Source of the DNA: an uncultured Verrucomicrobiota bacterium
GTDB lineage: Bacteria > Verrucomicrobiota > Kiritimatiellia > PWTM01
Direction: 5' to 3'
Length of the DNA: 64,000 nucleotides
Assembly: GCA_964386675.1 (NCBI GenBank)
Contig: CAYLTB010000001.1
Span: forward strand, 2,353 to 66,352
Shown: positions 1 through 64,000 of the stretch, piece after piece
Layout of the letters: each line of letters opens with the position of its first letter
How positions within the stretch are numbered: the stretch's first letter is position 1
Translations under genes and position numbers: made by a program
The notes under the pieces: generated by a model
Told to the model about the DNA's origin: nothing
Seen by the model: only the letters and a program-made list of their open reading frames with translations
The model's database searches: none

Positions 1-33
1 GTCGCCGTCAACGGCGGGGCGCGAGATTCAGGC

Positions 34-62
34 TTGAAGCGAAGCCCCGCTGTTCCTATATT
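34..62 (+). promoter_or_regulatory. candidate sigma70-type promoter upstream of the V-ATPase operon
   Basis: TTGAAG (34-39), a 17-nt spacer, then TATATT (57-62), about 80 nt upstream of atpE. A purine-rich RBS GGAAGGGAG sits at 127-135 before the ATG at 143. Confidence 0.35.
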
Positions 63-142
63 CAACGCCCCTCGTTGTTGCGGCGCCGCCCGGTCGGGTG
101 CGTCCATTCGAGGGCGTGTTCACGCCGGAAGGGAGTGCGCCG

Positions 143-781
143 ATGTCCGAAGACCTTCAACACCTGATCGAGCGGATACAAACAGAAGCGATTGGCGAGG
201 CGGAGGCCAAGGCCGCGCGGATTGTCGCCCAGGCCAAAGAAAAAGCGGCCGCGATCGTCCGTGAGGCGGAGGCCAACGCCAAGGAAATCCTCGCGAAGGC
301 CGAACGGGAGTCCCAGGTCTTTGTCGAGCGGAGCCGGAAAACGCTGGAACAGGCCGCGCGCGACCTGTTGATCACCGTCGGCCAGGGCGTCGAGAATATC
401 CTGGAGAATATCGTCGACGAGTCGGTGGATCAGGCGATGGACACGTCGTTTCTGAAGGACATCCTGTTGCGGATTGCGCAGGCCTATGTGGAACGCGGCG
501 GCTCGGAGAACCGCATCCAGATCCTGATCGGCGAGAAGGACCAGCAGGAAATCATCCGCTTTTTCGCCGACAAATACCGACAGCACCTCGTGCAGGGCGT
601 GGAAATCCATACGGATACGGGCATTTTCAAGGGTTTTCGCGTGGCGATCTCCGACCGGCATGTCGTGCATGAGTTCACAAAGAAGGCGATCGCCGAGGCG
701 CTGTGCGCGTTTCTGCGTCCGCACCTGGCCGAAATCGTCCATCGCGCCGCCGAAGGCAAGGCGGCGGCGCCGCCGGCGTGA
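143..781 (+). CDS. atpE: V-type ATP synthase subunit E
   Basis: ORF 98..781. The protein MSEDLQHLIERIQTEAIGEAEAKAARIVAQAKEKAAAIVREAEANAKEIL is the typical Ala/Glu-rich coiled-coil N-terminus of V/A-ATPase E. The ATG at 143 with its upstream RBS is the likely start (alternative GTG at 98). It is the first gene of an E-X-A-B-D-I-K operon. Confidence 0.8.
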   Translation: MSEDLQHLIERIQTEAIGEAEAKAARIVAQAKEKAAAIVREAEANAKEILAKAERESQVFVERSRKTLEQAARDLLITVGQGVENILENIVDESVDQAMDTSFLKDILLRIAQAYVERGGSENRIQILIGEKDQQEIIRFFADKYRQHLVQGVEIHTDTGIFKGFRVAISDRHVVHEFTKKAIAEALCAFLRPHLAEIVHRAAEGKAAAPPA

Positions 782-812
782 GGCGCGGCGCGTCGGCCCG
801 TGGAGTCGGTTG

Positions 813-1364
813 ATGAGTTACGAATATCTGACCGCCAGCCTGCCGCTGTTGTTCTGGGGCGATCCGCCGCCGTTTCCGGCGGCGGAGTTCCGCAGCCGCT
901 GCGTCGGCGTACTGACGCCGGATGACCTGGCGGCGCTCGACCGCCTGCTGGACGGACGTCTCGATCCGGACGCGCCGGGATTCGAGGGCGCGTGGGCGGC
1001 CCGCGAGATCCAGTTGCGCAACGCCGCGGCCGCGGCCCGCGGCGCCCGCTACGGCGGCGATGCGCGGTGGGTCCGCCGCCCGCATCCCGGTTGGGATGGC
1101 GGAATCGAGCAAAGCGTGACCGACGCGTTCGTGAAGGAATCGCCGATCGAGCGCGAAATGGAACTGGACCGCGGTCGCTGGCGTGCGGTCGAGGACCTAG
1201 CCCGGGGACGTCCCTTCGGCCGGGAGGCCGTCTTTGCGTTTGCGCTGAAATTGCGCATTGCCGAACGGTGGGCCGCGCTTACCGACGACGCCGGGCGCGC
1301 GAAATTCGACGCCCTGCTGGCGGCGATCGAGGCCGGACCGCAGCCCTCACATAATTCGAAATGA
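813..1364 (+). CDS. V-ATPase operon-associated DUF2764-like protein (possible subunit C/F analogue)
   Basis: An ORF (MSYEYLTASLPLLFWGDPPPF...) sits between atpE and atpA, the same position as the conserved hypothetical gene in chlamydial/PVC V-ATPase operons. No other family is recognisable. Confidence 0.6.
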   Translation: MSYEYLTASLPLLFWGDPPPFPAAEFRSRCVGVLTPDDLAALDRLLDGRLDPDAPGFEGAWAAREIQLRNAAAAARGARYGGDARWVRRPHPGWDGGIEQSVTDAFVKESPIEREMELDRGRWRAVEDLARGRPFGREAVFAFALKLRIAERWAALTDDAGRAKFDALLAAIEAGPQPSHNSK

Positions 1365-1371
1365 GCGATGT

Positions 1372-3105
1372 ATGAGCGATAACACCGGAAAAATCGTCGG
1401 CGTAAGCGGCAACCTGATCACCGTGGAATTCGACAAGCCGGTCATACAGAACGAAGTCGCGTTTGCGATGACCGGCGACCTTCGGTTGAAGGCCGAAGTC
1501 ATCCGCATTCGCGGCCGTTATGCCGAACTGCAGGTGTTCGAGGACACGACCGGCCTCAAGGAGGGCGACGCCGTGGCGTTCACCGGCGAGCTGCTCGTCG
1601 TGGAACTCGGTCCGGGTTTGCTCACCCAGGTCTTTGACGGATTGCAGAACCCGCTGCCGCAACTGGCGGCGGAGTGCGGCTTCTTTCTGCAGCGGGGGAA
1701 ATATCTCGACGCGTTGCCGCGGGACCGCGCCTGGCCGTTCACTCCGAAAGTCCGGCCGGGTGCTTCGGTGACCGCGGGGGAAACGCTCGGAACGGTGCCC
1801 GAGGGTATTTTCGAGCACCGGATCATGGTGCCGTTCGGTTGGCGCGGTGCGTGGACCGTCGAGGAAATCGCCCCCCGCGGCGAGCACCGGGTAGCGGACG
1901 TCATCGCCCGGCTGAAAAACGAGGAAGGGCAGGTCCGCGAGGCGCGCCTGATGCAGTCGTGGCCGGTGAAGGTGCCGATTCGCGCCTATGCCGAGCGCCT
2001 CGCGCCGGCCCAGCCGCTGACGACGAAGATCCGCATCGTGGACACGCTGTTCCCGGTCGCGCGCGGCGGCACCTATTGCATTCCCGGCCCGTTCGGCGCG
2101 GGCAAAACCGTGCTCCAGCAGCTCACCAGCCGTTATGCCGACGTGGACATCGTCATCATTGCCGCCTGCGGCGAGCGCGCCGGCGAGGTGGTCGAGACGC
2201 TGCGCGAGTTCCCGGAGCTGACCGACCCGCGCACGGGCCGGAGCCTGATGGAGCGCACGCTGATCATCTGCAATACCAGCTCGATGCCGGTCGCGGCGCG
2301 GGAGGCCTCCGTTTACACTGCCGTGACGATCGCGGAGTACTACCGCCAGATGGGATTGCATGTGCTGCTGCTGGCCGATTCCACGTCGCGCTGGGCGCAG
2401 GCGCTCCGCGAGATGTCCGGCCGCCTCGAGGAAATCCCCGGCGAGGAGGCCTTCCCGGCCTACCTCGAATCGGTCATCGCGGCCTTCTACGAGCGCGGCG
2501 GCGTCGTGCGGTTGAAGGATGGGACCACCGGCTCGGTGACGATCGGCGGCACCGTCAGCCCTGCCGGCGGCAATTTCGAGGAGCCGGTCACGCAAAGCAC
2601 GCTCAAGGTGGTGGGCGCCTTCCACGGCCTCTCGCGGGAGCGGTCCGACCAGCGCCGATATCCGGCCATTCATCCGCTCGAGAGCTGGAGCAAGTACGAT
2701 GGCATCGTGAAGCGCGAGCAGGTGGAGCACGCCCGCCGCGTGCTGCGGCAGGGCAACGAGGTCAGCCAGATGATGAAGGTCGTCGGCGAGGAGGGCACCA
2801 CGATCGAGGACTTCGTCGTGTACCTGAAGGCGGAGTACCTGGATGCGGTGTACCTGCAGCAGGACGCCTTTCACGAGGTGGACGCGGCGACGCCGGCCGA
2901 CCGGCAACGCTACGTCTTCGAGCGCATCCACCGGATCCTCCAGACGCCGATGAAGTTTGAGTCCAAGGACGAAGCGCGCCGCTTTTTCCAGCGGTTGACC
3001 CAAACGACACGCGACTGGAACCGCGTCGCGCAGGACCACGAGGATTTTCCGGCCATCGAGCGCCGGATCGAACAGCTGATCGCGGAGGCCGCCGACTATG
3101 CATAA
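1372..3105 (+). CDS. atpA: V-type ATP synthase catalytic subunit A
   Basis: The start is [21 protein letters not shown] Walker A motif GPFGAGKT is present, and the non-homologous insert region and C-terminus are typical of the A subunit. The ATG at 1372 is in frame with ORF 1258..3105, and the stop TAA is at 3103-3105. Confidence 0.9.
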
Positions 3106-4468
3106 GGTGTACACCCGGATCGAACGCATCGCCGGCAACGTCGTGACCGTCCGCGCCAGCGATGTGTCCTATCGCGAGCTGGCGCAGATCGAGACCCGCT
3201 ACGGAACGTCGCTCGCACAGGTGATCCGCCTCGAAGGCGGCCGCGTGGACCTCCAGGTTTTCGCCGGCGGCCGCGGCATCTCGACCGACGCGCACGTGCG
3301 ATTTTTGCGGCATACGATGGAGGTTCCGTTCTCCGATGCGCTGCTCGGCCGCGTGTTCACCGGCAGCGGCGCCCCGCGCGACCGCGGCCCGGCGATCCAG
3401 GAGAACCTGATTCCCATCGGCGGGCCGTCCGTCAACCCGGCCAAGCGCATCATTCCGCGCCGCATGGTCCGCACGGGCATCCCGATGATTGACGTGTTCA
3501 ACACGCTGGTCGAGTCGCAGAAGCTGCCGATCTTCTCGATCGCCGGCGAGCCGTATAACCCGCTGCTGGCGCGCATCGCGCTGCAGGCGGAGGTGGACCT
3601 CATCATCCTCGGCGGCATGGGGCTGAAGCACGACGATTACCTGTTCTTTCGCGACCTGCTCGAGGAGCAGGGGGCGTTGTCCCGCTCCGTGCTGTTCATC
3701 CACACCGCGGCGGATCCGACGGTGGAGTGCCTGCTGGTGCCGGATATCTCGCTGGCCGTCGCCGAGCAGTTCGCGCTCCAGGGCAAGCGCGTGCTGGTCC
3801 TGCTGACGGACATGACGAATTTCGCCGACGCGCTCAAGGAGATCGCGATCACGATGGAGCAGATTCCGTCGAACCGCGGCTATCCCGGCGACCTCTACAG
3901 CCAGCTCGCCGCCCGCTACGAGAAGGCGGTGGACTTCGACACGGCCGGCTCGATCACCGTACTGGCCGTCACCACGATGCCCGGCGACGACGTCACGCAC
4001 CCGGTGCCGGACAACACCGGCTACATCACCGAGGGGCAGTTCTACCTGCGCCACGGCCGCATCGAACCGTTCGGCTCGCTCAGCCGCCTGAAGCAGCTCG
4101 TGAACAACCGCACGCGGGAAGACCACCGGACCATCATGAACACGATGATCCAGCTCTACGCGGCCTACCGAGAGACGCTCGAGAAGCAGTCCATGGGCTT
4201 CCGGATGAGCGCGTGGGATAATAAGTTGCTGAAATATGGGCTGCGATTCGAGAACGAGATGATGGACCTCTCGGTCAACATCCCGCTGGAAAAGGCGCTC
4301 GATCTCGGCTGGCAGATTTTGAGCGATTGTTTCGAACCGGAGGAGACCGGCATTCCGACAAAGCTGACGGAGAAATTCTGGCCGAAACCGCCGTCGTTAC
4401 CGCGAGGGAATCATGAGCCGTCCACGGCAACCGTCGGCCCGGAAGGACCGACCCCCCGAATGGAGTAA
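3098..4468 (+). CDS. atpB: V-type ATP synthase subunit B
   Basis: [20 protein letters not shown]... is a V/A-ATPase B (non-catalytic) subunit. Its start overlaps the atpA stop by 8 nt (ATGCATAA). Confidence 0.9.
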
Positions 4469-4519
4469 CCCCGGACCGTCCATTCCCGGACAATAACGGG
4501 CGGTTTCTGGCCTCCGACC

Positions 4520-5125
4520 ATGGCCCGGATCAAACATACAAAGAACGAGCTGAAGGCGCAGCGCGACGCGCTGGCGCGCTTCGAGCGCTATCTGCCGACG
4601 CTGCTGCTCAAGAAGCAGCAGCTCCAGTTGGAAGTGCGTCAAATGGACGCGGCGATCGAGAAGAAGCGGGACGAGGAGCGGGCGGCGCGCGCGGCGATGG
4701 CGCCTTGGATTCGACTGTTCGCGGAGGCGTTTCCCTTCGCAGAATATCTGCGGATCGTCGAGCGGCGCCTCGGCGTCGGCAACATCGCGGGCGTCTCGAT
4801 CCCGGTGCTGGAGTCGCTCCGGTTTGAGCGGCGCCTGCCCGACTTGCACGACTCGCCGCCCTGGGTGGATGACGGCCTGGCGGCCCTGGAGCAGGGCGCT
4901 CGCCGGCGGGCGGAACTGGCCGTGTTGGAGGAGCAGCGCCGCCGCATCGCCGAGGAACTGCGGACGACGAGCCAGCGCGTGAACCTGTTCGAGAAGGTCA
5001 AGATACCCGAGGCGCGCGAGCATATCCGGGTGATCCGCATCTTCCTCGGCGACCAGATGACCGCCGAGGTCGCCCGCTCGAAGATCGCCAAAGGCAAGTC
5101 GGTCGAAAAGGAGCGCGCAGCATGA
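4520..5125 (+). CDS. atpD: V-type ATP synthase subunit D
   Basis: MARIKHTKNELKAQRDALARFERYLPTLLLKKQQLQ... is the canonical D-subunit N-terminus. The gene is 201 aa. Confidence 0.85.
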   Translation: MARIKHTKNELKAQRDALARFERYLPTLLLKKQQLQLEVRQMDAAIEKKRDEERAARAAMAPWIRLFAEAFPFAEYLRIVERRLGVGNIAGVSIPVLESLRFERRLPDLHDSPPWVDDGLAALEQGARRRAELAVLEEQRRRIAEELRTTSQRVNLFEKVKIPEAREHIRVIRIFLGDQMTAEVARSKIAKGKSVEKERAA

Positions 5126-6876
5126 TCGTCCCGATGAAACGGGTGACGGTGCTGTGTCTGGACTCGGCGCGCGAGGCGACCCTCGAACACCTCCGCGAGC
5201 TGGGGGTGCTCCACCTCGAACACGTCCGGCCCCCGGAGAACGATTCGGTGGAGGCGGCCCGCAAGGATCTGGCGTACTACCGGCGCGCCCTCGAGGTGCT
5301 TCCCGAGCGCTCCGCGGCCGCGCCGTCGGGCCGCCCGCCGCTGGAGATCGTCCGGGCCATCTGGGACTGCATCCATGAGCGCCAGAACCTGATGGAACGG
5401 CTGGAGACGCTGCGTCACGAACGGCAGCGCATCGCGCCGTTCGGCGACTTCGATCCCGCGGCTGCGCGCGCGCTGGCGGGCAAGGGGTTGAGCGTTCGAC
5501 TCTATCAGGTCGAGCCGAAGCAGGAACCCGTGGCGCCGCCCGGGACGGTGCTGCGGGTGCTGGGCCGGACCCGGGAGGCGACCTATTTCGCCGTCATCGG
5601 GCCGGCGGACGCGCCCGCACCGGCGGGCGCCGAAGTGCGGCTGCCGGAGATCGGGCTGGGAGAAATGGACCGGCGAATCGCCGAAGCGGAGTCGGCGCTG
5701 GAACGGAACCGGCTCGCGCTCGAGGTGTTTGCCGGCGACCGCGCCGCGGTGGCGGCGCAGGCCGCGGAGGCGGAAGATCGGATGGCGCTGCTGCAGGCGG
5801 CGGCCGGCATGGGCTCGGCGCAGCGTGTCGCCTGGTTGCAGGGGTATTGCCCCGAGGACAGCGCCGATTGTATCCGGCAGAGCGCCGCACAGGGCGGCTG
5901 GGGCGTGCTGATCGAGACGCCGAAGGACGGCGAGCCCGTTCCGACCCTGATCCGCAATCCGCGCTGGGTCCGGCCGATTCAGGCGATCTTCCGGCTGGTC
6001 GGCATTCTCCCGGGCTACCGCGAAATCGATATCAGCGCCGTGTTCCTGCTGTTCTTCAGCCTGTTCTTCGCCATGCTCGTCGGCGACGCGGGCTACGGCG
6101 TCCTGTTCCTCGGCCTGACCGTCTGGGCACGGAAGCGGAGGGGCGGCCGGCCGAATCCGGCAATCGCGCTGATGCTGATCATGAGCGTCTGTACGATCGT
6201 CTGGGGTATGCTGACCGGGACCTGGTTCGGCCTGACGTGGCGCCCCCTCGTGCCTTCGCTGACCCGAAACGAGACCGTGATGGGGCTGTGCTTCCTGATC
6301 GGCGCGGTGCAATTGAGCATCGCGCACGTCTGGAATATGGCGCGCCAGCGGCGCTCGCCGCAGGCGTTCGCGCAGCTCGGCTGGCTGGCCATCACGTGGG
6401 TGATGTATTTCGCGGCCAACGCGATGGTATTGAACCGGCCCTTTCCGCGCTTCATGCTGGGCGCGCTGGCGGGCGGGGTGCTGCTGATCGTGCTTTTCAT
6501 GACGCCGGTCAAACAGTTGAAGACCGAGTGGTTCAATCATGTGATGCTGCCGCTGAACCTCGTCAGCAGCTTCGTGGACATCGTTTCGTATATCCGCCTC
6601 TTTGCGGTGGGCACGGCGACCGTGTCGGTGGCGCAGGCCTTCAACAACATCGCGCTGGGCAGCGGCGGCCCGATCGGACTGGGCCGCGGAGTCGCGGCGG
6701 CGCTGATTCTTTTTGTCGGCCACGCCTTGAACCTCGTACTGGCCGGCATGGGCGTGATCGTCCACGGCGTGCGGCTGAACACGCTGGAGTTTTCGGGGCA
6801 CCTGGGGATGCAGTGGACCGGACTGCCCTACCGGCCGTTCGCGCGGGCGGCGGGCGCGTCCGAGGACAAGATATAG
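5122..6876 (+). CDS. atpI: V-type ATP synthase subunit I (a subunit)
   Basis: An ATGA overlap joins it to atpD. The N-terminal half is soluble and the C-terminal half is polytopic membrane protein (FFAMLVGDAGYG... multiple TM segments), as expected for subunit I/a. Confidence 0.85.
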   Translation: MIVPMKRVTVLCLDSAREATLEHLRELGVLHLEHVRPPENDSVEAARKDLAYYRRALEVLPERSAAAPSGRPPLEIVRAIWDCIHERQNLMERLETLRHERQRIAPFGDFDPAAARALAGKGLSVRLYQVEPKQEPVAPPGTVLRVLGRTREATYFAVIGPADAPAPAGAEVRLPEIGLGEMDRRIAEAESALERNRLALEVFAGDRAAVAAQAAEAEDRMALLQAAAGMGSAQRVAWLQGYCPEDSADCIRQSAAQGGWGVLIETPKDGEPVPTLIRNPRWVRPIQAIFRLVGILPGYREIDISAVFLLFFSLFFAMLVGDAGYGVLFLGLTVWARKRRGGRPNPAIALMLIMSVCTIVWGMLTGTWFGLTWRPLVPSLTRNETVMGLCFLIGAVQLSIAHVWNMARQRRSPQAFAQLGWLAITWVMYFAANAMVLNRPFPRFMLGALAGGVLLIVLFMTPVKQLKTEWFNHVMLPLNLVSSFVDIVSYIRLFAVGTATVSVAQAFNNIALGSGGPIGLGRGVAAALILFVGHALNLVLAGMGVIVHGVRLNTLEFSGHLGMQWTGLPYRPFARAAGASEDKI

Positions 6877-6921
6877 GATGTCGAACCGCGGAAAACGGAA
6901 CAGGTAAGGAGAAGATCGGAC

Positions 6922-7386
6922 ATGGATGCAACGGCAATGCAACTGTGGGGCCAATTTGGTGCGGCGGCGGCGCTGGGGCTTTCGGCGGCCGGCTCGGCGC
7001 TCGGCGCGGGTACGGCGGGCATGGCGGCCATCGGCGCGTGGAAGAAGTGTTACGCGCAGAGCAAGGCGGCGCCGTTCATTCTCGTCACCTTCATCGGCGC
7101 GCCGATGTCGCAGACGATCTACGGCTTCATCCTGATGAACAATATGCTCGGGAAGCTGGCCGCCGCCGGCGCGGAATCGCTGCCGAAAATCGGGCTCATG
7201 CTGGGGGCGGGGCTGCTGGGCGGACTCGGCATCGGCGTCTCCGCCTGGTTCCAGGGCAAGGCGGGCGCCGCAGGGGCCGATGCGCTGGCCGAGACCGGCC
7301 AGGGCTTCGGCAATTACCTCATGACGCTCGGCGTGGTCGAGACCGTCGCGCTGCTCGTGATGGTGTTCACGCTGATCAGCCTGTAG
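6922..7386 (+). CDS. atpK: V-type ATP synthase proteolipid subunit K/c
   Basis: A 154-aa, Gly/Ala-rich, four-helix proteolipid is encoded. A strong SD (AAGGAGAAG) lies 8 nt upstream of the ATG, and it is the last gene of the operon. Confidence 0.85.
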   Translation: MDATAMQLWGQFGAAAALGLSAAGSALGAGTAGMAAIGAWKKCYAQSKAAPFILVTFIGAPMSQTIYGFILMNNMLGKLAAAGAESLPKIGLMLGAGLLGGLGIGVSAWFQGKAGAAGADALAETGQGFGNYLMTLGVVETVALLVMVFTLISL

Positions 7387-7478
7387 GCCGCCGTTCACGG
7401 CCCGGCCAGCGCCGCGCCCGCGCGCGCCGGCGGGGGGACAGCGTCGGCGCTGTGCCGCCGCGGAAAACGCGGCCCGCG

Positions 7479-7508
7479 TTGGGAAGCGCCGCGGGTTGTG
7501 CTATAATC
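7479..7508 (+). promoter_or_regulatory. candidate sigma70-type promoter with extended -10
   Basis: TTGGGA (7479-7484), a 17-nt spacer, then TGcTATAAT (7499-7507). A consensus -10 with a TGn extension is rare in this GC-rich context. It lies 40 nt upstream of the ORF starting at 7547. Confidence 0.45.
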
Positions 7509-7546
7509 AAAGGCGCGGCGGGGCCCGCCGCGGCGGGGGTGCGGTC

Positions 7547-7993
7547 ATGCCCTTCGAGCAAACACGCGACATCCTGGAAAAGGCCCGCGGGTTTCACCGC
7601 GCTTTGGCCGCCTATTTCGAGCGGCTGGAGCAAATCGCGCCCAAAGAACGGGTGCGCATGGTCCTGGAATATCTGCGGCGTCACGAGCAGGCCATGGACG
7701 AGGAGCTGAAGTCCTTTGAGGCCCATGCCGCGCGGCCGGTGCTGGAATCCTGGTTCAAGTACGCGCCGGAGTCCGTGCAGGAGGCGATCCAGCGGCTCGA
7801 AATCCGCGCCGATATGACCGTCGAGGAAGTCGTGGACATCGCCCTGAAGCTGGACGAGCAGTTGCTGGCGCTCTACGGTCATGCCGCGCGCCTGGCGCCC
7901 GACGCCGCGGTGCGCGAGCTGTTCTCGAACTTGCATCGAGAGGGATTGCGCGAGCGCGCGCGGATTCTGCGCGCCGTGAACGAGCCGGACTGA
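7547..7993 (+). CDS. hypothetical protein
   Basis: A 148-aa ORF (MPFEQTRDILEKARGFHRALAAYFERLEQ...) with its own promoter. No family was recognised. The first ATG of ORF 7496..7993 lies inside the promoter, so 7547 is preferred. Confidence 0.5.
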   Translation: MPFEQTRDILEKARGFHRALAAYFERLEQIAPKERVRMVLEYLRRHEQAMDEELKSFEAHAARPVLESWFKYAPESVQEAIQRLEIRADMTVEEVVDIALKLDEQLLALYGHAARLAPDAAVRELFSNLHREGLRERARILRAVNEPD

Positions 7994-8045
7994 GACGGGC
8001 GTTCTGTCGAACCGAGCTGACACCCCGTGGGCGAGCGGCCCGCCC

Positions 8046-9365
8046 TCACGCCAGGCCGGCGCGCCGCAGTACCCGGCGGCGCTGCGCGCGGGCCTCGGCC
8101 CGCGTTCGCTCCTCGTCCAGGGTCGTCAGGCGGCCGTCCTCGAAAAGAATCCGTCCATCGCACAGGGTCAGGACGATGTCGGTGGCCCGGGCGGAATAAA
8201 CCAGCGTGACGGCGGGATCTTCCGAGGGCACGGCGTGGGCGCCGGAAAGATCGACCAAGATCAGGTCGGCGCGCTTGCCGGGGTCCAGCGTGCCGAGTTG
8301 GGCGTCCAGACCCAGCGCGCGGGCGCCGCCCTCGGTGGCCATCCGCACAATTTCACGTGCGGGCAGCGCGGAGGGGCCCAATCGCAGTTTCTGTACGAGC
8401 CCGGCCATCCGCATTTCCTCGAACATGTCCAACCGGTTGTTGCAGGCCGCACCGTCCGCGCCCATCGAGACGCACACGCCCATCGCCAGCAGTTCGGGGA
8501 TCGGCGCGATCCCGGAGCCCAGCTTGGCGTTGGCCGTGGGGCAGTGCAGCACGCGCGTTCCGGTTTCGGCCAGCAGACGCCGTTCGCCGTCGTCGAGGTG
8601 TACGCAATGCGCCAGGCAGGCCGTCGGCCCGGAGATGCCCACGGCGTGCAGGTAGTCCACGTTGCGCCGACCGGTGCGCTGTCGGACCCACTCGACCTCC
8701 GCGGTCTGTTCCGATGCATGCGTGTGCAGGATCAGCCGGCGATCGCGCGCGTAGGCGGACGCCTCGCGCAGACTCGCGGCGCTGCAACTGAGCGCGAACC
8801 TCGGCGCCACGGCGAGACCGAGCCGCGGATGGGCCTCCCACCGGCGCAGCAGCAGTTCACAATCGGCGAGCGAGTCCTCCACGGGCACGGCAAGCGGAGG
8901 GTAGCCGCCGGTCTCGTCCATCAGGCAATGGCCGATGAAACCGCGCAGTCCGGCCTCGGCGACGGCCTCGAACACGGCGCCGGTGTGGCGCACCGTTTCC
9001 ATGGAGAGAAACGTCGTCGTGCCGCCGCGGATCAGTTCAGCGCAGGCCAGGCGGGCGGAGGCGCGGATCGAATCCTCGTCATGGGCGGCTTCGAGCGGCC
9101 AGATGAAGCGGTTCAGCCACGGCAGCAGCGGTTCGTCCTCCGCCGCGCCGCGGAAGAGCGTCTGGCAGAGGTGCAGGTGCGTCTGCACGAACGCGGGCAT
9201 CAGCAGGGCGCCGTCCGCGTCGATGCGCACATCCGCGCGCGCGCGCAGGCGGCGGCCGGCCGCCGCGATGCGCCCGTCCTCCACCAGGACCCCGCTGTCG
9301 GGAATCGGCGGACGGTCCACGGCCGTCCACAGCAGCGCGTTGCGGATCAGGATGCGTTCGCCCAT
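8046..9365 (-). CDS. amidohydrolase family protein (MTA/SAH deaminase or chlorohydrolase-like)
   Basis: A 439-aa protein (MGERILIRNALLWTAVDRPP...) with metal-binding HxH near the N-terminus (AFVQTHLHLCQ) and an HTHASE motif. These are typical of the MtaD/guanine-deaminase amidohydrolase family. Confidence 0.75.
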   Translation of the reverse strand: MGERILIRNALLWTAVDRPPIPDSGVLVEDGRIAAAGRRLRARADVRIDADGALLMPAFVQTHLHLCQTLFRGAAEDEPLLPWLNRFIWPLEAAHDEDSIRASARLACAELIRGGTTTFLSMETVRHTGAVFEAVAEAGLRGFIGHCLMDETGGYPPLAVPVEDSLADCELLLRRWEAHPRLGLAVAPRFALSCSAASLREASAYARDRRLILHTHASEQTAEVEWVRQRTGRRNVDYLHAVGISGPTACLAHCVHLDDGERRLLAETGTRVLHCPTANAKLGSGIAPIPELLAMGVCVSMGADGAACNNRLDMFEEMRMAGLVQKLRLGPSALPAREIVRMATEGGARALGLDAQLGTLDPGKRADLILVDLSGAHAVPSEDPAVTLVYSARATDIVLTLCDGRILFEDGRLTTLDEERTRAEARAQRRRVLRRAGLA

Positions 9366-9390
9366 CAGAACCCGAGTCGCCGTCCGACGG

Positions 9391-9418
9391 TGGCAACACC
9401 CGTCGAACCGCGTATATT
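9391..9418 (+). promoter_or_regulatory. weak candidate promoter for ldhA
   Basis: TGGCAA (9391-9396), a 16-nt spacer, then TATATT (9413-9418), followed by an A-rich RBS region (AAAGAAAGAA) before the GTG at 9460. Confidence 0.2.
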
Positions 9419-9459
9419 GAATCTAGCGCAGCCGGACGCACAAAGAAAGAACGACCGCC

Positions 9460-10473
9460 GTGAATGCCGTCTCGATCGCCGTTTTCGACACCAAGCCTTA
9501 CGACCGGCAATTCCTCGAGGAGGCGAACGCGCGGTACGGGTTCGACCTGCGCTTTCTGCGGCCGCGGCTTGGGCGGGATACGGCGCGCCTGGCCGAAGGC
9601 GTTCCGGCGGTCTGCGCGTTCGTCAACGATGTGCTGGACGCCCCGACGGTCGAGACGCTGGCGACGGGGGGCACGCGCTTTGTGCTGCTGAGGTGCGCAG
9701 GCTACAACAACGTGGACCTATCCGCGGCCGCCGGTCGGTTGCGGATCGCGCGCGTGCCGGCCTACTCCCCCCACGCGGTGGCGGAGCATGCCGTCGCGTT
9801 GCTGTTGACGCTCAACCGCAAGATCCACAAGGCGTACGCGCGCACGCGCGACGGCAATTTTTCGCTGGCCGGCCTGCTCGGATTCGACTTGTTCGGCAAG
9901 ACCGCCGGTATCGTCGGCGCGGGCCGCATCGGCCGTGCGATGATCGGCATCCTGCGCGGTTTCGGCATGCAGGTGCTGGCGTACGATCCGTTTCCGGACG
10001 AAGATTTCGCACGCGTCTCCGGTTGCCGGTGGGCCGCGCTGGACGAACTGTTCCGCGCCTCCGACGTGATTTCGCTGCACTGCCCGCTGACGGCGGAGAC
10101 GCGGTATCTGATCCGCGCGGACACCATCGCGCGGATGAAGGACGGCGTCACGATCATCAACACCGGCCGCGGCGAGTTGATCCGTACCAGCGACTTGATC
10201 GAGGCGTTGAAGTCCCATAAGGTGGGGGCTGCCGGTCTGGACGTGTACGAGGAAGAGGAAGACATTTTCTTCGAGGACTGGTCTTCGGGCGGCATCGCGG
10301 ACGATGTCCTGGCGCGGCTGACGACGTTTCCGAACGTGGTGGTGACCGCACACCAGGCCTTCTTCACCGCGGAGGCGCTGCGCAACATCGCCGAGACCAC
10401 CCTCGAGAACGCTCGGCGGTTCTTCGAGGGCGCGCCGGTGCCCCATGAGATCTGCGGCCGGTGCACGGTCTGA
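9460..10473 (+). CDS. ldhA: D-lactate dehydrogenase (fermentative 2-hydroxyacid dehydrogenase)
   Basis: Near-colinear similarity to E. coli LdhA along the whole length. Matching segments include VFDTKPYD, CAGYNNVDL, VPAYSPHAVAEHA, NFSLAGLLGFDLFGKTAGIVG, SDVISLHCPLT, LDVYEEEEDIFFED and HQAFFTAEAL. The start codon is GTG. Confidence 0.92.
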   Translation: MNAVSIAVFDTKPYDRQFLEEANARYGFDLRFLRPRLGRDTARLAEGVPAVCAFVNDVLDAPTVETLATGGTRFVLLRCAGYNNVDLSAAAGRLRIARVPAYSPHAVAEHAVALLLTLNRKIHKAYARTRDGNFSLAGLLGFDLFGKTAGIVGAGRIGRAMIGILRGFGMQVLAYDPFPDEDFARVSGCRWAALDELFRASDVISLHCPLTAETRYLIRADTIARMKDGVTIINTGRGELIRTSDLIEALKSHKVGAAGLDVYEEEEDIFFEDWSSGGIADDVLARLTTFPNVVVTAHQAFFTAEALRNIAETTLENARRFFEGAPVPHEICGRCTV

Positions 10474-10529
10474 GCCGGGGCGGCGCATTGCGCTTGATGC
10501 GCGCGGACGGTTGAGCTATTCACGATTCC

Positions 10530-11096
10530 ATGCTTCGAGCCTGCTCCATCGCGGCGGCCGGAATGGCGCTGCTGTGCGGTTGCGCCGGATTCTGGGAGGA
10601 TCCCGGACGGATAGCGCAGCAGCAGCGCGAGGACGAACTGTTGCGCGAAGAGCGCGATCGCCGGCTCATGGGCCGCATCGAGACGCTGGAAATGGAAGCG
10701 GCGGCGTTGCGGCGCGATCTCGACCAGTCGCGGCGGGCGGCCGATACGGCGGGCCTGTCGCGCGTGCGCGCGCTGGAGGAGAAGATCGCGGCGCTGGAGC
10801 AGCGGTGGCGCGACAGCGAGGCCGCTCGCGAAAAAGACCGCCGGGAAATCGTCGAGGTTTTGAGCAAGCGCATGGCCGAGCTGCTGCAGTCCTCCGGCGC
10901 CGGCGGACGGACGGGCGTCCCGCCGCGGCGCGCGCCGAACCGCGCCGGCTGGGAGCATGAGGTCAAGCCCGGCGAGAGCCTGTCCACCATCGCGGCCGCC
11001 TATGGCGCGCGCGTCGCGGATATCGTCGAGGCCAATCAATTGCGGGACGCGCACATGATCCGCGTGGGGCAGAAGTTGTTCATTCCGGAACCGTGA
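10530..11096 (+). CDS. LysM-domain lipoprotein with coiled-coil region
   Basis: A lipoprotein signal with lipobox (MLRACSIAAAGMALLCGC) is followed by a charged coiled-coil segment. A C-terminal LysM domain is present (HEVKPGESLSTIAAAYGARVADIVEANQL...GQKLFIP). Confidence 0.7.
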   Translation: MLRACSIAAAGMALLCGCAGFWEDPGRIAQQQREDELLREERDRRLMGRIETLEMEAAALRRDLDQSRRAADTAGLSRVRALEEKIAALEQRWRDSEAAREKDRREIVEVLSKRMAELLQSSGAGGRTGVPPRRAPNRAGWEHEVKPGESLSTIAAAYGARVADIVEANQLRDAHMIRVGQKLFIPEP

Positions 11097-12223
11097 CGGC
11101 GGACGCACGGGCACATCGCGTGAGCTGGTTTCTTCAAAAAAGCAACGGCGTCGAATACGGGCCGACCGACCTGGAAACGCTTCGCGCGTGGGCGGCGGAC
11201 GGGCGTATCGCGGCGGACGATCTGATCAGCCGGGATCGCGCAACATGGACGCCGGCGTCGAAGGAAGTGCTGCTCGAGATCGAATGGGTCGTCACCACCG
11301 ATCAGGGCGATGCCGGCGGACCCTGTCACCTGCGGCTGTTTTCCGAATGGCTGCGGGAGGGCGTCCTGTCGCCGGATACGGTTGTTCGCAACGTGCGCAA
11401 TGGTCGGCGCGTCGTCTTGGGCGAATTGTTTCCCGACCTGGTCGCGACCTTGACGGCGGCGAGCGCCGGGCCTTCGTCGGTTTCGGTCCCCGCCGCTGCG
11501 TCCGAGACCGGAACCGAGGGATGGGCGGCGTCCGTCGCCGCGGCGGAGCCGTCCGCCGATGGAATTGCAGGACCGCCGGAACGGATCATCTGGCAGGCGC
11601 TGGCACGTGAACGGGACGCCCTTCTGGATGAGGCGCGCAAGTGGCATGAGCGCCATGACCGGGAATGGGAGGCGGCGCGGAAACGCGAGGAGGAGTTGAC
11701 GGCCCGGTTGCGGCAGACGGAGCAGGAACTGATCCGTCTGCAATCGGCGCTGGAGGGGGCGCAGCAGGAAATCCAGGGGTATCGCCGCGAGCGCGAGGAA
11801 GTCGCCGAACAGGGCCCCTCGCGCGACTGGGCGGCGGCCTACTTTGCGCTCGCCCGGACGCACGACACGCTGACCGCCGAGCTCGAGCAGAAAATGCGCG
11901 AGTTGCAGACGCTGCGCGAGGAAGTGGTCGCCGTCAACGCGGCGGCCGAGGAACGGGCACGCCTGGCCGACGCGCAGGTCGCCACCGAACGCCGCGCGGC
12001 GGACGAAGCCCGCCGCGCGTTGGCCGAGTCCGAGCAGGCGCATGAGGCGGTGCTGCGCTCGCTCCGCGAGCTGAACGACCGGTACATCCGCCTGCGGGAA
12101 CGGTATGCCGCTGTGATCGCGCCGGGTAATTCCCCGGCGCCCGCGCCGTCCCCGCCGGGCACGGCGTCGCCGGGCGCTGACGCCGCGCCCGCCCCGGGGC
12201 CGCGAATCCGATTGTTGCGCTGA
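11093..12223 (+). CDS. DUF4339 (GYF-like) domain coiled-coil protein
   Basis: The GTG start overlaps the upstream stop (GTGA). The N-terminus WFLQKSNGVEYGPTDLETLRAWAADGRIAADDLI matches the DUF4339 signature. The remainder is a long Glu/Arg-rich coiled coil with a Pro-rich tail. Confidence 0.6.
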   Translation: MTADARAHRVSWFLQKSNGVEYGPTDLETLRAWAADGRIAADDLISRDRATWTPASKEVLLEIEWVVTTDQGDAGGPCHLRLFSEWLREGVLSPDTVVRNVRNGRRVVLGELFPDLVATLTAASAGPSSVSVPAAASETGTEGWAASVAAAEPSADGIAGPPERIIWQALARERDALLDEARKWHERHDREWEAARKREEELTARLRQTEQELIRLQSALEGAQQEIQGYRREREEVAEQGPSRDWAAAYFALARTHDTLTAELEQKMRELQTLREEVVAVNAAAEERARLADAQVATERRAADEARRALAESEQAHEAVLRSLRELNDRYIRLRERYAAVIAPGNSPAPAPSPPGTASPGADAAPAPGPRIRLLR

Positions 12224-12446
12224 TGGGCCGGCCTGCGCACCCCGTCACGCCGAATCCTTCGGGATGCTGCGCGCAGATAAACCTGCAGCGCCTTGGCCTT
12301 GCCCGCACGGACCGGGCATCGCGGCCGCGTCGTTGGCCCTCCGGATCTGCGCGCTCCTGTCGCGGTGCGGAAGCGGCGCGAGAACGTCCGCCACCCCCGC
12401 TATCGGGCTCCGAGCCTCTGGCGGGCGGAGGCAGGCGAATCCGCCG

Positions 12447-14288
12447 TTACTCCACCGTCACGCTCTTCGCCAGGTTGCGCGGCTTGTCGATGTCGGTGCC
12501 GCGGGCCATCGCGGCGTAATAGGCCAGCAATTGGAGGGTGACGACGTTGACGATCGGCGAGAGTTCCTCGAGCACTTCCGGAACATAGAGCGTGTCTTCG
12601 GCGAGGGCGGCGGCGGTGGCGTCGCCGTCGTTGGCCACGGCGATGATGCGGCCGTGGCGCGCTTCGACCTCCTTCATGTTGGAGATCATCTTCTCGTACA
12701 CCTCGTCCCGGGTGCGGGTGCAGACGCAGACGACCGGCAGGTATTCGTTGATCAGCGCGATCGGTCCGTGTTTCAGTTCGCCGGCGGAATAGCCCTCCGC
12801 GTGCTGGTACGAGATTTCCTTGTTTTTCAGCGCCCCCTCGAGTGCGGTCGGATAGTTGTATTTACGGCCCAGGTAAAGCGAACTCGGCCCGTCGTGGTGC
12901 TTGTCGGCAACGGCGCGGATCGCATCCTTTCGATCCAGCACGTAGTGAATCGCGTCAGGCACGGCGCGAAGTCCTTCCAGCAGTTCGATGGCTCGGGCCG
13001 GATCGAGTTCCTCGCGGAGCCGCCCGATATGGACGGCCAGCAGCACGAACGCGGCCAGTTGCGCGGTGTACGCCTTCGTTGAGGCCACCCCGATTTCCGG
13101 GCCGGCATCGGTGTACAGCACTGCGTCGCTCTCCCGTGCCAGCGTGCTGCCGCGGACATTGCAGATCGAAAGAATCTTGCACTTCTTCCGCCGGGCCAGC
13201 CGCACGGAGGCGAGCGTATCGGCGGTCTCGCCGGACTGGGAGACCGCAATCACGAGCGTGTCTTTCTCGATGCGCGGCCCGCGGTAACGGAACTCGCTGC
13301 CCAGGTCTGTCTCCACCGCCAACCCGGTCAGGTTCTCCAACAGCAGCTTGCCGTAGAGCGCGGCATGATAGGCGGTGCCGCAACTGACAATCATCACGCG
13401 CCGCAGAATATGAAAATAATCGGCGCTCAAGCCCAGCTCTTCGAGCTGCGGTCGGCCGGCGTCATCCACGTGGCGCTGCAGCAGCGCGCGAATGACGCGC
13501 GGCTGCTCGTGGATTTCCTTGAGCATGAACGTTTCGAAGCCGGCCCGCTCCGCCGCCTCCGGTCGCAGGTCCACGTCCCGGAGGTCCGGCGCCGCCGTTG
13601 AGCCGTCGAGGCGGGTGACCTCGGCGCCGACCGCGCGGACGACGGCCATCTCGCCGTCGCGCAGGTAAATGGCGCGGCGGATGTGCCGCAGGATGGCCGG
13701 CACGTCGCTGGCGATGAACATCTCGCCCTCGCCGAGTCCGACGATCAGCGGACTGCCCTCGCGTACCGCGTACAGTGTGTCCGGCTCATCTCGCGTCACG
13801 ATGCCCAGCGCGAAGGCGCCGCGCAACCGCCGCAGCGCGCGCCGCAGCGCCTCTGTGAACGAGGGCGCTCCCGCCCGCACTTCCTCCTCGATCAGCCGGG
13901 GAATGACCTCGGTGTCCGTCTCCGAGGCGAAGACATGGCCTCGGCGCTGGAGTTCGACGCGCAGCTCGGCGTAATTCTCGATGATGCCGTTGTGCACGAC
14001 GGCGATCCGACCGCGGGAATCGAGGTGCGGATGGGAGTTGGCCTCGGAGGGCTCGCCGTGGGTCGCCCAGCGCGTATGACCGATCCCCAGGCGTCCTTCG
14101 ATCGGTGCGGCCGCCAGTGCCTCCTCCAGGCAGGCTAGCCGACCAACGCGCTTGCGCACCACCAGTTCGCCCGAATCGAGCAGCGCCACGCCGGCCGAGT
14201 CATAGCCGCGATACTCGAGGTTGCGCAGACCTTCGAGCAGGCGGGGCGCGGCGGGTTGCGGGCCGACGTAGCCGACGATGCCGCACAT
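12447..14288 (-). CDS. glmS: glutamine--fructose-6-phosphate aminotransferase (isomerising)
   Basis: The start is MCGIVGYVG (Cys2 nucleophile). A GATase-2 domain is followed by two SIS domains and a C-terminus ending KSVTVE. The protein is 613 aa. Confidence 0.93.
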   Translation of the reverse strand: MCGIVGYVGPQPAAPRLLEGLRNLEYRGYDSAGVALLDSGELVVRKRVGRLACLEEALAAAPIEGRLGIGHTRWATHGEPSEANSHPHLDSRGRIAVVHNGIIENYAELRVELQRRGHVFASETDTEVIPRLIEEEVRAGAPSFTEALRRALRRLRGAFALGIVTRDEPDTLYAVREGSPLIVGLGEGEMFIASDVPAILRHIRRAIYLRDGEMAVVRAVGAEVTRLDGSTAAPDLRDVDLRPEAAERAGFETFMLKEIHEQPRVIRALLQRHVDDAGRPQLEELGLSADYFHILRRVMIVSCGTAYHAALYGKLLLENLTGLAVETDLGSEFRYRGPRIEKDTLVIAVSQSGETADTLASVRLARRKKCKILSICNVRGSTLARESDAVLYTDAGPEIGVASTKAYTAQLAAFVLLAVHIGRLREELDPARAIELLEGLRAVPDAIHYVLDRKDAIRAVADKHHDGPSSLYLGRKYNYPTALEGALKNKEISYQHAEGYSAGELKHGPIALINEYLPVVCVCTRTRDEVYEKMISNMKEVEARHGRIIAVANDGDATAAALAEDTLYVPEVLEELSPIVNVVTLQLLAYYAAMARGTDIDKPRNLAKSVTVE

Positions 14289-14321
14289 AGTCTTTCCCCT
14301 TCACGCTGAAGAATGGGCCGG

Positions 14322-14368
14322 CGTCAAAACACAGCGCCCCTCTCCACCGCTGCGATAGAGAGGGGCGC
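14322..14368 (-). terminator. rho-independent terminator downstream of the prepilin gene
   Basis: A perfect 11-bp GC-rich inverted repeat, GCGCCCCTCTC (14334-14344) and GAGAGGGGCGC (14358-14368), has a 13-nt loop. On the minus strand it is followed by UGUGUUUUGA. It lies 28 nt after the stop of the 14396..15121 gene. Confidence 0.6.
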
Positions 14369-14395
14369 CCGCGCAACGTACAGGGTCGGGCCGAA

Positions 14396-15121
14396 TTACA
14401 GGCCGGTGCCCGGCCGCAACACCGTGTTCGTGTACATGTTGCCGTTGATGTCCACGCGCTTGAAATACTCGTTGGTGAAGGTCAGGAGCTTCAGGTCGTC
14501 GCGCATGATCGGCGGGCAGGAGAGTCCCTTCGTCACCACGACCATTCCGCGCTTGCCGAACGGATTGGCGTTCTCCGCCAGTTGATCCACGAAGCCTTTC
14601 GCGTCCGCGCTCAAGGTCGCATTCATGATAGCGAACGGTTTCGCCGAATCGCCGCCGAGGTTGCGGGTGAACATCGCCGGCGCCGTCTCAGAATACGACT
14701 CGTTGATATCGCCGACGATGCACCAGGCGTTCTTGCCGTTGGTGAGGAAGTCATTCCGGTCGGTCGCGGACTTGATGCCGGAAGCCGTGAAGAAGTTGTA
14801 ACCGACCGTCATCCACTCGCTCGTGATCATGTAGTCGAAAAATCGGCTGGACGTGTCGAACCTGAAGTTCGGGGCGTCAAAGGTCGCGCCGTATTTCGGC
14901 CACGAGTTGACCGCAGAAATCATGCCCTCGGTATCGCGCATGATGATGGTCTGGACGATGCTGCGGCCGTTGGCGGCGGCCGCCGTCAAACGAGCACGGA
15001 ACAGGCCGTTGTTGATCTGCGGTAAAATAATGGAAACCAGAATGCCGATGATCGCGATGACGACCAGCAGCTCGACCAGGGTGAATCCACGCCGACGGAA
15101 CGCTTTCAGCAGCATCTTCAT
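14396..15121 (-). CDS. prepilin-type N-terminal cleavage/methylation domain protein (DUF1559-type pseudopilin)
   Basis: The N-terminus is MKMLLKAFRRRGFTLVELLVVIAIIGILVSIILPQ, the class III signal (G/FTLVE) typical of PVC DUF1559 proteins. A strong RBS GAGGAG lies 7 nt upstream of the ATG at 15121. The gene is monocistronic and followed by the terminator. Confidence 0.8.
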   Translation of the reverse strand: MKMLLKAFRRRGFTLVELLVVIAIIGILVSIILPQINNGLFRARLTAAAANGRSIVQTIIMRDTEGMISAVNSWPKYGATFDAPNFRFDTSSRFFDYMITSEWMTVGYNFFTASGIKSATDRNDFLTNGKNAWCIVGDINESYSETAPAMFTRNLGGDSAKPFAIMNATLSADAKGFVDQLAENANPFGKRGMVVVTKGLSCPPIMRDDLKLLTFTNEYFKRVDINGNMYTNTVLRPGTGL

Positions 15122-15322
15122 ATTCCGACTCCTCAATGGTTGCATCCCACGCATCTGCTTACGCCCCGGGCTTCCCGATGCGTCGTTTTCCATGCGCGAC
15201 ACGGCCAACATACGAAAACCGCACCCATCGCGTCAAGGCGTTTGTTGCATTATTTTGGACAAGCAAAAAGCATCGTCAAACCGGGACGCGGGGGCTATGT
15301 TTCCGGGTCGGACACCGTCATC

Positions 15323-15871
15323 ATGCAATGGACGCTTCACCAATGGACCGCGGGCATCGGCGCGGCCCATATTGTGCTCGGCGTGATCGCCTGTGCGACG
15401 CCCGCGGCCGCGCGTCGAGGATTGGCCGGTTTTCCCCGGAACGCCCTTGCCGGCCGGGTGCTTTCCGCCGCGGCTTTTTTCTGGTGCGCGCGCCTCGTGC
15501 GCGCGGCCTCGCTGGGGTCCTTCGATTTTGTAAAACCCTGGCTGTATGTCGCGGCCGTCGCGGCTTGGCTGGCGGCCATGGCATTCATGGATGAACTGCT
15601 CGGGCCGCGCGCGCTGGGCGGGCTGCTGCTGCTGGCCGCCGCGCCGTTGCTGGAGGCCGCCCGGTTGCATCCCGCCGCTGCCGGCCGCGTCCTGTCCGTG
15701 CTGGGCTATGTCTGGGTCGCCGCGGGCATGACGTGGGTCGCGGCGCCCTGGAGGTTGCGCAACCTGGCCGCGGCCGTGACCCGAACGCCGGGACGGTTGC
15801 GGGCGGCCGGCGCCGCATCCGCCGCGGTGGGCGCCGCGTTGCTGACCCTCGCTTTCACGGTGCTGGCATGA
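15323..15871 (+). CDS. hypothetical membrane protein
   Basis: A 182-aa protein with about four predicted TM helices (HIVLGVIACATPAAA..., AAFFWCARLV..., LYVAAVAAWLAAMAF..., LLLLAAAPLL...). Its stop overlaps the next start (ATGA). Confidence 0.5.
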   Translation: MQWTLHQWTAGIGAAHIVLGVIACATPAAARRGLAGFPRNALAGRVLSAAAFFWCARLVRAASLGSFDFVKPWLYVAAVAAWLAAMAFMDELLGPRALGGLLLLAAAPLLEAARLHPAAAGRVLSVLGYVWVAAGMTWVAAPWRLRNLAAAVTRTPGRLRAAGAASAAVGAALLTLAFTVLA

Positions 15872-16848
15872 CCCTGCGCCCCCGCCTGCTCGTGCTGCGC
15901 GGCGGCGCCATCGGCGATTTCGTGCTGACGCTTCCCGTGCTGCAGGCGCTCCGCGCGCAGTGGCCGGAAGCCCACATCGAGGTCGTCGGTTATCCGCACA
16001 TCGCCGAACTGGCCCGTGTGGGAGGCTGGGCGGATCGAATCGAGTCGCTCGACCGGGCGCATTTCGCGCGTTTCTACTCGCTGCGGCCGGAACTCGGCGA
16101 GGAATTGGTCCGCTACGTGCGGTCGTTCGACCTGGCCGTTTCGTTTCTGCACGATCCCGACGGCACCGTCTGCCGCAACCTCAAATCCACCGGCATCCGG
16201 CAGGTGCTGTACGTCTCGCCGGTCGGTCCCGCGATTCACGCGACCGACCATCTGCTCCGGGCATTGGAGGCGCTGGCGATCTATGCGGCCGGCACCGCGC
16301 CCCGTCTCAACTGGCCGGCCGCCGCAGTAGCGGAGGGCCGCGCGCGCCTGGCCGCCGCGGGCGTCACCGGCGCGCCGCTGGCGCTGCACGCGGGCAGCGG
16401 AAGTCCGTCCAAAAACTGGCCGGCGGGCCGGTTCGCGGAACTCGCCCGCGCGGCGCGCGACTCCGGTTGGGCGCCCTTCTTTCTCTGGGGCGAGGCTGAC
16501 GCGGTTCCGGCCGAGGCGCTGCACGCGGCCCTCCCGGATGTTCCACAGGTTACGGGACTCGAGTTGGTGGACGCGGCTTCCGTGCTGGCGGCATCCGCGG
16601 CCTATGTCGGCAACGATTCGGGAATCACGCACCTGGCGGCGGCGCTCGGTTGTCCCACCGTGGCGATCTTTGGACCGAGCGATCCCGCGATCTGGGGGCC
16701 GCGGGGCGACAACGTTACCGTGCTGCGCGCGCCCGGCGGACGACTCGCCGACTTGACGGCGATCCGCGTATGCGCTGCGCTCAGCGCCGCGGCATCGCCT
16801 GGGCCGCCGCGATCCGCATGGCCGGAACCGCCTCCACCGGGACGGTGA
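15868..16848 (+). CDS. glycosyltransferase family 9 (ADP-heptose:LPS heptosyltransferase-like)
   Basis: LLVLRGGAIGDFVLTLPVLQALRAQWPEAHIEVVGYPHIAEL matches the N-terminus of RfaF/RfaC-type heptosyltransferases. The C-terminal part GNDSGITHLAAALGCPTVAIFGPSDP is the conserved GT9 motif. Confidence 0.8.
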   Translation: MTLRPRLLVLRGGAIGDFVLTLPVLQALRAQWPEAHIEVVGYPHIAELARVGGWADRIESLDRAHFARFYSLRPELGEELVRYVRSFDLAVSFLHDPDGTVCRNLKSTGIRQVLYVSPVGPAIHATDHLLRALEALAIYAAGTAPRLNWPAAAVAEGRARLAAAGVTGAPLALHAGSGSPSKNWPAGRFAELARAARDSGWAPFFLWGEADAVPAEALHAALPDVPQVTGLELVDAASVLAASAAYVGNDSGITHLAAALGCPTVAIFGPSDPAIWGPRGDNVTVLRAPGGRLADLTAIRVCAALSAAASPGPPRSAWPEPPPPGR

Positions 16849-18718
16849 TCCCGACGATGCCGGCGCGCGCGCAGAAACGCAGGCCGGCGAGGTCGTCCGG
16901 AGCAAGACCGCGCGCCCAAACGGCGATGTCGTGCCGCACGGATCGCGCCTTTCGCACCGCCGTTTCCAGCAACTGGCCGACGCCGTCGATGTCGAATTCC
17001 TCGGGCCGCGCATCCGCGGACTCGGCGGATTGACCCCGGCAGGCGCGCGTCAGCCGCGGCACATCCAGCAACAGCAGTTCGGCATACTCGGCCCAACGGT
17101 CCGCGAGCAGCGCGTCGCGCGGGGTCGCCACCAGATATCCGCGGCAATGCGACAACGCGCCGTCCGGCCATGCCCCGTTCGCCGAGACGAGCAACCAGCC
17201 GATGCCGGCGGGGGGGGCGGACAGCGGCCCCGCGGTCTCGATAAGCACCGGCAGTCCCCGCGCGGCCGTGCGGCAGGCCTCGGCCGTCCGCCGTTCGCGC
17301 GCGGCGCGCGGCGCCGCATCCTCGGCCGCGGCCGCCGGTCGAAACACAATGCCGTCTGCCGCCAGCCGCCGCGCCATCCGAATCCCGCCAAGGTCGTCGG
17401 TTTCTGCGTGGATCGCCGGCCGTCCCGGTTTCAAGGACCATTCACAAAGGGTGCGGTAGAGCTCAAAGTCGGGATGTCGGCCGGCAGCCCGCGCGCCCCG
17501 TCGGAAGGCCTCGAGCAGCGAGCGGGCGCGCGCGCCGCCCGCCGGCTGCGGTTCGCTCCAGAACTGACGGATGTCCTCGGCGGTCAGGCCGGCGAGCGCC
17601 TCGTCGCGCGTCAGCAGCGCCGGCTCGCCGCGCTCCGCAGCCATATCCACCGCCCACCGCACGGCGGCGCGCCCGGCCCGGCGGGCCGGAGCGGCGTCCG
17701 TCACGACCAGTCGGCCGCTTTCGATTACGAACCGCGCCTCGTGGGGATAATGCCAGCGGCGTTCCAGGGCGCGCAACACGGCCAGCACTTCCGCGTGAGC
17801 GTGGCGCAGCATTTCCGACGGCTCCAGCGCTAGCCGCTCCAGCGGCGCCGGCGCCGCGTCCGCCGTCTCGAAGTCATCCTCCTGCGCGCGGACCAGATAG
17901 TGGCCGACCGGTCGGTCCTCGCCGGTCAACGGATCCCGCGATACCGCCCGCACGACGGCGGAGTCGCCATCCAGATGGCCATACGCCATGGCGCAGACCG
18001 TGACGGCGACGCCGAGCGGCGGAGCGCCCCGTGCGCCGGCCGCCCTGCGGCCGTCGCCGTCGCGCCGCCACCGCTCGTAGGCGGCCAGCAGCACGGTCCG
18101 CAGTTGCTCGGACGGGTCTTGCGGAAAAGGTCGGCCGGTGCGCTCGAAAAAGACGCGCTTGTATAAGTCGCAAAGCTCCCGCAGACAGGCGGCATCGAGC
18201 GCGCGTTCGTCCGCCGCGCGATACTTCAGCAGCAACCGTCGCCGCGCCGTTTCGAAGTCGGCCTCCCGGCAGCCGGCGACGATGACCCCGTAGCGGCGCA
18301 GCAGGCGACGATAGGCGTCCCAGGCGGCCCGCTCGCTGCCGACGGCGGTCGCGAATCCCGGCACGGAGCGGTCGTTCAGACCCAGATTGCCGATCGGCGG
18401 CACGCCGGCCTCCCCGCTGTCCACGGAGACCAGCAAGGGCCGCGCGGGATATCCGAAGCGGGCGCCCCCGGCGCCGTCCAGCGAACGCAACCGATCCCGT
18501 AATTCGTCGGCAAAACGCGGCGGCCACCGACGCTGGTGGCGGTCCAAGTAGGCGCACACTTCAGCGGAGACGGTGAACCCCGACGGCGTCGGCAGCCGAG
18601 CCGCACTCAGCTCCGCCAGCCGCGCACCGCGCGCGCCGAGCAACAAGCGGGGCGTACGTCCGGTCTCGCCGCCACCAACAGCGGCGCCAAAGGGGAAGAT
18701 ATATTGGCGATCGGCCAT
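16781..18718 (-). CDS. PEP/pyruvate-binding (PPDK_N-like) domain protein lacking the phosphohistidine swivel domain
   Basis: The start MADRQYIFPFGAAVGGGETGRTPRLLLGARGARLAELSAARLPTPSGFTVS matches the PPDK/PEP-synthase nucleotide-binding N-terminus (KYIFPF..GGKGANLAEM..LPVPPGFTI). No GGxTSHAAI phosphohistidine motif was seen downstream. The start was chosen at the Met preceding the conserved block. Confidence 0.55.
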   Translation of the reverse strand: MADRQYIFPFGAAVGGGETGRTPRLLLGARGARLAELSAARLPTPSGFTVSAEVCAYLDRHQRRWPPRFADELRDRLRSLDGAGGARFGYPARPLLVSVDSGEAGVPPIGNLGLNDRSVPGFATAVGSERAAWDAYRRLLRRYGVIVAGCREADFETARRRLLLKYRAADERALDAACLRELCDLYKRVFFERTGRPFPQDPSEQLRTVLLAAYERWRRDGDGRRAAGARGAPPLGVAVTVCAMAYGHLDGDSAVVRAVSRDPLTGEDRPVGHYLVRAQEDDFETADAAPAPLERLALEPSEMLRHAHAEVLAVLRALERRWHYPHEARFVIESGRLVVTDAAPARRAGRAAVRWAVDMAAERGEPALLTRDEALAGLTAEDIRQFWSEPQPAGGARARSLLEAFRRGARAAGRHPDFELYRTLCEWSLKPGRPAIHAETDDLGGIRMARRLAADGIVFRPAAAAEDAAPRAARERRTAEACRTAARGLPVLIETAGPLSAPPAGIGWLLVSANGAWPDGALSHCRGYLVATPRDALLADRWAEYAELLLLDVPRLTRACRGQSAESADARPEEFDIDGVGQLLETAVRKARSVRHDIAVWARGLAPDDLAGLRFCARAGIVGITVPVEAVPAMRIAAAQAMPRR

Positions 18719-18903
18719 GGGGCGCCGCGCGCGCTCCGACCGAATCGCGCGGCGGGTCCAACCTAGCATATCGGCGCCCTGCGGCCAAGATCCCGCGCGG
18801 ATGTTTTCGCTTGCCTGTTGCGGGGAATCGGTTACCGTGCTAGCCCGCACGGAGACGTGTTCTGCCGGAAAATCCGGCGGCAGCGCAGAAAGAGGTATTT
18901 TGC

Positions 18904-19848
18904 ATGAAGATGACCCGTTGGCTGGCCGCGGCGGTTGCCGCGTTGCCCTTGGCGCGCGCCGGGGCCGGACCGATCGAACCCAAGCGTGTCCCCGAGAACG
19001 CGGTCTGGGTCGTGCATCTCGACGTGGAACGGCTGAAACAGACCGAGGTCGGCAAGTTCCTGATGGAGCAACTGAAGACGCCCGACGCGGAGCGCCAGCT
19101 CGCCGCCGCGCGCACGGTGTTCGATTTCGATCCGCGCGAGAACCTGCTGACGATGACGCTTTTCGGCAACGACTTCAAAAACCCCGCCGTCGTTGCATTG
19201 GTGCAGGGCAAATTCGACGCCGAACGGCTCGCGACCCTCGCGGGCGGACAACCCAACTATCTGCAGAGCGACTACGCGGGCAGCATTGTGCATCAGTGGG
19301 ACGACCGCAACAACGGCCGGACCATGTTCGCCGCCTTTCCCGCCGAGGGATGGATCGCGGCGGGGTCCGACGGGGAAGCGCTGAAGGCGGCGCTGGACGT
19401 CCTGGGCGCGCGAAAGCCTTCCATGGCGGGCAAGGCCGGATCGTTCCTGCCCGCGCCGTCGAATAACCTGCCGATGCTGACGATCGCGCTTTCGCTGGCG
19501 AACGCCGAGTTGGGCGCCGACGCGCCGCCCGCCGTCAAGGAGGCGCGGTCTGGAGCGCTGACGATCACGGAACTGGCCGGCGAAGTGAGTCTGGACGTCG
19601 CGGTCGAGTTCGCCAACGTCGAGCGGGCCGCCCAGGTGCGAGACCTGGCGGCGGGTTTCGTTGCAATGGCAGCGATGAACGCGCAGGAGAATCCGGAACT
19701 GGCGGAGCTGGCCCAGAAAGCGCAGATCACACTCGATGGCGCGACGGCGCGCCTGCGGCTGCGGATGCCGGCCGCCAAGCTGCGGGAAGCGGTGTTGAAG
19801 ACTATGCAGGAGCAAGCGCCGGCGCCCGCGCCGGCACCGGACCGCTGA
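18904..19848 (+). CDS. secreted hypothetical protein
   Basis: A signal peptide (MKMTRWLAAAVAALPLARAGAG) is followed by 314 aa with no recognised family and a C-terminal (AP)n tail. Confidence 0.5.
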   Translation: MKMTRWLAAAVAALPLARAGAGPIEPKRVPENAVWVVHLDVERLKQTEVGKFLMEQLKTPDAERQLAAARTVFDFDPRENLLTMTLFGNDFKNPAVVALVQGKFDAERLATLAGGQPNYLQSDYAGSIVHQWDDRNNGRTMFAAFPAEGWIAAGSDGEALKAALDVLGARKPSMAGKAGSFLPAPSNNLPMLTIALSLANAELGADAPPAVKEARSGALTITELAGEVSLDVAVEFANVERAAQVRDLAAGFVAMAAMNAQENPELAELAQKAQITLDGATARLRLRMPAAKLREAVLKTMQEQAPAPAPAPDR

Positions 19849-20288
19849 CGCTTTCGCCATTGCCAGACAGGCCGGGATACCGGCAGCCCCGTAGGTCCGG
19901 CGGCCGGTGCCGCTTGCGCGGCCGGCCGCGGTATTCCCGGCGTGCGCGCGGCGGATGGAGCCCGGATGTCAGTTGCGTCGGTCGCTCTCCAGGCGTCCGC
20001 TCCACGGCCGCGGCGCGTCCGTCCTTCCAACGCCACCGCCCGGCGCAGACGCCTTCCTTCCTGAAGGGCCGGCGGGATCCGCGCACCGTACCGCGAGGGG
20101 AATCGCCCTGCAATGGGGCGCGTCGCCGCGCGGCGTTCGCTAACCGTTTGCTCATGCAACCTGAATAGAACGCCAACACGTTGCGCATATGTTCACCGAA
20201 GCGCTGACCGGGGCCGCACGCGCGAACGGAATGCCGGCGCCGGTTCGGTGAGACACGCAGGGGGAATGTCCCCGGAAAGGAATGCAGA

Positions 20289-21272
20289 ATGCGCAACGCA
20301 ACAAAGACGGTGCTTGCGGCCGCCGTGACTTTCGCGGCCGCCGTCGCACGCGGAGAAGGCAAAGTGGATCCGAGATTGCCGGAATACAAACCCGCACAGG
20401 GCGTTTCCGGCGCCATCAAGAGCGTCGGATCGGACACCATGAACAACTTGATGACGCTCTGGGCCGAGGGGTTCATGGCCTTCTATCCGAACGTGCAGAT
20501 CGAGATCGAAGGAAAAGGCTCTTCGACCGCGCCGCCCGCGTTGATCGCCGGGACGGCCCAGTTCGGCCCGATGAGCCGGATGATGAAGGCCAAGGAAATC
20601 GAGGACTTCGAGAAGAAGTATGGCTACCCGCCGACGGAACTGCGGACGGGGGTGGACGTGTTGGCGGTCTACGTCAACAAGGACAACCCGATCAAGGGAC
20701 TCACGCTCCCACAGGTGGACGCCATCTTCAGCTCGACGCGCCGGGGCGGGTGGACCGCGGATATCCGGACCTGGGGTGATGCGGGACTGGACGGCGCCTG
20801 GGCGACCCGTCCGATCAGCCTCTACGGCCGCAACGCGGCCTCCGGCACATACGGCTTCTTTAAGGACCATGCCCTGTTCGGCGGCGACTTCCGGGATTCG
20901 GTGAAGGAGCAACCCGGCAGCGCTTCCGTGGTGCAGGGAGTGGCGAGCGAACTCGCCGGCATCGGGTACAGCGGGATCGGTTACCGGACGGCCGACGTCC
21001 GACCCGTGCCGCTGGCCAGGGACGCCGGCAGTCCGTACTTCGAGGCCAATGCGGAAAACGCCTATAACGGCAACTATCCGCTCGCGCGGTTCCTTTACGT
21101 TTATATCAACGTGAAACCCGGCGAGGTGCTCGACCCGTTGCGCCGCGAGTTCGTCCGGTACATCTTCAGCCGCCAAGGGCAGGAAGACGTCATCCGCGAC
21201 GGTTACCTCCCGATCGACGCCACTGTTGCCCGTGAGATGCTGAAGGCCATTGGCATCCAAGCGGAGTTCTAA
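20289..21272 (+). CDS. pstS: phosphate ABC transporter substrate-binding protein PstS
   Basis: A signal peptide precedes SGAIKSVGSDTMNNLMTLWAEGFMAFYPNVQIEIEGKGSSTAPPALIAGTAQFGPMSR, a PstS/PBP-type phosphate-binding fold. It is the first gene of pstSCAB. Confidence 0.85.
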   Translation: MRNATKTVLAAAVTFAAAVARGEGKVDPRLPEYKPAQGVSGAIKSVGSDTMNNLMTLWAEGFMAFYPNVQIEIEGKGSSTAPPALIAGTAQFGPMSRMMKAKEIEDFEKKYGYPPTELRTGVDVLAVYVNKDNPIKGLTLPQVDAIFSSTRRGGWTADIRTWGDAGLDGAWATRPISLYGRNAASGTYGFFKDHALFGGDFRDSVKEQPGSASVVQGVASELAGIGYSGIGYRTADVRPVPLARDAGSPYFEANAENAYNGNYPLARFLYVYINVKPGEVLDPLRREFVRYIFSRQGQEDVIRDGYLPIDATVAREMLKAIGIQAEF

Positions 21273-21296
21273 CCTCGAATCCTGGGAGCCAGAAAA

Positions 21297-21626
21297 ATGA
21301 ACCGTTCATGGATTCTTTCCGTGATGGCGGCTGCCGCCGCGGCGGCATTTGCCGCGACGCCCGAGACCCCGCCGGTCCCGCCCGCTACACCCGCCACGCC
21401 AGACGCGCCGGCCGCGAAGAAGAACTATGACAAGCCGGGTTTCGCGACCGCGCTGGACAAGCACGGCCGGTTGTGGGTCTTTCGAGCCGACTCGAAGGAA
21501 TGGGCCGAGTTTCGGGAGAAGGGCGAGCCGGCCAAGCAGGTGGTCCGCCCGCGGTCCGGACCGGACGGACTGACACTGAAGGCGCCCGACGCCGAAACGC
21601 TTGACGCCTATCTGGCGGCCGAATAG
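21297..21626 (+). CDS. small secreted Pro-rich hypothetical protein
   Basis: A 109-aa protein with a signal peptide (MNRSWILSVMAAAAAAAFA) and a PVPPATPATPDAP stretch, lying between pstS and pstC. Confidence 0.4.
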   Translation: MNRSWILSVMAAAAAAAFAATPETPPVPPATPATPDAPAAKKNYDKPGFATALDKHGRLWVFRADSKEWAEFREKGEPAKQVVRPRSGPDGLTLKAPDAETLDAYLAAE

Positions 21627-21745
21627 TCGGTCAGCTTCGGACAAAAGAAAACGCGCGCCGCGGGCGCGCGGGCCCGCGGCCCGCGCGCACCGCGGCTGTC
21701 AAACAGCGAGACGCAAAGGGCCGGGGGGAATCGGCGGCGAAGGCC

Positions 21746-24349
21746 ATGGAAACGCAGGCGCAGAAGTCGTTCACAGGACGCACCCGGGACCGGCGCACCC
21801 GGCCGATCGTCAAGGTCATGGACCGGGTGGCCCGTGGATTCATCGCCTTCGGCGGCATCAGCACGATCGTCGCCGTGGCTACGGTGTGCGTTTTCCTGGT
21901 TGCAGTGGTCGTTCCGCTGTTTCGGCCGTCTCGCGTGGCCGAAGCCGGCTTCGCCGTCCTCGATTTCGTGCACGCGCGCACGCCGGCCCGCCTGGCCGTC
22001 GACGAATACGGCGTCCTGGCATGGATTGCATTCCGCGACGGCGGACTGGTGGCCTTCGAACTCGAAACCGGCAAGCCGTTGGGGGACGAGGTGCGCCCGT
22101 TCGGCGACGCGGCGCCCACGGCGTGGAGCTTCAATATCGAGGGAGCCGATTTTTGCGTCGGATTCGACGACGGCACCGTTCGTCTCGGCGCGGCGGAGGT
22201 GCAGGTGGATTTCATCAGCGAGGCGCAGGCGCCGCCGTCGGTGCGGGACACGCCGATCGGTGGGCGCGCGCGCCACGGGGATGCGGTGTATGTGCACACC
22301 CAGCCGGGCCAGTTTCGCCGGCACAGCTTCCGCGTCGGCCTGCGTCCGCCGCTCGCCGTGGGCGCGGACCCCATCCGCCAGGTGGGCCACACAACGCGGT
22401 CCGACGGTTCCATCGTCGCGGTGCTCTCGGGCGAGACGCTGACCGTCAACCACGTGACGGAAATCCGGAACCTGTTGACCGGCGAGTCCACGTCCCGCGC
22501 GCGCCGGACGGATGTTCCGTATGCACTGCAGCCCGAGCATGGCGAGCCGTCGCACCTGCTGCTTTCGCGCCTGGGCGACCAGTTGTACGTCGTCTGGGAG
22601 GACGGTTACGCGCGCCGCTACGACACGCGGGATACGGCCCGGCCGAGCTTTGCCCAGGAATTGCGGATGACGGACGCACCGGGGGAGCGCCTCACAGCGC
22701 TCGGTTTTCTGCTGGGCCGGACCACGCTGCTCTCGGGCGACTCCGAAGGCCGGGTCCGCGCTTGGTTCACCGTGCCGGACGCGCAGTCTCCGGACGGGCT
22801 CCGCCTTGCCCGGACGCGGGACTACAGCAGCGGCCGCGCCGCTGTGGAATCGCTGGCAACGTCGCCCCGGTCGCGGATTGCGGCGGTCGGCTACCGGGAT
22901 GGGCGCGTCGCGTTGTTCCAGGTCACGGCCGATTACCGGATGGCCGAAGGCCGGCTGCCGGGAGGCGCTCCGGCGCTCGCCGTCGCAACCGGCGCGCGCG
23001 GCGACCGGTTTTGCGCGGTCGGCGGTGGCGAATGCCGGACCTGGTCGATTCGCGCCGGGCACCCCGAGATCACCGCGCGCACCCTGTTCGCGCCGGTCTG
23101 GTACGAAGGCTATGCCGAGCCGCGCCATATGTGGCAATCCTCCGCGGGCGTGGATTCGTTCGAGCCGAAGTACGGCATCGTGCCGTTGATCTTCGGGACG
23201 CTCAAGGCGACCTTCTACTCCATGCTTTTCGGCCTGCCGGTCGCGCTGCTCGCCGCCATCTTCACCAGCGAGTTCATGCATCCGCGGGTCAAGATGCGCG
23301 TCAAGCCGGTGATCGAAACGATGGCCAGCCTTCCCAGCGTCGTGCTCGGTTTTCTCTCCGCGCTGGTCATCGCGCCGTGGGCGGAGTTCCGCCTGCCGCA
23401 AGTGCTGACGGCCTTCGCGCTCGTTCCGGCGACCTTCCTGCTGGGCGCCTTCCTGTGGCAACTGCTGCCCCGCGGCTGGGCGCTCCGGCTGGCCCGATGG
23501 CGGATCGTCTTCATGGCCCTGGCGCTGCCCGCGGGCGTCGCGGCGGCGGCCCGGCTGGGGCCGCGGGTCGAGCGCGCGCTGTTCGCCGGCGACATCATGC
23601 GGTGGCTGGACGGCCAGATCGGCGACGGATCGGGCGGGTGGATCGTCCTGCTGTTGCCCCTCGTTGCGGTATCCATCGCCGCGCTGCTGCACGGGCTGGG
23701 CGGGCCGTTCCTGCGCCGGCGCACCGCCCGCTGGACACGGGGCCAGGTCGCGGGGTTCGATCTGGTGCGTTTCGCGGTCGGGGTCCTGCTGACGCTGGGC
23801 GTCGTCGCGCTGCTCGCGCGCGGTCTGACCGCGCTCGGCCTCGATCCGCGCGGCGCGTCGCCCCGGCATTTCCTCGGCACCTACGTGCAGCGCAACGCGC
23901 TCGTCGTCGGCTTCGTCATGGGATTCGCGGTGATACCGATCATCTACACGATCAGTGAAGATGCGTTGAGCGCCGTGCCCGAGCACCTGCGGTCCGCGTC
24001 GCTCGGCGCCGGCGCCACGCCGTGGCAAACGGCGATCCGCATCGTTATTCCTACCGCGACCAGCGGGTTGTTTTCCGCCGCGATGATCGGCCTCGGGCGA
24101 GCGGTCGGCGAGACGATGATCGTGCTGATGGCCGCCGGCAACACGCCGCTGCTGCAGATGAACCTGTTCAACGGATTCCGGACGCTGGCCGCGAACATCG
24201 CCGTCGAACTCTCGGAGGCGCCGGTCGGCGGCACGCACTATCGGACCCTCTTTCTCACGGCGCTGGTGCTCTTCGCCCTGACGTTCGTACTCAATACGGC
24301 GGCGGAACGCGTTCGCGTCCGTTTTCGCAAGAGGGCCTTCAAGTTGTGA
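21746..24349 (+). CDS. pstC: phosphate ABC transporter permease PstC with long N-terminal periplasmic extension
   Basis: The C-terminal ~330 aa contain the ABC permease EAA-like region (EHLRSASLGAGATPWQTAIRIVIPTATSGLFSAAMIGLGRAVGETMIVLMAAGN). The N-terminal ~470 aa are one TM helix plus a beta-rich domain with WD40-like DG(R/T)V(A/R)L repeats. Confidence 0.75.
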   Translation: METQAQKSFTGRTRDRRTRPIVKVMDRVARGFIAFGGISTIVAVATVCVFLVAVVVPLFRPSRVAEAGFAVLDFVHARTPARLAVDEYGVLAWIAFRDGGLVAFELETGKPLGDEVRPFGDAAPTAWSFNIEGADFCVGFDDGTVRLGAAEVQVDFISEAQAPPSVRDTPIGGRARHGDAVYVHTQPGQFRRHSFRVGLRPPLAVGADPIRQVGHTTRSDGSIVAVLSGETLTVNHVTEIRNLLTGESTSRARRTDVPYALQPEHGEPSHLLLSRLGDQLYVVWEDGYARRYDTRDTARPSFAQELRMTDAPGERLTALGFLLGRTTLLSGDSEGRVRAWFTVPDAQSPDGLRLARTRDYSSGRAAVESLATSPRSRIAAVGYRDGRVALFQVTADYRMAEGRLPGGAPALAVATGARGDRFCAVGGGECRTWSIRAGHPEITARTLFAPVWYEGYAEPRHMWQSSAGVDSFEPKYGIVPLIFGTLKATFYSMLFGLPVALLAAIFTSEFMHPRVKMRVKPVIETMASLPSVVLGFLSALVIAPWAEFRLPQVLTAFALVPATFLLGAFLWQLLPRGWALRLARWRIVFMALALPAGVAAAARLGPRVERALFAGDIMRWLDGQIGDGSGGWIVLLLPLVAVSIAALLHGLGGPFLRRRTARWTRGQVAGFDLVRFAVGVLLTLGVVALLARGLTALGLDPRGASPRHFLGTYVQRNALVVGFVMGFAVIPIIYTISEDALSAVPEHLRSASLGAGATPWQTAIRIVIPTATSGLFSAAMIGLGRAVGETMIVLMAAGNTPLLQMNLFNGFRTLAANIAVELSEAPVGGTHYRTLFLTALVLFALTFVLNTAAERVRVRFRKRAFKL

Positions 24350-26307
24350 ATACCACGGTGGATGCCCGGTCGGAGTCCGGCCGCCGCCTCAGTCGCGACA
24401 GCGTCGCGCTGCTCGCCCACGGCGAGCCGGCCGTGTGGCTGATGGGCGGCGGGCTGGTGCTGGCGTTGGCGATGATCCTGGGCCTGCTGGTCTTCGTCTT
24501 CTATCAGGGCGTTTCTACGCTCTGGCCGCGCCGGGTCGAGCGCATCACGCTGCGGGACGGCCGCGTTCACATGGGCGAAGTGACGCGCGACGACCGCTAT
24601 CGCCCGTCCGAGAACGTACTGGCGTCGCTGCCGGAGGCGGTCGCCGCCGCCGCTCGCGCCGAGCTGGCCGCCGCCGACGGATGGGCCCACCGGCGGCTGC
24701 TGCGCACCGGCAACTACGAGCTCACCGGTGAACACTTCCAGTGGATCAGCGATTACCAGATCGCCGCCGAGGAATATCCGCCGTGGGCGGTGGTCCTGGA
24801 GCGCATGACCTGGGGTCGGTTCTATGGCATGCCCGTGGGTTTCCAGGTGCTGCATTACCCCGATGAGTTCGGCGACCAGCCCGATCTCGCCGAGCGCCGC
24901 CGGCTCCGTCGAACGCAGGCGCTGCAGATCGCCCGCGAGCTCGGGGCCGACCCGGCGCGCCGCGTACTGATCCAGACCGGCCCGCGGATGGTGGCGCCGG
25001 AGGAGCTGCCGGAGAACGCGATGGTCACGGCCGTCGTCGAAGTCTGGGAGGGGGCGGAATCGGCGTGGGACCAGTTCCTCCGCTGGCACGCCGGCGTGCG
25101 CGAACGCTGGCGCCAGCGGCGGTCGCTGGAGAAGTTCGAAATCGGGCGTATCAACCAGCGCAAGGAGATCGGCCGCCGCCGCCTGCGCGCCGTCGAATTG
25201 CGCCTGGAGCGAATGTTGGCTGCCGCCGGTCCCGACGCCCCCGCCGTTGCGCGAGTCCGCGCCGACCTCGAGCAGGAGCGCGAGGCCTTCGGCCGCCTGG
25301 ACCGCGCCACGGAAGAGGAATTCATCCGCGTCCGCGCCCGGATCGCGGCGCTGAACCGTGAAAACAGCCGCTTCCGGCTGGTGATGGCCACCGCGGACGG
25401 CGCCTCCAAGACCATCGAGCTGGCGGAGATCGTTCGGGGTTATCCGGCCAACCGGCTCACGTTCGCCCAGCGACTGGCCTTGTACGGATCGCGGTGGCGC
25501 GAGTTTCTGCTCGACGACCCCCGCGAGGCCAACATGGAGGGCGGTGTGTTCCCGGCGATCTTCGGCACGGTCGTCATGACGCTCGTCATGAGCCTGGTAG
25601 TCGTTCCCTTCGGCGTGCTGGCGGCGCTGTACCTGCGGGAGTACGCCAAGGCCGGCCCGCTCATTTCCGCCGTGCGGATCGCCGTCAACAACCTGGCGGG
25701 CGTTCCCTCGATCGTGTTCGGCGTCTTCGGGCTGGGCTTTTTCTGCTATTTTGTCGGCGGTCACGTTGACCAGTGGTTCTTCGCGTCGAAGCTGCCCAGT
25801 CCCACCTATGGCACGGGCGGTATCCTGTGGGCGTCGCTCACGCTGGCGCTGATGACCCTGCCGGTGGTGATCGTCGCCACCGAGGAGGCGCTCGCGGCCG
25901 TGCCGGGCTCCATGCGGGAGGGGTCCTATGCCTGCGGCGCGAGCAAATGGCAGACGATCCGCCGCATCGTGCTGCCGCGCGCGATGCCCGGCATCATGAC
26001 GGGCATGATCCTGGCCATGGCGCGCGGCGCCGGCGAGGTGGCCCCGCTGATGCTGGTCGGCGCCGTGAAAATGGCGCCGGAACTCCCGGTGGACAGCGTC
26101 TTTCCCTACCTGCATCCCGAGCGCAGCTTCATGCACCTCGGATTCCATATTTACGACCTGGGTTTTCAGAGCCAGAACAGCGAGGCGGCCAAGCCGATGG
26201 TGTTCACGACCACGCTGCTGCTGATCGCCATCATTGCCGCGTTGAATGTCGCCGCCGTCGTCATCCGCACGCGGTTGCGGCGGCGCTTCCATTCGGGAAC
26301 CTTCTAA
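24346..26307 (+). CDS. pstA: phosphate ABC transporter permease PstA with long N-terminal extension
   Basis: The GTG start overlaps the pstC stop (GTGA). The C-terminal [50 protein letters not shown] is the PstA signature. The N-terminus is one TM helix plus a ~380-aa charged coiled-coil region. Confidence 0.75.
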
Positions 26308-26323
26308 CGAGCACGAGGACACC

Positions 26324-27211
26324 ATGAACGTTGCCATCGCCGATCCTGCCGGGCTGGAGCGCGGAGCCCATTCCGGACGCAATGGCGCCGGGCGGTTGGC
26401 CGCCGTTGCCCGGGGCGAAGCCGTCCCGGCCGAAGTCCACGACGAACTCCACAACGAGCGGCCCGTGCTCGAAATCGAGCGCTTCAACCTCTGGTACGGC
26501 GAGGCGCAGGCGCTCTTTGACCTCTCGATGAATGTGCCGCGCGGCAAAGTGACCGCGCTCATCGGCCCCTCCGGCTGCGGCAAATCCACGCTGCTGCGTT
26601 CCGTCAACCGGTTGAATGACCTGGTGGACGGCGTCCGCATCGAAGGCTCGATGCGGCTGTTGGGACGGGAAATCTACGACCGCGCCGTGGACGCCATCGA
26701 GCTGCGCAAACGCATGGGAATGGTATTTCAGAAATCGAATCCCTTTCCGATGAGCATTTTCGAAAACGTCGTCTATCCGCTGCGGATTGACGGCGAGCGC
26801 AACCGCGCCGTGCTCCAGGAGGTCTGCGAGCGGAGCCTCCGTGGCGCGGCGCTCTGGGACGAGGTCAAAGACCGCCTCCACGAGAGCGCGCTGGGTCTTT
26901 CGGGCGGCCAGCAGCAGCGCCTGTGCATCGCGCGCGCCATCGCCGCGGAGCCCGAGGTGCTGTTGATGGACGAACCCTGCTCCGCGCTGGATCCGATCGC
27001 GACGAACAAAATCGAGGACCTGATAGACCAGTTGCGGGGCGAGTACACCATCCTCATCGTCACCCACAACATGCAGCAGGCGGCCCGCACCAGCGACTAC
27101 ACGGCGTTCATGTACCTGGGGCGGCTGATCGAATACGGCCCTACCGAGAGGATTTTCCAGAAGCCCCGGTTGATCGAAACCTACGATTACGTGACCGGCC
27201 GGTTTGGTTGA
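26324..27211 (+). CDS. pstB: phosphate ABC transporter ATP-binding protein PstB
   Basis: Walker A (GPSGCGKST), ABC signature ([16 protein letters not shown]), Walker B ([11 protein letters not shown]) and the C-terminus typical of PstB are present. The ATG at 26324 is in frame with ORF 26246..27211. Confidence 0.88.
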
Positions 27212-27284
27212 CGGCGCATTTCGCCTGTGCCATAGTGTACCGGTGGCGGCGGCCGAATACGCGGTCCGCCGCCGGGGAAATCTT

Positions 27285-28307
27285 ATGAACATAATCGGTC
27301 GGTGGCTGCGTCGGGGTTCGGCTTGGGCGGGCGTATGGGCGGCGGCCGCGGTGGCGCAAACGCCTGCCGCCCCTTTCCAGGCCCCGCGGGATCTTTTCAC
27401 GCCGGCGCCGAAACCGGATGCCGTGGTCGCTAAAGTCAATGGAACGGCCATTCTCCAGAAGGATGTGGCGCGCGAGGCGGATCGGGCATTCCAGCAGATC
27501 GCGTCGCAGGTGCCGCCCGAACAGGCGGCGGCGGCGCGGCGCCAGCTGGCGCAGCGGGCGCTGGAGGGGCTGATCATCCGGCACCTGTTGCTGATCGGCG
27601 CCGACCAGAAGAAGATCGAGGTGACCCCGGAGGAGATGGCCCAGGTCAAACAGCAGATTCAATCGCAACTTCCGCCGGGACAGACGCTCGATACCCTGCT
27701 CAAGGTCCAGAACGTTACGCCGGAGGAGTTCGAGGTGAACCTGAAACGCGACCTGCGCGTGCAGAAACTGATCGCCTCCATCGCCGAGCCGGTTCCGCCG
27801 CCGACCGCAGAGCAGATTCAGGAATTCTACCAGCAGAACGAGGCGCAGATGCTGGTGCCCGATCAGGTGCGCGCCCGCCACGTGCTCGTCCGGTCCCCGG
27901 AGTCTGATCCGCAGGCGCTGCGCGCGGACAAAAAGGCCAAGGCGGAGGAACTGCGCAAGAAGCTGGTGGCCGGGGCGGATTTCGCCGCGATCGTCCGCGA
28001 GCATTCCGAGGATCCGGGCAGCGCACAGCGCGGGGGCGAGTATGTGTTCGGCCGGGGCCAGATGGTACCCCCGTTCGAACAAGCGGCCTTCACACAGGAA
28101 ATCAATGCCATCGGACCGGTGGTGGAAACCGCTTACGGCTATCATATCATCCAGGTGCTGGAGCGTCGCGAAGCGCATAAGCAGACCCTGGAAGAGGCTT
28201 CCCCGCGGATCGCCCAGTTCCTGCAGAACCGCGACCGCCAGCGGCTGGTCGAGCAATATATCGAGTCGCTCCGCAAGGAAGCGAAGATCGAAACCCTGAA
28301 TCCTTGA
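27285..28307 (+). CDS. SurA/PrsA-like peptidyl-prolyl cis-trans isomerase (parvulin domain)
   Basis: A signal-like N-terminus (MNIIGRWLRRGSAWAGVWAAAAVAQ) is followed by a SurA-like chaperone region. A parvulin rotamase domain is present (HVLVRSPESD...GGEYVFGRGQMVPPFEQAAFTQEINAIGPVVETAYGYHIIQVLERRE). Confidence 0.75.
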   Translation: MNIIGRWLRRGSAWAGVWAAAAVAQTPAAPFQAPRDLFTPAPKPDAVVAKVNGTAILQKDVAREADRAFQQIASQVPPEQAAAARRQLAQRALEGLIIRHLLLIGADQKKIEVTPEEMAQVKQQIQSQLPPGQTLDTLLKVQNVTPEEFEVNLKRDLRVQKLIASIAEPVPPPTAEQIQEFYQQNEAQMLVPDQVRARHVLVRSPESDPQALRADKKAKAEELRKKLVAGADFAAIVREHSEDPGSAQRGGEYVFGRGQMVPPFEQAAFTQEINAIGPVVETAYGYHIIQVLERREAHKQTLEEASPRIAQFLQNRDRQRLVEQYIESLRKEAKIETLNP

Positions 28308-28349
28308 TGCGGCTCGCCCGCGCCCGCTCGGCCGCCGGCGCGCGACGAA

Positions 28350-29045
28350 TCAACCGTGCCGCCGCCATTGGCGGAGCATGCGGAAAAAACGGATCGTGTC
28401 GCGCAGCGGGCGGATTTTACTTTTCTCGTCGCGGTAGATCGTGCGGATGCGGACGGCGCCGATCCGGATGCCGCGCGCTGCCAGCAGCAGCAGGACCTCT
28501 GAATCGGAGTCGAACCGGTTCGACCGGCCGACCATAAAGGGCGTCACCGAGCAGGCGAACAGCCGGTAGCCGCACTGCGTATCGGGCACGTACTGGTTCA
28601 TTTCACGGCTGAGGAGCGCGCTCATGAACCGGTTGGTCAGGCGGCGGAGGAGGGGCATGCCGGCGGGATCGAACATCCGGTTGCCGATCAACACCGGCAG
28701 GCCGGTGCGTCGGTAGGCCTCGACGAATTTGGGGATCTCCGACGGATCATGCTGCCCGTCGGCGTCGAGGCAGACGACGGCTTCGCCGCCGTTCTGTCGG
28801 ACAAACTCGAAGCCGGTCCGTTGTGCGGCGCCCTTGCCCCGGTTGCGCTCGTGGCGCAGCACGGTGGCGCCGGCCGCCGCCGCGGCGGCAGCGGTCCCGT
28901 CGGGGGAGCCGTCGTCCACCACCACGACCGGGAAGCCGTGCTGCCGGGCGGCGGCCACCACGGCGCCGATCCGGCGCTCCTCCCGGTAGGCGGGAATCAC
29001 GATCCAGATGCCGGATCCGCCGGCGGATTTGCTCAACGTAGTCAT
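28350..29045 (-). CDS. glycosyltransferase family 2 (polyprenyl-phosphate sugar transferase-like)
   Basis: IWIVIPAYREERRIGAVVAAARQHGFPVVVVDDGSPDGTAAAA...LRHERNRGKGAAQRTGFEF is the GT2 (DPM1-like) signature. The ATG at 29045 overlaps the upstream stop (ATGA). An alternative start lies at 29087. Confidence 0.8.
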   Translation of the reverse strand: MTTLSKSAGGSGIWIVIPAYREERRIGAVVAAARQHGFPVVVVDDGSPDGTAAAAAAAGATVLRHERNRGKGAAQRTGFEFVRQNGGEAVVCLDADGQHDPSEIPKFVEAYRRTGLPVLIGNRMFDPAGMPLLRRLTNRFMSALLSREMNQYVPDTQCGYRLFACSVTPFMVGRSNRFDSDSEVLLLLAARGIRIGAVRIRTIYRDEKSKIRPLRDTIRFFRMLRQWRRHG

Positions 29046-29875
29046 GCCGCCGCCTCGCCGTGCCAGAAGTCGTCGAAGATGAACCACTGATGCGGATGCG
29101 CGCCGATCGTCCGCTCGAGCGATTCGACGATGCGCCGCTGCAGGGCGGCGATGTCGCCGGTCTCCAAAGGATCAATGGCCGGGTCGAATTCCATGACGTA
29201 GTGGTCGTCCACGCCGCGCACCAGAAAAGCGGGAACAATACAGGCGCGCTGGCGCGCCGCCAACACGGCGGGGCCCCGGGGCAGATGGGCGGGCGCGCCG
29301 AAGAACGGCACTGGACGGGTGTGCGGCGAGAAATCCCGATCGGCCAGTAGCGCCACGACGCCCCCCCGCCGCAGCGTGTCCCGCAACCCTTCCGCCGCGT
29401 GGCCCAGGGGCAGCGCCGTGAAGCCCCGCGCGTTGCGCGTCCGCTCAAAGAGCCGTTCCAACCGCTGGCTGCCGAACGGACGGTAGGCCGTTGTCGCTCG
29501 ATAGCCCCACAAGGACAACATCAGGCCGCCCAGCTCCCAGTTGCCGAAGTGGGCGGAGACGATCACCACACCGCGGCCCCGCTTGAGCGCCGATTCGAAG
29601 CGATCCCAACCGGCGACCGTAACGCGGTTTTCGATTTCCGCCCGCGAGGCCAGCGAGTAACGGAAGAAATCCACGAGGTACTTTCCGAAATACTGGTAGG
29701 TCTTGCGAACCCGCCGCTGAATGAACGCCTCGGACGCCCGGATGCCCCGGAAACCATAGATCCGCCGCAGATTCGCCGCGACGTTAGCGCGACCCGTTTG
29801 ATCGCGCGCAAAGAACCGGTCCGCCAGCCGGAGGCCCAGCCAGTAGGCGAACGGCAACGGCAATCGGCGGCTCAA
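29042..29875 (-). CDS. lysophospholipid/lipid A acyltransferase (LpxL/HtrB family)
   Basis: VVIVSAHFGNWELGG contains the HX4D-type acyltransferase active-site context, and overall the LPLAT_LABLAT family is recognisable. It is translationally coupled to the GT2 gene. Confidence 0.7.
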   Translation of the reverse strand: MSRRLPLPFAYWLGLRLADRFFARDQTGRANVAANLRRIYGFRGIRASEAFIQRRVRKTYQYFGKYLVDFFRYSLASRAEIENRVTVAGWDRFESALKRGRGVVIVSAHFGNWELGGLMLSLWGYRATTAYRPFGSQRLERLFERTRNARGFTALPLGHAAEGLRDTLRRGGVVALLADRDFSPHTRPVPFFGAPAHLPRGPAVLAARQRACIVPAFLVRGVDDHYVMEFDPAIDPLETGDIAALQRRIVESLERTIGAHPHQWFIFDDFWHGEAAA

Positions 29876-30029
29876 TTGCGCCGCCAGCCAGTATGCTGTA
29901 AAGTTTTCTATGATGGCTCGGTTTCCCGCGCCGCCCCGGCGTCGCGGCGGATGTTAGCCGATCGCCGCCCCGGCGGCCACTCGCCATTCCGGGGCGTCGG
30001 CGCGCCGGACACCGGCGCGCATCTGCCTC

Positions 30030-31121
30030 CTAGCGCAACAGCACGGCGTCGTCCGGTTCCAACCACACACGCAACCGTTCGCCGCATCCCGCCGTTCGCG
30101 GATGCAGCTCGAAGACTTTCAGGCGGACCGCCGCGCCGACCGGCCGGCCTTCCGCTGTCAGCGGTTCGACGACATGCTGCGCGACTTCGCCGAGGTAGAC
30201 GCTTTCCCGGACGGCCGCTTCGAAGACATTCGGCCCGTCCGACGGCGGTGCGTCCAGCCGGAGGGCTTCCGGACGCAGCGAGAGGGTTGCGGCGGCGCCC
30301 GGGCCCAGCGTCTCGGGCAGCGGCGCGGCGCTCTCGACCGCGCCCCACGGCGCGCGCAGCCGGACCCGGCCGTCCGTCGCCGATTCCACTGTTACCGGAA
30401 CGAAATTCGTCTCGCCGATGAAACCGGCGACAAATCGGTTCGCGGGGCGCCGATACACCTCCAGCGGCGAGCCGCACTGCTCGATCCGGCCGGCATCGAG
30501 CACCGCCAGCCGGTCCGCGATCGAGAGCGCCTCTTTCTGGTCGTGCGTGACGTAGAGCGCCGTCAGGCCGGCCGCCTTGCAGATGCGGCGGATTTCGCCG
30601 CGCATCTCCAGCCGCAGCTTCGCGTCGAGGTTCGAGAGCGGCTCGTCGAGCAGCAGGCACTGCGGTTGCACGACGAGCGCGCGGGCGAGCGCGACACGCT
30701 GCTGCTGTCCGCCGGAAAGCTGGTTGGGCCGGTCGCCGCCCCGCTCCCGCATGCGCACCATGTCGAGCGCGGCGTCCACGCGGGCGCTAATCTCGGCGCG
30801 CGGAACCTTCCGTTGTTCAAGTCCGAAGGCGACGTTCTCACGGACGGTCAGGTGCGGCCAAAGCGCATAGCTCTGAAAGACCATGCCCGTGTCGCGCACG
30901 TGCGGCGGCAGGCGCGTGACGTCGCGATCGCCGATCCGGATGGCGCCGGAGTCGGGCTCGCAAAATCCGGCGATGCAGCGCAGGAGCGTCGTCTTGCCGC
31001 AGCCGCTGGGACCGAGCAGGAAGAACAACTCGCCCGGTGCGATCTCGAGGTCAATGCCGTCGAGAACGCGCACGGCGCCGAAGGTCTTGATGATTCCGCG
31101 GATATGGACGGCCACGGCCAT
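30030..31121 (-). CDS. ABC transporter ATP-binding protein (PotA/FbpC/ModC-like, with C-terminal TOBE domain)
   Basis: Walker [25 protein letters not shown] and Walker B LLLDEPLSNLD are present. The C-terminal ~120 aa look like a TOBE/MOP fold. The ORF extends to 31196, and the start could be at 31196 or 31121. Confidence 0.8.
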   Translation of the reverse strand: MAVAVHIRGIIKTFGAVRVLDGIDLEIAPGELFFLLGPSGCGKTTLLRCIAGFCEPDSGAIRIGDRDVTRLPPHVRDTGMVFQSYALWPHLTVRENVAFGLEQRKVPRAEISARVDAALDMVRMRERGGDRPNQLSGGQQQRVALARALVVQPQCLLLDEPLSNLDAKLRLEMRGEIRRICKAAGLTALYVTHDQKEALSIADRLAVLDAGRIEQCGSPLEVYRRPANRFVAGFIGETNFVPVTVESATDGRVRLRAPWGAVESAAPLPETLGPGAAATLSLRPEALRLDAPPSDGPNVFEAAVRESVYLGEVAQHVVEPLTAEGRPVGAAVRLKVFELHPRTAGCGERLRVWLEPDDAVLLR

Positions 31122-31208
31122 GGGCGCGTTGTTTCCCGGGACCCGTTCGGCGGGTCGCTCGGCTGGGACTATAGGCGACTCGCGCGCGCGACGCAATGCG
31201 CGGCGCGT

Positions 31209-32576
31209 TCAGCCGGACGCCGGCAGTTCGGACGGCGGAATCGCGATATCCCCCGCATCGTCGAGCGCGTAACCCTGCCGCCGGACAATCTCGGGACCGG
31301 GCGCAAAATCGTCTCCCACCGCGCGCAGCCGTGCCGCCAGCCGGGCGTCCAGGCGGGCGATCAGCGGCGCTTGCGCGGGGTCGGCGATCAGATTGCGCTG
31401 CTGCCAGGGGTCGGCCGGATTGTCGTACAGCAGCCAGGGGCCTGCCAGCGAGCGTGCGTAGGTGTGGCGTTCATTGTGCAGCCCGCGGTATTCGCGTCCG
31501 CCGTTTGCGTAGCTCCATTCGTGGAACGGCACATAGAGGGCCAGCAGCGCTTCCGTGACGGGCGAGGGGGCGCCTTCCAGGATCGTGCGGCTGAAATCCC
31601 GGCCCTGAACCGTGTCGGGAACCGGCGCGCCGCAGAGCGCCAGCAAGGTCGGCATCAGATCCGGCGCGTCCACCGGCGAGGAGTCGGTCCGGCCGGTGAC
31701 GCCTTCGGGATGCGCCACGAGCAGGGGAATGCGGATGGACTCGGCCCAGGGCTTCTGTTTCCGGAACTGGCCCTGGCTGCCGAGCATGTCGCCGTGGTCG
31801 GACGTGAACACCACGATGGTGTCCCGATCGCGGCCGCTCGCGGCGAGGGTTTCGAGCAGCCTTCCGAACGCCGCGTCCAGCGCCGAGCCGTGCGCGTAGT
31901 AGCCCGCCAGCTGCCGGCGCGCCTCCTCCGCGGCCGAGTCCGGCACGTTGGGGGGCAGGCGGAGCCGCCGCGGATCGTGCAGGGACGCGTACGGCTCCGG
32001 CGCGCCGCCATAAGGGGAGTGCGGCGGTCCCCAGGAGAGAAACAGCGCGAAGGGCCTGTCGCCGGTCGCCTCCCGCAGGTAGCGGCAGGCCTCATCCGTC
32101 TGCGCGTCGGCGTCGTATCCCGCCCAGCGGCGGGGCCGGGGGTCGTCGCCGAAGTAGTAGTGGGATTCGCGGTAATGATGCGAGCACTCGAATCCCTTCC
32201 ACCAGTCGAAACCAAGCCGCCGCTCGGGCGGCACGAACGCCTTCCGCCCATGCCCGTCCAGGTGCCACTTGCCGATGTAGGCGGTGCGGTAGCCGGCGGC
32301 GCGCAGGCTGTCGCCCAGGTAGGGTCCCGCGTACCGCTCGCGCAGGCACTGGTCGTTGACCATTATGCCATGCCGGATCGGATATACGCCGGTCATCAGC
32401 GAAGCCCGGTACGGACTGCACACCGGACAGCCGGAAACCGCATTCGTGAAATTCAGGCTCCGCGCCGCGAAGGCGTCCAGGTGCGGCGTCACGGCGTTCG
32501 GGTCGCCCGCGTATCCGAACGCCTGCGCACGCCACTGGTCGGCAAAGACGAAGAGCAGATTGTAGTGGTCAGCCAT
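31209..32576 (-). CDS. sulfatase (formylglycine-dependent arylsulfatase family)
   Basis: NLLFVFADQWRAQAFGYAGD... carries the CSPYRASLMTG sulfatase signature (C-x-P-x-R) and GKWHLD. The start is chosen at MADHYNL at 32576 (the ORF extends to 32672). No signal peptide is evident. Confidence 0.8.
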   Translation of the reverse strand: MADHYNLLFVFADQWRAQAFGYAGDPNAVTPHLDAFAARSLNFTNAVSGCPVCSPYRASLMTGVYPIRHGIMVNDQCLRERYAGPYLGDSLRAAGYRTAYIGKWHLDGHGRKAFVPPERRLGFDWWKGFECSHHYRESHYYFGDDPRPRRWAGYDADAQTDEACRYLREATGDRPFALFLSWGPPHSPYGGAPEPYASLHDPRRLRLPPNVPDSAAEEARRQLAGYYAHGSALDAAFGRLLETLAASGRDRDTIVVFTSDHGDMLGSQGQFRKQKPWAESIRIPLLVAHPEGVTGRTDSSPVDAPDLMPTLLALCGAPVPDTVQGRDFSRTILEGAPSPVTEALLALYVPFHEWSYANGGREYRGLHNERHTYARSLAGPWLLYDNPADPWQQRNLIADPAQAPLIARLDARLAARLRAVGDDFAPGPEIVRRQGYALDDAGDIAIPPSELPASG

Positions 32577-33297
32577 GGATATCGTACGGCCCGCCGGCGG
32601 TGCCGACACGTTCCCGCGACGTCGTCTGCCCGTCAATAAAATATCGGGTTCGCCGCTCTCTTTTTTCAACATTTCCCCGGCATCGGCGAGACCGTTGACT
32701 CAAGCCGCCGCCGGCACACGTCGCGCCATTCCGGCCATCGTGGCCGGACGTCGCTCCCGAAACACGTCGAAAGAATGCGAAGAGAACGCCGGAAGCCGCA
32801 GACGTAACGTCGAATCGCCGCTGTTGGGAGTCGGTGTTGTTCCGGCACGGCGATATCTGTCGGCGGATCGTTCGCCGACGCACGTTGGAATATCGGGCCG
32901 ACACGCGGGCCGGTTTTTCGGAAGCATCGCCGACGCGCGACCGCAGCATGACCCGGCCCATGCCGGATGTTGAATGGCAACGTTATCGTTCCGCCCTCCA
33001 TCCCCGGCGCCGCTCCGGGCTCGATGTCCATGGGGGGCGCTCGGAGGAGTTGCCCAGGCTGCGCGTCTGGGCTGAAGAGTGGTCGTCACATCCGGCGCCC
33101 GCGTTGCAGCCGGAACGTCGGTGGAACCGCCGGTGGAATGGCAATGGCGGGTGTTGCGACTTTCCCGAAAAGCGACGGGACTGCCGGGACCACCTTCGAT
33201 CCTTCAGCTGCCGCTGTCGGCGGGCCGGCACCGCAATCCGCTTGTCAATACGGCGGCAGGGACGCATCCTGCGCACGTCCGGCGGAGACCCGCCATC

Positions 33298-35355
33298 ATG
33301 AACGACGATCCGAAAGACCTGCTGCTGGGACCGTATGCGACCCGCGTGACGGAGCGTTCCGCGGTCGTCCTGTGGCTGCCGCACGCCGGCGCGGCATCGC
33401 CCGGCCGGCTGTTCTATCGCCCGGCGCCCGGCGCGGCTTTGCGCGAGGCGCCGACGCGTCCGATCGCCTTTCCGCCCGGGCCGGAGACGCTGCGCGCGGC
33501 GGACGTGACCGGACTCGCACCCCACGCGCCGATCGAGTACGAACTTGAGATCGGCGGTGAACGCGTTTTCGGCTCGTTCTCCACGCCGCCGCCGACCGGC
33601 GCGCGCACGCCGTTCCGGTTCGTCATGTATGGCGACAATCGCTCCGGCCCGGAACGGCATCGGGAGGTGTTGGAAGGCGCCCGGCGCGACTTGCCGTACG
33701 TCTTTATCACCAACACCGGAGACCTCACCGCCAACGCCGCCTCCTGGCGGCAGTGGCGCTCGGAGTTTTTCGGCCCCGGCCGCGAGTTGTTTCGCCGCAC
33801 CGCCGTCTGGCCGGTGCGCGGCAACCATGAAGTGGATGCGATTCTCCTGCGCGCCTTCTTCGACCTGCCGGGACCGGAATGCTACTACAGCGTGGACGTC
33901 GGCAATCTGCACTACGTGGTGCTCGACTCCGAATTGCTCGACTTCGATCATGACCCGGCCGCCCACGCCCGGATGTGCGAATGGCTCGAACGCGACTTGT
34001 CCGCCACGCACGCCGACTGGATCATCAGCGCCAGCCATGTTCCGATCTTCAACATCGGCGGCGACGGCGCCGCCTGGGGCCGCGCCGACGTCCTCGATAT
34101 CCTTGAACGGCACGGCGGCGACATCCATATCAGCAGCCACTCGCACCTCTACGAGCGCTTCCGGCCCATCGGCCCGGCCGGCGGCAAGCCGATCATCCAT
34201 CTGGTCAGCGGCGGCGGCGGCGGGCCCGCCTACGAGCTGCGGCCCAGTCCGATCCTCGCGAAGAACTACTCGGGCCTGCATTACTGTTTCTTCGAGGCCG
34301 ATGGACTCCGTCTGGACATGACCGTGAAGGCGCCCGACGGCACGGTCGTGGACCGGCTGACGCTTGAAAAGCGCGACGGCCGCTTTGCGCCGGACCTGAT
34401 GCGCGATGCGCTGACCACCGCAGAGGCCGCCGACCTCGCTTATGTCGAATCCGTACGCCTTCGCGTGGACTACCTCGAAACGCCGGCGCCGGGGCGCGAG
34501 TGCCGCGTGGCCCTCCGGGCCCACGAGCGATTGCCGGCCGAGGCGTGGGTGCGGCTGGAGTCCGCCGCCGACGGCGGTTGGGCGGTCCCGCCCTCGGAAT
34601 TCGAAGCGGGCCGGCAGCCGTTCGAGCTTGCCGTGCGCGCGCCGGACAACCTGGAAGTGCGTTCCGGATTCGTGCGCCCCCCGCTGCGACTGCGGCGAAC
34701 CGTCGTGTTGCGCGGAATCGCTTATGCCGGCGGCGACGTCGCGCCATCGCTGACGGAGGCCTCCATCCGCCGGTTCATCCCGGACCCGGTCCGCGTGCCG
34801 GTGCCTCGGGCGCCGGCGGGCTGGTGCGTGGACGGCCGTCTGGAAAAGTGGCGCGCCATCCCGCCCGTCTCGCGCGCCGGCGGTCCGCCGAGCCGCGCGG
34901 TTCGGCTGGCGTGGGACGAAAGCGGGCTGTACGGCGCATTTTGGGACGCCGCGCCGCCGGGTGCGCCGCGCGGGGAGTACCTGGAATTCTATGTGGAGTC
35001 CGATTTCGGCCGGGCGCTGAGCTGTCATCGGACCCCGTGGGCGTCGAGTTTCCGCTTCTCCCCCGACCGTGCCGCGGGGCCCGGACCGGCGAACGCATCC
35101 TCCGGGTATGGTCCCTTGCGGCACCGACCCCGCGAGATCGCCGCGCGGTGGGACTTTGTGGACGGCGCCGCGGCGGTCGAGTTCCGGATTCCGGCCGTCG
35201 CGCTGGGGCCGGATCCGCTCGCGCCGGGCCGCGTGCTGGGGCTGCATTACCGGCTGTGGGCCGGAAATACGATGCTGGAAGAGTACCTCGACACCGAGGG
35301 CAAATCCGCCGTATGGATGACGCCGCTATATTGGGGCGCGGTGCGCCTGGCGTGA
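33298..35355 (+). CDS. metallophosphoesterase (purple acid phosphatase-like) with extra C-terminal domains
   Basis: The N-terminus has a PAP-like Ig/Fn segment (RVTERSAVVLW). Metallophos motifs are present (FVMYGDNR, GDLTANAASW, GNHE). Another ~330 aa follow at the C-terminus. Confidence 0.75.
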   Translation: MNDDPKDLLLGPYATRVTERSAVVLWLPHAGAASPGRLFYRPAPGAALREAPTRPIAFPPGPETLRAADVTGLAPHAPIEYELEIGGERVFGSFSTPPPTGARTPFRFVMYGDNRSGPERHREVLEGARRDLPYVFITNTGDLTANAASWRQWRSEFFGPGRELFRRTAVWPVRGNHEVDAILLRAFFDLPGPECYYSVDVGNLHYVVLDSELLDFDHDPAAHARMCEWLERDLSATHADWIISASHVPIFNIGGDGAAWGRADVLDILERHGGDIHISSHSHLYERFRPIGPAGGKPIIHLVSGGGGGPAYELRPSPILAKNYSGLHYCFFEADGLRLDMTVKAPDGTVVDRLTLEKRDGRFAPDLMRDALTTAEAADLAYVESVRLRVDYLETPAPGRECRVALRAHERLPAEAWVRLESAADGGWAVPPSEFEAGRQPFELAVRAPDNLEVRSGFVRPPLRLRRTVVLRGIAYAGGDVAPSLTEASIRRFIPDPVRVPVPRAPAGWCVDGRLEKWRAIPPVSRAGGPPSRAVRLAWDESGLYGAFWDAAPPGAPRGEYLEFYVESDFGRALSCHRTPWASSFRFSPDRAAGPGPANASSGYGPLRHRPREIAARWDFVDGAAAVEFRIPAVALGPDPLAPGRVLGLHYRLWAGNTMLEEYLDTEGKSAVWMTPLYWGAVRLA

Positions 35356-35383
35356 TCACCGGGGGCGCTGCGCGCCGCGCCGT

Positions 35384-35429
35384 TTCCAAGCCTTGGAAAA
35401 TGGCGGCGATTTTCTTCCAAGCTTTGGAA
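35384..35429. repeat. tandem pair of 15-bp palindromes TTCCAAGCCTTGGAA / TTCCAAGCTTTGGAA, 16-nt spacer
   Basis: Copy 1 is at 35384-35398 (7-bp arms) and copy 2 at 35415-35429 (6-bp arms). Copy 2 is nested in a larger hairpin whose stems are AATGGCGG (35399-35406) and CCGCCATT (35430-35437). The element lies between the convergent 3' ends of the phosphoesterase and gspF genes. The same element recurs at 55769-55814. Confidence 0.7.
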
Positions 35430-35523
35430 CCGCCATTGCCCCATCCGCCCGCGATCGGCGGCCCGCCGGTCGCCGATCGCCCGGCCTCAAGCGTCGATCG
35501 CCGCGCCTCCCGCCGCGTCCCGT

Positions 35524-36837
35524 TCAGTTCGTCTTGAGGCCGCTGGTCAGGTCGAATACGGCGGTCAGCATGCTGATGGCGACGAAGCCGACGAACACCG
35601 CGACCAGCAGGATGAGGACCGGCTCGATCAGCGTCGTGAGCACGCGAACTCGGCGCTCCAGCTCGGCATCGTACCGGCGCGCAATGCGTTCGAGCGCGCC
35701 GACGACGTCGCCGCTCTCCTCGCCCACGGTCAGCATGTCGGTCAGCAGCGGCGGGAAGATGCCGCCGGCGGTCAGCGGCCCGGAGATCGAGGCGCCGTCG
35801 GTCACGCGCTCGCGCGCGTCCTTCACGGCATCTGCGATGATGCGGTTGCCGAGGGTGGATTCGACGATGGCCAGGGCGCGCAGCACGGGCACGCCATTGG
35901 CCAGCAGCGCGCCGAGGGTCCGGGCGAATTGTCCGAAGGCCGCGGCCTGAACGACGGGTCGAAACAACGGCAGCCGCAGCAGGGCGCGGTCGCGCCACCG
36001 GGCGCCGGCGGGGGTCCGCAGCATGCGGCGCGCGGCCGGCACGGCGACCGCGAGGGCGATGGCCATCCACCAGCCGTGCCGCGCGAGCGCGCGGCTGACG
36101 GCGATCAGGGCGCGCGTCGAAGCCGGCAGCGCGCTGCCGAGCTCGGCGAAAATGGCCGTGAAGCGCGGCACGACGAAAATCAGCGTGAAAACCAGCGTCG
36201 CGGCGCCGACGAGCAACACGAAAAGCGGATACGCCAGCGCCGTGACCGCGCGTTCGCGCGCGGCGGCGACGCGCTCATAGTGCTCGGCCAGACGCGACAG
36301 CGTCTCGCCCAGCCGGCCGCTCTCCTCGCCGGCGCGGACCATTGAGGCGAAGAGCGGTGGGAAGATGGCGGGTCGGCGTTCGAGCGATTCGGAGAGGCTC
36401 GCACCGCGGACGATTTCATCGCGCAGTTCCTCAAACAGCGTCGAGCGCGCGCGGTCTTCACGACGCTGGGCCAGCGTGTGCAGGGCGCGGCCGAGCGTCA
36501 TGCCCGCGCCGAGCAGGTCGCTGATTTCGCGCGTAATCATGGAAAGTTCGCCCGGTTTCAGGCGGCGGCCTCCGCGCACGACGGCCCCGTCGCCGGGCCG
36601 CGCGGCCGCCGTTCGGGGCGCCGCCGGCAGTCCGGCCGCGCGGGCAGACAGGGCGGCGGGCGTGCCCGCGGGGGCGGCCGAGGCGGTCGTTGCGCCGACG
36701 GACGATTCGCGGATGTCGATCGGCGCCAGGCCCCCGCTCTGCAGGCGGCGCAGCGCGGCAGCGCGGTCGGGGACCTCGAGCACGCCCTCCACCCGCTCGC
36801 CGGTGCGCGACCGGGCGCTGTAGCGAAAGCGCGGCAC
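35524..36837 (-). CDS. gspF: type II secretion / type IV pilus inner-membrane platform protein (GspF/PilC family)
   Basis: Two T2SSF repeats and the N-terminal consensus (ERVEGVLEVPDRAAALRRLQSGGLAPIDI) are present. The GTG start at 36837 lies 2 nt after the gspE stop. The ORF extends to 36924. Confidence 0.8.
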   Translation of the reverse strand: MPRFRYSARSRTGERVEGVLEVPDRAAALRRLQSGGLAPIDIRESSVGATTASAAPAGTPAALSARAAGLPAAPRTAAARPGDGAVVRGGRRLKPGELSMITREISDLLGAGMTLGRALHTLAQRREDRARSTLFEELRDEIVRGASLSESLERRPAIFPPLFASMVRAGEESGRLGETLSRLAEHYERVAAARERAVTALAYPLFVLLVGAATLVFTLIFVVPRFTAIFAELGSALPASTRALIAVSRALARHGWWMAIALAVAVPAARRMLRTPAGARWRDRALLRLPLFRPVVQAAAFGQFARTLGALLANGVPVLRALAIVESTLGNRIIADAVKDARERVTDGASISGPLTAGGIFPPLLTDMLTVGEESGDVVGALERIARRYDAELERRVRVLTTLIEPVLILLVAVFVGFVAISMLTAVFDLTSGLKTN

Positions 36838-36839
36838 GC

Positions 36840-38558
36840 TCAGGTCTCCGTCAACGCCTCGTCTTCTTCGGAGACGCGGAGCACTTCCTCGATCGTCGTG
36901 ACCCCGTCCAACACCTTGCTCCACCCGTCGTGCCGCAGCGTGCGCAGGCCGTGCCGGAGGGCTTCCGCTTTGATCGCGTTGCTGGAGGCGCGGGCGACGA
37001 CCAGGGCGCGGACCGCGTCGTTGACCGTGAGTATTTCGTAGACGCCGGTGCGGCCGCGGTAGCCGGTGCCGCGGCAGGCCTCGCAGCCGGCCGCTTCGTA
37101 GATCGTCCGGCCAGTCAAGCGCGCCCGGGGGAACCCGACTTTTTCGAGCAGCGCGTCATCCGGCATCCAGGGGCGCCGGCAGGCGGCGCAGAGACGGCGC
37201 ACCAGCCGCTGCGCGACGATGGCCTCGATGGACGACGCCACGAGAAACGGTTCGATGCCCATGTCCACCAGGCGCGTCACGGCGCCGGCCGAGTCGTTCG
37301 TGTGCAGCGTGCTGAAGACGAGATGGCCGGTCAGCGCGGCGCGGATCGCGATCTCCGCGGTTTCCTTGTCGCGAATTTCGCCGACCATGATGATGTCCGG
37401 GTCTTGCCGGAGGATATGCCGGAGGCCCACGGCGAAGGTGAAGCCGATCTCGGGCTTGACCTGGATCTGGTTGATGCCGGGCATTTCGTACTCGATCGGC
37501 TCCTCGATGGTCAGGATGCGCTTGTCCACCGAGTTGATGGTGTGGAGCCAGGCATAGAGCGACGTGGACTTGCCGGAACCGGTGGGGCCGGTCACCAGCA
37601 GGATGCCGTGCGGCCGGCTGATCAAGCGCTTCAACAGCGCCTCGTCCTCGGCGCAGAGCCCCAGTTTGTCCATTCCGAGCAGCCCGCTGCGCCGCAGCAG
37701 GAGGCGCAGACTGACGCTCTCGCCGTACACGGTCGGCATCGTCGAGACGCGTACGTCGAGATCCTCGCCGCGGATGCGCAGTCCGATGCGGCCGTCCTGC
37801 GGCAGGCGTTTTTCGGCAATGTCCATGCCGGCCATGACTTTGACGCGGGAGATGATCGCCGACTGAAACCGCTTCAACTGGGCCGGAACGGGCGTCGGAT
37901 GAAGCACGCCGTCAATCCGGTACCGCACGCGCAGGTCGTTTTCCTGCGGCTCCAGGTGGATGTCCGTGGCGCCGTCCTGGTAGGCTTCCCAGACGATCTG
38001 GTTGACGAACTTGACGACGGACGCCTCCTGGTCGAGATCGTCAATGTTCTTGTTGAACAGCTCCGCCTCCGGCGCGATTTCGAGCGGCTGCGCCTGGTCC
38101 TGGATGATGGCGTCCAGCGTGTCGGCGCCGACGCCGTAGAGCCGCTTCGCGGCTTTGGCAATCTCGGCGGCCGCGGCGAGGGCGAATCGAACCTCGCGGC
38201 CGCCGGCCAGCCGCAGCGCATCGGCGAGGCCGGGCCGGAACGGGTCCGCCACGACGACGCGCAACGCGTCCTCCTCGATGGCGACGGGGACGACGTTGAA
38301 GTGAAACACGGTTTGGGTCGGCAGCAGCGCCAGCGTTTCGCGGCTGGGACGGATCTCCTCGGCGCGGAAAAAGGGAATTCCCATGGCCGCGGCGAGGCCG
38401 CGGAGGAAGTCCTCCTCCGGCGCGAAAGGACTTCGGACGACCGTCTCGACGACGGTCTGTCCCTTCGCGCGCGCCAACTGCAGAATCTCCTCCGCCCGCG
38501 CCCGGTCGAAGAGTCCCGTTGCCGCCAAAAGTTCCGCCGGTCGTGGTCTGCCAGGCAT
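36840..38558 (-). CDS. gspE: type II secretion / type IV pilus assembly ATPase (GspE/PilB/MshE family)
   Basis: A T2SE N-terminal domain is followed by a RecA-like ATPase with Walker A GPTGSGKST, Asp box, Walker B and tetracysteine-like CAAC...C motif. The ATG at 38558 (MPGRPRPAELLAATGLF) was chosen within ORF 36840..38723. Confidence 0.85.
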   Translation of the reverse strand: MPGRPRPAELLAATGLFDRARAEEILQLARAKGQTVVETVVRSPFAPEEDFLRGLAAAMGIPFFRAEEIRPSRETLALLPTQTVFHFNVVPVAIEEDALRVVVADPFRPGLADALRLAGGREVRFALAAAAEIAKAAKRLYGVGADTLDAIIQDQAQPLEIAPEAELFNKNIDDLDQEASVVKFVNQIVWEAYQDGATDIHLEPQENDLRVRYRIDGVLHPTPVPAQLKRFQSAIISRVKVMAGMDIAEKRLPQDGRIGLRIRGEDLDVRVSTMPTVYGESVSLRLLLRRSGLLGMDKLGLCAEDEALLKRLISRPHGILLVTGPTGSGKSTSLYAWLHTINSVDKRILTIEEPIEYEMPGINQIQVKPEIGFTFAVGLRHILRQDPDIIMVGEIRDKETAEIAIRAALTGHLVFSTLHTNDSAGAVTRLVDMGIEPFLVASSIEAIVAQRLVRRLCAACRRPWMPDDALLEKVGFPRARLTGRTIYEAAGCEACRGTGYRGRTGVYEILTVNDAVRALVVARASSNAIKAEALRHGLRTLRHDGWSKVLDGVTTIEEVLRVSEEDEALTET

Positions 38559-38634
38559 GGACGCTGTCCCCGGGGAAAACATACCGGATTCCCGCCGCCT
38601 ACGGTAGCGCGAAAAGGAACTTCCGGCGGTGGGT

Positions 38635-40137
38635 CTAGCCGGGTTGGTCCAGCGCTTCGCGCACCGCCCTTCCGAGTTCATCGGAGGCGAGCGGCTTGCG
38701 CAGGTAACGCGCGACGCCTTCATCCAGCGCCTCGGTCACGCGCGCGGTTTCGACGAAACCGCCGACCAGCAGTGCCTTTTGCCGCGGGTTGGCGGCGCGC
38801 GCGCGGCGGAAGGTATCGACGCCGTCGAGCGCGTCGCCGAGCACCAGGTCAATGACCATCAGGTCCGCCGGCGGCTCCCCCTTGCGCGCGCGCTCCTCCG
38901 CCCACGCCAGGGCCGCCTGCCCGCTCTCGGCGACGCTCACGGTATAACCGAGCTGCTCGAGCATTCGGCGCGCTTCGTTGCGCGGCGCCTCCCCGTCGTC
39001 CACCACCAGAATATGCTCGCCGCCGCGCGCGCGCAGCGCCGGTTCCGCGGCTGCTTCGCCGGCGGCGACCGGCAGGAACAGCGCCAGCTCCAGTCGGCGG
39101 CCATCGCTCAAGGATCGCGCTTCGGCAAAGCCGCCGCAGCGTTCGGCGAACGCGTCCAGGTGGGCCAGTTCGAATCCGGAAACGGTGCGCCAGCCCAGCG
39201 TGCGTTCCGCGTAGTACGGTTCGAAGATCCGGTCCGCATCCTCCGGCTCGACCGACGCGCCAAACTGCGCTCCGAACACCGTGTAGTGCCGTTCGTCTTC
39301 CGCGCGGGCGGCGATGCGCTCGACCCGGGTACACAGCAGCACGGACGGTTCGTTGGACACGCGCACCGCCAGTTCGATCAGGCGCGCCAGAAATTCAGCG
39401 CCCGAAACGGGGCAACCGGTCGCCGGCGGCAGAGGATTGCCGAGGCGTTTCTCGATGCGGGTACCGGGGTGGCGATCGCGCAGCGCGGCATAACGCTCGG
39501 ATTCCAGGTACCGCTCGACGGCGCGGTTCAGGTCCCAGGGCGCGGTCGGCGGCGCGGATGCCGTGTGCAGCGCGGCCACGCGCTCGGCAAGCTCGCGCAG
39601 CGGCGACAGTGCCGCCGGCAACGGAGAGGAAAGAATGGCGTGCAGGTCGGCGGAAAGGCCCGCGGCGAAGCCCGCGATGGCGGCGCGCCGCTCCCGGCGG
39701 ACGGCGTGGCGGTCGCGCTCGTGGCGCTGCGCCTGCGCGCGGGTCCGTTCCCGCACCAGACGCCGGCGCAGGTCGCGCGCGTCGAGAACGAGCCGGATGC
39801 GGTGCGCGATCTCCTCCGGCCGGGCGGGCTTCAAAATGTAGTCGGCCGCGCCGTTGCGCATCGCTTCGACCGCGTTGGCCGGCGTTCCGTGGCCGGTCAG
39901 CACCACGATCGGCAGGTCCGGCATGCGGGCGGTCACGCGCCGGATCAGTTCCAGACCGTCCACGCCGTCCATGACCATGTCGGTGAGCACGAGGTCCGCG
40001 CCCTCCCGCGCCAGACAGGCGAGCGCCTCGTCGCCGCTGGCGGCGGTCGAGACCCGATACCCGTCGCGCTCGAGATTGACCGCCAGGCCGCTGCGCACGA
40101 TCTCGTCGTCATCCACGACCAGCACATGATGGCTCAT
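38635..40137 (-). CDS. hybrid response regulator: REC - degenerate HisKA/HATPase-like region - REC
   Basis: The N-terminal receiver is HVLVVDDDEIVRSGL...LVLTDMVMDGVDGLELIRRV...VLTGHG. The C-terminal receiver is HILVVDDGEAPRNE...VIDLVLGDALDG...KPL. The middle region has H-box-like and N/F-box-like motifs (IFEPYYAE) but poorly conserved G-boxes. An ATGA overlap joins it to the upstream kinase. Confidence 0.75.
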   Translation of the reverse strand: MSHHVLVVDDDEIVRSGLAVNLERDGYRVSTAASGDEALACLAREGADLVLTDMVMDGVDGLELIRRVTARMPDLPIVVLTGHGTPANAVEAMRNGAADYILKPARPEEIAHRIRLVLDARDLRRRLVRERTRAQAQRHERDRHAVRRERRAAIAGFAAGLSADLHAILSSPLPAALSPLRELAERVAALHTASAPPTAPWDLNRAVERYLESERYAALRDRHPGTRIEKRLGNPLPPATGCPVSGAEFLARLIELAVRVSNEPSVLLCTRVERIAARAEDERHYTVFGAQFGASVEPEDADRIFEPYYAERTLGWRTVSGFELAHLDAFAERCGGFAEARSLSDGRRLELALFLPVAAGEAAAEPALRARGGEHILVVDDGEAPRNEARRMLEQLGYTVSVAESGQAALAWAEERARKGEPPADLMVIDLVLGDALDGVDTFRRARAANPRQKALLVGGFVETARVTEALDEGVARYLRKPLASDELGRAVREALDQPG

Positions 40138-42155
40138 GCCGCGCCCTCCGCAACCGGCAGCCGCACGGTGAACGTCGCGCCGCGGCCGATCTCGCTTTCG
40201 ACCGTGATGTCCCCGCCCCGGGCGCGCACGAGCGCGTCCGTGATGCTCAACCCCAGTCCGGTTCCGCGGGCGCCCTTCGTGGTGAAGAAGGGCGTAAACA
40301 GCCGGGCGCGGACTTCCGGCGCGATGCCGACGCCCGTATCGCGGACTTCGATCCGCGCGCGCCCGTTCTCGCGGTCGCAGACGATGTGCAATTCGCCGCC
40401 GTCGGGCATGGCGTCCCGGGCGTTCATCATCAGGTTCATCAACACCTGCGCCAACTCGCCGGGCGCGATCCGCAGCTCGACGTCTTGCGAGCGCAGTTCC
40501 ACCCGCAGACGGACGCCGGACTTCTCGAGGGCGGAATGCAGCATCTCGCGGACGAAGGCGAGCGCCTCGCTGACGCGGCACGTGGGCCGCGTGTCGTCGG
40601 GCGCGGCGCCCAACCAGAGCAGGCGCTGCACCAGGCCGCGGATCGTTTCGATGCCGCGTTCAACCATCGCGAGGCTGGCGCGGCGCGGGTGGTCGGCGGG
40701 CAGCGCCTCACGCACGGCCGCCAGGTGACTGAGCATGCCCTGCAGCGGGTTGTTGACCTCGTGCGCGACGCCCGCGGCCAGCAGGCCGAGCGAGGCCAGC
40801 CGGTTGGCGCGTTCCAGCGCGGCCCGCTCGCGCGCCTCCGCCGTCTCGCGTTCCAGCCGGATGCGCTCCTCGACGGCGCGCCGGCGTTCGGTGATGTCCT
40901 TGACCAGGCCGTCGTATCCGACCAGCCGCCCCTGGGCGTCGCGGCGCGGCGCCGGCGTGTTGCGGACCCAGCGGACCTGGCCGTCCTTTCGGACGATCCG
41001 ATGGTCGAGGGGGGCCGCCTCGGCGCCGGCCAGAATGGCCTGCGCGTGCGCCAGCACCGCCGGACGGTCTTCCTCCGGCACCATGGTCAGCCAGAGGAAC
41101 GGATTGGCGGCGAAGTCCTCGGCGCGGTAGCCGGTCACCGCCTCGCAGCCCGGTCCGTGTTGGGTTGCGACCGGCCGGCCTTCGCTGACCTCGACGGTGT
41201 ACACATAGTCGGTCACGGTGGCGAGCAACCGACGGTACCGCTGTTCGCTCTCCCGCAACGCCAGTTCCGCGAGCTTTCTTTCCGTGATATCGGAGATCAT
41301 CGCGATCTTCGACAACCGTCCGTCCGGATGGCGGATCGGCGAATTGACGACGTAGTACCAACGCCGGTCGAGCGGGCTCTGCACTTCCCAGCGCACCGTT
41401 TCGCCGGCGAACACGCGGTCGTTGACGCACCAGGGGCAGATCTCTTCCCGTCCGTGCAGGACACGGTGACAGGGTTCCCCGACGGCGTTGCGGCCGGTGC
41501 GTTCGATCAGCCGCGCGTTCATGAATTCGACGCGGTAGTCCTGCGAACAAATGTAGATCAGCCCGTCATACGCCTCGACGATGGCCTGGTAGCGCGCCGC
41601 CGTTTCCCGCCATTGCTCTTCGACGCGTCGCCGCTGGGCGACCTCTTCTTCCAACTGGGCATTCGCGGCCTGCAAGGCCGCCGTGCGGTCTTCCACGCGC
41701 CGTTCGAGGCCGGCGCGGTACTCGGCCAGCCGGGCTTCGGCCTCGCGCCGCTCGGTGACGTCGAGAACAAAGCCCTGAAAGTGCGTCGGGCGTCCGTCCG
41801 CTCCGCGCGCGATGATGCCGTTTTCCTCGACCCAGCGGGTCCGGCCGTCCGGGCACTGCAGGCGGTAATCCAGCGCGTATTCAGTTGCGCCCGCGGCAAC
41901 GCGCGCGTCCAGGTTGCGTTCGACCCGGTGGCGGTCTTCCGGCACGATGAATTCCTCGTACAGCGCGCCCCGCGCCATCAGGGCCTCGGGGTCGAGACCC
42001 CAGCGGCGCGCGTTCTCGGAGACGTATCGGATCGGCCAACCGGGCCCGGCGTCCCAGCGGAACACGACCGCGGGGCTGCCCTCGATGACGGCGCGCCATT
42101 CGCGCAGCCGTTCCGCGTCGCGCTGCCCGGCGATTTCCTGACCGGTCGGTTCCAT
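40134..42155 (-). CDS. cytoplasmic multi-PAS sensor histidine kinase
   Basis: About three PAS/PAC modules are followed by HisKA (LAAGVAHEVNNPLQGMLSHLAAV) and HATPase_c (LMNLMMNARDAM...DTGVGIAPE...GTGLGLSI). No TM segments are present. The start MEPTGQ at 42155 lies 11 nt downstream of the preceding stop. The ORF extends to 42197. Confidence 0.8.
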   Translation of the reverse strand: MEPTGQEIAGQRDAERLREWRAVIEGSPAVVFRWDAGPGWPIRYVSENARRWGLDPEALMARGALYEEFIVPEDRHRVERNLDARVAAGATEYALDYRLQCPDGRTRWVEENGIIARGADGRPTHFQGFVLDVTERREAEARLAEYRAGLERRVEDRTAALQAANAQLEEEVAQRRRVEEQWRETAARYQAIVEAYDGLIYICSQDYRVEFMNARLIERTGRNAVGEPCHRVLHGREEICPWCVNDRVFAGETVRWEVQSPLDRRWYYVVNSPIRHPDGRLSKIAMISDITERKLAELALRESEQRYRRLLATVTDYVYTVEVSEGRPVATQHGPGCEAVTGYRAEDFAANPFLWLTMVPEEDRPAVLAHAQAILAGAEAAPLDHRIVRKDGQVRWVRNTPAPRRDAQGRLVGYDGLVKDITERRRAVEERIRLERETAEARERAALERANRLASLGLLAAGVAHEVNNPLQGMLSHLAAVREALPADHPRRASLAMVERGIETIRGLVQRLLWLGAAPDDTRPTCRVSEALAFVREMLHSALEKSGVRLRVELRSQDVELRIAPGELAQVLMNLMMNARDAMPDGGELHIVCDRENGRARIEVRDTGVGIAPEVRARLFTPFFTTKGARGTGLGLSITDALVRARGGDITVESEIGRGATFTVRLPVAEGAA

Positions 42156-42166
42156 GAACGTTCCGT

Positions 42167-44596
42167 CTAGGCCCCCCGGAACTTCTCGTAGGGCCACATA
42201 GCCACGCCGCCCTCCATCACTTTGACCCGCGGGAAGCCGGCCGCCCGCAGGATCAGCGCGGCTTCGTAGCCGCGGATCGAAAGCGCGCAGAACGTCACGA
42301 TCTCGCGGTCGCGCGGCAGTTCCCCGAGCCGTCCGCGCAGCGCGCCCAGCGGGATCGAGCGGGCGCCCGGCAGCCGGGTCTGCTCGTATTCCAGCGGCGT
42401 GCTGACGTCCAGCAAGACGAAATCGTCCTTGCGCTGGATCCGCTCCCAGACCTCGGTGGGCGTAACGCCGTCGAGCAGTCCGTCCAGCTTGTTGCGCGCC
42501 ACATTGGCCGCCGTAATCAGGTTGTCCATCGCCGGCGAATACGGCGGCGCATAGCCGAGATCAAGCGCCGCGATCTGGTCCACCGTGAAGCCGGCCGTGA
42601 TCGCCGTCGCCGCCACATCCACCCGCTTGTCGCCCTGCCCGGGACCGATCGCCTGCGCGCCCAGCAGCCGTCGCGACCGTCGGTCCGCGACCAGCTTGAG
42701 CATCAGCAGCCGCGCTTCCGGCAGGAAGTGCTCGCGGTCGGGCCCCGGCACCAGCACGCTGACCGGATCGAAGTCTGCCGCGCGCGCCTCGGTCTCGCTG
42801 AGGCCGGTGCGGGCCGCGCAATAGTCGTACACGTTGCAGATCGTCGTGCCCAGCACGCCGGGGAAGAGGTCGTTTCCGCCGCACAGGTTGATCGCGGCGA
42901 CGCGGCCCTGCTTGTTCGCCGTCGAGCCCAGCGGAATGTAGCAGGGCTGTCCGGTGAGCCGGTGGACGGACTCGACGCAGTCGCCCACCGCGTAAATATC
43001 GGGGTCCGACGTGCACATCCGGGCGTCCGTGCGGATGGCGCCGGTGGGGCCGAGGTCGAGACCTGCGGCCGCCGCCAGCGCGGTCTCCGGCCGCACGCCG
43101 GCGCTCAGGATCACCAGGTCCGTCGGGATCTCGCCGCCGTTCGTCTCGACCGCGGCGACGGCGCCGTCGCCCCGGAAGCCGCGGACCTCGACCCCCGTGC
43201 GCACGCGCACGCCGTTGGCCTCCATGTGCCGTTCGATCAATAATGCCATCTCCGGGTCGAACATCTGTAGAATCTGCGGCAGGCGCTCGACGATCGTGAC
43301 ACGGCAACCCCGCAGCGTCAGCGCCCGGGTCATCTCGACGGCGATCAGTCCGCCGCCGACGAGCACGACGTCGCGGGCGCGGTGCTCGGCCAGCGCGTTA
43401 CGGATGCCTTCGGCGTCGCGAACGCCGTGCAACGTAAATATGTTGCGCAGCCCCACGCCCGGCAGATTCGGGATCACCGGCCGCGCGCCCGTCGCCAGCA
43501 CGAGCTTGTCGTACGGGAGCCACTGCTCCGCGCCGTCCTCGAGCCGCCGCACACGCACGCGCCGCTGCGCGCGGTCGATCTCGACGGCCTCCGTGCGGTT
43601 CAGCGTCCGGACGTTCTTGACGTTCTGGAAGAAGATCGGGTCCCGCACCACGCCGAGCGGCGTCGAGAGCAACTGCTTCTGATCGGCGACCACACCGGCA
43701 ACGTAGAACGGCAGCCCGCACCCGGCGTACGACAGCAGGTCGCCGCGCTCGACGATCGTCACCTCGGTCTCCGCCCGCAGTCGGTTGACCTTCGCGGCGA
43801 CTTTCGGGCCCGCGGCGACGCCGCCGATGATCACCACGCGGGGCCTTCGCCGGCCTTCGGCGTCCAGCGCCTCCCGCTCCGCCGCGGGGACGGCCGCCAG
43901 CTCGATGCGGAACGCCGCTCCGCCCAGCGGAGAGGCCGCCACGGAAATGCGGCCGCCCGCCGATTCCACCACCGCCTTCACGAACGCCAGGCCCAGGCCG
44001 ACGCCGGGCCGCGCCGATCGGCGCGCCTCGACGCTGCGGTAGAACGGCTCAAATATCTTCGCGCGCTGTTCCTCCGGCACGCCGATACCGGAGTCCTCCA
44101 CGGTCAGCGCCACCGTTTCCGCGGACGGCGCCTCGACGCCGATCCGGATCCGGCCATGGTCGGGCGTGTACTTGATCGCGTTCGACAACAGCGCATGCAA
44201 CGCCTCGGTCAGGCCCTCCGCCCCGATTCGCGCCCATGCGGGTTCCGCGCGGATCGCGTAGTCCAGCGCGATGCCGCGCCGCGCCGCTTCCTCGGTGAAC
44301 GATTGACCCGCGCGCCGCGCCTCCGCCGCCGCGTCCGCCGCGCCTTCCTCGCCCGCGCGCGGACGGACGATCATCAGCATTCGGCGCACGCTTTCGATGG
44401 CTTCCTCGATGCGGCGGTCCGCCTTCGCCAACAGGTCCTTCTGGCGGGGGGTGAGCTGCCCGGCGTACTCTCCGAGCAGCGTTTTGACAATGGAACCGGC
44501 CGCCGCGACCGGCGCTTTGAGCTGGTGCGCAACGTGGCCGGCGAATTGCAGAGGGTCGTCGGTATTCCGGGATTTCGGGTCGGATGCGGACGTCAT
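42167..44596 (-). CDS. histidine kinase fused to CoA-disulfide reductase/NADH oxidase-like FAD oxidoreductase and rhodanese domain
   Basis: A single 810-aa ORF. Residues ~1-290 are HisKA+HATPase_c (H-box FAGHVAHQLKAPV; N-box LLSNAIKYT; G1 VEDSGIGVPEE; F IFEPFYR; G2 GVGLGLAFV) with no N-terminal sensor or TM. Residues ~300-700 are a pyridine-nucleotide-disulfide oxidoreductase with the CoADR/Nox active-site context VVIIGGVAAGPKVAAK...SYAGCGLPFYVAG. The last ~100 aa are a rhodanese domain with catalytic Cys loop (VTFCALSIRGY). Confidence 0.75.
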   Translation of the reverse strand: MTSASDPKSRNTDDPLQFAGHVAHQLKAPVAAAGSIVKTLLGEYAGQLTPRQKDLLAKADRRIEEAIESVRRMLMIVRPRAGEEGAADAAAEARRAGQSFTEEAARRGIALDYAIRAEPAWARIGAEGLTEALHALLSNAIKYTPDHGRIRIGVEAPSAETVALTVEDSGIGVPEEQRAKIFEPFYRSVEARRSARPGVGLGLAFVKAVVESAGGRISVAASPLGGAAFRIELAAVPAAEREALDAEGRRRPRVVIIGGVAAGPKVAAKVNRLRAETEVTIVERGDLLSYAGCGLPFYVAGVVADQKQLLSTPLGVVRDPIFFQNVKNVRTLNRTEAVEIDRAQRRVRVRRLEDGAEQWLPYDKLVLATGARPVIPNLPGVGLRNIFTLHGVRDAEGIRNALAEHRARDVVLVGGGLIAVEMTRALTLRGCRVTIVERLPQILQMFDPEMALLIERHMEANGVRVRTGVEVRGFRGDGAVAAVETNGGEIPTDLVILSAGVRPETALAAAAGLDLGPTGAIRTDARMCTSDPDIYAVGDCVESVHRLTGQPCYIPLGSTANKQGRVAAINLCGGNDLFPGVLGTTICNVYDYCAARTGLSETEARAADFDPVSVLVPGPDREHFLPEARLLMLKLVADRRSRRLLGAQAIGPGQGDKRVDVAATAITAGFTVDQIAALDLGYAPPYSPAMDNLITAANVARNKLDGLLDGVTPTEVWERIQRKDDFVLLDVSTPLEYEQTRLPGARSIPLGALRGRLGELPRDREIVTFCALSIRGYEAALILRAAGFPRVKVMEGGVAMWPYEKFRGA

Positions 44597-44604
44597 GCCG
44601 CGGA

Positions 44605-45237
44605 TTATACCGCCGGTCCGGTGCGCGGCAACGGCGATTCCGGGCGCTGCGCCGCGCGCCAGTCCACCGGCGTGTCGAGGTCGAACCGCGCGCCCTCGTC
44701 GTCGCAGGGAACCTCCGCCACGCGGCCGACCGGCGCGGCGGCGAGCACGCCGCGCAATCCGTCCGGCGGGTCCGCGCCGCGGAGCAAGACCGGCCGCCAT
44801 TCCGCCGCCAGCAGCGGCGGATGCCCGCGGCGTCCAGCGACTCGCGGATGCGCCACGGCCACACCGGGCGTCAGCGCGGCGATCAGGCGGCGCAGGGTCT
44901 CCGATCGTACGAAGGGGATGTCCGCCGGGTGCACGAAGAAACCATCCAGATCCGCGGGCAGCGCCGCCACGCCCGTCCGCACCGAGGAAAACATCCCGCG
45001 CGACGGGTCGGGATTGACGACGGCCGGAACGCGCAATCCCGCCAGCCGCCGGATCAATTCGTCCGCGCCGGGCGCGACCACCACGCGGGGCTCGGCGACG
45101 CCCGCGGCGCGAAAGGTTTCGACCAACCGCTCGATGAGCGTTCGGCCGTCTATTTCCAACAGCGGCTTACAAGCGCCCATGCGCCGCCCGGCGCCCGCGG
45201 CCAGGATCACCGCGCCGATCATCGGAGCCGAAGGCAT
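44605..45237 (-). CDS. MobA-like NTP transferase (molybdenum cofactor nucleotidyltransferase family)
   Basis: MIGAVILAAGAGRRMGACKPLLEIDGRTLIERLV is the MobA/MocA glycine-rich nucleotide-binding N-terminus. The gene is 210 aa and lies 8 nt upstream of the HK-fusion gene. Confidence 0.7.
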   Translation of the reverse strand: MPSAPMIGAVILAAGAGRRMGACKPLLEIDGRTLIERLVETFRAAGVAEPRVVVAPGADELIRRLAGLRVPAVVNPDPSRGMFSSVRTGVAALPADLDGFFVHPADIPFVRSETLRRLIAALTPGVAVAHPRVAGRRGHPPLLAAEWRPVLLRGADPPDGLRGVLAAAPVGRVAEVPCDDEGARFDLDTPVDWRAAQRPESPLPRTGPAV

Positions 45238-45276
45238 CGAAAATCCCCCTGCGAAGCGTTCGGCACGCCTACACCT

Positions 45277-46503
45277 TCACGCCGGGTCCACCCGGCAGAT
45301 CGCGCCCTTGAGGTAAGCCGTTTCGGGCACGGTCGCGAGGACCGGATGATCGAACGGCTGTCCGAGCCACTCCAGCACGCGGACCTCCCGGTCCGCGTCC
45401 AGCGCCGCCCAGCCGAGCATCGTCGCGAATTCCTCGTGAGAGACCAGTCCCGAGCACGAGAAGGTGGCCAGGATCCCGCCGGGCGCGAGCAGCTTCAAGG
45501 CCAACCGGTTGATGTCCTTGTAGGCGCGCAGCCCGCGGTTCATCTGTGCGCGGCCGAACACGAACCGCGGCGGATCCAGCACGACCAGGTCGAACACGCA
45601 CCGTTCCGCTTCCAGTTGGCGCAGCGCCTCGGGCCCGTCGGCCCGCCGATATTCCACCGGACAAGCGGTGCCGTTGAGTTCGTGGTGCCGCCGGGCCCGT
45701 TCCAGCGCCGGCGCGGAAGAGTCCACGCCGAGAATCGCCGAAGCGCCGCCGCGGGCGGCCTGCACTTCGAACGCGCCGGTATAGCAATAGACGCTCAACA
45801 CCCGGCGGCCGGCCGCCCAGTTCGCCACGCGCGCGCGGTTTTCCCGCTGATCCAGGAAGAAACCGGTCTTCTGACCCGAAAGCGGGTCGGCCTCGAAGAC
45901 CAGACCGTCCTCCCGGATGCGCACCGGCGGCGCAATCGGGTCGCAGAGCGCGGCGACGGCGTCCGGCGCGAGGCCCTCGCGGCGCACGGCGTCCGGTTCC
46001 GCCAGGACCTGCACGGCGCGCGCGCCGGTGCGTTCGCGCAGCCGGGCGAGCACGCCGGGCAGGAACGGCAGCCAGGCGCGCGCGTGCAGCTTGACGACCA
46101 GCAGATCCGCGTAACGATCCACGATCAAACCGGAGAGCCCGTCCCCTTCGGCGAAGACCAGCCGCCAGGCGTCGGTGGGACGCGCCGGCGAATGGGCCGC
46201 CCAATATTCTTCGCGTCGCCGGAGGGCGCGATCGAGCAGCGCGCCGATCTGCGTATCGTCCAACGGCGTGTCGCGATCCCAGGACAGCACGCGCGCAGCC
46301 AGTTCGGCGGTCGGATGCCGGAGACCGCGGCCGAGCCAGGTGCCGTCGGCGGACACAATATCGGCCACGGGCGCGTCCGCCCGGCCTTCGACGCGGGCAA
46401 TCGCGCCGGAAAATACCCAGGGGTGGCGGCGGCGCAGGCTGCGGTCGCGCCCCGGTTTCAGGTGCAGGATGGCCGGCGCCGCGGACGTTTCAGTCGAGCT
46501 CAA
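45277..46503 (-). CDS. rlmI: class I SAM-dependent rRNA (cytosine-C5) methyltransferase RlmI/RlmK-like
   Basis: An N-terminal PUA-like region (RRRHPWVFSGAI) is followed by a methyltransferase fold (VLSVYCYTGAFEV, motif I; DLVVLDPPRF, motif IV with PP dipeptide). Confidence 0.75.
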   Translation of the reverse strand: MSSTETSAAPAILHLKPGRDRSLRRRHPWVFSGAIARVEGRADAPVADIVSADGTWLGRGLRHPTAELAARVLSWDRDTPLDDTQIGALLDRALRRREEYWAAHSPARPTDAWRLVFAEGDGLSGLIVDRYADLLVVKLHARAWLPFLPGVLARLRERTGARAVQVLAEPDAVRREGLAPDAVAALCDPIAPPVRIREDGLVFEADPLSGQKTGFFLDQRENRARVANWAAGRRVLSVYCYTGAFEVQAARGGASAILGVDSSAPALERARRHHELNGTACPVEYRRADGPEALRQLEAERCVFDLVVLDPPRFVFGRAQMNRGLRAYKDINRLALKLLAPGGILATFSCSGLVSHEEFATMLGWAALDADREVRVLEWLGQPFDHPVLATVPETAYLKGAICRVDPA

Positions 46504-47905
46504 GGGTGTCTCCTCGCGCAGGGAGCCGGACGTCGGAAAACCCGCGGGCGCGCAGGGCCTCGGCCAACGCGGCGCGCGCGTCGGCTTCGCCGTGGACGAG
46601 GCATACGCGGCGGGGACGCACGCGTTCCACGTAGGCGATCAGGTCGTCGCGGTCGGCGTGAGCGCTGAACGCGTCGAGCCGGAAGACCTCGGCGCGGCGC
46701 TCGAACTCATCCCCAAAAATGCGCACACGGGCGGCGCCTTCGGCCAGACGGCGGCCGAGCGTGTGGGCGGCCTGGTAGCCGACCAGCGCGATGCCGTTGC
46801 GCTCATTTCCGATGCCGTGTTTCAGGTGGTGCAGGATGCGGCCGTGCTCGCACATGCCGGAGGCCGCCAGCACGACGCAGGGGCGGTCCGAGGCGGTGAT
46901 GGCCTTGGATTCCTCGACGCTCGCCGTGAACCGCAGCCAGGGCGGTCGCATGACGCAGCCGATGCGCTCGCGCAACTCGTGGAACTCTTCGTCCAGATAG
47001 CGCGCGCTGCGCTCGAAAACGCGGGTGACGGCGGCGGCCATCGGGCTGTCCACGAATACCGGAATCTCCGGGATCTGCCCGTCGGCCAAGAGGCGCGCCA
47101 AGTGGTAGATCACTTCCTGCGCGCGCTCGAGGGCGAAAGTCGGCACGAACAGCTTGCCGCCGCGGTGCAGGACGCGACGCACGACCTCGCCGAGCTGGTC
47201 GGGCGCGGATTCCACGGGCCCGTGGAGGCGGGCGCCGTAGGTGCTTTCGATCACGAGCGTGTCCACGCCGCTCATGTATTCGGGGTCGCGGATCAGCGGC
47301 AAGTGGCGGCGGCCGAGGTCAAAGGCGAACCCGAGCCGGTGGGGGCGGTGTCCGGCCCCGTCGAGGTCGAATACCGTCAGGGCGGCCCCGAGGATATGGC
47401 CGGCTTCGAGAAAGGTCACCCGCACGCCCGGGACGACTTCGACGGGGCCGCCGTACGGATAGCCGCGGAACAGCGTCAGCGCCCGCTCGGCGTCGGCGGT
47501 GGTGTAGAGCGGAACGACCGGCGGCAGACCTTGGCGGTTGGTCTTCTGGTTCAGGTAGGCCGCGTCCTGCTCCTGGATGTGAGCCGCATCGCGCAGCATA
47601 ACGTCGCACAGCGCGACAGTCGCGTCGGTGGCGGAAATGCCGCCCCGGAACCCCTGCCGCGCCAGGGTAGGGATGTTGCCGCAGTGGTCCACGTGCGCGT
47701 GGGAGAGCACGAGGTGATCAATGCCGGCGGGATCGAACGGCAGCTCGGCGTTGACGCGGCGGGATTCCTCGCGGCGGCCTTGGTAGAGGCCGGCGTCGCG
47801 CAGCAGGCGCCGTCCGCCTGCCTCCAGCAGGTGCATCGAGCCGGTAACCGTGTCCGCCCCGCCCAAAAAGGTCAGGCGGCGGGGAACTGCCGTGTTAGAC
47901 TGCAT
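46490..47905 (-). CDS. MBL-fold beta-CASP family nuclease (RNase J/CPSF-like)
   Basis: TFLGGADTVTGSMHLLE is followed by the HxHxDH motif (LSHAHVDHCGNIP), then beta-CASP motifs and a C-terminal zinc-ligand His. The ATG at 47905 was chosen within ORF 46490..47926. Confidence 0.75.
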   Translation of the reverse strand: MQSNTAVPRRLTFLGGADTVTGSMHLLEAGGRRLLRDAGLYQGRREESRRVNAELPFDPAGIDHLVLSHAHVDHCGNIPTLARQGFRGGISATDATVALCDVMLRDAAHIQEQDAAYLNQKTNRQGLPPVVPLYTTADAERALTLFRGYPYGGPVEVVPGVRVTFLEAGHILGAALTVFDLDGAGHRPHRLGFAFDLGRRHLPLIRDPEYMSGVDTLVIESTYGARLHGPVESAPDQLGEVVRRVLHRGGKLFVPTFALERAQEVIYHLARLLADGQIPEIPVFVDSPMAAAVTRVFERSARYLDEEFHELRERIGCVMRPPWLRFTASVEESKAITASDRPCVVLAASGMCEHGRILHHLKHGIGNERNGIALVGYQAAHTLGRRLAEGAARVRIFGDEFERRAEVFRLDAFSAHADRDDLIAYVERVRPRRVCLVHGEADARAALAEALRARGFSDVRLPARGDTLELD

Positions 47906-47932
47906 GGGCGGACATTGAACCCGCACGCGCCC

Positions 47933-48706
47933 ATGAAGTCAAAGACGAACCCCGACCCCGGCGCCCTGTACGACGCCCTGTTCGCGCGCTGGGGACCGCA
48001 GGGCTGGTGGCCGGCGCGCACGCCGTTCGAGACGGTCGTCGGCGCCATCCTCACGCAGCATACCGCCTGGACCAATGTCGAGCGCGCGATCGCGAACCTG
48101 CGGAGAGCGCGGCGGCTGACGCCCCGCGCGCTGTGGGCGACCCCGCCCGCCGTGCTGGCGGAGTTGATTCGCCCAGCCGGCTACTTCAACGTCAAGGCAC
48201 GCCGGCTGCGGGCGTTTATCGAGCGGCTGTTCGATCGCTTTGGCGGCCGACTCGACCGGCTGTTCGCAATGCCGACCGGGGCGCTGCGCGCCGAACTGCT
48301 TTCGATCCACGGCATCGGGCCGGAAACCGCGGACAGTATCCTGCTCTACGCCGCGCTGCGTCCCGTCTTTGTCGCGGACGCCTACGCGCGCCGCGCGCTG
48401 GCGCGGCACGGGTGGGTGGATTTCCGCGCCCCGTACGATGCGGTGGCGTCCTTCTTCACGAACCGGTTGCCGCGTGACACGGCCCGGTTCAACGAGTACC
48501 ATGCCTTGATCGTCCGATTGGGCAAGGAACAATGTCGAGCGCGGCCCCGATGCGAGGAATGTCCGTGGCGCGGCTGGCTGCCGGCGGGTGGCGCGCGGCC
48601 TGGGCGCTGGCCGCGGCGGCGGTCGCCGGCGGGTGCCGGACGGGCGGGGCGGTCCCCGAGGGGTTCCGGCCGGCCGACGAAACGCTCGCGCAGGTCGTCC
48701 GCGTGA
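47933..48706 (+). CDS. HhH-GPD superfamily DNA glycosylase (endonuclease III-like)
   Basis: Helix-hairpin-helix LSIHGIGPETADSILLYA with the GPD region is followed by a partial FeS-type Cys cluster CRARPRCEEC (three of four Cys). The 3' end is uncertain: the frame stays open ~45 codons past the last conserved motif and overlaps the next gene. Confidence 0.6.
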   Translation: MKSKTNPDPGALYDALFARWGPQGWWPARTPFETVVGAILTQHTAWTNVERAIANLRRARRLTPRALWATPPAVLAELIRPAGYFNVKARRLRAFIERLFDRFGGRLDRLFAMPTGALRAELLSIHGIGPETADSILLYAALRPVFVADAYARRALARHGWVDFRAPYDAVASFFTNRLPRDTARFNEYHALIVRLGKEQCRARPRCEECPWRGWLPAGGARPGRWPRRRSPAGAGRAGRSPRGSGRPTKRSRRSSA

Positions 48707-48930
48707 ACGACGAGCGGGGCTTCGTGATTCTGGATTGCCTCGTGCCGCCGGGCGAAGGCGAGGAACTCACGGTCTGGCGCGACGATCAGCGGGTGGCCTG
48801 GGTGCGGGTGACGGCGCGCCGCCGTCCGCCGTTCGTCGCGGCGGACATCCTGGCGGGCGAGCCGCGGCCGGGCGATCTGGCACGCGCCGAGCGGACGGCG
48901 CCCGCCGAAAGAACGGAGACACGACCATGA
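48532..48930 (+). CDS. putative small lipoprotein
   Basis: It has a lipoprotein-type signal (MSVARLAAGGWRAAWALAAAAVAGGC). Its stop overlaps the tatA start (ATGA). The likely real start is at M7 or M10 (48550/48559). It overlaps the tail of the HhH-GPD ORF in another frame. Confidence 0.4.
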   Translation: MSSAAPMRGMSVARLAAGGWRAAWALAAAAVAGGCRTGGAVPEGFRPADETLAQVVRVNDERGFVILDCLVPPGEGEELTVWRDDQRVAWVRVTARRRPPFVAADILAGEPRPGDLARAERTAPAERTETRP

Positions 48931-49121
48931 GACTGGGCTGGCAGGAAGGGTTGTTGATCCTCCTGGCAATCGTCCTGCTCTTTGGAGCGCGGCGGCTGCC
49001 GGAACTGGCGCGGTCGCTCGGCCGCAGCATCAAGGAGTTCAAGAAGGGCCGCGAGGAAGGCGCGACCGACGGCGCGGACGAAAAGAAGAACGGCGACGGC
49101 GGCCCGTCGTCCGCGGCGTGA
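48927..49121 (+). CDS. tatA: twin-arginine translocase subunit TatA/E
   Basis: MRLGWQEGLLILLAIVLLFGARRLPELARSLGRSIKEFKKG is the classic TatA TM helix plus amphipathic helix with the FG...LP hinge. It is 64 aa. Confidence 0.85.
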   Translation: MRLGWQEGLLILLAIVLLFGARRLPELARSLGRSIKEFKKGREEGATDGADEKKNGDGGPSSAA

Positions 49122-49136
49122 CGGTCCGATCGCCGA

Positions 49137-50327
49137 TCAGCGCTTCAACTCGGGGACGCCGCGCATCATCGGGCCGGGCATCATGCCGATGTCCCGTTCT
49201 CCGGGCCCGCCTCGGCGCGGCGCAAGCGAAACCACCTCGGGCACGTTCTGCTGGCTCAATTGGGCGCGAAAAGTTCGGAACAGCGGGTCGTTCTGCAGGG
49301 GCCGGAAATCCTCGTCGCTCATCCACTGCAGCACTTGGGAGGCGCCGAAGAGTTCGACGGCGCGGGTCAGCGTCCGAATCGTTTCACCCGCCTGCTCCTG
49401 CCGCGCGAAGGCCAGGGCGAGGTTGTAGAAGGTGGATTTGTCCGGCGACTCGCCGCGCGCCAGTTCCGCGAGCTGGCTGACGGCCTTCACGTATTGGCCC
49501 AGCCGCAGGTAGGCCAGCGCGAACAACTGGCGGGTCTCAACGTCTTCCTGGCGGGAGTCTGCGATCGAACGCAGGTGCACCAGGGCCTGGTCGTACCAGC
49601 CGCCATCGAGGCAGATGCGCGCCGCCAGCTTGCGACCGGCGAGATCGGCGGGCGCGGCGTCCAGGTACCAGCGGACCATGTCGTACGCGTCCGCGAAGCG
49701 CTCCGCTCCGAGCAACGCCGCGGCCAGCCGTCGCCGGGGTTCCGGATCGCGCGGCTGCGCCTCGATGATCTCCGACAACAGCCGGCGGGCATCGTCAAAC
49801 CGTCGCTGGTCCATCAGGTGGTCGGCCAGGGCCGACTTGAGCTCCAGGTTGGTCGGCGCCGCAGCCAGTTCACGCTCCAGTCGTTCCAGCGCCTCGGCGG
49901 CGAGACCGCGGGCGGCGAGCGTGTCGGCGGCCAGTCGGGTATCCCGGGCGCGGTCGGGCAACTCCCGGAGCCGCGCCACGCTGAAGCGGGTGATCTCCGC
50001 GGTGGACGCGGACTCCGGCGCTTCGCGGGCGGGCGTAGACAGCGATGCCGGTAGGGACGGCGCGGGCCGGGCCGGCTGGGCGCGCGGCATTTTATGCGCG
50101 CGGTACGCGATGAAGATAACGGTCCCAACCGCGGCGACGCCGACCAGCTCCCAGAACAGCCGGGATGACCTCCGCGCGCGATGGCGGGCGAGCGACCCGG
50201 TCCGGCGTGCCAACGGAGGAGCGACGCGTGGCCGTGAAGACCGCGTGGGCACCACCGGCGGCGTTGCCTCGCGGTCGCGATATAAATCCGCCGACCTGCC
50301 CGGCGGCACTGATTCTGAGTCGCTCAA
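49137..50327 (-). CDS. membrane-anchored tetratricopeptide-repeat protein
   Basis: An N-terminal TM segment (LFWELVGVAAVGTVIFIAY) is followed by multiple TPR-like Ala/Leu/Arg-rich repeats. The start is uncertain. Confidence 0.5.
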   Translation of the reverse strand: MSDSESVPPGRSADLYRDREATPPVVPTRSSRPRVAPPLARRTGSLARHRARRSSRLFWELVGVAAVGTVIFIAYRAHKMPRAQPARPAPSLPASLSTPAREAPESASTAEITRFSVARLRELPDRARDTRLAADTLAARGLAAEALERLERELAAAPTNLELKSALADHLMDQRRFDDARRLLSEIIEAQPRDPEPRRRLAAALLGAERFADAYDMVRWYLDAAPADLAGRKLAARICLDGGWYDQALVHLRSIADSRQEDVETRQLFALAYLRLGQYVKAVSQLAELARGESPDKSTFYNLALAFARQEQAGETIRTLTRAVELFGASQVLQWMSDEDFRPLQNDPLFRTFRAQLSQQNVPEVVSLAPRRGGPGERDIGMMPGPMMRGVPELKR

Positions 50328-50466
50328 GAGTCCGGATTCCTGGGGGAATAATCCCGATCCGCATAACTATCCGGCTTGATAGAAGCAAACCGCAGGCAAG
50401 TCAAGCGGAGTTCCATGAGAAAAACGTCAACGACGCCGGCCGCGAAGTGGCCCGTCCCGTTGCAGG

Positions 50467-50811
50467 TCAGTCCTGAAAACGGATCGCCTCGCCTTCGACC
50501 CGCGTGACGTGCCGGGTGAAGAGAATCCACCATTGGAAATACGACTCGACCGTCACGTCAATCAACGCATCCGCGCCGCGCGAGCGGATCGCCGCGTCCA
50601 CGGCCTCTCGGATCGTATTGGATCCGGTGACCGGCAGGATGCCGAGCAACAGGACATAGCTGTCGGTCTTGGCGACGCGACCGAGCTTGACGTACTTCCG
50701 GTTGTTGATCGGGGTGGTGGAATCCGAAATTCCACCGGGAAAATGTGCGCAGCCGGCCAGCAGCAAGGCCGCCAACGCAGCGGGCGCCAGACGATTTCGA
50801 CGAGAATTCAT
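50467..50811 (-). CDS. small lipoprotein
   Basis: MNSRRNRLAPAALAALLLAGCA contains a lipobox. It is 114 aa, and the family is uncertain (TRL-like). The ORF extends upstream to 50970. Confidence 0.5.
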   Translation of the reverse strand: MNSRRNRLAPAALAALLLAGCAHFPGGISDSTTPINNRKYVKLGRVAKTDSYVLLLGILPVTGSNTIREAVDAAIRSRGADALIDVTVESYFQWWILFTRHVTRVEGEAIRFQD

Positions 50812-50866
50812 GGCGTTTCCTTTCGGGTTCTGCACGATCGCCGTGACCGTGCCCGGAAGACTAATC

Positions 50867-51793
50867 TCAGGCGTCGGCGCCGTCAACCGATGGCCGCAAG
50901 CGCTCCCACGGCGGGGTGTCCGGCAGCAGCGCCTCGAATTCCGCGGTCCGTTCGCCCTCGTACTCCGCACTCCACCCGCCGCGGAGGAAGCGCGGGAACG
51001 CCTCGCGGCGCAATCGAGACCAGGACTCCGGTTCGCGGCCCGGAAGGATCGGGAAAAAGGCCGCGCCCGCTTCCCGCGCAGCCTGCCGGTCGCCGGGCGC
51101 GTCGCCGATCATCAGGACCCGGCCGGCGGCGTACCGCCCGCGCGCGGCCCGGTCCAGCATCTGTCCCTTCGTGCCTTGCGCCGGCCCGAGGATCGCGCGA
51201 ACCAGCGGCAGCAGACCGCTCTCGCGCCATTCGCGGATCACGGCCTCCTCCGGCGTCTGCGATACCACGACCAGGTCCGAAGCCGCCGCCATTGCGGCGA
51301 GCGCTTCCCGGACCCCGGGGAACGGCGGCGACGACGGCAGCTCGCGCGCCACGCGCGCATTGACCGCAAGGCTCCACTCGAGCAACCGCCGCAGTTCCGG
51401 TTCCCCGGTCCGCTCGGTCTCCGCGCGCAGTTCATCGAGGCTCAGCGGACGCCCCGATGTCACGAACCGCCGCAGCGGCCCCACGTCCGGCAGCGCCACG
51501 CCGGCGCGGCGCACCTCGGGCCGCCGGGCCAGCAGCTCGAAAACGCGCAGCAGCGCCGGGAACCGGTTGGAACCTCGCCACGTCGAGCGCAGGTTCACAA
51601 ACTCCGCGGTCTCTCGCAATTCGCGTTCGATCCGTTCCAGACCCCAGCACCGGATGATCTCCGGATGAAAGCAGCGAATCTGTTTCGGTCCCATCGTGTC
51701 GAATACGCAGCCGTCCGAATCCACCGCGACCAGTGTCGCGTGGCGGGGCGTAAAGCCGGCCGGGTTGGATAACGCATCCTGCATTTCAGTCAT
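50867..51793 (-). CDS. HAD-superfamily hydrolase
   Basis: Motif I is VAVDSDGCVFDTM (DxDG). Motif III/IV is MIGDAPGD. The cap region is large (308 aa total). Confidence 0.6.
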   Translation of the reverse strand: MTEMQDALSNPAGFTPRHATLVAVDSDGCVFDTMGPKQIRCFHPEIIRCWGLERIERELRETAEFVNLRSTWRGSNRFPALLRVFELLARRPEVRRAGVALPDVGPLRRFVTSGRPLSLDELRAETERTGEPELRRLLEWSLAVNARVARELPSSPPFPGVREALAAMAAASDLVVVSQTPEEAVIREWRESGLLPLVRAILGPAQGTKGQMLDRAARGRYAAGRVLMIGDAPGDRQAAREAGAAFFPILPGREPESWSRLRREAFPRFLRGGWSAEYEGERTAEFEALLPDTPPWERLRPSVDGADA

Positions 51794-51951
51794 CTCCCTG
51801 CGGCGCGGCCGCGCGGAATGTCCGAACAGCGCCGGACGCCGGCCGGCGGCGCCGTCGCCTCATCGTGTGGGCCGATTCGAGGATCCTTGGACATTCGAGA
51901 TTCCGCGGTTCGCAGTCCATGCCGGCGTTCCGTCAATCCGAGGCCGCGCCG

Positions 51952-53817
51952 TCATCGCCGGCCGGAAGGCGGTGCGAGACCTCCCAGCGACAGCCGACGC
52001 AGCAACGGCCGGCGTTTCACGCGCTGGGCGCTCACCCGCCGCAGCACCCGATCGAGCAGCCGCACGGTCTCGACGATGTGCGGACCCTTGTTGAGCATTA
52101 CGCACTCGGCCCGTCCGCTCATCGCCGCGTCGGAGACTTCGGCGCGCGAGGGGAGGCCTTTCTTGGCCATGCTTTCCAATACCTGCGTCGCCCAGATGAC
52201 TGGCACATGCGCGGCCTCGCACAGCGCGAGAATTTCCTCCTGCAACTCGGCGAGGCGTTCGAAGCTCACCTCAACCGCCAGGTCGCCGCGCGCCAGCATA
52301 ACACCGACCGGCGGGCAGTGCATCGCCGCCAGCAGCAGTCGGGGCAGGTTTTCGATCGCCGCGCGGTTCTCGATTTTCAATACGATGCCCAGCCGCCGCG
52401 CCCGCAACCGCCGGAGCTCGGCGGCCAGCGCGAGGATGTCGCGCGGGTGCCGGACAAAAGACAACCCCACGAGGTCCGCCCACGGCGCCGCCGCGCGCAA
52501 GTCCGATCGGTCTTTCTCCGTCAGCGCGGGGACGCGCAGCGTCGTCGCCGGCAGGTTGATGCCTTTCTCGGCGCGCAATTTTGATCCGTGGGGCGCGGCG
52601 TGGGTGATCTCGACCTCGAACCGGTTGCGGAAAACGCGGCGAATGACGCCGCCGATCTTGCCGTCGTCGAACCAGATCGGCTGTCCGGGCTGTACGGCGG
52701 TGAAGACCTCGCGCAGCGTGCAGGGAATGCTGGCCGGCGTCTGGAGCGCGCCGTTCGGGTCGTACCGGGCGGGACTGCCGGGGACGGATTCCGAGGTCAC
52801 CACGAGCGGGTCGCCGATGCGGAGCACCAGGGGCAGCGCGACCTCCGGCAGCGGTCCGATGAAGCCCTCGGCGATGGTGCGGCCGCCGCGCCGCAACCGG
52901 TAGGGCGCGCCGTCCCGCAGGTACACGTGTGCGCCCGCCTGAGCCAGGAAACCCTCGGGTTCGCGGCCGACCAGCGTCAGCGTGCGGCGCAGGCCGCGCG
53001 TATCGAGCAGACGCAGCTGGTCGCCGGCGCGCGCGCGTTCGAGTAGGCCGGCATCCACGGGGAGTGCCGCCTCGACGAAGGGGTGCTCGACTTCGGGCGC
53101 GCCGCGCGGCGTCAGCAGCACGCGCGCCGGCTCGACGACCGCGCCCCAGACATTGCGGCGCGGACCGAATTCGAGCAACCGGCCGACCGGACGGATCGCG
53201 CCGGTGCGCAGTTTGGGGCCCTGCAGGTCCGCGTAGATCCGGCAGGTCCGGCCGAGCCGCCGTTCTGCGGCGCGCACGTGCGCGACCATGGCGCGCCACA
53301 CGTCCGGGTCATCGTGGGCGCAGTTGATCCGCGCGAGGTTCATGCCGGCCGCCATGCAGTCCTTGACGAGCTCCGGCCGCTCCGCCGCCTCCGTGGGCAG
53401 GGTGACCATGATGCGCGCGGACCGCCGCGCGGGCGTCGGCCCCAGCAGCGCCTCGGCGTGGACGGCCAGTCGTTCGCCGCCGCTCGCGGGCGCTCCCCGC
53501 GCCGATGTCGTCCGCGGCGGCGGAAGGTCCGCCAGCCGGCACAACGACTCGAGCACGGCCTCGATGGCGCACAGGACGTTCGCCTCGGCCCGGCCGAGCC
53601 GGCTCAGACCCAGCGCGGCGAGGTCCTGCTGCAGGCCGCTCAGGTCGCCGTTCCGGAGCGCCAGGTAATGCAGCAGGTTGCGAGCGCTGTCCCGGTGGGA
53701 CTCGTGCGCCTGCCGTACCGCGTGCGCGTGGCGCCGCGCCAGCGCGCGGGCCTCGCGCTGCAGAGCCCGAAGGACCGGGATCATCCGCCGCGCGATGTAG
53801 TCGGGCGCGCGTCTCAT
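51952..53817 (-). CDS. pyruvate kinase-like protein with N-terminal extension and enlarged B domain
   Basis: Pyruvate kinase core motifs are present: MNLARINCAHD (compare MNVARLNFSHG), IYADLQGPKLRTG, TEKDRSDL, VMLARGDLAVEV and MLNKGPH. There is a ~140-aa N-terminal extension and a ~250-aa insertion between the GPKLR and TEKD motifs. No C-terminal allosteric domain is present. An ATGA overlap joins it to the upstream ThyA-like gene. Confidence 0.65.
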   Translation of the reverse strand: MRRAPDYIARRMIPVLRALQREARALARRHAHAVRQAHESHRDSARNLLHYLALRNGDLSGLQQDLAALGLSRLGRAEANVLCAIEAVLESLCRLADLPPPRTTSARGAPASGGERLAVHAEALLGPTPARRSARIMVTLPTEAAERPELVKDCMAAGMNLARINCAHDDPDVWRAMVAHVRAAERRLGRTCRIYADLQGPKLRTGAIRPVGRLLEFGPRRNVWGAVVEPARVLLTPRGAPEVEHPFVEAALPVDAGLLERARAGDQLRLLDTRGLRRTLTLVGREPEGFLAQAGAHVYLRDGAPYRLRRGGRTIAEGFIGPLPEVALPLVLRIGDPLVVTSESVPGSPARYDPNGALQTPASIPCTLREVFTAVQPGQPIWFDDGKIGGVIRRVFRNRFEVEITHAAPHGSKLRAEKGINLPATTLRVPALTEKDRSDLRAAAPWADLVGLSFVRHPRDILALAAELRRLRARRLGIVLKIENRAAIENLPRLLLAAMHCPPVGVMLARGDLAVEVSFERLAELQEEILALCEAAHVPVIWATQVLESMAKKGLPSRAEVSDAAMSGRAECVMLNKGPHIVETVRLLDRVLRRVSAQRVKRRPLLRRLSLGGLAPPSGRR

Positions 53818-54701
53818 GGATGCTCGGCGTCGTGCGCGCGGATTTTGGCGAGCACCGCGGGGCCGGCCTCGTCGTAGATCTCGCGGATCGCGGGGTCGTC
53901 CATGCGATAGACGCGGTCTTCGAAGGCCGTCGTATCAAGACGGCGGAACAGCCGTTGCTCGGCGTCGGCGAGGTCCTTGCCATAGATGTGGAACGAGTCC
54001 GCGTGCCAGTGCAAGCGGCCCAGTTCGACCGGCCGCCCGCGGCGGCGCGCCACCGCGTCGGCCACGACGTCCCGCGTGAACATCACGAAGCCGAACATGT
54101 TCATGAAATTGGCTCCCCACGCGTCGTTGCTGCGGAAGCGGATGTTCGTGTTGAGCCAGCCGATCCCGTCCGCACCCTCGAGGATGCGGTACCAGATGGA
54201 CTGCAGGCACGGCGGATCGTAGCAATCGAGGTCGAGGTTCGGCATCCAGGTGATCATCTGCGCCTGCCGCGTGAACGGCTGTGCCGCGAGCTTCTCGATG
54301 ACCCGCTCGATCTGCGGTACGACGAAGGGGCCTTTTTCGACGCTGGCGCCGTTTTCAAACTCGCGCCAGACGCCGTAGCGGGCCAGCCGGCCATGGTAGG
54401 TGTATTCCCAGCGCGTGTCGGCGGGATCGTTGATGTTCTTGACCCAATGGTCCTTTGCGCCCTGCAACTCCAGCACGTATTCGCGCAGGTCCTCGATCCC
54501 GCCGGGAAACGCGCGGTGGATCATCGGGTCGCTCATCGGGCGTCGCACAGTGATGCCCATGGTGGCGTCGAGGCTGGGCGGGTCGCCGGGCCGGTCGTAC
54601 TGCGTGCGGAACCGCGTGCCGCCGTGATATAACGCCACCAGCGCCCGCTCGTAGGCCTCCGCCAGCGACTCGCCCTCGACGTGCAGCACGGGGATGTCCA
54701 T
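53814..54701 (-). CDS. thymidylate synthase (ThyA) family protein, divergent
   Basis: It aligns along the whole length with ThyA. LELQGAKDHW matches WFLQGDTN and QIERVIEKLAAQPFTRQAQMITWMP matches QI..V...LK.DP.SRRIIVSAWNP. The nucleophile is conserved in PPCLQSIWYRI (PCH..Q.Y), RSNDAW matches RS.D, and HADSFHIY matches GDAHIY. The start is at MDIPVLHV (54701); an alternative lies at 54731. Confidence 0.65.
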   Translation of the reverse strand: MDIPVLHVEGESLAEAYERALVALYHGGTRFRTQYDRPGDPPSLDATMGITVRRPMSDPMIHRAFPGGIEDLREYVLELQGAKDHWVKNINDPADTRWEYTYHGRLARYGVWREFENGASVEKGPFVVPQIERVIEKLAAQPFTRQAQMITWMPNLDLDCYDPPCLQSIWYRILEGADGIGWLNTNIRFRSNDAWGANFMNMFGFVMFTRDVVADAVARRRGRPVELGRLHWHADSFHIYGKDLADAEQRLFRRLDTTAFEDRVYRMDDPAIREIYDEAGPAVLAKIRAHDAEHP

Positions 54702-55382
54702 CGCGTTCTCCGGGTTCGATGCCGTTCGCACGGTAGCAATAACGCGACCCGCGCGTCAAACGCGTGCGGCGGCCCGAGCGCGGTCAATTACAGCGCCGCC
54801 AAGCGCGGGCTCATCGGCCTGACCAAGTCCCTGGCCGTCTGGGGCGCGCCCTATGGCGGCCGGGCCTGCTGCGTAGCGCTCGGCCCGGCGCTCACGCGGG
54901 CCGCCATGATCGACATCATGGGGGACTTGTACGATCCCTCGCCGCTGGAAATCACGCGCCATCCCGACGCCATCGACCGGCAGAGGCGCCTGATCGACCG
55001 CATTCATGCCCTGGGCGCGGAGGTGGTCATGTCGTCGCACCTGTCGTGTCTGCCGACGACGGAACAGGTGGCGGAACACCTGCGGGCCCTGCGGGCGCGC
55101 GGTCCCGACGTGGTGAAGATCGTCACGGGGGGGGGCGATACGGAGGGCGAACGGACGGAGGCGCCGCGGACCACGCTGGTCCAGAAGCGCGAGGTCGGGA
55201 TGCCGTTCATCCACTTCCGCAACGGCCGGTTCAGCCGTACGCACCGCTGCTTCGGACCGGCGCTCGGCCTCTCGATCGCGTTCGCCGTCTACCGCTGCGA
55301 ACCGCGCTACGGGATGACGCCGCCGACGATCCGGGCCATGAGGGCGGTGTTGGACAACCTCCACTGGAAGAACAGCGGATGA
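54681..55382 (+). pseudogene. type I 3-dehydroquinate dehydratase (AroD)-like ORF, apparently degenerate, with SDR-like fragment at 5' end
   Basis: The C-terminal ~150 aa align with AroD (AEVVMSSHLSCLPTTEQVAEHLRALRARGPDVVKIVT matches [38 protein letters not shown]). The Schiff-base Lys of the SMAKTG motif is replaced (HFRNGRFSR). The N-terminal 60 aa instead resemble the YxxxK region of an SDR (VNYSAAKRGLIGLTKSLA). The 5' end overlaps the convergent ThyA-like gene. Confidence 0.4.
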
Positions 55383-55768
55383 AGCGAGCACTGCGAAAAC
55401 TCAAAGGACCCGACCTGCCCTCCTCGCGGCCGACCTGCGGGCGTGCGCCGTCCGCGCAACGGCGCAGGAGGGACGACGGCGGGAGCCGCCCCCGCCGCTG
55501 TCGGACTCCGAGCGCGGCGAGCTTCCGCGCGAGGGCGCCGGGCTCGTGAATGCCGTGACCGCCCGGGCCGAGGCGCTGCGGCCGGCGGGGAGGGCGGGCG
55601 CACCTCGTCGTCGCGCCATGGGGCTTGAGAACGCCGAGTATACGGGTCCCGGAGAATCCATGGTCTGGGCGGCGGCGGGGTTAGCGAGGCGGGTGCGCGT
55701 GCTCGCGAGCCGGACCGTGAAAGATTGATGCATTCGGTCAGAACGCGCGACCCTGCAAGGGTGGAGGT

Positions 55769-55814
55769 TTCCAAGGCTTGGAAGTCGGCCCGCCCGTTTT
55801 TCCAACCGTTGGAA
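55769..55814. repeat. tandem pair of 15-bp palindromes TTCCAAGGCTTGGAA / TTCCAACCGTTGGAA, 16-nt spacer
   Basis: Copy 3 is at 55769-55783 and copy 4 at 55800-55814, both with perfect 7-bp arms. Spacing and architecture are identical to the pair at 35384-35429. The element lies 9 nt past the malQ stop in a convergent intergenic region. Confidence 0.7.
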
Positions 55815-55822
55815 GCCGCAGG

Positions 55823-57373
55823 TCAGCCGGCCGGCGGCGCGCGCCCGGCCGCGCGCGTGAGGCGCGCGAGCCGCGTCTTCGCCGCGGCGGTGAGCTGCGG
55901 CCACGCGAACCGCCACTGCCAGTTGCCCTGCGCCGTGCCGGGCGTATTCATCCGCGCCTCCGACCCCAGTGCGAGAACGTCCTGCAGCGGCGCGATCGCC
56001 AGCCGCGCGGGAGAGCGCCACGCGAGTTCGACCATCCGCGCGGGCGCCTTCGCCGGGTCGCGTCCCAACAGCGCCTCCGCCGCCCGCCGCGCCCGCGCGA
56101 CTTCGCCCTCCGCCGACGCGGCCGACGCCTCGAACCAGCCGCGCGCCGTGTCGTTGTCGTGCGTGCCCGTGTACACGACGCTGTTCTCGCGGAGGCGCTC
56201 CAGGCGGTCCGGCCGCTCCGCCAACTCGCCGAAGAGGAACTGCAAAACCTCCATGCCCGGCAGACCGAAGCGGTCGCGCAGGGCGCGGACCTCGTCGGTT
56301 ATGATGCCGAGGTCCTCCGCGAGGATCGGCAGCCGGCCGCCGAGTGCGTTGCGCAGCGCCGCCAGTAGCGCGTCGCGCGGGCCGGCGACCCAGCGGCCGC
56401 GCTCCGCGGTCGGTTCGGAGGCCGGGATTTGCCAATAGTCCTGCAAGCCCCGGAAGTGGTCGAGGCGCAGCCAATCCGCCCACGCGAGCGCGCGCCGTAC
56501 GCGGGCGATCCACCAGCGATACCCTTCGGCGGCGTGCGCCTCCCAGCGGTAGAGCGGATTGCCCCAGCGCTGGCCGGTGGTTGAGAAATAGTCCGGCGGA
56601 ACGCCCGCGACCACGGTCGGATGCCCTCGATCGTCCACGTGAAACAGGTCGCGGCGCGCCCAGACGTCTGCGCTGTCGTGGGCGACGAAGATGGGCAGAT
56701 CGCCGATCAGCCGGATGCCGAGCCGGGCGGCGGTGCGGCGCAGCGCCGCCCATTGGCGATCGAAGAGGAACTGGAGGATTTCCTCGCGGCGGATCTCTCG
56801 ATCGAGCCGCCGTCGCGCGGCGTCCAGCGCGTCCGGCTCTCGTTGCGCCAGCGGCGCCGGCCAGTCGGTCCAGGCCCTGCCGCCGTGCTCGGTCTTGAGC
56901 GCCATGAACAGCGCATAATCCGGCAGCCAATCCGCCTGCCGGCGACGGAAGGCGGCGAACCCGCGCTGCCGAGCGGCCGACGCCGCGGAGAACCGGTCCG
57001 CGGCCGCCTGCAGTCGCGCTCGGCGCGCCGGCAGGATGGCGCCGAAATCCACCCGCGTCGCATCGGTGATCGGAAAGCCTTGCAGGTCGCCGGCGGTCAA
57101 CCAGCCGTCGCGGCGGAGGTCATCGAAGCTGATCAGCAACGCGTGGGCGGCGAACGTCGAAAGGCTCTGGTAGGGTGAGTCGCCGTAACCGGTAGGGCCG
57201 AGCGGCAGAAACTGCCAGTATCGCTGGCGCATCGCCGAGAGCGCGCGCAGCCAACGGCGGGCATGCGGACCGATCTCGCCGATGCCCCAGGGGCCCGGCA
57301 GCGAGGTGACATGCAGCAGTAAGCCGGCGGCGCGCTCCGGCCGCGCGGCGCGGCCGGAGCGCTCAATCGTCAT
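55823..57373 (-). CDS. malQ: 4-alpha-glucanotransferase (amylomaltase, GH77)
   Basis: LLLHVTSLPGPWGIGEIGPHARRWL...YWQFLPLGPTGYGDSPYQSLSTFA is the MalQ N-terminal signature. GH77 catalytic region motifs follow. The start is at MTIERS (57373), and the ORF extends to 57481. Confidence 0.88.
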   Translation of the reverse strand: MTIERSGRAARPERAAGLLLHVTSLPGPWGIGEIGPHARRWLRALSAMRQRYWQFLPLGPTGYGDSPYQSLSTFAAHALLISFDDLRRDGWLTAGDLQGFPITDATRVDFGAILPARRARLQAAADRFSAASAARQRGFAAFRRRQADWLPDYALFMALKTEHGGRAWTDWPAPLAQREPDALDAARRRLDREIRREEILQFLFDRQWAALRRTAARLGIRLIGDLPIFVAHDSADVWARRDLFHVDDRGHPTVVAGVPPDYFSTTGQRWGNPLYRWEAHAAEGYRWWIARVRRALAWADWLRLDHFRGLQDYWQIPASEPTAERGRWVAGPRDALLAALRNALGGRLPILAEDLGIITDEVRALRDRFGLPGMEVLQFLFGELAERPDRLERLRENSVVYTGTHDNDTARGWFEASAASAEGEVARARRAAEALLGRDPAKAPARMVELAWRSPARLAIAPLQDVLALGSEARMNTPGTAQGNWQWRFAWPQLTAAAKTRLARLTRAAGRAPPAG

Positions 57374-58214
57374 GCGCGAGGCCCGTGATGACGTAGCCGC
57401 CCGACCGTTCGTCGGACTCGAGGGTGAGCAGGCCTCGGCGCTGCGCTTCTTCGAGCAGCGCGTTGAACGAACGAAACCCATGGTAGGCTTCGTTGAAGTT
57501 CGGGCGTCGGCGCTTCAGCGTCTGCTTGACCATCGAGCCCCAGACCCGCCCGTCGCCGCCGCGGTCGGCGAGCAGCTCCTCGACGACTTCGATCACATGC
57601 GCGATGCCTTCGCTGGCCGGGTCGCCGTCCGCGGCCGGCGTCTTCGCGGCCGCCGCGGCGGGCCGGGCGGCTGCGGCGGCCCCGGCGGCCGCCGGCGCGC
57701 GAGTCCGGCGCGGTTTGCGCGCCGCGCTGGAGGCGCGCGCGCGGGCGAGGTCGTCGTAGTAGATGAACTCGTCGCAGTTCGCGATCAGCAGGTCGGAGGT
57801 CGAGTTCTTCACACCGACGCCGATCACGGTCTTGTTGCTCTCGCGCAATTTGCTCACCAGCGGCGAGAAGTCGGAGTCGCCGCTGATGATCACGAAGGTC
57901 CGTACGTGCGGCTTCGTGTAGCAGAGGTCCAGCGCGTCCACGACCAGCCGGATGTCGGCGGAGTTCTTGCCGGACTGGCGGACGTGCGGCACGTCAATCA
58001 GTTCGAAAGACGCTTCGTGCATCGCGGCCTTGAACTCCTTGTAGCGCGCCCAGTCGCAGTAGGCCTTCTTGACGATGATGGGCCCCTTCAGCAGCAGCTT
58101 TTCGAGAACGAGCCGGATGTCGAAGCGCTCGATCTTCGCATCGCGCACGCCGAGCGCGACGTTTTCAAAATCGCAGAAGACCGCCATGCTGCCGGAGTCG
58201 GTGATTTCGCTCAT
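57363..58214 (-). CDS. NYN (LabA-like) nuclease-domain protein with C-terminal OST-HTH/LOTUS domain
   Basis: MAVFCDFENV...KAYCDWARY...IISGDSDFSPLVSKLRESNKTVIGVG is the NYN/LabA fold. The C-terminal ~80 aa (VWGSMVKQTLKRRRPNFNEAYHGFRSFNALLEEAQRRGLL) are OST-HTH-like. It overlaps the malQ start by 11 nt. Confidence 0.7.
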   Translation of the reverse strand: MSEITDSGSMAVFCDFENVALGVRDAKIERFDIRLVLEKLLLKGPIIVKKAYCDWARYKEFKAAMHEASFELIDVPHVRQSGKNSADIRLVVDALDLCYTKPHVRTFVIISGDSDFSPLVSKLRESNKTVIGVGVKNSTSDLLIANCDEFIYYDDLARARASSAARKPRRTRAPAAAGAAAAARPAAAAAKTPAADGDPASEGIAHVIEVVEELLADRGGDGRVWGSMVKQTLKRRRPNFNEAYHGFRSFNALLEEAQRRGLLTLESDERSGGYVITGLAHDD

Positions 58215-58396
58215 GGGTGTTATCCTTCCCGCGGCAGGATGGCGCGGGATGCGCCCGGGCCGCAACGCCCTCCATCCTAACGCATCGGCGGAGAAACACA
58301 ACGCCGGAGCGCCGACCGTTGCGCGCGCGCGTGCGCTCCGCTATCGTGGGCGCCGCCGCCGCGCCGGCGTTTTCACCGCCGCGGCCGCCCGATGCC

Positions 58397-59638
58397 ATGA
58401 AGGTTCTGGTCTGCGCCACCGGTCTGACCGGGCAGTTTGCCGACGCGGTGTACAGCACGAAATACCGCGCCAACGCGATGGCAGAGGCCGGTCTGGACGT
58501 AACGGTGATCGGCGCGCCCGCCGTGTACCCCCCGGGCGCGCCGCCGCTTCGAGGCGCGTACCGGTGCGCGATTGCGCGGCGCGCGGCGGCGGAGGCGGCC
58601 GCCGCGTCGGTCCTCCGCCGCCGCGGCCGCCTCGCCACGTACCTGTGGGAGCCGTTCGCCGTGTTGCGCGCCGCCTGGCGAACGGCGGTGCGCGAACGAT
58701 TCGATGTCTTTTTTGTCAGCCACCTCGAACCCGTGCTCGCGCTGCCGTTTCTGCCGGTGCTGGGCGGCGGCGCGGGACCGCAATGGGTCGCCCGCATGCC
58801 GATCATCTTTCCCCGCTGGCGGCAGTGCCGGGCCGCGCCGCGCGGCTTCGCCCTGCGCGCGGCGGCCAACCGCGCCGTCGCGCCCGCGCTGCTGCGGCGA
58901 ATGCCGCTGCTGTTTTGCTCGCCCTACGGCCCGCCCTTCATGGGCCTGCCGCCGCACCCCAACGCCATCTGGCTGCCCGACGGCCACGAGGACGCGACGG
59001 CGCAGGCGCCGCCGGTCCCCGAGGCGCGGCGGCGGCTCGGCCTGCCCACCGGCCGCCGGATGGCGCTGCTGTTTGGCGCGGCCAGCCGCGCCAAAGGCGG
59101 GCCGCTGTTGCTGCGCGCACTGGAGGGCCTTCCGCCGGAATTGACCGTCTGCATGGTCGGCGCGGTCGGCGGGTCGTACGAGGGGTGGGGCGATCGCGCC
59201 GCCGCCGACGCGCGCGGCTGGACCGAGTCGCTGATCATCGTCCCCCGTTATGTCACGGACGAGGAGATGCGGCTCTACTATGCGGCCTGCGACGCGGTCG
59301 TGATCCCGTTCGAACGCGACTTTCCCGGCGACAGCACCCACCTGCGGCGTGCCGCCGAATTCGGCAAGGCCGTGATCGCCTGCGACCAGTACCTGATCGG
59401 TGAGACCGTCCGCCGTTACGACCTCGGCTGGCTGTTCCCGCCGGGCGACGCGGAGGGGTTGCGGGCCGCGCTGGCCGATTTCGCGCGCGCGCCGGACGCG
59501 CGGTTCGGCGCGATCCGCGCGCGCGCAATGCGCGCGGCGCGGGAGCGCAGTTGGACGGAGGTCGGCCGGCGCTACCGCGAGCTGTTCGAGAAGCTGACGG
59601 CGGCCGACGGACGCCGAACGGGGGCCGGGGGTCCCTGA
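58397..59638 (+). CDS. glycosyltransferase family 1
   Basis: The N-terminus is MKVLVCATGLTG. The C-terminal GT-B Rossmann region is present (ASRAKGGPLLLRAL..., EMRLYYAACDAVVIPFERDF...E). It is 413 aa. Confidence 0.7.
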   Translation: MKVLVCATGLTGQFADAVYSTKYRANAMAEAGLDVTVIGAPAVYPPGAPPLRGAYRCAIARRAAAEAAAASVLRRRGRLATYLWEPFAVLRAAWRTAVRERFDVFFVSHLEPVLALPFLPVLGGGAGPQWVARMPIIFPRWRQCRAAPRGFALRAAANRAVAPALLRRMPLLFCSPYGPPFMGLPPHPNAIWLPDGHEDATAQAPPVPEARRRLGLPTGRRMALLFGAASRAKGGPLLLRALEGLPPELTVCMVGAVGGSYEGWGDRAAADARGWTESLIIVPRYVTDEEMRLYYAACDAVVIPFERDFPGDSTHLRRAAEFGKAVIACDQYLIGETVRRYDLGWLFPPGDAEGLRAALADFARAPDARFGAIRARAMRAARERSWTEVGRRYRELFEKLTAADGRRTGAGGP

Positions 59639-59690
59639 GCGGTCATCCGTGCCCCGTGCGAGGGCGGCGGGCTGGGGGGACGGGGCGCCG

Positions 59691-61913
59691 CTATAGAAGC
59701 GAGAGCGCGTCCACGTCAATGAGCAACAGGACGCCCGACGGCTTCTTTTCCGCCAGCACCGCCGCGCGGATCGCACGGTTCATCGCCCGCGCGTCGGCGG
59801 CGCGGACGATCACCTGCTGACGATACTGGCCCTGGATGCGCTCGAAGGGCGCGGGCGCCGCGTCCGAGACCTTCACCGCGCCGTCGGCCTCCGCGGCGGC
59901 GCGGCGCAGCGCTTCGGCCAGCCGCTCCATGTAACCGGCGACCGCCGCCCGGTCGGCGCCGCGCGCCGTCAGGCAGGTGAGCCGCGTGAACGGCGGGTAT
60001 TCCAACTCGCGGCGGAACGCCAGTTCCTGCTCATAGAAGCCTTCCAGGTCGAAGCGGCGCACCGCCTGGATCGCCGGGTGGTGCGGCGTGTAGGTCTGCA
60101 CGATGACCTCGCCGGCGACGTCGCCGCGGCCGGCGCGGCCGGCCACCTGCGTCAGCATTTGGAACGTGCGCTCGCCGGCCCGGAAGTCCGGCAGGTGCAG
60201 CGCCAGATCCGCGAACAATACGCCGACGAGCGTGACGTTCGGGAAGTCCAATCCCTTCGCGATCATCTGTGTGCCGACGAGGATATCGAGCTTGCCGGTG
60301 CGGAAATCGCCGAGGACTTCGCGGTAGGACTCCTTGCGCGTCATCGTGTCGGAATCCATCCGCGCCGCGCGAGCGCGGGGAAAGAGCTTGGCGAGGATCT
60401 CCTCGACGCGCTCGGTGCCGAGGCCGGCGTAGCGGAAGGCCGGGTCGCCGCATTTCGGACAGCGCTCCGGCACCGGCGTCCGCCGCCCGCACAGGTGGCA
60501 GATCAGCCGCTGCTCCCGTTTGTGATAGGTCGTCGAAACGCTGCAGTCCTCGCACTGCGCGACAAAGCCGCATTTCGGACAGATCAGCGACGAGGCGTAG
60601 CCGCGGCGGTTCAGGAAGAGGATGGTCTGCTCCGCGCGGGCGAGGCGCTCGGCGACCGCCTGCACCAGTTCCCGCGAAAACACGTTGGCCCGGCCCTCGC
60701 GCTCGGCCTCCGCGCGCAGGTCCACGACCTTGAGCAGCGGCATCCGGCGGTGGTCCACCCGGTGCGTCAGCCGCACCATCGCGTACTTGCCCGCGAGCGC
60801 GTTTCGGTAGGATTCCAACGACGGCGTCGCCGAGCCGAGCACGACCGCGCAGCCCTCGCGATGCCCGCGCATGACCGCCGTGTCGCGGGCGTGGTAACAC
60901 GGCGTCTCCGACTGCTTGTAGGAGTGCTCGTGTTCCTCGTCCACGACGATCAACCCCAGGTTCCGCACCGGCGCGAACAGTGCGGAGCGCGCGCCGACGA
61001 CGATGCTGGCGCGGCCTTCGTGCACCCGGTGCCACTCGTCGTGGCGCTCGCCTTCGGAAAGGTTGCTGTGCAGGATGGCCACGCGGTCGCCGAACCGCCG
61101 GCGGAAGCGCTCGACCGTTTGCGGTGTCAGCGAAATCTCCGGCACCAGCACGATCGCGCCCTTGCCCTGCGCGGCCGCGTGCGCGATCGCCTGCAGGTAC
61201 ACTTCCGTTTTGCCGCTGCCGGTGACGCCGAAGAGCAGCACCACCGGCGGCGTGAGCGTGTCAATCGAGCGCCGGATCGTTTCCAGCGCCGCCGTCTGCT
61301 CGGGCATCAATTCCAGCGGCGCGGAGGGCAGCAGTTCGCGCGCCGCCTCCGGGTCGCGCCGCACCACGCCCTCGCCGATGCGGACGAGCCCCTTCTGTTC
61401 GAGCGCCCGAATGGCGGCCGCGGAGACGCGCGCGCGTTTGGCCAGTTGGGCGAGAAAGATCTCGCCGCCGCTCATCAGCGCATCGAGCGCCGCCGCCTGT
61501 TTCGGCGCGCGGGCGCGCAGTCGCTCGGCGGCGCCGGGATCGGCCCCGGCCTCGGTCGGCGTCACGATCAACCGCCGCAGGTGGCCGGCCGGCGCACGGC
61601 GGACGACCGCCGGCAGCACGGCGCGCACCGCCGTCTCGATCGGCGCGATGTAGTAGTCCGCGATCCACCGGGCCAGCTCCGTGATCCGCTCCTCGATCAG
61701 CGCCTTCCGGCCGACGACCTCTCGGATCGCTTTCAGGTGCGGATAGTCGGACCGGTCCGCGAGCGCGACAACGATCCCGCGCCGCTCCGAGCGGCCGAAC
61801 GGCACGATCACCGGCGAGCCGACCCGCACTGAATCTTCCAGCTCCGGCGGGATTCGGTAATCGAACTCGCGGTTCAGCGAAAGTTCCACCACGACCTTGG
61901 CAATGCCCGGCAT
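59691..61913 (-). CDS. priA: primosomal protein N' (replication restart helicase PriA)
   Basis: The start is MPGIAKVVVELSLNREFDYRIPPEL (3' DNA-binding domain). Helicase motifs I (GVTGSGKTEVY) and II (DEEHE) are present. The Cys-rich zinc-binding region is CPKCG...C..C...CHLCG...CPKCG. Confidence 0.9.
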   Translation of the reverse strand: MPGIAKVVVELSLNREFDYRIPPELEDSVRVGSPVIVPFGRSERRGIVVALADRSDYPHLKAIREVVGRKALIEERITELARWIADYYIAPIETAVRAVLPAVVRRAPAGHLRRLIVTPTEAGADPGAAERLRARAPKQAAALDALMSGGEIFLAQLAKRARVSAAAIRALEQKGLVRIGEGVVRRDPEAARELLPSAPLELMPEQTAALETIRRSIDTLTPPVVLLFGVTGSGKTEVYLQAIAHAAAQGKGAIVLVPEISLTPQTVERFRRRFGDRVAILHSNLSEGERHDEWHRVHEGRASIVVGARSALFAPVRNLGLIVVDEEHEHSYKQSETPCYHARDTAVMRGHREGCAVVLGSATPSLESYRNALAGKYAMVRLTHRVDHRRMPLLKVVDLRAEAEREGRANVFSRELVQAVAERLARAEQTILFLNRRGYASSLICPKCGFVAQCEDCSVSTTYHKREQRLICHLCGRRTPVPERCPKCGDPAFRYAGLGTERVEEILAKLFPRARAARMDSDTMTRKESYREVLGDFRTGKLDILVGTQMIAKGLDFPNVTLVGVLFADLALHLPDFRAGERTFQMLTQVAGRAGRGDVAGEVIVQTYTPHHPAIQAVRRFDLEGFYEQELAFRRELEYPPFTRLTCLTARGADRAAVAGYMERLAEALRRAAAEADGAVKVSDAAPAPFERIQGQYRQQVIVRAADARAMNRAIRAAVLAEKKPSGVLLLIDVDALSLL

Positions 61914-62041
61914 GGGCGCGATGTTACCACCGCCGCGGTCCGCGGCGAGCGGAGATTGTCCCCCACGAAAGAGTTGGATTTTGGGCGGGCGGTCGGGCAT
62001 GCTGGCCGCCGCACGCGAAACAGGCAGGCCCGCGGAAGCGG

Positions 62042-63352
62042 GTGGAAAGGCGGATGCACATGGCAACCACAAACCGACGTAAAAACGCGGATCTCCGGGC
62101 CGCCTACCGGGCGGCGAAGCAGCACTACGCCGCCATCGGCGTGGACACGGAGCACGCGATCGCACGCGCACTCCAGGTTCCGATTTCCCTGCATTGCTGG
62201 CAGGCCGACGACGTCGGCGGCTTTGAAGTGCGCGAGGGCGCCGTGGACGGCGGCGGGATTCTGGCCACCGGTTCGCATCCCGGTCGCGCCCGCAACGGCG
62301 AGGAAATGCGCCGCGACCTGGAGACCGTGATGCGCCTGGCGCCCGGCGTTCACCGCGTCAACCTCCACGCGCTGTATGCCGAGACCGAGGGGCGCGCCGT
62401 CCCGCGCGACGAGCTGCGCACGCAGCACTTCGAACGCTGGATCGCATGGGCGCGCGCCCGCAAGATCGGGCTCGATTTCAACACCACCTTCTTCGCGCAT
62501 CCGCTCGCAAACGACGGCCTGACGCTGTCCCATCCGGACCGCAGCGTCCGGGAGTTCTGGATTCGACACGCCGTCGCCTGCCGCCGCATCGCCACGGACA
62601 TGGGGAAGGCGCTGCGCGCGCCCGTCATCCTGAACCACTGGCTGCCGGACGGACGCAAGGATTCCCCCGCCGACCGGTGGTCGCCCCGGCGCCGACTGGT
62701 GGAAGCGCTCGACCGGGTCCTGGCGCGGCATGCGGGCGTGGATCCGCGATGGTGCCGTGACGCGGTCGAGGGCAAACTGTTCGGCATCGGCAGCGAGGAC
62801 TATGTGGTCGGATCGAACGAGTTTTACGCCGCCTACGCGCTGACGCGCAACGTCCGGCTTTGCCTCGACATGGGGCATTTTCACCCGACGGAAACGATCG
62901 CCGACAAGATTTCCGCGCTGCTGCAGTTTCACGAGGGGTTGCTGCTGCACGTGAGCCGGCCGATCCGCTGGGACAGCGACCACGTCGTGATCTTCAACGA
63001 CGATCTGCGCGCCGTCTTCCAGGAGCTGGTCCGCGGCAACGCGCTGGATCGCGTCGCCCTGGCGACGGATTATTTCGACGCCAGCATCAACCGGATCGCA
63101 GCGTACGTCATCGGCGCCCGGGCGACGCGCAAAGCGTTGTTGGCGGCGCTGCTGGAACCCACGGCGGCGATTCGTCAACTGGAGGCGGAGGGACGCGGCG
63201 CCGAAAAACTCGCCTGGATGGAGGAGGCCAAAGTAGGGCCGCTGGGCGCCGTGTGGGACGAGCTGTGCCGGCGCGCGCGCGCGCCGGCCGGCGCCGACTG
63301 GATCGCGGCGGTGCGCGATTACGAGGAAAACGTGCTGCTCCGCCGCCGGTGA
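62042..63352 (+). CDS. rhaA: L-rhamnose isomerase
   Basis: It matches the RhaA family along its length (ISLHCWQADDVGGFE, FHPTETIADKISALLQF and others). It is about 430 aa. The start is ambiguous among Mets at 62042/62054/62060. Confidence 0.8.
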   Translation: MERRMHMATTNRRKNADLRAAYRAAKQHYAAIGVDTEHAIARALQVPISLHCWQADDVGGFEVREGAVDGGGILATGSHPGRARNGEEMRRDLETVMRLAPGVHRVNLHALYAETEGRAVPRDELRTQHFERWIAWARARKIGLDFNTTFFAHPLANDGLTLSHPDRSVREFWIRHAVACRRIATDMGKALRAPVILNHWLPDGRKDSPADRWSPRRRLVEALDRVLARHAGVDPRWCRDAVEGKLFGIGSEDYVVGSNEFYAAYALTRNVRLCLDMGHFHPTETIADKISALLQFHEGLLLHVSRPIRWDSDHVVIFNDDLRAVFQELVRGNALDRVALATDYFDASINRIAAYVIGARATRKALLAALLEPTAAIRQLEAEGRGAEKLAWMEEAKVGPLGAVWDELCRRARAPAGADWIAAVRDYEENVLLRRR

Positions 63353-63970
63353 TCACGCGTTCAGGAACGGGTTGTATTCCCGTTCATGGCCGACGGTCGT
63401 GGCGGGGCCGTGGCCCGGAAAAACGCGCGTATCGTCGGGTAATTCCAGCAGACGCTGCAGCGACGCGCGAAGGGTCTGGAAATCGCCGCCGGGCAGGTCC
63501 GTGCGGCCGACGCCCTCGCGGAAGAGCGTGTCCCCGCTGATCAGCCATCGTTCGTCGCTTTGATGGAAGCAGACGCTCCCGGGCGTGTGGCCGGGCGTCA
63601 AGATGACGCGCAGTTTGAGGTCGCCGATCCGCAGTTCGCCCGCCGGCAACGGACGCCATTGGGCGGGTCGGGCCGGCGGCTCCGGATACCACGGAGGCAT
63701 GCGATTCCATTCGCCGAACGCCCACGCCGCGTCGGCCTCGTGGAGATACACCGGCGCCGGATGGATCGCCAACAGGCCGTCCAGGCCGGCGCAATGGTCG
63801 AAGTGGCCGTGCGTCAACAGCACCGCCGCCAGGACTTCCCCGCGTTCCTGCAAGGCCCGGCAAACCGGCGCCGCCTCGCCCGGGTCCACCGCCACGGCCG
63901 CGCCGCGCCCGACAGTCAAGAGCAGGCCGTTGACCTCGAACGCGCCGGTCGTCACGATGGTCGGATTCAC
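63353..63970 (-). CDS. MBL-fold metallo-hydrolase (glyoxalase II/hydroxyacylglutathione hydrolase-like)
   Basis: The metallo-beta-lactamase motif THGHFDHCAGL (HxHxDH) is present, plus downstream His/Asp ligands (TPGHTPGS, GDTLF, FPGHGP). It is 205 aa. Confidence 0.8.
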   Translation of the reverse strand: MNPTIVTTGAFEVNGLLLTVGRGAAVAVDPGEAAPVCRALQERGEVLAAVLLTHGHFDHCAGLDGLLAIHPAPVYLHEADAAWAFGEWNRMPPWYPEPPARPAQWRPLPAGELRIGDLKLRVILTPGHTPGSVCFHQSDERWLISGDTLFREGVGRTDLPGGDFQTLRASLQRLLELPDDTRVFPGHGPATTVGHEREYNPFLNA

Positions 63971-64000
63971 CCGCCGGCCTCCGTCAGTAATTTCAGGAAA

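Follow-up and report, generated by a model that had tools for sequence, protein, structure and literature searches.

A thymidylate-synthase-like gene, a Pyk2-type pyruvate kinase gene and a HAD hydrolase gene in a probable lineage-specific bacterial operon

Three adjoining genes in the 64,000-nucleotide stretch of DNA analysed here (the window), which comes from an uncultured Verrucomicrobiota bacterium, probably form an operon specific to their lineage, made up of central-metabolism genes that are functionally unrelated and serve no dedicated pathway: a ThyA-like gene for a probable thymidylate synthase (TS), a gene for a Pyk2-type pyruvate kinase (PK), and a HAD-superfamily hydrolase gene. 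The three are neighbours only in a narrow bacterial lineage and are therefore most likely ordinary, unrelated housekeeping genes. The first-pass annotation had offered two readings, a MilA/BcmA-type pathway or simply a thymidylate synthase next to pyk; the latter is the better supported, on the strength of linkage, the PK model, a deletion in sister contig L092 and the specificity residues.

Layout of the locus

Window positions 50867-54701 hold three minus-strand open reading frames (ORFs) that run in one direction, with a coding-type GC3 of 0.83-0.88. The features are as follows.

54702..54759, minus strand: promoter-like element and ribosome-binding site 5' of the ThyA-like gene, as read from the sequence
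53814..54701, minus strand: ThyA-fold gene, 295 aa, for an archaeal-type thymidylate-synthase-like enzyme, a probable dUMP-methylating thymidylate synthase
54207..54209, minus strand: codon of the catalytic nucleophile Cys165, within DPPCLQ, aligning with E. coli ThyA Cys146
51952..53817, minus strand: Pyk2-type (PRK14725) pyruvate kinase gene, 621 aa, whose start overlaps the ThyA-like stop as ATGA
51794..51951, minus strand: 158-nt spacer from the PK stop to the HAD start, in the window only (sister contigs L004 and L092 differ)
50867..51793, minus strand: HAD-superfamily hydrolase gene, 308 aa, with a C1-type cap, assigned from family matches and four HAD motifs

The ThyA-like start was placed at the ATG at 54701, as in homologues, whereas the mechanical ORF extends to a GTG at 54731. 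Upstream of this ATG lie TTGACG (54759-54754), an 18-nt spacer, TACCGT (54735-54730) and GGAGA (54711-54707). The TTGACG-N18-TACCGT block is kept in L004 and L092 and absent from an 83%-identical relative, L007. Because a generic promoter scan did not flag this element, its promoter function is something we infer; transcription would probably start there.

The ATGA overlap reported in the first-pass annotation is correct, the ThyA-like stop TGA occupying 53816-53814 and the PK start ATG 53817-53815. So is the placing of the HAD gene 158 nt downstream of PK on the same strand (spacer 51794-51951). A scan of this spacer found no terminator-like site; L004 and L092 have no such spacer, their PK and HAD genes overlapping by 4 nt. 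The flanking genes encode MalQ, an NYN-domain protein, a glycosyltransferase, PriA, a TPR protein and TatA; these flanks hold no MilB/BcmB-type glycosidase and no other tailoring gene.

Gene neighbourhoods

All three genes are linked only within the genus-level clade of the window itself, and of the species-level genome loci 0/80 have a PK or HAD gene at 3 kb or less from the ThyA-like gene. The neighbours that recur are enzymes of folate or dNMP metabolism. A CoaB-HD_3 fusion (YfbR-like, 5'-deoxynucleotidase-like) lies downstream in 17/80 loci. Among the spirochaete loci, a split purH stands upstream in 9, while SHMT (9) and FolE2 (8) both lie downstream, an operon-like arrangement; in Bacteroidota and Fibrobacterota the ThyA-like gene stands alone among unrelated genes. 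It is beside folA in no locus, and in the loci compared its surroundings include no conserved dedicated kinase, glycosidase or glycosyltransferase.

Closer to the window, L007 has a dihydroxy-acid dehydratase gene downstream of the ThyA-like gene instead. In L092 the ThyA-like gene has been lost by in-frame deletion and PK-HAD kept, which suggests that the ThyA-like gene can be dispensable. In the distant contig L093 the ThyA-like gene is immediately preceded by a HAD homologue, and the ThyA-HAD adjacency therefore arose at least twice. In two jumbo-phage contigs, L097 and L101, a family member and a canonical ThyA (above the TIGR03284 cutoff) lie 1-2 kb apart, a pairing that argues for non-redundant functions; L097 additionally encodes DHFR.

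The ThyA-like enzyme

The ThyA fold of the window protein was confirmed. The protein matches Pfam PF00303 at 34.9 bits (cutoff 24.3), and the catalytic Cys (PPCLQ) and RS.D motif named in the first-pass annotation are present as DPPCLQ at residues 162-167 (Cys165) and RSND at residues 190-193. Among curated families it scores best with the methanogen-type TS (TIGR03283), at 92.8 bits against 33.5 bits for a canonical TS model; in the profile search it fell below the cutoff of every curated TS equivalog model. Likewise, 67/71 relatives, down to 32% identity, match the methanogen-type model only. The protein had been called highly diverged, which is apt in relation to canonical ThyA (E about 0.04 against PDB sequences) but not within its own family, where identity is 69-94% to the best 120 of about 3,300 database proteins. 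The family covers at least 597 species at 65-94% identity, in PVC bacteria, Spirochaetes, Bacteroidota and Fibrobacterota, and is single-copy per locus, with 65-83% identity over six phyla and genomes of 34-72% GC. Its sequences mark it as a large and strongly conserved clade of ThyA-fold enzymes of the archaeal type. In some members an intein is inserted exactly before the catalytic Cys, which serves as its +1 residue, and one member is an RNase H fusion.

Cys165 is invariant in 71 relatives (32-57% identity) and, with Arg190, Ser191, Asp193, Asn201, His238 and Tyr240, across the superfamily; these align with E. coli C146, R166, S167, D169, N177, H207 and Y209, and Arg145 takes the R126' position. 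Read from the sequence, Cys165 is placed for attack on C6 of a pyrimidine nucleotide. Asn201 (N177) specifies uracil, Ser191/Arg145 (S167/R126') and His238/Tyr240 (H207/Y209) specify a 2'-deoxyribonucleotide, and Asp193 (D169) points, by its alignment, to a one-carbon donor of the folate or pterin type. The protein has none of the residues published as diagnostic of cytosine (N177D), ribose (S167A, R126'K) or flavin hydroxylation (D169N). Checking Asn177 and the other specificity positions, as had been proposed, gave residues that fit dUMP and not the CMP/dCMP pattern of MilA, BcmA and T4 dCMP hydroxymethylase. We infer dTMP as the product, so that the enzyme, turning dUMP into dTMP, would be the cell's thymidylate synthase.

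The methanogen type, itself a putative TS, shares with the window protein P-C-L, R-S-x-D, Asn at D+8, H-I-Y and an acidic residue three positions ahead of Cys. The window protein scores well under the TIGR03283 cutoff (92.8 against 174.55 bits) and is longer (about 295 aa against about 200-210 aa), having outside the methanogen model an insertion at about residues 77-125 and about 50 C-terminal residues that include a long helix. Its family occurs in bacteria, presumably users of folate rather than tetrahydromethanopterin. Canonical ThyA (E. coli; TIGR03284/PF00303) has the catalytic and specificity residues in common with it, R126' included, and conservation is very strong; identity, however, is only about 15-18% in structure-based alignments, and canonical models, with cutoffs above 300, give the window protein at most 33 bits. 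L143 is replaced by Asp and R127' by Gln, and neither the R21 motif (DRTGTG) nor the conserved carboxylate tail at the C-terminus can be recognised. MilA, BcmA, T4 gp42 and the phage flavin-dependent 5-hydroxy-dCMP synthases resemble the window protein in having an acidic residue at the L143 position. Differences lie at the N177 position (Asn in the window protein, not Asp), at S167 and R126' (Ser and Arg, not Ala and Lys) and at D169 (Asp, not Asn). The window gene has no partner glycosidase or dNMP kinase and is a cellular housekeeping-type gene outside any biosynthetic cluster or phage.

Several observations sit uneasily with a TS. Archaeal ThyA biochemistry is scarce in the literature, and no in vitro dTMP formation is on record for the ThyA-like clade or the methanogen type. 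The protein lies below every curated TS equivalog cutoff and has Asp162 at the L143 position. In its subfamily, Arg127' is Gln, the residue matching Arg21 is not conserved, and members differ in the length of the C-terminus.

It is unlikely, though worth weighing, that the protein is not a TS but another dUMP-directed C5 enzyme, most plausibly one forming 5-hydroxymethyl-dUMP, or an enzyme of unusual one-carbon chemistry, in either case independent of PK and HAD. Asn201 would predict the same dUMP substrate, and the variable C-terminus and missing Arg127' are in keeping with this. Asp162 also favours it, an acidic residue at the L143 position being correlated in phage enzymes with hydroxymethyl products; but ORF59 of Methanobacterium virus PhiF1, a bona fide TIGR03283 member (187.1 bits, cutoff 174.55), is likewise acidic there (Glu in KEIPC), and the L143 rule is therefore not discriminating in the ThyA-like clade. 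The position is moreover variable across the superfamily (D, E, H, N, Y). The pairing with canonical ThyA in L097 and L101, with DHFR in L097, recalls T4 td, frd and gene 42, the L092 deletion fits a dispensable gene, and putative nucleotidases recur alongside (HD_3 in 17/80 loci, HAD twice). Against these stand the single-copy, housekeeping-grade conservation over six phyla and at least 597 species, the operon-like arrangement with SHMT, FolE2 and purH, and the lack of a conserved adjoining kinase, glycosidase or glycosyltransferase.

The pyruvate kinase

The PK-like protein scores 179.6 bits against PF00224, passes the curated model NF011314 (PRK14725) with 740.9 bits (cutoff 642), and matches PDB pyruvate kinases with E down to 3.5e-39. 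Homology falls in two blocks, 132-206 and 354-606, and the protein ends where the canonical C (allosteric) domain would begin. Its AlphaFold model (pLDDT 86) has a helical N-terminal domain and a TIM-barrel A domain; the B region is large and all-beta (about residues 207-420), and a C domain is lacking. The top 50 Foldseek matches to this model are all pyruvate kinases, and Foldseek found no solved structure of the unusual architecture. The blocks and the model bear out an atypical homologue with an enlarged B domain and no allosteric domain; the N-terminal extension is also real, but at about 130 aa rather than the 140 aa first given, since homology starts at about residue 132. The motifs ARINCAH (162), DLQGPKLRTG (197), KIEN (481), ARGDLAVE (509) and ATQVLESM (543) are present; the catalytic motifs are intact, and all of them are conserved in 20 aligned homologues. 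The protein has Leu113/Gln114/Lys117, a signature of K+ independence (PMC8835810, PMC4284704). It would convert PEP and ADP into pyruvate and ATP without the usual allosteric C domain.

From its architecture, we take Corynebacterium glutamicum Pyk2 (NCgl2809) to be of the NF011314/PRK14725 type. Each of the two proteins carries an N-terminal extension (about 120-130 aa) and lacks a C-terminal effector domain, and by published description the homology blocks of Pyk2 (128-213 and 346-606) are like those of the window PK. They are close in size, the window PK having 621 aa and Pyk2 67.6 kDa (PMC5112673). Pyk2 is reported to depend on K+ and Mn2+ (PMC5112673), whereas the window PK has the K+-independent signature (DLQGPK); and Pyk2 adjoins ldhA, whereas the window PK sits behind the ThyA-like gene.

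It is improbable that the protein, instead of being a glycolytic pyruvate kinase, is a PEP-dependent enzyme that has a different acceptor or serves in regulation. The extra helical domain, enlarged B and missing C domain, together with the low specific activity (1.64 U/mg) and hexameric state of Pyk2 (PMC5112673), would suit such a role; yet the motifs are conserved in all 20 homologues, the score exceeds the equivalog cutoff, and Pyk2, which shares this architecture, lets a pyk-null C. glutamicum strain grow again and is active as a PK in vivo and in vitro (PMC5112673).

PK identity drops from 83% to 64% and below, where the named relatives are Thiobacillaceae and Gallionella (Betaproteobacteria), whereas among PVC bacteria the identities of the ThyA-like and HAD proteins fall off gradually. 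The PK homologues examined outside the clade are stand-alone genes. PK probably came by horizontal transfer from a donor resembling a Betaproteobacterium; it would have been inserted behind the ThyA-like gene, to which the ATGA overlap couples it translationally.

The HAD hydrolase and a joint pathway

The third gene product, a putative HAD phosphatase conserved in PVC bacteria, matches PF00702, PF13419 and PF13242. It has motif I (DSD, 25-27), motif II (Ser178), motif IV (GDAPGD, 230-235) and motif III (Lys209, assigned by position only). It belongs to a conserved family of about 297 aa whose named members are from Kiritimatiellota and one Planctomycetaceae.

Pyruvate kinases can phosphorylate various (d)NDPs, and this, the shared strand and ATGA overlap, the 4-nt PK/HAD overlap in L004 and L092 and the upstream HAD homologue in the unrelated contig L093 speak for a MilA/BcmA-type route (nucleoside-antibiotic or hypermodified-base) in which ThyA-fold enzyme, PK-like kinase and HAD phosphatase together make a modified pyrimidine nucleotide or nucleoside; but this pathway, suggested in the first-pass annotation, is very improbable and largely refuted by the comparative data, given the 0/80 linkage, the dehydratase in L007, a PK that passes a curated pyruvate-kinase model and stands alone in its closest relatives beyond the clade, the absence of MilB/BcmB-type glycosidase or tailoring genes from the flanks, dUMP-type residues in place of Asp at N177 and Ala and Lys at S167 and R126', and an L092 contig that retains PK-HAD without the ThyA-like gene.

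Organization of the locus

The three minus-strand genes described here are best read as a lineage-specific operon that combines a probable archaeal-type thymidylate synthase (TS), an apparently horizontally acquired pyruvate kinase (PK) of the Pyk2 type, and a generic HAD phosphatase. We consider that the ThyA-like protein is, with roughly two chances in three, a housekeeping TS, and that the juxtaposition of the three genes is a local accident of genome history that is ordinary as biology.

Genes of the locus (positions in the window)
53814-54701, minus strand: ThyA-like gene, 295 aa from the ATG at 54701 (MDIPVLHVEG...), a start common to all homologues
53816-53814 (TGA) over 53817-53815 (ATG), minus strand: ATGA overlap of the ThyA-like and PK-like genes
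51952-53817, minus strand: PK-like gene, 621 aa
50867-51793, minus strand: HAD gene, 308 aa, starting 158 nt beyond the PK-like ORF

All three ORFs have a coding-type third-position G+C of 0.83-0.88 in a window of ~69% G+C, and the mechanical ORF call for the ThyA-like gene begins upstream, at GTG 54731. The description of the locus in the first-pass annotation (ORFs, overlap, 158-nt gap, motifs, and PK architecture) is borne out by the sequence and by the Pfam matches (PF00303 at 34.9 bits, PF00224 at 179.6 bits, and HAD families), and the motifs it quoted for the ThyA-like protein are found as DPPCLQ at residues 162-167 and RSND at residues 190-193. On the 5' side of the ThyA-like gene, TTGACG-N18-TACCGT is followed by GGAGA five bases ahead of the ATG, an arrangement kept in the window and in the sister contigs L004 and L092; the promoter and terminator scan returned nothing beyond shuffle expectation and did not flag this block. 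No terminator-like site was found between the three genes by the generic scan, and the tRNA and Rfam scans of the window gave no match. It is plausible that the three genes are co-transcribed and that the ThyA-like and PK-like genes are translationally coupled via the ATGA overlap.

A widespread ThyA-like clade

Judged from its sequence, the ThyA-like gene is a member of a large clade that is related to methanogen-type TS and lies outside every curated equivalog model, as indicated by sub-cutoff profile scores together with the numbers of relatives retrieved. The best curated model for the window protein is the methanogen-type TS TIGR03283, with 92.8 bits where the cutoff is 174.55. Among canonical bacterial TS models (TIGR03284 and NF0024xx were tested), the highest score is 33.5 bits against a cutoff of 327, and only the gathering score of Pfam PF00303 is passed (34.9 vs 24.3). 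TIGR03283 is the only model matched by 67 of the 71 full-length representatives (32-57% identity), and none of the 71 reaches its cutoff (best E 1.4e-45); ORF59 of the Methanobacterium virus PhiF1, used as a control, scores 187.1 bits on the same model, above the cutoff. The clade is named automatically as "thymidylate synthase" yet falls below every curated TS model.

The protein search returned ~3,300 relatives, of which the best 120 are 69-94% identical and 289-356 aa long (most 294-308 aa); those named among them are called "thymidylate synthase" or "hypothetical protein" and come from Kiritimatiellales, Verrucomicrobia, Lentisphaerae, and Pontiella. When a single genome of each species was scanned, the family was found in at least 597 species, the best 80 of which (65-83% identical) belong to Verrucomicrobiota, Kiritimatiellota, Lentisphaerota, Spirochaetota, Bacteroidota, and Fibrobacterota, in genomes of 34%-72% G+C, and a search of 50%-identity representatives yielded 1,085 clusters at E <= 1e-3. 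The PDB sequence search was at the edge of significance, the single sequence giving E ~0.04 and the family profile E 1.6e-4 to Bacillus subtilis ThyA; the AlphaFold model (pLDDT 71, pTM 0.73) shows the ThyA alpha/beta fold.

Inteins, recognized by Hint, LAGLIDADG, or intein-splicing domains, occur in five relatives that are 40-57% identical (P0122, P0124, P0152, P0166, and P0189). Reading of the P0122 and P0124 sequences places the intein between ...YDPP and the catalytic Cys (CLQS), and the catalytic Cys is therefore the +1 extein residue. A further relative, P0130, is an RNase H - ThyA-like fusion. These inteins and the fusion may be taken as signs of a core DNA-precursor role for the family. 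Literature searches found no paper on this bacterial ThyA-like clade or on a ThyA-PK association.

Active site and substrate specificity

Residues of the ThyA-like protein paired with E. coli ThyA by profile alignment (reference sequence 100% identical to PDB 1aob)
Arg145: R126'
Gln146: R127'
Asp162: L143
Cys165: catalytic C146
Arg190 and Ser191: R166 and S167
Asp193: D169
Asn201: N177
His238 and Tyr240: H207 and Y209

Cys165, Arg190, Ser191, Asp193, Asn201, His238, and Tyr240 show no variation among the 71 relatives, and Asn201 lies eight residues beyond Asp193, a spacing equal to that in both E. coli and B. subtilis ThyA. The R127' position is Gln146 in the subfamily of the window, whereas most of the wider clade has Arg. 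Alignment of the N-terminal half is poor; R, K, E, or A stands in the column that may correspond to R21, and the counterparts of E58 (Glu74 or Glu78), W80 (Trp98), and Y94 (Tyr102 or Tyr109) are uncertain.

Several of these positions are known to separate activities among ThyA-fold enzymes. Asp in place of Asn at N177 goes with cytosine substrates in T4 dCMP hydroxymethylase, MilA, BcmA, and the phage 5-hydroxy-dCMP synthases (PMC5175136, PMC13326640), and the exchange of Ser and Arg for Ala and Lys at S167 and R126' goes with the ribonucleotide preference of MilA and BcmA (PMC5175136). Asn in place of Asp at D169 marks flavin-dependent hydroxylases, and an acidic residue in place of Leu at L143 correlates with hydroxymethyl over methyl products (PMC13326640). 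A bulky hydrophobic residue at L143 is thought to exclude water and to favor the methyl product.

At N177, which the first-pass annotation had named as a position worth inspecting, the window protein has Asn201, the uracil or TS state, and not the Asp of MilA, BcmA, and T4 gp42. Ser191 and Arg145 stand where MilA and BcmA have Ala and Lys, and the invariant Asp193 distinguishes the protein from the flavin-dependent 5-hydroxy-dCMP synthases of the RB69 gp48 and AfhB type, whose D169N signature is absent. The protein is therefore in the TS state at N177, at S167/R126', and at D169, and in the "hydroxymethylase" state at L143 (Asp162). As a decisive rule, the equation of an acidic L143 residue with a hydroxymethylase was rejected: D, E, H, N, and Y all occur here across the clade, and PhiF1 ORF59, which passes TIGR03283, has Glu there (motif KEIPC). 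The acidic residue is for these reasons regarded as a clade trait that leaves the product unsettled, and the bulky hydrophobic residue expected of ThyA may not be a requirement in enzymes of the archaeal type.

Neighbors of the ThyA-like gene in other genomes

The genes within 3 kb of the ThyA-like gene were counted in 80 species-level genome loci by tblastn and ORF clustering.

Genes within 3 kb of the ThyA-like gene
PK homologue: 0 of 80 loci
HAD homologue: 0 of 80 loci
CoaB (DFP) - HD_3/YfbR-like fusion, directly downstream on the same strand: 17 of 80 loci
Split purH, upstream (Spirochaetes): 9 of 80 loci
Serine hydroxymethyltransferase (SHMT), downstream (Spirochaetes): 9 of 80 loci
GTP cyclohydrolase FolE2, downstream (Spirochaetes): 8 of 80 loci
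HIT-family gene, upstream: 6 of 80 loci

The order MalQ - ThyA-like - PK - HAD is common only to the window and its closest relative (94% identity). A functional linkage of PK and HAD to the ThyA-like gene was rejected, because neither gene was found in any of the species-level loci. A MilB/BcmB N-glycosidase, tailoring enzymes, and a phage dNMP kinase were likewise absent from the flanks of the window and did not recur in the 80 loci. The MilA/BcmA-type pathway of ThyA-fold enzyme, kinase, and phosphatase that the first-pass annotation had favored fails, in short, on comparative context and on specificity residues alike, and its alternative, a plain TS beside a PK gene, is close to the reading preferred here.

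The partners that do recur work in folate or deoxynucleotide metabolism, in keeping with thymidylate synthesis. The most frequent is a fusion of phosphopantothenoylcysteine synthetase (DFP/CoaB) with an HD_3/YfbR-like 5'-deoxynucleotidase domain, at a median gap of ~30 nt (e.g., at 2957-4231 in locus L025); the distant contig L093 has it as well, at 12059-13315. This arrangement recalls E. coli, where coaBC shares an operon with dut; the YfbR protein of E. coli supplies the deoxycytidine route to dUMP. The Spirochaete cluster consists of an IMP cyclohydrolase/MGS-like fragment and an AICAR transformylase (together the split purH), the ThyA-like gene, SHMT, and FolE2 (loci L023, L043, L045, L046, L062, L069, L074, L078, and L081). 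In Bacteroidota and Fibrobacterota, the ThyA-like gene stands alone among unrelated genes, and in L007, an 83%-identical relative, a dihydroxy-acid dehydratase gene lies downstream. L093 carries a HAD homologue (58% identity) directly upstream of its ThyA-like gene (72% identity), followed by the DFP-HD_3 fusion; adjacency of ThyA and HAD thus arose at least twice, yet it is rare. A URO-D gene, seen beside the ThyA-like gene in Pontiella and in one MAG, was considered as a linked neighbor and discarded, as it did not recur in the 80 loci. Searches with E. coli FolA, Thermotoga maritima ThyX, and E. coli ThyA gave no matches in 1.4 Mb of flanks plus the window, a search without statistical power.

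The pyruvate-kinase-like protein

The PK-like protein passes NF011314 / PRK14725 at 740.9 bits against a cutoff of 642, with residues 10-611 covering model positions 16-609 of 614. It has the catalytic motifs ARINCAH, KIEN, ARGDLAVE, and ATQVLESM, which vary hardly at all across 20 homologues, the residues tested being the Arg and Asn of RxN, the Lys of K-I-E, the Glu and Asp ligands of Mg2+, and the Thr of ATQ. The atypical architecture noted in the first-pass annotation stands as regards the large B-domain insertion and the missing C domain; the N-terminal extension, put there at 140 residues, is nearer ~130, and the protein stops at the point where an ordinary PK would enter its C domain. 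The AlphaFold model is confident (pLDDT 86), and every one of its best 50 Foldseek matches is a pyruvate kinase; this architecture is absent from the matches that were inspected.

The protein has the same architecture as Corynebacterium glutamicum Pyk2 (NCgl2809), in which an N-terminal extension of 120 aa precedes PK homology at 128-213 and 346-606 and the C domain is lacking; Pyk2 forms a hexamer, has PK activity in vitro, and rescues a pyk-null strain (PMC5112673). By its profile score the window protein is a Pyk2-type pyruvate kinase, with the predicted reaction PEP + ADP -> pyruvate + ATP, an activity shown only for Pyk2. Its DLQGPKLRT segment carries Leu113, Gln114, and Lys117, the signature of K+-independent pyruvate kinases (PMC8835810, PMC4284704).

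The identities of the PK homologues (P0273-P0390) drop directly from 83% in the sister clade to 64% and below, and the named relatives are all Betaproteobacteria or labeled only as Pseudomonadota (Thiobacillaceae, Gallionella, Sideroxydans, and Nitrosomonadales). In both contexts examined, one of them a Thiobacillaceae genome, the PK homologue stands alone. Because this drop is abrupt, whereas the identities of the ThyA-like and HAD proteins fall gradually within PVC bacteria, we infer from similarity patterns, rather than from phylogeny, that the PK gene arrived by horizontal transfer and was inserted downstream of the ThyA-like gene.

The HAD protein

Each of the four HAD motifs can be recognized, namely D25-S-D27, Ser178, Lys209 (by position only), and G230-D-A-P-G-D235, and a long helical cap separates motifs I and II. 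The protein passes PF00702 at 26.9 bits against a cutoff of 26.4, and its PDB sequence search gave only spurious designed helical proteins and no solved relative. The family (~297 aa) shows 50-60% identity in Kiritimatiellia and their PVC relatives, carries generic annotation only, and has neighbor genes that vary.

Phage contigs, gene loss, and a possible second activity

Of seven IMG/VR contigs with a family member, two carry a canonical ThyA gene at a distance of 1-2 kb from it.

Phage contigs with two ThyA-fold genes
L097, 4001-7902: 332-kb jumbo-phage-sized contig, canonical ThyA and family member, then DHFR
L101, 3187-8118: 137-kb jumbo-phage-sized contig, canonical ThyA and intein-carrying family member

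The canonical ThyA of both contigs passes TIGR03284 and has Leu143, Asn177, and a C-terminus ending in ...PIAV (or ...PVAI). The gene pairs recall T4 td, frd, and gene 42, and the pairing argues that the two enzymes are non-redundant in phages. This raises the prospect, which we hold to be unlikely, that the clade is a second, non-redundant dUMP C5-transferase and not a TS; it could be, for example, a cellular enzyme that makes 5-hydroxymethyl-dUMP, or one that resembles TS but uses another reductant or one-carbon carrier. Such an activity would explain why a family member lies beside a canonical ThyA in two phage contigs, with DHFR in one, and why putative 5'-nucleotidases (HD_3, HAD) recur beside the ThyA-like gene. 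It would also account for the acidic residue at the L143 position, but that residue is a trait of the clade and is present in PhiF1 ORF59, which passes TIGR03283.

The same alternative would explain the deletion of the ThyA-like gene in a close relative. In L092 (metagenome contig ERZ4756920 NODE_5345), PK and HAD are 84% and 81% identical to those of the window, and the ThyA-like gene keeps its promoter-like region, ribosome-binding site, and first 13 codons, which are joined directly to its last codons. The in-frame deletion leaves a 15-codon remnant ORF at 2471-2518, MDISVLHVEGDSLRR followed by the stop, whose TGA still overlaps the PK ATG. PK and HAD have thus been retained although the ThyA-like gene is gone. 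For a housekeeping TS, the reading preferred here, the deletion suggests that the gene can be lost, perhaps where a second TS or thymidine salvage is available. Since the ATGA overlap is kept in L092, translation of PK may depend on an upstream ORF.

Significance of the clade

The lasting interest lies in the uncharacterized ThyA clade itself rather than in the locus. The clade is widespread in anaerobic PVC bacteria, Spirochaetes, Bacteroidota, Fibrobacterota, and large phages. If it provides the sole TS of its hosts, it would represent an archaeal-type displacement of both ThyA and ThyX in bacteria, with a divergent folate site that bears on antifolate sensitivity and on how thymidylate evolution is modeled. 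Were it something other than a TS, its hosts would be producing a modified pyrimidine nucleotide that was not expected of them. For its part, the Pyk2-type kinase adds a PVC example to a poorly studied PK class that has no C domain.

The upstream region and a matching contig

Between the ThyA-like gene and MalQ (55823-57481, minus strand) lies an ORF at 54681-55382 (plus strand) that is a chimera of gene fragments: it matches short-chain dehydrogenases in their YxxxK region at residues 29-75 and type I 3-dehydroquinase in its C-terminal half at residues 98-206. The ORF lies within the 1.1 kb upstream of the ThyA-like gene and probably represents a pseudogene or a rearrangement scar; L004 has only 343 bp at this place. 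The JGI contig Ga0116238_10000852 (sample 3300010347) matches the window throughout the locus that the PK-like protein retrieved and encodes ThyA-like, PK-like, and HAD proteins that are 100% identical to those of the window, and the JGI gene call on it places a 158-aa DHquinase_I (weak) gene at the site of the chimeric ORF.

What the first reader, a model, noticed from the sequence alone, without database searches (positions are those of the whole stretch)
55769..55814. Novel repeated element, copy B: TTCCAAGGCTTGGAA-16nt-TTCCAACCGTTGGAA immediately after the malQ stop
This is the second occurrence of the two-palindrome element (see 35384-35429), with perfect 7-bp arms in both units and the same 16-nt inter-palindrome spacer length. 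It begins 9 nt after the malQ stop codon on the opposite strand. The location is consistent with a 3'-end RNA structure or terminator-like element, or a protein-binding site shared by the two loci.
Basis: seen in the sequence. Interest (0 to 1): 0.5.

Follow-up and report, generated by a model that had tools for sequence, protein, structure and literature searches.

The report
Class-wide iterated palindrome doublet in Kiritimatiellia
The 46-bp feature after malQ is one copy of a 15-17 bp DNA palindrome found from about one per 25 kb to one per 5 kb in Kiritimatiellia-type genomes, usually in pairs set a whole number of helix turns apart, which points to an unidentified DNA-binding protein, not an RNA terminator.

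Summary
TTCCAA-N3-TTGGAA occurs four times in the window (0.05 expected), as two pairs, each with a 16-nt spacer. It is not a two-copy curiosity.

Across these loci the unit is t-TTCCAA-K-S-M-TTGGAA-a. The central base is always C or G. The dyad symmetry runs right up to that base, and the inner bases differ by lineage.

Neighbouring units lie 21/22, 30-33 or 42/43 bp apart, that is 2, 3 or 4 helix turns, and at no other distance up to 51 bp apart from one 44-bp gap that spans a degenerate copy. Arrays reach six units. Sites sit in convergent, divergent and tandem spacers in background proportions, with no strand bias, next to unrelated genes.

About 17% of clusters lie inside genes. One coding doublet, present in four genomes, arose without any indel.

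The RNA hairpins are weak (-4.2 kcal/mol). There is no terminator, promoter or Rfam match.

Best reading: recognition sites for a conserved dimeric dsDNA-binding protein that binds cooperatively. Individual sites turn over quickly. The binding protein and its cellular role are unknown. No paper in the library contains these sequences.

The parts
55769..55783 (.). Copy B, unit 1: TTCCAAG-G-CTTGGAA, 7-bp arms around a central G
55784..55799 (.). Copy B spacer, 16 nt (centre-to-centre 31 bp, about 3 helical turns). GC-rich middle, T-run before unit 2
55800..55814 (.). Copy B, unit 2: TTCCAAC-C-GTTGGAA, 7-bp arms around a central C
35384..35398 (.). Copy A, unit 1: TTCCAAG-C-CTTGGAA
35399..35414 (.). 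Copy A spacer, 16 nt, unrelated in sequence to the copy B spacer
35415..35429 (.). Copy A, unit 2: TTCCAAGCTTTGGAA (6-bp arms)
55823..57481 (-). Context only: malQ (GH77 4-alpha-glucanotransferase). Its stop codon lies 8 nt from copy B. It converges with a degenerate SDR/DHquinase-like ORF at 54681..55382 (+)
33079..35355 (+). Context only: metallophosphoesterase gene. Its stop lies 28 nt before copy A. It converges with T2SS protein F at 35524..36924 (-)

Best explanation
Copy B, like copy A, is one instance of a highly iterated palindrome that is conserved across Kiritimatiellia-type genomes: t-TTCCAA-K-S-M-TTGGAA-a.

It is most likely the double-stranded-DNA recognition site of a conserved, still unidentified dimeric DNA-binding protein. 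One dimer would bind each 15-17 bp palindrome. Dimers on neighbouring units would contact each other along one face of the helix, as a dimer of dimers on a doublet and as longer oligomers on arrays.

Sites arise in place by point mutation and are kept wherever the genome tolerates them. That is mostly in spacers of any kind and sometimes inside genes. The motif and its phasing are preserved, while individual sites come and go.

Shown here: the motif, its symmetry, its phasing, its distribution, its origin in place, and its turnover.

Inferred: that a protein reads it, and that binding is cooperative.

Guess: that the cellular role is architectural (nucleoid organisation, topology or domain boundaries) and not gene-specific regulation.
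For: 1. Conservation. All 120 rows of the genome scan come from 48 Kiritimatiellia-type MAGs with GC 44-73%. Chance expectation for the whole collection is roughly 0.04.

2. Sharp specificity. Counts are 398 exact cores, 83 with one mismatch and 44 with two. Shuffles give 1.7 and 18 for the last two.

3. Symmetry. It runs to the centre. The central base is C or G in 99% of units. Positions 6 and 8 are symmetric and lineage-specific: T-S-A in 76 of 78 units of one MAG, G-S-C in another MAG and in the window. A 1-nt loop cannot fold, so this symmetry points to a protein dimer and not to a hairpin.

4. Phasing. Of 196 neighbour distances up to 51 bp, 195 are 21/22 (15), 30-33 (171) or 42/43 (9). 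The remaining one, 44 bp, is 2 x 22 across a degenerate middle copy. Distances of 53, 62-64 and 73/74 bp likewise span degenerate middle copies. The three-turn class occurs in 42 of 47 MAGs.

5. No link to transcription direction or gene ends. Contexts are tandem 86, convergent 24, divergent 21, against a background of 219, 44 and 46. The orientation of the central base gives 108:84 and 95:95.

6. No regulon. The 94 start-adjacent genes fall into 146 Pfam families.

7. Origin in place. The same codons of a GH95-like gene carry an exact doublet in four genomes, with no indel relative to 108 of 120 homologues that lack it. The inner bases follow each lineage's dialect and change the amino acids.

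8. Selection on motif and phase. In the 86% relative the malQ doublet survives while its flanks and spacer have diverged. The spacing changes from 31 to 32 bp.

9. Precedent. NrdR binds two 16-bp boxes separated by 15-16 bp (25-26 bp in one genus) and needs a whole number of turns between them (PMC12051234; PMC13584703).
Against: - No binding protein has been identified. Nothing in the window or in about 1 Mb of related loci points to one. The single Lrp-like gene with a doublet upstream (L066) is in a genome where doublets occur every ~5 kb, so this may be coincidence.
- Individual sites are not conserved. Copy A is absent from the syntenic spacer of an 80% relative. Copy B is absent after malQ in the 78% and 68% relatives. 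This fits a drive or a selfish process as well as weak selection on many sites.
- Density varies about five-fold or more between genomes.
- Some arrays have near-identical spacers and so grew by tandem duplication.
- Gene context rests on a home-made gene caller.
- The genome scan was truncated, so restriction to Kiritimatiellia is not proven.
Confidence: 0.55

Rival explanations
1. REP/BIME-like selfish or domesticated extragenic repeat: short palindromic units spread by a dedicated enzyme (RAYT-type or other) and tolerated in spacers.
For: - About 83% of clusters are extragenic.
- Clusters occur roughly once per 5 kb to once per 35 kb.
- Units within one genome are near-identical, with lineage-specific inner bases and flanks.
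- Some arrays have similar spacers.
- Sites turn over quickly at orthologous loci.
Against: - The identical 12-base core recurs in all 48 MAGs over GC 44-73%, a depth at which known REP sequences are not conserved (the REP comparison is from general knowledge).
- The units are symmetric, with no orientation mark and no preferred inverted pairing (direct 124, G>C 44, C>G 28).
- The hairpins are weak.
- The coding doublet arose without an indel, so by substitution and not by insertion.
- Helical phasing is not expected from transposition.
- No Y1-transposase-like ORF was found in about 1 Mb, but the probe was recalled from memory, so this is a weak negative.
Confidence: 0.15
2. DNA uptake signal, analogous to Neisseria DUS or Pasteurellaceae USS: the motif accumulates through biased uptake plus recombination and is read by a competence or pilus receptor.
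For: - A conserved core with lineage dialects.
- Exact copies greatly outnumber near-copies.
- Sites occur inside genes in all three reading frames, at the cost of amino-acid changes.
- Sites arise by substitution.
- There is no strand or gene-function bias.
- Type II secretion / type IV pilus-like genes are present, for example T2SS E and F next to copy A.
Against: - Known uptake signals are asymmetric single motifs, not helically phased pairs of palindromes (general knowledge).
- The strong exclusion from coding DNA (about 17% of clusters) differs from the uptake signals I recall, many of which lie within genes (general knowledge).
- Density in the window lineage is low, about one cluster per 25 kb.
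- Competence has not been reported for this group, to my knowledge.
- T2SS genes are ubiquitous here and prove nothing.
Confidence: 0.12
3. RNA-level element: a 3'-end hairpin pair acting as a terminator or mRNA stabiliser.
For: Both window copies lie just after stop codons in convergent spacers. Across all loci the median distance to the upstream stop is shorter than to the downstream start, but not significantly so (42 against 26, p = 0.15).
Against: - Each hairpin is -4.2 kcal/mol, and the folds are not better than shuffles.
- No U-tract follows. The flanks are T-rich on the 5' side and A-rich on the 3' side, the reverse of a terminator.
- No terminator-like site is found, and there is no Rfam match.
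- There is no orientation bias relative to transcription.
- The element is equally common in divergent spacers.
- Symmetry extends into what would be the loop.
- Spacing quantised in DNA helical turns has no meaning for RNA.
Confidence: 0.05
4. Operator of an ordinary transcription factor controlling a specific regulon that includes malQ and the T2SS/phosphoesterase locus.
For: Tandem palindromic boxes three turns apart are classic operator geometry. Larger arrays tend to lie next to gene starts: 22 of 30 arrays of three or more units have a start-adjacent side.
Against: - Both window copies lie between convergent genes, where there is nothing to regulate.
- Contexts match the background distribution.
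- Neighbouring genes are functionally unrelated.
- Sites are not conserved at orthologous loci.
- Extrapolating from one cluster per 5-35 kb gives an estimated hundred or more clusters per genome, up to several hundred (inference).
Confidence: 0.08

Closest known systems
HIP1, the highly iterated palindrome GCGATCGC of cyanobacteria (PMC5861425; PMC4390886)
   Same: A short palindrome over-represented across a whole major lineage. It occurs in coding and non-coding DNA and appears to be maintained rather than inserted. It shows no gene-level function, and a chromosome or nucleoid role has been proposed.
   Different: HIP1 is 8 bp, far denser (up to more than one per gene), not organised in phased doublets, and tied to orphan methyltransferases. 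The present motif is 15-17 bp, mostly intergenic, and comes in helically phased pairs and arrays.
REP/BIME (REPIN) extragenic palindromes of Proteobacteria
   Same: Extragenic, in the hundreds per genome, clustered with regular spacing, found in operon spacers and between convergent genes. They are known to be bound by proteins (IHF, gyrase; from general knowledge).
   Different: REPs are longer imperfect palindromes with an orientation mark and stable hairpins. They are species- or genus-specific and linked to a RAYT transposase. None of these features was found here.
Paired NrdR boxes; more loosely, Lrp-type phased operator arrays
   Same: Two palindromic boxes of about 16 bp separated by 15-16 bp, with variants one turn longer. 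Binding needs a whole number of helical turns and is by a tetramer (PMC12051234, PMC13584703). The geometry matches the 16/17-, 6/7- and 27/28-nt spacers seen here.
   Different: NrdR boxes have a different consensus and occur only upstream of ribonucleotide reductase operons. The present sites are genome-wide and are not tied to promoters.
DNA uptake sequences (Neisseria DUS, Pasteurellaceae USS)
   Same: A lineage-wide core with dialects, an excess of exact copies, spread by substitution into tolerant positions including coding DNA, and frequent placement after genes.
   Different: Uptake sequences are asymmetric single motifs with no phased doublets. No competence evidence exists for this group.

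Membership tests
Intrinsic (Rho-independent) terminator | Stable GC-rich stem-loop | tested here: not met
   6-bp A/T-rich stems at -4.2 kcal/mol. The 76-nt folds have z = -0.3 to -1.4 against shuffles.
Intrinsic (Rho-independent) terminator | U/T tract immediately 3' of the stem | tested here: not met
   No terminator-like site in 55300-56000 or 35200-35700. The family logo has A-rich 3' flanks.
REP/BIME-REPIN | Extragenic location at high copy number | tested here: met
   165 of 199 clusters lie outside confident ORFs. Clusters occur once per 5-35 kb.
REP/BIME-REPIN | Imperfect palindrome of 20-40 nt forming a stable hairpin, with an asymmetric orientation mark | tested here: not met
   The core is 15-17 bp and symmetric to the central base, the hairpin is weak, and central-base orientation in doublets shows no inverted-pair rule.
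REP/BIME-REPIN | Cognate RAYT (Y1 transposase), typically flanked by the repeats | tested here: inconclusive
   phmmer with an IS608 TnpA sequence recalled from memory found nothing in about 1 Mb of loci. RAYTs are single-copy, so this sample cannot exclude one.
REP/BIME-REPIN | Sequence specific to a species or genus | tested here: not met
   The identical 12-base core occurs in 48 MAGs with GC 44-73% whose MalQ proteins are only about 53-60% identical to the window's.
DNA uptake sequence (DUS/USS) | Lineage-wide core with dialects and an excess of exact copies | tested here: met
DNA uptake sequence (DUS/USS) | Frequent occurrence inside coding regions, arising by substitution | tested here: inconclusive
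   Present in genes (34 of 199 clusters) and arising by substitution, but strongly depleted from coding DNA relative to its share of the genome.
DNA uptake sequence (DUS/USS) | Preferential uptake by a competence apparatus or receptor | not testable with these tools
   Needs transformation or uptake assays.
HIP1-type highly iterated palindrome | Palindrome over-represented across a whole major lineage, in both coding and non-coding DNA | tested here: met
HIP1-type highly iterated palindrome | Cognate orphan DNA methyltransferases recognising the motif | not tested
   No methylation data and no methyltransferase search. The motif contains CCA-N5-TGG; I recall this as a known type II restriction-site pattern, but did not check it here.
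Paired operator of a tetrameric repressor (NrdR-type geometry) | Two palindromic boxes separated by a whole number of helical turns | tested here: met
   195 of 196 neighbour distances up to 51 bp fall in the 2-, 3- or 4-turn classes. The exception, 44 bp, is 2 x 22 across a degenerate copy.
Paired operator of a tetrameric repressor (NrdR-type geometry) | Location in promoters of a defined regulon | tested here: not met
   Contexts equal the background, the window copies lie between convergent genes, and neighbours fall into 146 Pfam families.
Known RNA family (Rfam 15) | Covariance-model match | tested here: not met
   No hit at gathering thresholds in the window. E-value scans of both loci gave only an unrelated hit at E = 0.14, outside the element.

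The most novel reading that the evidence does not exclude
Kiritimatiellia carry a previously unrecognised genome-wide DNA signal. It is a helically phased palindrome doublet read by a lineage-specific oligomerising DNA-binding protein (a nucleoid or topology organiser, or an uptake or recombination receptor).
Probability: 0.45. Interest if true: 0.75.

Novelty: new variant of a known kind. Interest (0 to 1): 0.62.

Why it matters
Lineage-wide iterated DNA motifs such as HIP1, DUS/USS and REP are rare. Each one has opened a question about chromosome biology, gene transfer or selfish DNA.

This one has an unusually informative anatomy: a perfect dyad, strict helical phasing, lineage dialects, and origin in place even inside genes. 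That makes the hypothesis of a cooperative DNA-binding reader directly testable in the few cultured Kiritimatiellia.

It is also of practical use:
- It may serve as a sequence marker for Kiritimatiellia contigs in metagenomes, if the truncated genome scan holds up.
- It is a possible cause of assembly breaks.
- It is a trap for gene callers, because ORFs run through it.

For the window itself, the result removes a tempting but wrong annotation of a malQ terminator.

Tried and rejected
- Terminator or RNA-structure reading. Rejected after folding, consensus scans and Rfam searches.
- Sigma-70-like promoter. TTGGAA-N17-TCCAAT superficially resembles a -35/-10 pair. Rejected because both window copies and 18% of all clusters lie between convergent genes, because 2- and 4-turn spacings exist, and because the scanner finds no promoter.
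- tRNA or rRNA association. None: one tRNA in 120 loci.
- Regulon. Neighbouring genes are unrelated.
- A mobile unit of about 2.4 kb flanked by doublets in MAG CAIVKH. The segments share only the ~50-bp elements.
- RAYT search. Nothing found. The probe was recalled from memory.
- Lrp-like binder. One Lrp-like gene with a doublet about 130 nt upstream (L066). Judged likely coincidence in a doublet-dense genome. That probe was also recalled from memory.
- Compensatory change as evidence for a hairpin. TTCCAG...CTGGAA variants are enriched (7 against 0.3 expected). The same symmetry holds at positions 6/8, which cannot pair, and it follows lineage, so it was attributed to dimer symmetry or dialect.
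- Half-site enrichment in the window. Inconclusive.
- First gene callers (longest ORF, then GC3) gave wrong contexts and missed the Pfam-supported T2SS F gene. They were replaced by an iteratively trained codon model.
- Look-up of the 552-aa MalQ ORF found nothing, because the public gene call uses a later start.
- Viral contigs. Some follow the family rules. L123, L125, L126 and L130 have an A/T centre and 28- or 45-bp spacing and were set aside as a different repeat.

Full report
**1. The observation**

The sequence is as described.
- Copy B is TTCCAAGGCTTGGAA (55769-55783), a 16-nt spacer, then TTCCAACCGTTGGAA (55800-55814).
- Copy A is TTCCAAGCCTTGGAA (35384-35398), a 16-nt spacer, then TTCCAAGCTTTGGAA (35415-35429).

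The pattern TTCCAANNNTTGGAA has 4 matches against 0.05 expected, and no shuffle reached 4. Relaxing to three mismatches adds only chance-level hits. So the window holds four exact units and no decayed ones.

malQ is a GH77 gene on the minus strand, 55823..57481. The public gene call starts it at 57373. Its stop codon is 8 nt from the element.

Both copies lie between convergent genes:
- Copy B lies between malQ and a degenerate SDR/3-dehydroquinase-like ORF ending at 55382.
- Copy A lies between a metallophosphoesterase gene (stop at 35355) and T2SS protein F (stop at 35524).

**2. It is a lineage-wide family**

I scanned one genome for each of 185,579 species with TTCCAANNNTTGGAA-N(6-36)-TTCCAANNNTTGGAA. 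My estimate of the chance expectation for the whole collection is about 0.04.

Every hit is from a Kiritimatiellia-type MAG. The labels are Kiritimatiellia/-ales/-ae, Tichowtungia, Pontiella, "Lentisphaerae", "Verrucomicrobiota", and a few evident mislabels. There are 48 MAGs, with locus GC from 44% to 73%.

The window fits this group. It has 69% GC and encodes sulfatases, T2SS genes and GH77. Its MalQ and T2SS F proteins find their named relatives mainly among Kiritimatiellia.

Because the scan was truncated, restriction to this class is not proven.

**3. Anatomy of the unit**

From 397 units the logo is t-T-TTCCAA-[T/G]-[C/G]-[A/C]-TTGGAA-A-a.
- The central base is C or G in 99% of units.
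- Positions 6 and 8 are symmetric and lineage-specific. They are T-S-A in 76 of 78 units of MAG CAIVKH, and G-S-C in CAISWQ, in the window and in its relatives.
- The flanks are A/T-rich to about +/-10, and the middle of the spacer is GC-rich.
- In 924 kb of loci there are 398 exact cores, 83 with one mismatch and 44 with two. Shuffles give 1.7 and 18 for the last two.

Because the symmetry reaches the bases next to the centre, a hairpin would need a 1-nt loop, which cannot fold. This is the signature of a protein dimer on duplex DNA.

**4. Phasing**

Clusters are singles (53), doublets (115), triplets (16) and arrays of 4-6 units (15).

Of 196 neighbour distances up to 51 bp, 195 fall at 21/22 (15), 30-33 (171) or 42/43 (9). 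None falls at 23-29, 34-41 or 45-51. The search pattern allowed any distance from 21 to 51 bp equally.
- The one exception, 44 bp, is 2 x 22 across a degenerate middle copy.
- Distances of 53, 62-64 and 73/74 bp also resolve into in-phase steps across degenerate middle copies.
- The three-turn class is present in 42 of 47 MAGs.
- Lineages prefer 31 or 32 bp.

Some arrays have similar spacers and grew by tandem duplication. Most dispersed doublets have unrelated spacers.

Quantisation in units of about 10.5 bp is a property of duplex DNA. It implies contacts between proteins bound on one face of the helix. NrdR has the same geometry: two 16-bp boxes separated by 15-16 bp (25-26 bp in streptococci), with binding that needs a whole number of turns (PMC12051234; PMC13584703).

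**5. Where the sites are**

I used a codon-model gene caller trained on these loci. It recovers the Pfam-supported genes of the window.

| Context | Clusters with the motif | Motif-free spacers in the same loci |
|---|---|---|
| Tandem | 86 | 219 |
| Convergent | 24 | 44 |
| Divergent | 21 | 46 |

The proportions are the same.
- The orientation of the central base is unrelated to the direction of neighbouring genes (108:84, p = 0.10; 95:95).
- Sites are not significantly closer to stops than to starts (42 against 26, p = 0.15).
- The 94 start-adjacent genes fall into 146 Pfam families, from sulfatases to tRNA synthetases and RuvB.
- There is no tRNA link.

Density is about one cluster per 25 kb in loci chosen through a protein (4 clusters in 101 kb). 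Within motif-ascertained loci, additional clusters occur once per 5-35 kb, depending on the MAG.

**6. Sites inside genes, and how sites arise**

Thirty-four of 199 clusters lie inside confident ORFs. They are read in all three frames, as FQxLE, [FL]PxxGK or S[KN]xWK.

One case is decisive. A GH95-like gene carries an exact 31-bp-spaced doublet at the same codons in four genomes (L050, L107, L144, L145).
- Among 120 homologues, the aligned peptide (consensus LPxVxK...SxHWKxFW) has the same length in all but one.
- 108 of the 120 lack motif-compatible peptides.
- So the doublet was made by substitutions in a nearly matching sequence, not by insertion.
- Its inner bases follow each lineage's dialect and change the encoded residues: PMIGK/SNHWK, PSIGK/SKAWK and PTLGK/SKHWK.

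**7. Conservation and turnover**

In the closest relative (MalQ 86% identical, L140) the doublet is still present right after the conserved end of malQ.
- The flanking non-coding DNA and the spacer have diverged.
- The spacing has moved from 31 to 32 bp.
- A 20-nt deletion lets the ORF run through the element.

In more distant relatives the picture differs.
- At 78% and 68% identity there is no doublet after malQ, although doublets or triplets occur elsewhere on the same contigs.
- The 83% and 70% contigs end 29 and 23 nt after the malQ stop without one.
- The spacer syntenic with copy A in an 80% relative (L147) has none.

So the motif and its phase are preserved, but individual sites are labile.

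**8. What it is not**

- Each hairpin is -4.2 kcal/mol. The 76-nt RNA folds are no better than shuffles (z = -0.3 to -1.4).
- No terminator-like or sigma-70-like site is found.
- There is no Rfam match.
- No Y1-transposase-like ORF turned up in about 1 Mb. This is a weak test, because the probe was recalled from memory.
- The ~2.4-kb intervals between doublets in one MAG share nothing but the elements.

**9. Interpretation**

The best-supported reading is a recognition site for a conserved dimeric dsDNA-binding protein that binds cooperatively across units. Sites are created in place and kept wherever the genome tolerates them.

Three things remain open:
- what the protein is;
- whether the maintaining force is selection for a chromosomal function (as proposed for HIP1, PMC5861425);
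- or whether it is a drive, such as biased uptake or gene conversion.

REP-like mobility and an uptake signal remain minority rivals. The terminator reading is essentially excluded.

**10. Novelty**

None of the four 15-mers I searched for (two from the window, two from the commonest dialect) occurs in any paper of the library. A search for Kiritimatiell* together with palindrom* gave nothing relevant.

The element belongs to the known kind [quoted passage not shown]. Its combination of a perfect dyad, strict helical phasing, dialects and substitutional origin inside genes is, as far as I can tell, undescribed.

Noticed in passing
window 54681-55382 (+): An ORF with weak, partial hits to both short-chain dehydrogenase (residues 29-75) and type I 3-dehydroquinase (residues 98-206). 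It looks like a chimeric or decayed gene. The public annotation calls only a 158-aa DHquinase_I (weak) product here.
   Followed up: partly
window 55383-55768: About 386 nt between the decayed ORF and copy B have no convincing ORF or RNA match. The only Rfam hit is Ms_IGR-2 at 55673-55723, E = 0.14, far below its gathering score.
   Followed up: partly
window 57363-58301 (-) and malQ; L139-L143: An NYN-domain (predicted nuclease) gene overlaps the start of malQ by about 10 nt. The NYN-malQ pair is syntenic in all six relatives retrieved (MalQ 68-86% identical), which suggests a conserved operon.
   Followed up: no
L066 3836-4011: The only Lrp/AsnC-like gene found in about 1 Mb of loci has a doublet about 130 nt upstream of its start, between it and a rubredoxin gene. 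This is possible autoregulation by a candidate reader, but the genome (CAIVKH) has a cluster every ~5 kb, so coincidence is likely.
   Followed up: partly
L141 and L142 (contig ends): Two short metagenome contigs carrying malQ orthologues end 29 and 23 nt after the malQ stop. This is where the window has its doublet, so the repeats may break assemblies.
   Followed up: no
L140 3304-3350: A 20-nt deletion removed the malQ stop region, so the called MalQ (543 aa) reads through the doublet. This is an example of these elements misleading gene callers.
   Followed up: yes
L012 1670-1808; L037 6989-7096; L035 339-508: Arrays of 4-6 units abut or overlap the 5' ends of genes for signal-peptide proteins. 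In L012 the likely ATG lies in a spacer, and the last unit encodes part of the signal peptide (MPKKVSNGWKLFFVALAG...).
   Followed up: partly
L123, L125, L126, L130 (viral contigs): Pairs of TTCCAA-N3-TTGGAA with an A/T centre and 28- or 45-bp spacing occur in lower-GC viral contigs. This is probably an unrelated phage repeat. Other viral contigs (for example L128, L132, L136) carry the Kiritimatiellia-type doublets.
   Followed up: partly
L143 6660-6760: Downstream of malQ in the 68% relative there are separated half-sites (TTTCCAAGCC and GGCCTTGGAAA) about 60 nt apart. They may be remnants of a disrupted unit, or chance.
   Followed up: no
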